Below are positions 1 through 64,000 of a DNA stretch of 64,000 nt, piece after piece (position 1 is the stretch's first letter; the number at the start of each line of letters is the position of its first letter). The stretch lies in assembly GCF_009914755.1 (NCBI RefSeq), contig NC_060936.1. One strand, written 5' to 3'. Under the pieces are notes generated by a model. The model was not told the origin of the DNA and searched no databases. It was given only the letters and a program-made list of their open reading frames with translations. A program made the translations under genes and the position numbers. This DNA is from the human T2T-CHM13v2.0 reference genome, Homo sapiens.

Positions 1-9
1 CACCTGGCC

Positions 10-7457
<7,448 letters not shown>

Positions 7458-7569
7458 TTTCTGCCTCTGAAGAAGTACACCTAATTGCTATTAGGATAGG
7501 GATGATGACCATTCCTAATTGTTTCATGCTGACAAGGGGTGCTGTTTTGGGAAAACAACAGTCAGGTCT

Positions 7570-7650
7570 CAGAGGCCTATCTAAGAGTCCCTAGTAAAAG
7601 GCAGCCATCGTCCAAAGCTCCATTTGCATGGCCATTTGAAGTTTGATGGC
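7570..7650 (-). pseudogene. env cytoplasmic-tail remnant
   Basis: AIKLQMAMQME..FY*GLLDRPL, resembling the gamma-type env tail motif KLQM..RGPLDRP, just before the polypurine tract and 3' LTR. Confidence 0.65.
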
Positions 7651-8213
7651 CCATCCCTTGGTTCTTCTGAGCTGCAGTCAGAGATCACTGGTTCATTCAA
7701 CCTATAATTGTTAAAAGCTATAAACAGCTCAAAAGAAAAACTTCCTTCATTCTGAAAAAACAGAACATAAGGATCAGCAACATTCCAAACAAAAAGCAAA
7801 AAGTCAAAAAAGATTAGGCTTTATTGGAAGCTTATTGGAAGCTTTATTGGAAGTTCATTCAGTTTACCCAGTCAACTCCTGTTCACAATTTTCAAAGTTA
7901 TCAGAAACCTGCACTTGAGGTTTATAATCCATCCTTTGAAGAGGATCAAAACAAGACAACAATTGTCTATGAATGTCCAAATGTTCTAGGGTAGTCACAG
8001 TAAAAAACACAACTGACAAAGAAATTTGGTCAACTCTGAGACTTAAAATAATCTAACACAATAACCTTAATTATGTTTGATAACACAAACTCAGATATCA
8101 GAACTCTAGAAATCCCATGTGATTTTGGAATACACATTAACATTGTTCACTAAAATATAACCTGAGGATCAAACACCACCTTATTTCAACAATCCTATGA
8201 TGTGACATAATAC

Positions 8214-11200
8214 CTTTGATCCTAAGTTCAGTGGACAAAGTGAAGAAAGAAAATGATGAACTCAGGGATTCTATCTTCCAGCTTCAGAAGCAGATACTGA
8301 GCCCCAAATCTGCTAAGATCACCCTGAGTGAGAGTCTCATCTCCTGTAGAGGAAGAACTGAAATTGTGGAAAAACAAACCCAGGATCTGATCATGTAACT
8401 GGCTGACCTGCAACTAAAAGTGCATGCACAGACTTGCCAGGTGTCTACTGTTAAAGTGAGGGCATTGATTGGAAAAGAATGGGACCCTGCAACTTGGGAT
8501 GGGGATGTGTGGGAGGACCCTGATGAAGCCGGGGACACTGAGTTTGAAACTCTGATTAATCTTTTTTGCCAGAAGGAACAGCTTCCCCATCCCCAGTAGT
8601 GGCAACATCCCGTCCCTGACCCATGCTGCCATCAGCCTTTCCACCTGTCTGAGGAGATAAACCCTGTGTTGCCTGAGGCAACAGCAATGGCCTCCCCTGA
8701 GGCAGTTGCCAGGCAAAAAAATGTTGATTCTCCTCAGGATCCCACCCCAACACCCCTATTTGCTTCTTCTAGACCTATAACTAAAGTCCCAGCAGGCCCC
8801 TAGAAGTGAAGTTGAGAGTGTGACCCATAAGGAGGTGCACTACACTCAAAAAGAACTGCTTGAGTTCTTTAATTTGTATAAACAGAGATCTGGAGAACAG
8901 GCATGGGAATAGATATTAAGGGTGTGGGATAATGGTGGAAGGAACACAGAGTTGGATCAGGTTGAATTTATTGATTTGGGCCCACTAAGTAGGGACTCTG
9001 CATTTAATGTTGCAGGTTGGGGAGTTAAAAAAGGTTCTAATAGTTTATTTGCTTAGTTAGCTGAAATATGGATTAAAAGATGGCCAACTGTGAGCAAGCT
9101 GGAAATGCCTGATCTCCCTTGGTTTAATGTAGACGAAGGGATCCAAAGGCTTAGGGAGACTGGGATGGTGGAGTGGATTAGTCACATTAGACCTACTCAT
9201 CTCAGCTGGGAGGGTCCAGAAGATATACCCTTTACCAATGCCTTGCAAAATAGATTTGTGAGGGCAGCACCTGAATCTTTGAAGAGCCCTGTAATTGCTC
9301 TTCTGTGTATGTCAGATCTAACGGTGGGAACCACAGTCACTCAACTACAAAATTTAAATACAATGAGAATAATTGGATCACAAGGTGGCAGTGGCCAAGC
9401 GGTGGCATTCGACTGTCAAAGGCAAGGTGGGCACAGCTACCATAATGGACAGCAGAGACAAAGCAGCAATCAGAATAGTCTGACTTGTGTAGAGCTCTGG
9501 CATTGGCTAATTAATCACAGTGTTCCTAGAAGTGAAATTGATAGGAAGCCTACTGCATTCCTACTTAATTTATATAAGGAGAAAACTTCTAGGTTGAATG
9601 GACAAAAGACTAATTTGAATGATAAAAACAGAGAGTCATGGCCCCTCAATCAATTTCTAGATTTGAAGCAGTTTACAGACCCAGAACCCCTTGAACGAAG
9701 GGGAGACCAGGTCCCCTTGAGGAAGGACTGCACTACATTACCAACAATTTATGCAGTAAATCTTTCTCCCATCCTTCCCCAAGGAGATCTCCGGCCTTTT
9801 ACCAGGGTAACTGCATTGGCGAAAGGGAAATGATCAGACATTTTGGGGACTACTGGACGCTGGCTCTGAGTTGATGTTGATTCCAGGGGACCCAAAACGT
9901 CATTATGGTCCTCCAGTTAAAGTAGAGACTTATGGAGGTCAGGTAATTAATGGAGTTTTAGCTCAGGTCTGACTTACAGTGGGTCCAGTGAGTCCCCGAA
10001 CTCATCCTGTGGTCATTTCCCTGGTGCCAGGGAAATGGATTCTGGTGCCTGTTGGGGTGGGTTGCCCCTACACACCTGTGGGTGTTTCTCGTAAGGTGGG
10101 ACGAGAGATTTGGAAAAGAAAAAGACACAGAGACAAAGTATAGAGAAAGAAATAAGGGGACCCGGGGAACCAGCGTTCAGCATATGGAGGATCCTGCCAG
10201 CCTCTGAGTTCCCTTAGTATTTATTCATCATTTGTGGGTGTTTCTCGAAGAGGGGGATGTGTCAGGGTCACAAGACAATTGTGGGGAGAGGGTCAGCAGA
10301 CAAACACGTGAACAAAGGTCTTGGCATCATAGACAATGTAAAGGATTAAGTGCTGTGCTTTTAGATATGCATACACATAAACATCTCAATGCTTTACAAA
10401 GCAGTATTGCTGCCCGCAGGTCCCACCTCCAGCCCTAAGGCAGTTTTTCCCTATCTCAGTAGATGGAGCATACAATCGGGTTTTATACCGAGACATTCCA
10501 TTGCCCAGGGACGGGCAGGAGACAGATGCCTTCCTCTTGTCTCAACTGCAAGAGGCATTCCTTCCTCTTTTACTAATCCTCCTCAGCACAGACCCTTTAC
10601 GGGTGTCGGGCTGGGGGACGGTCAGGTCTTTCCCTTCCCACGAGGCCATATTTCAGACTATCACATGGGGAGAAACCTTGGACAATACCTGGCTTTCCTA
10701 GGCAGAGGTCCCTGCGGCCTTCCGCAGTTTTTGTGTCCCTGGGTACTTGAGATTAGGGAGTGGTGATGACTCTTAAGGAGCATGCTGCCTTCAAGCATCT
10801 GTTTAACAAAGCACATCTTGCACCGCCCTTAATCCATTCAACTCTGAGTTGACACAGCACATGTTTCAGAGAGCACGGGGTTGGGGGTAAGGTTATAGAT
10901 TAACAGAATCTCAAGGCAGAAGAATTTTTCTTAGTACATAACAAAATGGAGTCTCCTATGTCTACTTTCTACACAGACACAGTAACAATCTGATCTCTCT
11001 TGCTTTTCCCCACATGTGCCAGAATCCATAATTGGCACAGACATACATAGCAGCTGGCAGAACCCCCACATTGGCTCCCTGACTGGTAGGGTGAGGGCTA
11101 TTATGGTGGGAAAGGCCAAATGGAAGCCATTAGAGCTGCCTCTACCTAGAAAAATCATAAATCAAAAACAGTATCACATCCCGGAGGAATAGCAGAGATT

Positions 11201-14200
11201 AGTACCACCATCAAGGACTTGAAAGACACAGCGGTGATGATTCCCACCACATCCCTGTTCGACTCTCCCATCTGGCCTGTGCAGAAGACGGATGGATCTT
11301 GGAGAATGACAGTGGAGTATTGTAAGCTTAACCAAGTGGTGACTCCAATTGCAGCTGCTGTACCAGATGTGGTTTCATTGCTTGAGCAAATTAACATATC
11401 TCCTGGTGCCTGGTATGCAGCCATTGACTTGGCAAATGCCTTTTTCTCCATTCTTGTCCATAAGGCCTACCAGAAGCACTTTGCCTTCAGCTGGCAAGGC
11501 CAGCAATATACCTTTACTGTCCTACCTTAGGGGTATATCAACTCTCCAGCTTTGTGTCATAATCTTATTGAGAGACCTTGATCACTTTTCACTTCTGCAA
11601 GATATCACACTGGTCCATTACATTGATGACATTATGCTGATTGGATCCAGTGAGCAAGAAGTAGCAAACACACTGGACTTATTGGTGAGACATTTGTGTG
11701 CTAGAGGATGGGAAATAAGTCTGACTAAAATTCAGGGGTTATTCCCTCTAAGGTGAAGGATAAATTGCTGCATTTGGCCCCTCCTACAACCAAGAAAGAG
11801 GCACAACACCAAGTGGGCTTATTTGGATTTTGGAGGCAACATATTCCTCATTTGGGTGTGTTACTCAGGCCCATTTATCAAGTGGCTCAAAAGGCTGCCA
11901 GTTTTGAGTGGGGTCCAGAAAAGGAGAAGGCTCTGCAACAGGTCCAGACTGCTGTGCAAGCTGCTCTGCCACTTGGGCCATATGACCCGGCAGATCCAAT
12001 GGTGCTTGAGCTGTCAGTCACAGATAGAGATGCTGTTTGGAGCCTTTGGAAGGCCCCCATAGGTGAATCACAGTGGAGGCCTCTAGGATTTTGGAGCAAG
12101 GCCCTGCCATCTTCTGGCGATAACTACTTTCCTTTTGAGAGACAGCTCTTGACCTGTTACTGGGCTTTGATGGAAACTGAACGTTTGACTATAGGTCATC
12201 AAGTCACCAGGCGACCTGAACTGCCTATCATGAACTGGGTGCTTTCTGATCCATCTAGCCATAAAGTGGGTCTTGCACAGAAGCATTCTGTCATCAAATG
12301 GAAGTTGCATATATGTGATCGGGCTAGAGCAGGTCCTGAAGGCACAAGTAAGTTACATGGGGAAGTGGCTCAAATGCCCATGGTCTCCACTCTTGCCACC
12401 CTGCCTTTTCTTTCCCAGCCTGCACTGATGGCCTCACAGGGAGTGCCCTATGATCAGCTGACAGAGAAAGAGAAGACTACGGCCTGGTTCACAGATGGTT
12501 CTGCATGGTATGCAGGCACCATCCGAAAGTGGACAGCTGCAGTACTACAGCCCCTTTCTAGGACATCCCTGAAGGACAGCGGTGAAGGGGAATCTTCCCA
12601 GCGGGCAAAACTTTGAGCAGTGCATCTGGTTGTGCACTTTGCATGGCAGGAGAAATGGCTAGATGTGCGATTATATACTGATTCATCGGCTGTTAGCCAA
12701 TGGTTTGGCTGGATGGTCAGGGACTTGGAAGAGGTATGTGGATGGACCTCTCTGAGTGGTCAAAACTGAAGATATTTGTATCCCATGTGAGTGTTCACCA
12801 AAGGGTGACCTCAGCAGAGGAGGATTTTAATAACCAAGTGGATAGGATGACCTGTTCTGTGGACACCACTCAGCCTCTTTCCCCAGCCACCCCTGTCATT
12901 GCCCAATGGGTCCATAAACAAACTGGCCATGGTTGCAGGGATGGAGGTTACACATGGGCTCAGCAACATGGACATCCACTCATTAAGGCTGACCTGCGTT
13001 CGATCACTGCTGAGTGCCCAATTTGCCAGCAGCAGAGACCAACACTGAGCCCTTGATATGACACCATTCCTCAGGGTGATCAGCTACCTGGTGGCAGGTT
13101 GATTATATTGGACCTCTTCCATCATGGAAAGGGCACAGGTTTGTCCTCACTGGAATAGACACTTACTCCGCATATGGGTTTACCCATCCTCCACGCAATG
13201 CTTCTGCCAAGACTACCACCCGTGGACTCACGGAATGCCTTATCCATCATTATGGTATTCCACACAGCATTGCCTCTGACCAAGGCACTCACTTTACAGC
13301 TAAAGAAGTGCAGCAGTGGGCTCATGCTCATGGAATTCATGGGTCTTACCATGTTCCCCATCATCCTGAAGCAGCTGGATTGACAGAATGGAGGAATGGC
13401 CTTTTTAAGTCATAATTACAACACCAACTAGGTGACGATATTCTGCAGGGCTGGGGCAAAGTTGTCCAGAAGGCCATGTACGCTCTGAATCAGCATCCAA
13501 TATATGTTAGTTTCTCCCATAGCCAGGATTCACAGGTTCAGGAATCAAGGGGGTGGAAGTGGAAGTGGCACCACTCACCATCACCCCCAGTGACCCACTA
13601 GCAAAATTTTTGCTTCCTGTTCCTGCAACATTAAGTTCTGCTGGCTACATGTCTTAGTTCCAGAGGGAGGAATGCTGCCACCAGTAGACACAATGATTCC
13701 ATTAAATTGGAAGTTAAGATTGTCAACTGGACACTTTGGGCTCCTCCTACCTTTAAGTCAACAGGCTAAGAAGGGAATTACAGTGTTGGCTGCGGTGATT
13801 GACCCGCACTATCAAGATGAAATCAGTCTACTACTCCACAACATAGATAAGAAAGAGTATGCATGGAATATAGGAGATCCATTAGGGCACCTCTTAGTAT
13901 TACCATGCCCCATGATTAAAGTCAATGGGAAACTACAATACCCCAATCCAGGCAGATGACAAACAGTCCAGACCCCTCAGGAATAAAGGTTTGGGTCATT
14001 CCACCAGGAAAAAAACCATGACCTGCTGAGGTGCTTGCTGAAGGCAAAGGGAATACAGAATGGGTAGTAGAAGAAGGTAGTCATCAATACCAGCTATGAC
14101 CACGTGACCAGTTGCAGAAACAAGGACTGTAATTGTCATGAGTATTTTCTCCTTTTGTTAAAAACACGCTTATGCATGTAAACACTTGTACTAAGAAAAT

Positions 14201-14440
14201 ATCTTCATTTTATTTCCTTTTCCTTTATCATGTGACATAAAATTTATTGTTGTCCTATCAGCATTTAGGTATTGTTAACTTTACGTAATAATATTGGGGT
14301 TGGGGTTTGGTGCATTTCTGGTTATGTGAAGGATAGTTGTATTATGTTAGGCACAATTATGACCTTATTATTGGCTTTATTCGAAGATTATGTATGATCT
14401 TAGGAGATGTGTATGGGTTCAAGTTGACAAGCGGTGGACT
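8214..14440 (+). mobile_element. HERV-L internal region (gag-pro-pol-dUTPase), 5'-truncated and degenerate
   Basis: gag ORF 9090-9833, protease LLDAGS about 9850, RT HYIDDIML, RNase H WFTDGSA, integrase HHCC (12930-13030), dUTPase 13672-13959 (GITVLAAVIDPHYQDEI). Confidence 0.95.
10050..11014 (-). mobile_element. HERV-K(HML-2) solo LTR, LTR5_Hs type, 965 bp
   Basis: TGTGGGGAAAAGCAAGAGAGATCAGATTG...GGGGCAACCCACCCCAACA. 6-bp TSD GGTGCC/TGTGCC. Confidence 0.95.
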
Positions 14441-14882
14441 TGTGATGGTTAATACTGAGTGTCAACTTGATTGGATTGAAGGATGCAAAGCATTGATCCT
14501 GGGTGTGTCTGCAAGGATGTTGACAAAGAAGATTAACATTTGAGTCAGTGGGCTGGGGAAGGCAGACCCACCTTTAATTTGGTGGGCACAATCTAATCAG
14601 CTGTCAGTGAATATAAAGCAGGCAGAAAAATGTGAAAACGTGAGATGGACCCAGCCTCCCAGCCTACATCTTTCTCCTGTGCTGGATGCTTCCTGCCCTC
14701 AAACGTCGGACTCCAAGTTCTTCAGTTTTGAGACTCGGACTGGCTCTCCTTGCTCCTCAAGCTTGCAGACAGCCTATCATGGGACCTTGTGATCATATAA
14801 GTTAATAATTAGTAAACGCATATATATATATATACACATATATATACACACATATATGTACATATATATGTACACATCTCCT
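14441..14882 (+). mobile_element. MLT2A (HERV-L) 3' LTR, missing its U5 end
   Basis: TGTGATGGTTAATACTGAGTGTCAACTTGATTGG start after a purine-rich tract. Ends after the (TA/CA)n stretch. Confidence 0.9.
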
Positions 14883-16067
14883 GAGATCATATATAATTTT
14901 CGAATAAAGACAATAATAAGGTAATAATTGTGCCTAACATAATACAACTATCCTTCCCACAACCAGAAATGCACCAATCACCAACCCCAATATTATTGCA
15001 TAGTTAACAATACCTAAATGCTGTATATATATATCCCTAATACAACTGTGAAACAAAATTTCCGGTAAAGCAGTTTCCATGGCAGTTTGATATTTAAAGG
15101 CCAAACTCCCCCAGACTTCAAAGAACACTGGGGTCAAACAGCACCAAAGGAGAGCATCACAGGCTAACCAGGCCCCCTGCTTAGAACAACAGCATAAAAG
15201 CCTGGATACAGGCAATGGCATCCCACTTTCCCTTTCAGCAGTAACTCCAGATTCCATGCAATACTGGGGCCAAACAGTATTGCAACTGCGAAAAAGTTCT
15301 AAGGAGGGCTTATTAGTAGACCTCAGAACCTCTGCCAAAAGCATCCTCTTTGGAGAGGTGGAAGTCCAGAGGATCCCCTGGAGCATCCCCCTTTGGGATC
15401 CAGTCTTACTCTGACCTTAGGTGGGCACCAGTGCCACTTTACGTTTTCCCTCCAGAGGCAACGGCCTACTATGAGCTGTGTAAGGCCATACTTTCTCATG
15501 CTTCCTGTTCCACTAGAGTGATAGCCATGAACTAAAAGGCATTACAGCTTTATTTTTCTTTCGAAATATTTGATTTAAACACTTATTTTCCTTTAAGCCA
15601 ATCAGTTAGAGCTCTTTTATATAAACATGACACACCTGACACATATATATCCACACAGAAACAGACAGAGATCCAGTAGTTTTAAGATTTTTCATGTGCC
15701 AATCTCCTAATTGCATTGCTGGCCCTGGGGTTAAGCCCTTTAAGAAGCAGGGCCAGGAAAACATGTAGTTTCTATGGCCTAATAAGTATGCATAACTGGA
15801 AGACAAAAACATTTTGAGAGGGATCCATCTGCTCCTAATTCCTGGGGCTCCATGAGGAAAACAGAAGTCTTTCCCAAAATGGGTCAGTGGCACCTCTTTC
15901 ATTTTCCCAAGGAGTCCCAGGCCATCAGAGGATATCTTGGGGCTCCTCATGTGCGCATCAAGAGTGGCAAGACAAGAATGGAGAAAGATAATTCAGTCGA
16001 CTGAGAAGAAAAGACCCTTCACCAGAAAAACAGAGAAATGACATAAAGGCCTTTTAAGTATACCTAA

Positions 16068-16494
<427 letters not shown>

Positions 16495-17089
16495 TGAACC
16501 ATGGAGTAGAGAATACAGTGATTTATATCATTCCTGCAACCAGTTTGCATGGAGAGAGAGAAGCCAGAAGTCCCACAACTTTTACCCTTTTACTGGCATG
16601 TCAGGCTTCTGGGTTCCCTTCCCCCAAGCCATGGAGCCCTATTGGCCCTGAAGTCCTGTGAAGGGGAAAAAGCTTTTTTCTTTCTCCAGAGTCTGAGGGT
16701 CAAAGGAGTCCAGTGATGTAGGATGCACTCCACCCATGAAGTGGGGGGGACTAATCAGCAGGAATTAGCCATGCTCACCTGTGCTGTGCCCTGACTCCTG
16801 CTGTCATCTGCCTCAGGTCTAGTGTTCCATTCAAGGGATTCAAACCAAAGCCTGGGACAAGAAGATGCCTCAGGAGTGTATGAACCCTTTAAATTAGTCC
16901 CAGATGGCCCTTGCCAAATTGCAGCTAGCAGCTGGCAGGGGGCACTCCTCTGTTGCTTCCCTATCACAAGCAGGTGAAGCTGTGGGGGAAGGTCCTCCTC
17001 AAATAAGGGAGAGAAAGGGAGTCTCGGGAATAGGGGACCTGGCCCAAGGTGACAACTAAAATGTTGGGCTTTTCCTGAGATGTACCTCA

Positions 17090-18800
<1,711 letters not shown>

Positions 18801-19478
18801 ATCAAGTAAATTACAAGAACATTTTCACCACAAATTTACATACAGATATGACGGCACACTTTGCTTTGTGGTACCCTTAACCTTCTATTTTATACTTGAT
18901 GACTAAGCCAAATGCTCATTTTACCCAGAAATCTCTCTGGTTTGCAACAACATCCTTAACATTTAAGGATGTTGCCGCCCTATCACAGGCAGGTGAAGCT
19001 GTGGGGGCAGGTGTTACAATTTAACATTGTATATAAAAGAGATAGGAACCATGACAGCCTAGAAAGCAAGCAAGAAATAAACAAATAACAATAAAAAAGA
19101 TTGGAGGTCCTAGTGTCAACACCCCAATGGGCAGTCGGGGACTGGAGTTAGTCCAAGGGCCTTTGGATAACACCAAGGTATGGCCTCGGCCAGATACCCT
19201 GTTACCCTAGGACCTCCTTCCAGTCCCATGCGACAGCTAGACCTCAATGAGGGGAAACTGGGTTGGAACAAAGCCAACATTCCCAATACTCGAGGGTGAT
19301 GGGGGGTTGACAGTGTCCTCCCCGGCAAGCCTGTCCTCCATGTCTTAAGTCTGGCAGCTGTGCTAGTTACTTTTAACTGGCTGACAGAGGCCTGGTATTT
19401 TTCCTTCATTTTTACTATTGTGGAGTTTAGAGACTCTGAAAAAAATGGACAGAATTGCTTTTACTCACCCTTCTGCAA

Positions 19479-19496
19479 ATCCCGGACAAGCCTCCA
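19479..19496 (-). other. Retroviral primer-binding site, tRNA-Pro
   Basis: TGGAGGCTTGTCCGGGAT versus TGGGGGCTCGTCCGGGAT (16/18), 3 nt after the LTR, followed by a major-donor-like GAAGG|GTGAGT. Confidence 0.85.
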
Positions 19497-19499
19497 AAA

Positions 19500-20771
<1,272 letters not shown>

Positions 20772-21308
20772 CCAGCACTTTGGGAGGCTAAGGCAGGAGG
20801 ATCATTTGAGCCCACGAGTACAAGACTAGCCTGAGCAAGATGGTGAGATCCCATCTCTACAAACATAAACAAAAATTTAAAAATTAAAAATTAGCCAGGC
20901 ATGGGTGCCTGTAGTCCTGCTACTTGGGAGGCTGAGATGGGAGGATAGCTTGAGCCCAGGAGTTTGAGGCTGCAGTGAGCTATGATCACATCACCACACT
21001 GTAGCCTAGGTGACAAAGAGAAACCCAGTCTCTATTTAAAAATAATAATAACAGAACTAAAAGAAAAAAATAGATAAATCCAATATTATAGTTGGTGACT
21101 TTAACACGCTTCTTTCAACAACTGATAGACTTACTACGTACAAAGTCAGCAAGAATATAGAAGAACTTAACAATATCATCAACCCATCTAATTGACATTT
21201 ATAGAATACTCCAACAGCAGAATGCACATTCTCAAGTACCTATAGAACACTCACCAAGGTATACCATATCTGGGCCATAGAAGAAACCTCAACACATTTA
21301 AAATAATT

Positions 21309-21339
<31 letters not shown>

Positions 21340-21736
21340 GGTTAAGAGACAGGGTGTTGCTCTATTGCTCAGGCTGGAGTGCAGTGACACAATCATAGCT
21401 CACTGTAACCTCAAACTCCAGGGCTCAAGAGATCCTCCTGCCTCAGCCAACATGTCTGGCTGATGTTTGAAATTCTTTGTGGAGACAAGATCCCATTATG
21501 TTGCCCAGGCTGGTCTCAAACTCCTGGGGTAAAGGGATACTCCCACCTCAGCCCCTCAAAGTACTGGCATTATTGGCATGAGCCACCACATCTGGCCAGC
21601 ACGTTTTTTAATCATTGTATTTTTCATCATTGTGTATCCTGTGGATATCAGGTGATGTTTATTTTGGATTCTGAACACCACATATACAGCTTGCCAAAAA
21701 ATTAGAATTCATCCCTTCTATTCCTATCCAATTTTC

Positions 21737-23830
21737 TTATAGCACAAAACTCCCAGCCCTAGGTTCTAAGCTATGGCTCTTCAGCGAGACTCACCTCTAG
21801 CAGAGAGAACTACCTCTGACCCATTGGCCTTGTCTGACCAGTTCTATCTGAGCAGCATAGTACAAAGCTGTGCCAGTTTATAGTAGTGTCATGGGATTCT
21901 TGGGATGTCACTTTTCCAGCTGGAAACCTCTGTGGCCAGTGGTGCCTTTGCCCAAGTGTTGCTCGGGCTCACTGTGTTTGTTCCACCCACTTGGCCTGGC
22001 AGGCTGTGCTCTGCTTGTGCTACTGGCCTGGATTCCATGCCTGCCATGGGTGAACCAGATGTGCAGCAGCAAGGGGTGTGTGAGCATGGGGTCTGGCCAC
22101 ACTGTGCACAGCCAGGCATGCCGGCTGCAGCAGACAGGGAGCTCCAGGCACCGGCTCCATGTGAGGTTGTGGCTGGACCAGACATACTGCAAGCAGCTTC
22201 CACTGCAGGCACCAGGGAATGCGGTGGCACCTGGGAGCTTGGAGACACCAGGAACCACAGAGCCCCAAAGAGGGTGTCATAGCCCTGGCTCTGGGAGCCC
22301 CTGGGTCTGGGCTTCTCAAAGAGCCACAGCTCTTCTCTTCTTCTAGTCGCCCACATAGTGGCAAGCAGTGGAGTGACAGGGCCGGGCGGGGGGGGCGGCG
22401 GGCGTGTTTCAGCCCTGTTTGTGTTACAGCTCTTTCAGTTCCACCATTCCTTGGGTCCTGAGTTCTTGTCCATATCCAGGAAGAATGAGGTACACAGACA
22501 ACTGGAGGGCAGGGCAGAGAGGAGCTTCATTGAGCGACACAGCAGCCCTCAGGAGACTGGCAGTGAGTAGCTCCTTTCCACATGCAGGTCGATTCAATGT
22601 CTCTGTGAGTGGCTGAGTCCAAGGTTTTCATGGGCTTCAGAAGGGAGGAAGTGCATGCTGATTGGGCCATGGATGGCCCAGAATAAGCATCATGAGTTCT
22701 CATTCTGGGCGATGGACTCCACCCAGAAGTGACAGTCCGGCACCCAGGCTTCAGGCTGTCCCTGGCTTAAAGGTGGTACTTCACTGGACCTGCACCTTTC
22801 CACCCAGGAGCCTGCCTTCTGCCACCATCAATAATGTCATCCACGGGACCCAAGCTGTTCCTGCTGAGGGGCACTTGCAGACCCCTGCCAAGTCACCCTT
22901 GGCTCCCCCTCAGCCCCTCTCCCATGCTTGTCAGTGTACAAAGTTTAGAGGGGGCCAAGGTGGCAGGGGGCTGGTGTGTCAGCACCGCCAGGAGGGTGTG
23001 CACACATGGCCAGGTCACAACAGTGCTGGGCTTGGCCTCAACTTTGCTCTAAAAACAGAGTGGGAAGAGGCTAGGCAGTGGGAGCATGCACTTCTGAGTC
23101 TGCGGGGGCAGTGAGGCTTCGTAGGCCCCTAAGAGCATAGGGATGCCTGGATCCACAGCTGTGGCTGTGCTGCTGTAGCTGCACCCAGGAGGGTGGGGAC
23201 CCGCCAACTTGAAAGGGGGCGGGGCTCCTGCCTGTTCCTGGCTCTCCCTGGTTCTGTGGAGCATGCAGCCCTCACCACACCTCCCCGGCCGCAGCTGGCG
23301 TCTTTGCAGTGACCACTCCAGATGGGCTGCCACTGCCAGGAGTAGGTTCCCACTCCTGGCAAAAACTGGAACACATTGTGCTCAGGATATTCCTGCCCCT
23401 GCTCACAGTACTCAGTGGGAAAGACACATCTGGCTTTTCCTGGGTCTGATTGAAGCCCGTCTTAACACCTGCAGAACAGAGGCCATGGTATCACCTGGCA
23501 TGCTCCTCCTTATGCCACTGAAATTCCAGAATCCTTGGAGCTGGTGTGTATGGGACTATGTGGCTTTCACACATCCCACCCTGTATAGCCAAATCTTCAG
23601 GGCCTGGCATCAAGTTTAGGAGTCAGCCTGCTCCAGGGCTTTCCTTAGTGCCGGGCCTACTAGATCCTGGGTAGAGAGGACATATGGAAGACACCAGGCA
23701 GGAACTTTGGAAGCCAGGTCTGGCAGAACCAGGGCTCTGCAAATACGAAGCAAGGGACATCAGGGCCTTAGTTTGGGTTCCATATGAAATGGCAGCCAGA
23801 GTGTGTGCAACATGTAGCAGTAAATGATCA
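21737..23830 (-). pseudogene. APOF-like pseudogene, split by a MER52 solo LTR, with frameshifts, stops and an internal deletion
   Basis: Minus-strand peptides HLLLH..AISYGTQTKALM, CQTWLPKFLPGVFHMSSLP, ALRKALEQA, EYCEQGQE..HNVFQFLPGVGTY|Y, GTALYYAAQ, SEVVLSA and KSHSLEPRAGSFVL* are colinear with APOF as recalled (YLLLHPVDATSYGKQTNVLM, CQFLHPKSLPGFSHMAPLP, ALRNALEEA, EDCENEKEQAVHNVVQLLPGVGTFYNLGTALYYATQ, SEVVSSA, KSYDLDPGAGSLEI*). AATAAA at 21658-21663. Confidence 0.88.
21887..23341 (-). mobile_element. MER52-family solo LTR inserted in the APOF-like pseudogene
   Basis: TSD GTAG at 21883-21886 and 23342-23345. Shares motifs with the other MER52 LTRs (CTCTGTGGCC..GGTGCC, GAGTTCTTGTCC, GCACACTCC/GCTCC blocks). 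Confidence 0.85.
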
Positions 23831-24159
23831 GCTGAAGTGGGAGTTAGAAAACAGACCGTTTCACTCACCCATTACCTCCAGGCTTGTGTTCATTTTAGGT
23901 TAAAGCCCAGTTACATAGGAAATGGTACCGCACTGATCTTATTTGATTTCTCCTATTCCCTGGTCACCAGGGCCTTCCTCTGCTTCACTTTCTACTTAAA
24001 TATTTGAGAGCACCAAATTACCAGAGGGTAGTCAGTGAGAGGTGGGCTTTCCCAGGTAGGTTATTCCAGTCCCAGTTCTCTGTCTCATGAGAGGGGACAG
24101 TTGCTTGTCTCTAAGGTCAGTAAGGGCACAATTTTGGCAAACATTTGCCTATTTGCCCT

Positions 24160-24470
24160 GTGGTGTTCTGCTCAAATCTCCCTTCAAGAGAACACAGAGT
24201 GAACATTCTATTTGGCCGACAGCTTCCACTCTTTAGAATGTTCTGCAGTGATCACAGCAGCATCCCTCTCTACAGGCTGCTCTGAGACAATGACAGGTGG
24301 ACAGTGCTAGAGCCCAGCCAAGTCGGCCAGACATGGGACTCCTCAGTCATGTAATCTTCATTCTGGGGCTCTGTATCAACTTGGCCAAGATTTTCTGAGT
24401 AGCACTGTAATTTTTCTCTTTCTCCCTTTCATACATGTGTGACTGTCATCGTGATCTATAGGTTCTCCCA
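24160..24470. mobile_element. Probable old MaLR (MLT1) LTR remnant
   Basis: Weak resemblance to MLT1 consensus as recalled. Confidence 0.4.
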
Positions 24471-24714
24471 ATCTATACCTGAATTGATATGTACTGACTA
24501 ATCAGAGCTTGTTTAGGTGTCAGAAATGCCGCAAAAGCAGTATCTACCTCTTGCTCCCACATTCCCAGCTTAATCCAAGAGACCCAGAATAAGGAGAAAT
24601 CAGACGGCTGTGATTCAAATATGTAAGAAATAGCTTTTTACTCCTCTTCTCATTTAAAAATTTCCAAAGGGTAAATAAACGGAAAAGGACAAAAATACCT
24701 CTTGTGCCTAATAA

Positions 24715-26716
<2,002 letters not shown>

Positions 26717-26839
26717 CTGTTGGTCTCTTTTTACCCTAAAATTGTTAAGTTCTTCTTTCAAGAGCACAGCAGGGGAAGGGCTGGGGAACTTAGACATATC
26801 GCCAAGTCAGACTGAGATGAGAACTTCTAATCTTACATG

Positions 26840-26845
26840 TTTAAT
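26840..26845 (-). terminator. TIMELESS: Candidate TIMELESS polyadenylation signal ATTAAA
   Basis: tttaat on +, about 570 nt after the stop codon. It is the first AATAAA/ATTAAA hexamer I found on that strand. Confidence 0.55.
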
Positions 26846-27410
26846 ACCAAACACAAAGCAAACACATTCATCATCTAGAGTACTATATTCCAACCCTATC
26901 TCAAATGCAGGAATGGGCCTCTATCTGGTATCTAGAGGATGATCATAGGAAACAAAATGAGGACAGAGGCATCTGGTATCTTCTAAAAGTGGTACAAAAC
27001 TCCCGCCTGTCATGTCATAAAGCTCCCCATCTGGTGCTGCGACCCACCTCCAAGAGAAAGCCAAAGGAACAGACCAATAAAAGGGGTCCGGGGTGCTTTC
27101 TCTATTTCACTCACTCCTCTTATTTGCTAAGGAGCTCCAATAACCAAAAGAAATGGTTCCTAGAAGAAGAGAACTAAATCTCCAGAGAGCTGCTGGGGCA
27201 TACCGATAAAAACTGGGAGAAACAAAGACTGACAGCAGAGAAGTCCAATACTGCTGCTGAAGTTTCTCAGCCTAAATCCGTGAAAGAGCCTGGGATTCTA
27301 CTGCTCTGTCCAGTAAGAGGAGCTTCTGGGTCCTGTATGACCCTTCCAACTCTGACTTGAATGCACCATCTAAAAACGTGTCTATCTCTACCCCTAGGCT
27401 TCTTAGCTCT

Positions 27411-43882
<16,472 letters not shown>

Positions 43883-45505
43883 ACATCAGTGGACCAACCA
43901 ATAGAGAAGGAAGTGGAGAAACAGGAGACAGAAATGATGAGGCCTGGAGAAATAGAGAAAGATAAAAAATGTAAGTTCCTCTCCATGAAAAGAAGATAGG
44001 AACAGGACGAGGCCCTAATGCTCAGAATATTCTGAACAAGATCCTCAAATGTTTGACTTTTGTCACAACCAAAAGTTCTGCTCTCAGCCCCAGAGAAAGT
44101 TTTAAATAATGGCTTCTACCTGATCAAAACCAAAGAGGCTCCAGCCTATGAATTAAGCACCTACCCTGGCCAGGCGCGGTGGCTCACGTCTGTAATCCCA
44201 GCACTTTGGGAGGCCAAGGCAGGCAGATCACCTGAGGTTGGGAGTTCGAGACCAGCCTGACCAACATGGAGAAACCCTGTCCCTACTAAAAATACAAAAT
44301 TAGCCGGGCGTGGTGGCGCATGCCTATAATCCCAGCTACTCGGAAGGCTGAGGCAGGAGAGTGGCTTGAACCCAGGAGGCAGAGGTTGTGGTGAGCCAAG
44401 ATCATGCCGCCACACTCTGGCCTGGGCAACAGAGCGAGACTCTGTCTCAAAATAAATAAATAAATAAAATTGTTAGACCCTGGCTGGGCACAGTGGCTCA
44501 TGCCTATAATCTCAGCATTTTAGGAGGCCAAGACATGATGATCATTTGCCCCAGTGTTCAAGATTAGCCTGGGCAACATTGTGAGACCCCATCTGTACAA
44601 AAAGCCAACCGTTGTGGCACACACCTGCACTCCTACCTACTCGGGAGGCCGGCTGAGATGAGAGGACTACTTGCGCCTAGGTGTTTGAGGTTGCAGTGAG
44701 CTGTGATTGCACCACTACACTCCAGCCTGGTCTACAGAGTCTCTGGAAAAAATAAATTGCTCAACCCTGTCACCCTCCACTTTCTGTGGCTCTTCCAGGC
44801 AGACACAGCTCTGATGTACCACAGGAATTTAAAAAACCGAGCTCTGGCCATACAGTGATTCCACCAAGGATCTAATACATCTCAGGAGCCCTGAGGCTTC
44901 TGAGACACTGCGAATGTGTAGAGAAAGGTCCTTCACTCTCCTCTCCAAAGTTACTCTTAAACCTTGGTAATTTCAGTAGAAATCAGCATCTAACAGAACA
45001 GGTGAGGAAATGGAGTGAACAGAAACTGGTACATTCCCTATCACTATCTCCCAAAGAATCATCTTCTTTTAAAAAAAAAAAAAAAAGAGAAACAGGGTTT
45101 CACTCTGTTGCCCAGGCTGGAGTACAGTGGCATGATCACAGCTCATTGTAACCTCAAATTCCTGGGCTCAAGCAGTCCTCCTGCCTCAGCCTCCTGAGTA
45201 GCTATGACTCTGGGCATGTGCCATCATGCCTGGCCTTTTAAAAAATTTTTGTAGGCCAGGTGCGGTGGCATCCCAGCACTTTGGAAGGCCAAGGCAGGCA
45301 GATCACCTAAGGTCAGGAGTTCGAGACCAACTTTGCCAACATGGTGAAACCCCATCTTCTACTAAAAATACAAACATTAGCTGGGCGTTGGCCGGGCACG
45401 GTGGCTCATGCCTGTAATCCCAGCACTTTGGGAGGCTGAGGCGGGCGGATCATGAGGTCAGGAGATTGACACCATCCTGGCTAACACGGTGAAACCCCCT
45501 CTCTA

Positions 45506-45739
<234 letters not shown>

Positions 45740-45965
45740 TCAGCTATGTCCTTTAAAATCCATAATCACTATGAAAAACTCCATACTGTCTATGGAAAAA
45801 CCAAACTCTGACAAATATTTAAAGAGACTTATTCTTAGCCAATGAGTAACTGCAGTCCAAGAAAACACTAATTTAAGAAGTCTTGGCTGGGCGTAGTAAC
45901 TCATGCCTGTTATCTCAGCACTTTGGGAGGCCGAGGTGTGTGGATCACCTTAGGTCAGGAGTTCA

Positions 45966-46205
<240 letters not shown>

Positions 46206-46632
46206 TCAGTAGAAAGGAATGTTTAATATTAGCGTAAGTTAGTTAAGGAAGTCTGCTAACCATCGTGTGATTGATGCTATGCCAGAGTCAAGTTATGAGA
46301 GCAAGCCATAACATACTGGGTCCAAGTGACCTGTTTAGCAAGATGGATGGGCTGCAGACATGGCTCTCTCCAGGCTCCTCAGAAAGGAATTTAGAACACC
46401 GAACAGTGGTCAGAATTCAGTAAGAATACATTATCCTTATTTTTCTCATTTCACTTCAGACGGATGGAAATGTCATCATATATTAGTGTTCTTCTAGCAT
46501 TTAGAAATCATTGATTTATATAGTAAAAATCATAAACCAGTCCAACAAAAGGAAAGCTCCATGCTGTAGGGCTTCATTTTGTTTTGCTCATTGCTGCATT
46601 CTCCAGTGCCTAGAATAGAGCTTGGCATATAG

Positions 46633-46770
<138 letters not shown>

Positions 46771-47213
46771 TAGCTTGAATTACAGGCGCACGCCACCATA
46801 CCAGGCTAACTTTGTATTTTTAGTAGAGACGGGGTTTTACCATATTGGCCAGATGTGTCTTGAACTCCTGACCTCAGGTGATCCACACACCTCGGCCTCC
46901 CAAAGTGCTGGGATTACATGCTTGAGCCACTGCGCCCAGCCAAGCATGCAATAAATATTTGCCGAATTTTGAATCAACAGATTATCCTGGGTCATACCCT
47001 TTGAAACAGTAAACTGATTTCAGAAAATATAACTGAAGAAAATAATTCATAAAAGAAAGGAAATCATTTGTACAAAACCAAAAATAGTAATACCTTTTCC
47101 TAGTACACTCAAGTTTGCAAAATGATTTTATAGCTTTTTTTTTTTTGAGACAGGGTCTCACTCAGGCACCCAGGCTGGCACCCAGGAGTGCAGTGGTACA
47201 ATCACGGCTCACT

Positions 47214-47757
47214 GTAACTGAGGAAGCAGAATACAGAAAATGAGGCAGGATAATAGTAAAGGGAATTTAAAGTTGGATAAAGGGCAGAATGAGTAAGAAC
47301 ATGAGAGCAGAAGCAAGGTGAAGGGGTAGGTGAGCAAGAAGCAAGATAAAAGGCAGAAGTTAAGCAGGCCAAAACAAAAAGTAAGCTAAGAGAAGCAAGC
47401 AAGGACCCCATGGCCCGCAGGATCAAGACCAAACCAGCAAGGGGCAGCTCTTCAGGGCAAGTCATATGCATCAAAGAGAAAAAGTGTCCTTATGATGACC
47501 CCGTATGATAATCAACTCATCAACGCTCATGCACATGGACTGCATATCATGCATGTACTTAAAATTATGGGATGGAGGCAGCAGGCAAGCACTAAGCAAC
47601 ACACCCATCAATCAAAAAGGCAGACACTGACTAGAGATTAGGCAGCCAAAAAAACACATAAAAAGACCCAAACTACACCAAACTAATGCTGATCTCATTT
47701 TGCAGAGGTCAGTCTGCTCTCTCGCTCCGAGAGTGTTAATACTGGGCTTGATAAACA
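47214..47757 (+). mobile_element. Unclassified ERV LTR fragment between Alu pieces, TIMELESS intron 1
   Basis: TG start, purine-rich U3-like region, CATAAAA TATA-like motif and GATAAA polyA-like motif. Family not identified. Confidence 0.5.
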
Positions 47758-48213
47758 TTTTTTTTTTTTTCTGAGATGGAGTTTCGCTCTGTCACCCAGC
47801 CTGGGGTGCAGTGGCACGATCTTGGCTCACTGCAACCTCTGCCTCCCTCCCGGGTTCAAGCGATTCTCCTGCCTCAGCGTCCCAAGTAGCTGGGATTACA
47901 GGCATGCACCACAACACCCAGCTAATTTTGTATTTTTAGTAGAAACGAGGTTTCTCCATGTTGGTCAGGCTGGTCACAAACTCCCGACCTCTGGTGATCT
48001 GCCCGTCTTGGCCTCACAAAGTGCAGGGATTACAGGCGTGAGCCACCGTGCCTGGCTTGCCCAGCTAATTTTTTGGTATTTCTGGTAGAGACAGGGTTTC
48101 ACCATGTTGCCCAGGCTGCTCTGGAACTCCTGACTTCAAGTGATCCTCCTGCCTCCTAATTATGCTAACTCAAATTTGAAAGTCTATATTTAAAAAGGGC
48201 ACAGCCAGGTTCA

Positions 48214-48573
<360 letters not shown>

Positions 48574-48668
48574 TCAGTGAAAGAAGCCAAACACAGCCGG
48601 GTGCAGTGGCTCACACCTGTAATCCCAGCACTTTTGGAGGCCAAGGTGGGCAGATCACCCTGAGGTCA

Positions 48669-48925
<257 letters not shown>

Positions 48926-49759
48926 TCATATATTGTATGATGGAATTTATATGAAATGTCCAGAATAGGCAAATGCAATAGGCTGATATGGGCACAGTGG
49001 CTCACGCCTGTAATCCCAGCACTTTAGGAGGCTGAGGTGGGCAGAAATGGTTGTACAACTCTCTGAATATACTAAAAATCACAGAATTGTACAGGGGTTT
49101 TCTTTTTTTTTTTTTTTCTTTTGAGACAGGGTCTCACTCTGTTGACCAGCCCAGGTTGGAGTACAGATCAATCATGACTCGCTATAGCCTCAACTCCTTG
49201 GCCCAAGCAATCCTCCCACCTCAGCCTCCCAAGCAGCTGGGACCACAGGCATTCAATACCACATCTGGCTAATTTTTAAATTTGTGTAGAGCTGGTACCT
49301 CCCTATGTTGCCCACACTGGTCTCAAACTCCTGACTGGCCTCAAGCAATCCTCCTGCCTTGGCCTCCCAAAGTGCTGAGATTACAGGTGTGAACCACCAC
49401 ACCTAGCCTGAATTGTACACTTTAAAAGGGTGAATTTTACAGTATATGAATTATATCTCAAACAGCCGTTATAAACAACACTCCACACAATTACTATACG
49501 CATTCTGTTTCTACCATTTTAACACCAAAAAAACTACAGACAAAAATCTCAGGATAAAATACTGTCCTTCAAATTTAATAAATATGACTTCATGAAAAAA
49601 TTCATTACATTGACTTTATTTTCACATTTCATCATAGACCAGGTGAGAACTTTGTCAAACACCACAGAGCCAATGGAACTGGACATTTAAAAGGGATGTT
49701 AGTTACTTTTCCTACTCAACTAAGTATCAAGCAGTTCAGATGAAGCAATATGCATCTGA

Positions 49760-50127
<368 letters not shown>

Positions 50128-50403
50128 TGAGCCACTGCGCCCGACCAAATAAACTTACTTTTTGAAGACGAAACAAAACACTCTACCTGCCCCAAACCAA
50201 CTCTGCTCCAAGGATCCTCTTTGAGACCCAGTAGTATGAACAAAATGGCATCTAGCACTTGAATTCCAATTCTGTCTGGTACTAAACTGGTGAACTTGAG
50301 CAGGTGGCTTAACTAAATCTCTTTCCTTATCAGTATACTGAGGAAATAATAATAATACCCACCCTCACAAGATATTAGGGAAGTGTAAATGAGATCATGT
50401 AAA

Positions 50404-51213
<810 letters not shown>

Positions 51214-51252
51214 TTAGTCCCAGCTACCCAGGAGGCTAAGGCAGGAGGATCA

Positions 51253-51384
<132 letters not shown>

Positions 51385-51647
51385 TTAATTTCCTCTCCAT
51401 CTGTCAGACTCTATAGTCAGTTACTAAATGCTTAGGGAGAACCTTCCTGGCAAAAGATAGCGTGCAGGTGCAATGGTAGCGCTAAAGAAATTTAAGAAAT
51501 GTAGATGCAGAGGCCAGGCGCGGTGGCTCACGCCTGTAATCCCAGCACTTTGGGAAGCCAAGGCGGGTGGATCACAAAGTCAGGAGTTCATGACTAGTCT
51601 GGCCAACATGATGAAACCCCGTCTCTACTAAAACTAACAAAAAATTA

Positions 51648-51915
<268 letters not shown>

Positions 51916-52445
51916 CTAGTACTCTTTTCAGGTTAAAGTGGTCAAGGAGGTTTTGTCTGAGGAAGCATGATTAGAACTGGGCCTTTGAAAGCTGCATAGG
52001 ATTAAGGCAGCTGGGAATAGGATGGGCATTTAAGCAGAGAACTGCCAGTGCAAAACCAAAGAGGGAGCCATTATGAATAGATGAGTCCAACAGGAAAGCA
52101 ATGGAAAAGCAGCTGGAACCAGCTTTATGGGAAAAACCTCATCTTTGTCCATCAGTTCAAAGATTTAGAACCTAAGCCAGGGAGCCACTGAAGATTTCTG
52201 AGCTAGAAAACAAAATGATCAAACCAGGGTCACACATATCCTACTACTGTATCACTATATACATCAGTTTGGCCATTTTCCCGTGTGGCCTCTATCTCTT
52301 TTCCTTTCAGTGCACTCACCCTGCAAAAGACCATACATAACCTCAGATCAATGCAACCATCTGCTTCCTAGACTTCAATTCAAATCTAGGCCCAGATGTG
52401 CTGGAGAAAACCAAACGACCCTCTATAGTGATATAAGATAGATGA

Positions 52446-53546
52446 TGTTGCGGGAAGTCAGGGACCCCGAATGGAGAGACCGGCTGAAGCCACAGCAGAA
52501 GAACATAAATTGTGAAGATTTCATGGACATTTATTAGTTCCCCAAATTAATACTTTCATAATTTATTACGCCTGTCTTTACTGCAATCTGTGAACATAAA
52601 TTATGAAGATTTCATGGACATTTATCACTTCCCCAATCAATACTCTTATAATTTCCTATGCCTGTCTTTAATCTCTTAATCCCGTCATCTTCATAAACTG
52701 ACAATGTATGTCATCTCAGGACCCTGTGATCACTGCATTAACTGTACAAATTGTTTGTAAAACGTGTGTTTGAACAATATGAAATCAGGGCACCCTGAAA
52801 AAGAACAGAACAACAGCGATTTTCAGGGAACAAGGAAAGATACCATAAGGTCTGACTGCCTGGGGGGTCAGGCAGAATAGAGCCATAGTTTTCTTCTTGC
52901 AGGGAGCCTATAAACGACATGTGAGTAGGAGAAATATCACTGAATTCTTTTCCCAGCAAGGAATATTAATAATTGATAACCCTGGGGAAGGAATGCATTC
53001 CCAGGGGTAGGCCTATAGACGACTGCTCTGGGATTATCTGTCTTATGCGGTTGAGATAAGGGATGAAATATGCCCTGGTCTCCTGCAGTGCCCTCAGGCT
53101 TACTAGGATTGGGAAATTCCAGCCTGGTGAATTCTAGTCAGACTGGTTTTCTGCTCTCAAACCCTGTTTCCTGTTAAGATGTTTATCAAGACAATGTGTG
53201 CCCAGTGGGACATGGACCCTCATCAGTAATTCTAATTTTGCCCTTGCCTTGTGATCCTGCTCTGCCCTTTTGCCTTGTGATCTTTTATTGCCCTTTGAAG
53301 CATGTGATCTCTGTGATCCACTCCCTATTCGTACCCCCCTCCTCTTCTAAAATCCCTAATAAAAACTTGCTGGTTTTGCGGCTCAAGTCGCCATCATGGT
53401 CCTACCAATACGTGATGGCACCCACAGAGGCCCAGCTGTAAAATTCTTCTCTTTGTAGTCTTTCTCTTTATTTATGAGACCAGCTGACACTTAGGGAAAA
53501 TAGAAAAGAACCTACATTGAAATATTGGGGGCTGGTTCCCCCGATA
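52446..53546 (+). mobile_element. MER11 (HERV-K11/HML-8) solo LTR, antisense in TIMELESS intron 1
   Basis: TGTTGCGGGAAGTCAGGGACCCCGAATGG start, ...GGGGGCTGGTTCCCCCGATA end, degenerate 6-bp TSD AGATGA/ACATGT. Confidence 0.92.
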
Positions 53547-53846
53547 ACATGTATAGCCTGCAACCTGAGCAGGGCCTTCAGCCTGGTCCAGCAAATCATT
53601 TCGGTATTCTTTTTTTTTTTTTTTTTTGAGACAGAGTCTTGCTCTGTCATACAGGCTGGAGTGCAGTGGCGTGATTTCGGCTCACTGCATCTCCGCCTCC
53701 TGGGTTCAAGCGATTATCTTGCCTCAGCTTCCCAAGTAGCTGGGATTACAGGTGCCCGCCACCACGCTTGGCTAATTTTTGTATTTTTAGTAGAGACATG
53801 GTTTCACCATGTTGGCCAGGCTGGTCTGGAACACCTGACCTCGTGA

Positions 53847-54050
<204 letters not shown>

Positions 54051-54853
54051 TGAGGTTATCAGACATGAACTCTCTCAACTCTCTCCACCCAAGCCTAAAA
54101 ACATACATATTTCAAACACCCACCCTTAGTTCTTTGCTTCTAATCTAAGTACTCTGTGATCCTCATTAATCACTTCCTGTCCCTTAGTTGGTTATTCCTT
54201 ATTTCCAACCTTCCCTTTATACTAGCCCCATCCCCATATATTATGAGTTGCTCAAGGCTATTCCATCTGTTTTTTTCTTTTGAGGCAGTATCTCAAAAGT
54301 GTAGTGATGTGCAGTGGTGCGATCTCGGCTCACTGCAGCCTCAAGCCCCCAGGCTCAAGCTATCCTCCGACCGCAGCCTCCCAAAGTGCTGGGATTACAG
54401 GCATGTGCCCCCACACCTGTCCTAGCTCATCTTAAGGGGGGAAAAATCCAACATAAAATAAAACTTTCCCCTTTGATCTCTTATTGGCTGTTCCTCCTCC
54501 TACTTAAGTGCTGATTTTCCTTAGGCCTGCATCTTTAGCCTTCTTCCCTTCTCACTGTACGCGGCCTGATTGGGCAAACTCACCCTCTCCCATGCACTTC
54601 AACTACCACCCAAGCCAGAAGCCAGCAAATCTGTATTTCTGGCCCCTCTGAGCTATTGAGTTGACAATCTCGTATGTTAAACTGACTAACTGAATAGCAT
54701 TCTCTACCTTTATGTCTCAAAGATACCTTACACTCAATAGGTCTAAAGCTGAACTCATCTTCCCAAGTCTGTCTCCACTTTGGCTCTCTCAAGGACTGAC
54801 ACTATCTCCTCAGTGAAGAAGGCTAAGAGTTTCACCTTATTAAAAGAAACCTA

Positions 54854-55228
<375 letters not shown>

Positions 55229-55501
55229 TCACCTGAGGTTGGGAGTTCAAGACTAGCCTGACCAACATGGAGAAACCCTGTCTCTACTAAAAATACAAAA
55301 TTAGCTGGGTGTAGTGGTGCATGCCTGTAATCCCAGCTACTCAGGAGGCTGAGGCAGGAGAATCGCTTGAGGCGGAGGTTGCAGTGAGCTGAGATCGCAC
55401 CACTGCACTCCAGCCTGGGCAACAAGAGCGAAACTCTGTCTCAAAAAAAAAAAAAAGAAACCTAGGAGTCACCTTAGCTCCATCTCACTTAACTTCCTTA
55501 A

Positions 55502-55780
<279 letters not shown>

Positions 55781-56666
55781 TAATTTTTGTATTTTTTCTA
55801 GAGACAAGGTTTTGTCATGTTGCCCGGGCTGGTCTTTAACTCCTGGGCTCAAGCGACCCACCCACCTGGGCTCCCAAAGTGCTGGGATTACAGGCATGAA
55901 TGCAGCTGCCTCCAGTCTTGTTCAATCTAGCCTCAATATGGTTACCTGATTTAGGCATATAACAATCCTGCTTAGAACACTTCAATGGATACATAAGAAA
56001 CTTCATAGTGATCGTCTCTGAGAACTAGGGGATCTAGGATAGGAGAAATATTTGTCTTTCCCTTTGGTACTATTTGAATTCTTTACTATTAGCATGCATT
56101 ACTATACAAAACTAAAGTTTCAGTGACCTCCAGTGCCTACAATACAAAGTCTTTCATGAATCTCTCTCCTGTTTACCTCTCACGCTTCTCTCTCAAGCCA
56201 CTACTCTATCTAGAATGGCCTCCCATCCAAATATCAGCTTAGCTCTGAAGACTCTGTGCAGGCCAGGCGCAGTGGCTCATGCCTGTAATCCCAGCACTTT
56301 GGGTGGCTGAGGCGGATGGATCGCCTGAGGTCAGGACTTCAAGACCAGCCTGGCCAACATGGTGAAACCCTGTCTCTACTAAAAATAAAAAAAATTAGCC
56401 AGGTGTGGTGGTGGGTGCCTGTAATTCCAGCTACTTGGGAGGCTGAGCCAGGAGAATCGCTTGAACCTGGAAGACCACGCCACTGCACTCCAGCCTGGAC
56501 AATAAGAGCAAAACTCCATCTCAAAAAAAAAAAAAAAGACTGCCCAAAAGGGACTTCCTCCTGACTTCTCCATACAGAAGTGACCTCCTTTTCCTTAATG
56601 TCTACTGTGTACCATATTCAGACTTCCAACATGGTACTTACAATTCATGTTGTATATAATAGTTAA

Positions 56667-57010
<344 letters not shown>

Positions 57011-57830
57011 TGACAATGTTCCTCAGGTGATTCTAACTATCCTATGTTAACTGCACGAAAACGTAAACTCTTTCACATCAGGAATCATCATTACGCAGCA
57101 CAATGTAAGTGCTCAATAAATGCTTTACTAAATTGAACTGAAACAGAGAAGTCTGGAAGATGAGGGAGAAGAGTTTGGAGCTAAAGATTTGGAGGCATCA
57201 GGATGTAAGATGGTGTGAGTGCAGTGAGAGGAGGAAGGAAGCCAGGAAGGACTTCTTGATGACCCTTTCACTGTAACCACAGAAGACTCAATTACATGTG
57301 TTTTCCTTAGGACTTGAGTTCCTTAAGGGTCGGGAACTCTCCATCCTACTCATCTCTGTAAGCCTGGCGCTAAGCACAGTGCATGGTACATGTTAGGAGC
57401 TCAGTAACCTTTTATTGATCTTTTATTGAGCTGTATCAGTGCCCCTGGTAATAGAGGGGGGTAAAAAACTTCAGGGACACACAGGAAGAAGTGACTAACT
57501 TGGCATAGGAAGCTGGATACATTGATTTTCAGAGGGACAATTAAGCTCAGTCTTCAAAGAGAAGTTCGCTTGGCAGAGCAGTGTCAAGATCTTCCAAGCA
57601 GAAGGAACAGCAGGAACTAAGTACTGAGATATGAAAGAGGGCAGCCACAATCTTTCCACGTGGCCAGGAGTCAGGTGCGTAAGAGATTTACAAAATGAGA
57701 TTGAGAGGGTCAGGGCCAGACTGAGAGGCCACAGACACCCACCTACGGATTTAAGGCTAACTGTGGGTGGTCAAAGAGGAGTTTTAAATTTAACATCAGA
57801 TGATCTACCTTTACTTTGTACAAAGTACTA

Positions 57831-58223
<393 letters not shown>

Positions 58224-58226
58224 TCA

Positions 58227-58508
<282 letters not shown>

Positions 58509-58559
58509 TCAAGGAAAAAAGCTTCATTAGCGGCTGAGGTCCAGGTGACAAACCCGAAC

Positions 58560-59195
58560 AAGGCAACGAAGGGAGGGAGTGAGAAATCCGTTCCATAAAA
58601 CCCACGATATAAGTAAAGCGGCCTGTGAATTCCGACCACTGCTGACCGCCAGGCCACACACCGGTTTTTTTCAGGAGGTCTCAACTAGATGCTAAGCTCC
58701 GAAGTGGAACTCCCTCAGGCACTTTCTGTTCTAATTCAGGAATTCCAAGCCCCTTTCCATCACAACCCCATCCCGCGGGAGACCCAAGCTGTGCGGAGCA
58801 GCGTAGGGCTAAGCCCGCGTCCGGTGAGACCCGGGAACGCGGCGCGGGAGACTAAGGAGCAGAGTACAGAATTGCGCGTGCGCGCCTGCAGCACGAGCCC
58901 CGCCCCCTGGCTCTAAACCGGGTGGCGGGAAAAGGGACTCAGCGTTTCCCGAGAATGCCCCCATAGCTTCGAAAGGATCCCCGTGTCCGCTTAGCGCCCT
59001 CTCGCCACACACTCACTCACCCGCTCCCTGCGGGTCCTCAGAAGCCCGGAGGAGCCACCGGCCCTCTGGCGCGGGGCCGCAGCCTTTCCGCCACCAGGCT
59101 CAGCTGGACCGGTCCCCGCCTGCGCGAAGAGCGAGGCGGGGCGAGCCGGGCTGGTCCACGTGACTCCGAGCGAACTGGGGCGGAGATTGGTGAAG
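58560..59195 (-). promoter_or_regulatory. TIMELESS: TIMELESS CpG-island promoter
   Basis: CpG-dense. CCAAT at 59186-59190 (minus), GC box at 59177-59185, E-box CACGTG at 59157-59162, E2F site TTTCCCGCC at 58924-58932 (minus), NRF1-like TGCGCGTGCGC at 58873-58883. Confidence 0.85.
59021..59150 (-). other. TIMELESS: TIMELESS non-coding exon 1 (TSS approximate)
   Basis: Donor CGG|GTGAGT at 59021/59020 inside the CpG island. No ATG in the exon. 5' end is estimated. Confidence 0.8.
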
Positions 59196-59388
59196 AAGGA
59201 AGGAAAAGGGAAGCGAGTGCAGGGACTGTTTTATGTGAGGTCGATCTAAAAATCACAGCGCTATGAATTTTCTGCTGAATTATAGTAGAATCAAAGTCCG
59301 ATTAGAGGTGAATTTACAAACATTCTTCCCCTTCTTCTAGTCAAGCGGACTATTCCAAGTCTTAAATAGTTAGTTAGAAAAGTTAGGT

Positions 59389-59394
59389 TTTATT
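59389..59394 (-). terminator. MIP: Candidate MIP distal polyA signal AATAAA
   Basis: tttatt on +, about 200 nt from the TIMELESS core promoter. Confidence 0.45.
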
Positions 59395-60042
59395 TGGGAG
59401 GAAGTAAAGAGCTGAAGTACAGGGAGGAATGGTCTTCTGGGATAGGGGATGTCCGTTGTATTATAGGTATAAATTTAAAGCTTTCAAAGTATGCAAGAGG
59501 CTCATAAAAGGAAGAAAGCAACCGTAAATATTCATTGAACAGTTGAGGGTCTCTTCTGGCCTCTGCTGAGATGATCTTGCCAAAAGGAAAAGAAAATAGG
59601 GCTGTGCTCTGGCCCCCTGTAATCCCAGCTACTGGGGAGGCTGAAGCAGGAAGATCGCTTGAGCCCAGGATTTCTAGACTGTAGTGTGCGATGATCGTGC
59701 CTGTGAATATCCATTGCACTCCAACCTGGTCAACATAGTAAGACCCCCTCTCAAAAAAAAAAAAGAAGATAGGGCTCAAACAAATAATAATCTCCTGAAT
59801 TATTAAGCATTTGAATAGAAGGAATCAATTTCTGGGGTATGAGGGAGTTAGAAGAGATTTGCTTCAAGATGAAAGGACGGATGACAGAGAAATGAAAATA
59901 CACAGACACAAAACAAGAAAAAAAACACGGAACTAGTGATAAAAGCAGAAAGATGCCATTTGAGGAGTGTTTTGATTTGCTCTAAATAAATTAGAACAGA
60001 GTCAAAGCCTCTCCCCTCATGCCCCCTACTACCACCCGTTCA

Positions 60043-60048
60043 TTTATT
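60043..60048 (-). terminator. MIP: Candidate MIP proximal polyA signal AATAAA
   Basis: tttatt on +, about 950 nt after the stop. Confidence 0.5.
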
Positions 60049-60991
60049 TGCTCCAGGAATCAGATTTCCTGTGTTGGCCTTAGGGAACAATTGTGGGGCT
60101 TAAATACCATCTGCCAGGCAGCCACAACAGTGGATGTCAGGCTGACCAGTTAAGCTGCTTAATTTTTCTAGATTCTAGGCTTGCCCAAGCTCTATTTAGG
60201 TTGGAAGCTCTTTGGCCCAGGACCTCTGAAGAGATCCATTATGTCAGAATGAACACAACCAGCCAGCGGATGTAGACAGGTTTACGTGGCTTTACAGAAC
60301 AGCTAAATCCTAGTGTTCACTTTTCTCAGAGCTACTTCCCCACCCAAGTCCCTGGGGCAAGCATCCCTAAGATAAGTAGGCTATATATTCCCATTAACTT
60401 CCCCCCAATTCTTCGGTACACCTACATCCTGATCTGGGGCTAATACTCCGTTTTCACCACCCACCTCCCTTGAGTCCCTTCTCCTAGCCCTTGGAAGCCT
60501 TGTCTCCTCCACTTCTCTCCATCTGCCTCGTGTGAGGAGTAACTCCCTGCTTCTCTGTTCCCTCAGAAATCAAGAGCCACACACTTGACTGGCAGCAGGG
60601 TAAAGGCCAGAAACTTAAGGTGTCGGTTACCCAGTACTCACCATACTGGGTCGAGGAAGGGAGGTATAGGATGGCACCTCTTTTTGCTTCCTTAGCTCTC
60701 ATGCCCCAAAACTCAGACACAGCCACACTCACATTCATATGCACAATCAGCACACACGGCGAAGGGTGGTGGGATGGGGAGGAAGGGAAGTTTGCACCAA
60801 CCAGCTCATGAATGCAACTTGAAAGATTTCACACAGCAAAAGGAAAAAAAAAAAAAAAACAACCACATACATAAGTTAAAAAATAAAGAAGTACATGCCC
60901 CTCCCCACAGTCTCTTTCTTCATCTAGGGGCTGGCTAAACCCCTCCACGTAAACTCAGAAGCTTTCTACTCCCTCTATTCAGCTGGAGCTT

Positions 60992-64000
<3,009 letters not shown>

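What the first reader, a model, noticed from the sequence alone, without database searches (positions are those of the whole stretch)
21658..23895. Hidden APOF paralogue that can be rebuilt across an LTR insertion
Seen: removing the MER52 LTR (21887-23341) and one GTAG TSD joins HNVFQFLPGVGTY to Y-KL/GTALYYAAQ. The resulting minus-strand frame follows APOF from signal peptide through propeptide to C-terminus. It ends at TAA 21737-21739, with AATAAA about 75 nt later. A branch point and acceptor (CTAAC..TTCAG, about 23831) and upstream GT donors (about 23868, 23876) suggest a duplicated gene rather than a retrocopy. An internal deletion fuses 'DKA' to 'SEVV'. Knowledge: APOF lies just beyond the window's left edge. 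Inference: this is an old tandem duplicate of the ApoF/ApoN family. It keeps the APOF-type C-terminus, may be intact in other mammals, and could be missed or mislabelled because an LTR splits it.
Basis: partly seen in the sequence, partly recalled or inferred. Interest (0 to 1): 0.8.

Follow-up and report, generated by a model that had tools for sequence, protein, structure and literature searches.

The report
Old APOF-like pseudogene split by LTR
A long-dead extra copy of the apolipoprotein F gene, cut in two by an ancient retroviral LTR, lies just downstream of TIMELESS on human chromosome 12; it is an ordinary gene fossil that the supplied RefSeq gene table leaves unlabelled.

Summary
Window 21887-23341 is a 1455-bp solo LTR with 4-bp target-site duplications (GTAG). 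With the LTR and one duplication removed, a single DNA alignment to APOF runs across the joint (66.5% over 579 nt, E 6e-68).

Homology also covers APOF's promoter, exon 1 and intron 1 (window 23878-24273), the coding exon, the stop codon (TAA 21737-21739) and part of the 3' UTR. It is therefore a duplicated (unprocessed) copy, not a retrocopy.

It is thoroughly dead:
- the start ATG is CTG;
- there are at least six frame changes and several in-frame stops;
- about 262 nt are deleted, on top of the LTR insertion.

The conserved exon-1 donor lies at 24020-24021.

In a protein tree the copy groups (97/96) with a 203-aa rhinoceros "hypothetical protein" and one unnamed fragment, both read in the same shifted frame. 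This group is sister (92/98) to the locus RefSeq calls APONP. It is not ApoN-type. I found no intact orthologue.

It is the ApoF-like half of a third [ApoN-like, ApoF-like] tandem unit.

Verdict: a real, ordinary pseudogene, and a new member of a known kind.

The parts
24022..24273 (-). Homologue of the APOF promoter and exon 1. APOF's TATAAA is GGCAAA here. The start codon ATG is CTG (24033-24035), followed by a 2-nt deletion.
   Evidence: window 23879-24273 against APOF -27719..-27323, 65.6% of 419, E 2e-31. The exon-1 reading was checked against the P0001 N-terminus.
23838..24021 (-). Remnant of the intron-1 homologue. The donor GTAATTTGG is conserved (GT at 24020-24021). At the homologous acceptor, APOF's CTAG reads CTAA.
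23346..23837 (-). Upstream arm of the coding-exon homologue (APOF signal peptide, propeptide and start of the mature part, to PGVGT). It uses three reading frames and carries in-frame stops. The furin-type RxxR|S site is replaced by GKARC.
   Evidence: 390/532 nt identical in ungapped columns; 86/171 APOF-anchored codons identical
23342..23345 (.). Target-site duplication GTAG (upper copy)
21887..23341 (.). Solo LTR, 1455 bp, TG...CA-type ends, inserted in the codon pair T-Y of PGVGTY.
21883..21886 (.). Target-site duplication GTAG (lower copy)
21737..21882 (-). Downstream arm of the coding-exon homologue. In order: YKL; 1-nt deletion; GTALYYAAQ; 4-nt insertion; NWSDKA; junction of the ~262-nt deletion (about 21820-21825); SEVV; 7-nt deletion; C-terminal block with two Trp codons turned into stops. 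It ends at TAA 21737-21739, aligned with APOF's stop.
21669..21736 (-). Homologue of the start of the APOF 3' UTR
   Evidence: window 21669-21808 against APOF -29154..-29017, 67% of 140, E 2e-13 / 4e-12
21658..21663 (-). AATAAA hexamer. It lies in an insertion relative to APOF's 3' UTR, so it is not a conserved signal.
25787..26037 (-). Upstream neighbour in the same duplicated unit: a third copy of the ApoN-type 5' end (5' flank, ATG, signal peptide). It lies 21 nt beyond the end of TIMELESS's last exon.
   Evidence: 213/250 identical to the 5' ends of both other ApoN-like copies; these are the only full matches in the genome
25086..25142 (-). Continuation of the ApoN-type first coding part (residues ~16-34), separated from 25787 by an Alu block (25181-25787).
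   Evidence: DNA 78.6% of 56, E 6e-7; tblastn with bovine ApoN E 4e-4 in a 1.9-kb database

Best explanation
This is a non-functional, unprocessed (duplicated) pseudogene of the apolipoprotein F lineage. It spans window ~21660-24273 on the minus strand.

Origin (inferred). A DNA-level tandem duplication copied a two-gene unit, an ApoN-like gene followed by an ApoF-like gene, including APOF's promoter, exon 1, intron and coding exon. Human chromosome 12 keeps three such units between STAT2/APOF and TIMELESS. Only APOF itself is intact.

Decay.
- The copy lost its reading frame early. A 1-nt deletion at APOF codon ~75 appears to be shared with the rhinoceros orthologue.
- In the lineage to humans it then took a solo ERV-type LTR insertion inside the conserved PGVGT(F/Y)YNLGTALYYA motif, a ~262-nt deletion, loss of the ATG, and more frameshifts and stops.
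- It makes no ApoF-like protein.

Shown: the homology, the lesions, the LTR and its duplication, the tree position. Inferred: the order and dating of events, the shared frameshift (read from other groups' predicted proteins, not from DNA), and the lack of function.
For: Homology.
- blastn across the excision joint: E 6e-68.
- tblastn: E 3e-14.
- Own APOF profile: 50.8/48.5 bits against a shuffle maximum of 8.8.
- Genome-wide, the upstream arm matches only APOF and the APONP locus.
- Homology to promoter, exon 1 and intron 1, with the donor conserved.
- The stop codon aligns with APOF's.

Lesions.
- At least six frame changes, in-frame stops, and the deletion.
- Differences from APOF are spread evenly over codon positions: 53/39/45 of 170/174/172 sites, chi-square p 0.29. 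That is what neutral decay gives.

Tree and relatives.
- Careful tree: (window copy,(P0164 rhinoceros,P0216)) 97/96, sister to the APONP-type clade 92/98.
- P0164 and P0216 run collinear with the window's shifted frame across the codon-75 break: P0216 55/119 identities in one frame; P0164 residues 20-101 in one HSP.
- P0164 reads ..PGGGCSYKLGTAL.. without interruption at the LTR site.

LTR. Copies are 68.5-76.6% alike, so the family is old.
Against: - Pfam found no family in any of the 8 single-frame pieces at E<=10, apart from one chance-level DENR_N hit. P0164 and P0216 fall below PF15148's cut-off (18.5 and 20.4 against 27 bits).
- A genome-wide six-frame search with APOF at E<=0.01 listed 5 matches at 4 loci and not this one.
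- The window and APONP rows in the tree are translations anchored on human APOF, which could bias their placement. P0204 moved between the two clades in the quick and careful trees. The position of the joint clade within eutherian APOF is unresolved.
- At three-way DNA sites the window copy is closer to APOF (264/366) than to APONP (242/366). That fits slow APOF evolution, but on its own it does not show the sister relation.
- Transcription was not tested.
Confidence: 0.92

Rival explanations
1. It is a processed retrocopy of APOF mRNA that landed next to its parent.
For: There is an AATAAA about 75 nt after the stop. APOF has only one short intron, so a retrocopy would look similar over the coding exon.
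Against: Homology continues through APOF's intron 1, exon 1 and 133 nt of promoter. The AATAAA lies in an insertion relative to APOF. It has the same strand and order as the other copies, and an ApoN-like 5' end sits upstream as in the other two units. I saw no poly(A) tract or flanking duplication.
Confidence: 0.01
2. The lineage is, or long was, a working third ApoF-like gene that is still intact and expressed in some mammals. The human copy would then be a late loss.
For: A 203-aa ORF is annotated at the rhinoceros orthologue. The conserved PGVGT-YKL-GTALYYA motif and the C-terminal block are still recognisable.
Against: - The rhinoceros ORF starts in a frame shifted relative to APOF, and its first ~45 residues do not match APOF's signal peptide.
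- All 2 non-human members of the clade, and all 4 of the sister clade, are fragments of 54-203 aa.
- No full-length member turned up among 96 representatives hit by an APOF profile.
- The codon-position profile is flat.
Confidence: 0.05
3. The protein-coding gene is dead, but the locus was co-opted, for example as an LTR-driven or TIMELESS read-through non-coding transcript or as a regulatory element.
For: It lies 1.8-4.4 kb downstream of the TIMELESS 3' end on the same strand. A solo LTR can carry promoter signals (established knowledge, not tested here).
Against: The supplied RefSeq functional-element list has nothing between 11558 and 33102. No conservation beyond neutral decay was seen in the ApoF-like part. 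No expression data are available to these tools.
Confidence: 0.05
4. The resemblance is chance, or a low-complexity artefact produced by choosing frames freely.
For: Individual frame pieces are short and fail Pfam. The two downstream protein hits alone have E 12-15.
Against: DNA E-values are 6e-68 locally and 6e-23 genome-wide. Shuffled controls reach at most 8.8 bits against 50.8. The pieces are collinear from the promoter to the stop codon.
Confidence: 0.005

Closest known systems
APOF (apolipoprotein F / lipid transfer inhibitor protein), the functional gene 50 kb away (window -29745..-27456)
   Same: - Same strand and same two-exon layout: a phase-1 intron after codon 6.
- Homologous promoter, exon 1, intron, coding exon, stop codon and start of the 3' UTR.
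- 73-75% nt identity in aligned columns; 50% of anchored codons identical.
   Different: No ATG, at least six frame changes, in-frame stops, a ~262-nt deletion and a 1455-bp LTR insertion. The furin-type cleavage site and the TATA box are not kept.
The locus that the supplied RefSeq table calls APONP (window -13564..-12862)
   Same: - Also an ApoF-like unprocessed pseudogene with homology over nearly the whole APOF coding exon and the 5' region.
- Sister clade of the window copy in the tree (92/98).
- Shares YKL instead of YNL. Two fragments of its clade (P0195, P0177), though not the human locus itself, share the DPG+AR/VR motif with the window copy.
   Different: - It is a separate copy, 66% identical to the window copy at three-way sites.
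- It has no LTR insertion and keeps the part that the window copy has deleted.
- It has its own clade of fragments in other species (P0195, P0177, P0213, P0204).
Apolipoprotein N (bovine 'ovarian and testicular apolipoprotein N' P0225, mouse ApoN precursor P0258)
   Same: Same Pfam family PF15148 and the same gene cluster next to APOF. The literature describes it as a pseudogene in humans (PMC3282742, passages read).
   Different: Named ApoN proteins hit only the two other loci B1 (-26681..-25945) and B2 (-7183..-6452) plus APOF weakly. They never hit the window's ApoF-like copy. In the tree ApoN is a separate long branch. Only the fragment at 25086-26037 in the window is ApoN-type.
Hypothetical protein HPG69_014981 of Diceros bicornis minor (P0164) and the unnamed fragment P0216
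   Same: They are the nearest relatives (53% identity over 113 columns; clade support 97/96). They share the shifted frame upstream of STQDL, the GKA(R/K)CV motif and the C-terminus ..LEPR..SFVL.
   Different: They are annotated as proteins in another species. P0164 has no LTR interruption at the insertion site and keeps APOF aa ~264-286, which the human copy has lost.

Membership tests
Apolipo_F (Pfam PF15148), as a gene relic | Significant match to a family profile | tested here: inconclusive
   Pfam itself found no hit for 8 single-frame pieces. My own profile from 18 APOF orthologues gave raw frames of 50.8, 48.5 and 10.3 bits against a shuffle maximum of 8.8. The orthologues P0164 and P0216 score 18.5 and 20.4 bits, below the cut-off of 27.
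Apolipo_F (Pfam PF15148), as a gene relic | Conserved PGVGT(F/Y)YNLGTALYYA block and conserved cysteines (C65, C100, C171 of P0001; invariant in 18 of 18 orthologues) | tested here: met
   The block is present across the LTR joint, with one 1-nt deletion. The Cys of ..FCQT.. and ..EYCE.. are kept. The middle Cys is kept only under the gapped alignment.
Apolipo_F (Pfam PF15148), as a working gene | Open reading frame with start codon, signal peptide and pro-protein cleavage site | tested here: not met
   ATG->CTG, deletions in the signal peptide, at least six frame changes, in-frame stops, RxxR|S lost.
Unprocessed (duplicated) pseudogene | Homology to the parent's intron and promoter, in tandem with the parent | tested here: met
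   Window 23879-24273 against APOF -27719..-27323, E 2e-31, with the donor conserved. Same strand, same cluster.
Processed pseudogene | No intron or promoter homology, poly(A) tail, flanking direct repeats | tested here: not met
   Intron and promoter homology are present. No poly(A) tract follows the 3' UTR homologue; an Alu follows.
Apolipoprotein N type | Best match to named ApoN proteins, including their distinct C-terminal mature part | tested here: not met
   Five ApoN-type proteins (P0225, P0258, P0223, P0265, P0264) gave no hit in 21500-24300 at E<=1e-3. P0178 likewise at E<=1.
Solo LTR of an ERV (reader: MER52, ERV1) | TG..CA ends, short target-site duplication, many dispersed copies, host sequence on both sides | tested here: met
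   The 4-bp duplication is GTAG, and a second copy (L008) also has a 4-bp duplication.
Solo LTR of an ERV (reader: MER52, ERV1) | Match to the named repeat family's library entry | not testable with these tools
No repeat library (Dfam/Repbase) is on hand.

The most novel reading that the evidence does not exclude
The APOF-TIMELESS interval is the fossil of a threefold tandem array of a two-gene unit (ApoN-like then ApoF-like on the minus strand): N3-F3 in this window, N2-F2 (B2 and the RefSeq 'APONP' locus) and N1-F1 (B1 and APOF).

The window copy and 'APONP' together form a third, ApoF-derived subfamily. It was already broken in the common ancestor of humans and rhinoceroses.

The locus carrying the name APONP is ApoF-type. 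The sequence matching true ApoN, with a frame change just before the mature peptide as the literature describes, lies about 6 kb away at B2.

The ApoN-type 5' ends are much better kept (85-90%) than the ApoF-type bodies (60-71%). That hints at gene conversion or a retained regulatory role beside the TIMELESS 3' end.
Probability: 0.55. Interest if true: 0.35.

Novelty: new member of a known kind. Interest (0 to 1): 0.25.

Why it matters
- It completes the gene-family census of the APOF/APON cluster. The human genome holds one live gene and, by these searches, at least four dead family loci plus one ApoN-type 5' stub, all on chr12.
- It shows why the copy is easy to miss. No single frame is long enough for a genome-wide protein search, and an LTR splits the best-conserved motif.
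- It gives a datable series of events for the cluster: duplication, a shared frameshift, then lineage-specific LTR insertion and deletion.
- It flags a possible naming problem for APONP.
- It has no evident bearing on ApoF function or disease.

Tried and rejected
- Pfam on 8 single-frame pieces found nothing usable.
- The ESM Atlas look-up of P0178 gave no usable hit. ApoN naming came instead.
- Literature. The listing (APONP/APOF) was dominated by 'apof...' words such as apoferritin. The terms LOC100128676, APOFP1, 'APOF pseudogene' and 'apolipoprotein F pseudogene' found no paper. 'aponp' found 5 papers whose titles and abstracts are unrelated. A search for apolipoprotein N + apolipoprotein F + duplication found 3 papers. 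In PMC6854765 I read only the passages found, and none deals with this cluster. O'Bryan et al. 2004 on ApoN is recalled and was not seen.
- The global DNA alignment misplaced the part after the deletion. The 3' part was re-aligned locally.
- The indel count from the gapped alignment (17 events, 15 frame-shifting) overstates the lesions, because tblastn aligns aa 75-143 without gaps. I therefore report 'at least six' frame changes.
- B1 and B2 were left out of the trees. P0164 was trimmed to residues 46-203 and P0216 to 47-112, the parts in APOF's frame, before the tree.
- ORFs inside LOC100128676 were listed but not followed up.
- The repeat family name, GENCODE/HGNC pseudogene tables, expression data and other mammals' DNA could not be consulted.
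Full report
**Where it is.** The window is chr12:56358001-56422000 of the genome held as G000. I fetched the 30 kb to its left. The APOF ORF comes from the genome itself: L009:1416-2360, minus strand, 315 aa from the exon-2 ATG.

**The LTR.**
- The ORF at 23129-23461 changes character at residue ~39. From there it matches 149 other places in the genome, a lower bound.
- blastn against seven of those copies (7 of 7 matched, 68.5-76.6% identity) bounds the repeat at 21884-23338/23344.
- The ends read TGTCATGG... and ...CTGCCAGGA on the + strand. Other copies end ...CTGCCATCA.
- GTAG lies directly outside both ends (21883-21886, 23342-23345). Copy L008 likewise has a 4-bp duplication.
The family name MER52 could not be tested.

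**The ApoF-like sequence.**
- tblastn with APOF against the 94.5-kb interval gives three collinear minus-strand HSPs upstream of the LTR: aa 49-73, 75-143 and 145-181 at 23740-23342, E 3e-14. Two weak hits lie downstream: GTALYYAAQ at 21874-21848 (8 of 9 identities) and aa 301-313 at 21784-21746.
- With the LTR and one duplication cut out in a script, blastn gives one alignment across the joint: 66.5% of 579 nt, E 6e-68.
- At the joint the copy reads PGVGTY-YKL, then a 1-nt deletion, then GTALYYAAQ. APOF reads PGVGTFYNLGTALYYATQ. The LTR therefore landed inside a block that is largely invariant in 18 of 18 APOF orthologues.
- Further on come a 4-nt insertion, NWSDKA (family consensus NCSDKA), and then a jump of about 262 nt (APOF aa ~200-286) to SEVV. 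A 7-nt deletion follows, then the last 24 codons in register with APOF down to the same stop codon (TAA 21737-21739). Both Trp codons in that block are now stops.
- A profile built from 18 orthologues scores the three raw frames 50.8, 48.5 and 10.3 bits in collinear order. The maximum over 600 shuffled frames is 8.8.
- Genome-wide, the 845-nt upstream arm matches only itself, APOF (E 6e-23) and the APONP locus.
- Against this, Pfam saw nothing in single-frame pieces. A genome-wide six-frame search with APOF at E<=0.01 found four other loci but not this one. The copy really is hidden from frame-by-frame searches.

**Gene structure.**
- APOF's exon 1 encodes MTGLC and the first base of the Gly codon, followed by a GTAATT donor. 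Exon 2 starts after ...TTTCTAG. This was checked against the N-terminus of the orang-utan protein P0001.
- The window copy aligns with APOF from 133 nt upstream of its annotated start, through exon 1, into intron 1: 23879-24273 against -27719..-27323, 65.6% of 419, E 2e-31.
- In the copy, APOF's TATAAA is GGCAAA and the ATG is CTG (24033-24035), followed by a 2-nt deletion. The donor GTAATTTGG is kept (GT at 24020-24021).
At the true acceptor's position the copy reads CTAA where APOF has CTAG.
- The AATAAA at 21658-21663 sits in an insertion relative to APOF's 3' UTR.

**State of decay.**
- Lesions: no start codon; deletions in the signal peptide; at least six frame changes; in-frame stops (three in aa 75-143 by the ungapped alignment, one before NWSDKA, two near the end); the 262-nt deletion; the LTR.
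- 86 of 171 APOF-anchored codons are identical.
- Differences from APOF are flat over codon positions: 53/39/45, p 0.29. The APONP locus shows the same (p 0.74). That is what long neutral drift gives.

**Family context.**
- APOF-like matches in the interval are APOF, B1 (-26316..-26077), the RefSeq APONP span, B2 (-6910..-6569) and the window copy. None lies on another chromosome.
- An APOF-profile search of 1.84 billion representatives gave 96 hits. When these were scored back on the human loci:
  - the ~253-aa proteins P0178, P0185, P0206 and P0215 fit B1 and B2;
  - short fragments (P0195, P0177, P0213) fit the APONP span;
  - the best scorers on the window copy were APOF proteins (112, 104 and 89 bits). 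P0164 scored 73 bits there and 163 bits on APOF, so no representative fits the window copy better than it fits APOF.
- P0178's relatives include 'ovarian and testicular apolipoprotein N [Bos taurus]' and 'apolipoprotein N precursor [Mus musculus]'. These named ApoN proteins hit only B2, B1 and weakly APOF. They never hit the APONP span or the window copy.
- P0164 is 'hypothetical protein HPG69_014981 [Diceros bicornis minor]'. An ApoN-like protein, HPG69_014978, is listed with the same longest-contig length.
- In a careful ML tree (38 rows, 320 columns):
  - the window copy groups with P0164 and P0216 (97/96);
  - the APONP locus groups with P0213, P0195, P0177 and P0204 (96/95);
  - the two groups are sisters (92/98);
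  - together they sit in an unresolved polytomy with eutherian APOF clades, apart from ApoN.
- Caveats: the two human rows are APOF-anchored translations, P0204 moved between the quick and careful trees, and B1/B2 were left out.

**Shared lesion and timing (inference).**
- P0164 (residues 20-101) and P0216 (residues 11-128; 55/119 identical) are each collinear with one window frame across the point (~23665) where APOF homology changes frame.
- Their upstream parts therefore read the frame shifted relative to APOF, as the human copy would. This points to a 1-nt deletion at codon ~75 that predates the human-rhinoceros split.
- P0164 reads straight through the LTR site and keeps aa ~264-286. The LTR insertion and at least part of the deletion are therefore later events on the human side.
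- These inferences rest on other groups' gene predictions, because no mammalian DNA other than the human genome could be read.

**A third two-gene unit.**
- Window 25787-26037 is 85.2% identical (213/250) to the stretches at the 5' ends of B1 and B2, which are 90.4% alike. These are the only full matches in the genome.
- It carries an ATG and an ApoN-type signal peptide. It is cut by an Alu block (25181-25787) and resumes at 25086-25142, ApoN residues ~16-34.
- On the minus strand the order is thus N3-F3, N2-F2, N1-F1: three [ApoN-like, ApoF-like] units, of which only APOF (F1) is intact.
- F-type 5' regions are only 70.8% alike. Why the N-type 5' ends are better kept is unexplained.

**Literature.**
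- PMC3282742 (passages read) places mouse ApoN 12 kb upstream of ApoF. It calls human ApoN a pseudogene with a frameshift before the mature protein. That fits B2, whose two ApoN HSPs change frame near residue 140-150.
- Searches for LOC100128676, APOFP1, 'APOF pseudogene' and 'apolipoprotein F pseudogene' found nothing. 'aponp' gave only papers whose titles and abstracts are unrelated.
- PMC6854765 (passages read) does not treat this cluster.

**Verdict.** The finding is a real, well-described but ordinary unprocessed pseudogene. It is absent from the supplied RefSeq table. Its status in other catalogues is unknown.

Noticed in passing
outside the window: window coordinates -13564..-12862 (L010), -7183..-6452 (L011), -26681..-25945 (L009/L012): The span the supplied table calls APONP is ApoF-type. 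It aligns with nearly the whole APOF coding exon, including the mature part. Named bovine and mouse ApoN proteins hit only two other, unlabelled loci (B2 best, B1), and B2 changes frame just before the mature peptide, as the literature describes for human ApoN. This may be a naming or placement issue and should be checked against the RefSeq record.
   Followed up: partly
window 25787-26037 and 25086-25142 (minus strand): A third copy of the ApoN-type 5' end (5' flank, ATG, signal peptide), split by an Alu block and starting 21 nt beyond the TIMELESS last exon. It is 85% identical to the other two ApoN-type 5' ends, far better kept than the ApoF-type copies. The reason is unexplained: gene conversion or constraint.
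   Followed up: partly
whole interval, window -29745..26037: On the minus strand the family members alternate N3-F3, N2-F2, N1-F1. This suggests a two-gene unit that was duplicated twice.
   Followed up: partly
protein P0031: A 374-aa horse protein with PF15148, 71% identical to human APOF, is named 'Timeless circadian regulator' in UniRef. This is probably a label carried over from the neighbouring gene.
   Followed up: no
proteins P0124 and P0021: The pangolin 'LOW QUALITY PROTEIN' P0124 (370 aa) fuses an ApoN-like N-terminal part to an ApoF-like part. The 416-aa tarsier 'apolipoprotein F' P0021 also matches ApoN at 78% over 39% of the query. These look like gene models run together across neighbouring family members.
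   Followed up: no
window ~21325-21662, 19642-19963, 20744-21089, 24720-25025: Alu-like repeats with dozens of matches in the 30 kb to the left flank the pseudogene on both sides. One begins directly after the 3' UTR homologue.
   Followed up: no
L011 3966-4352 (minus strand), inside the LOC100128676 span: A 128-aa stop-to-stop frame of unknown affinity lies in the annotated pseudogene LOC100128676. What that pseudogene derives from was not worked out.
   Followed up: no
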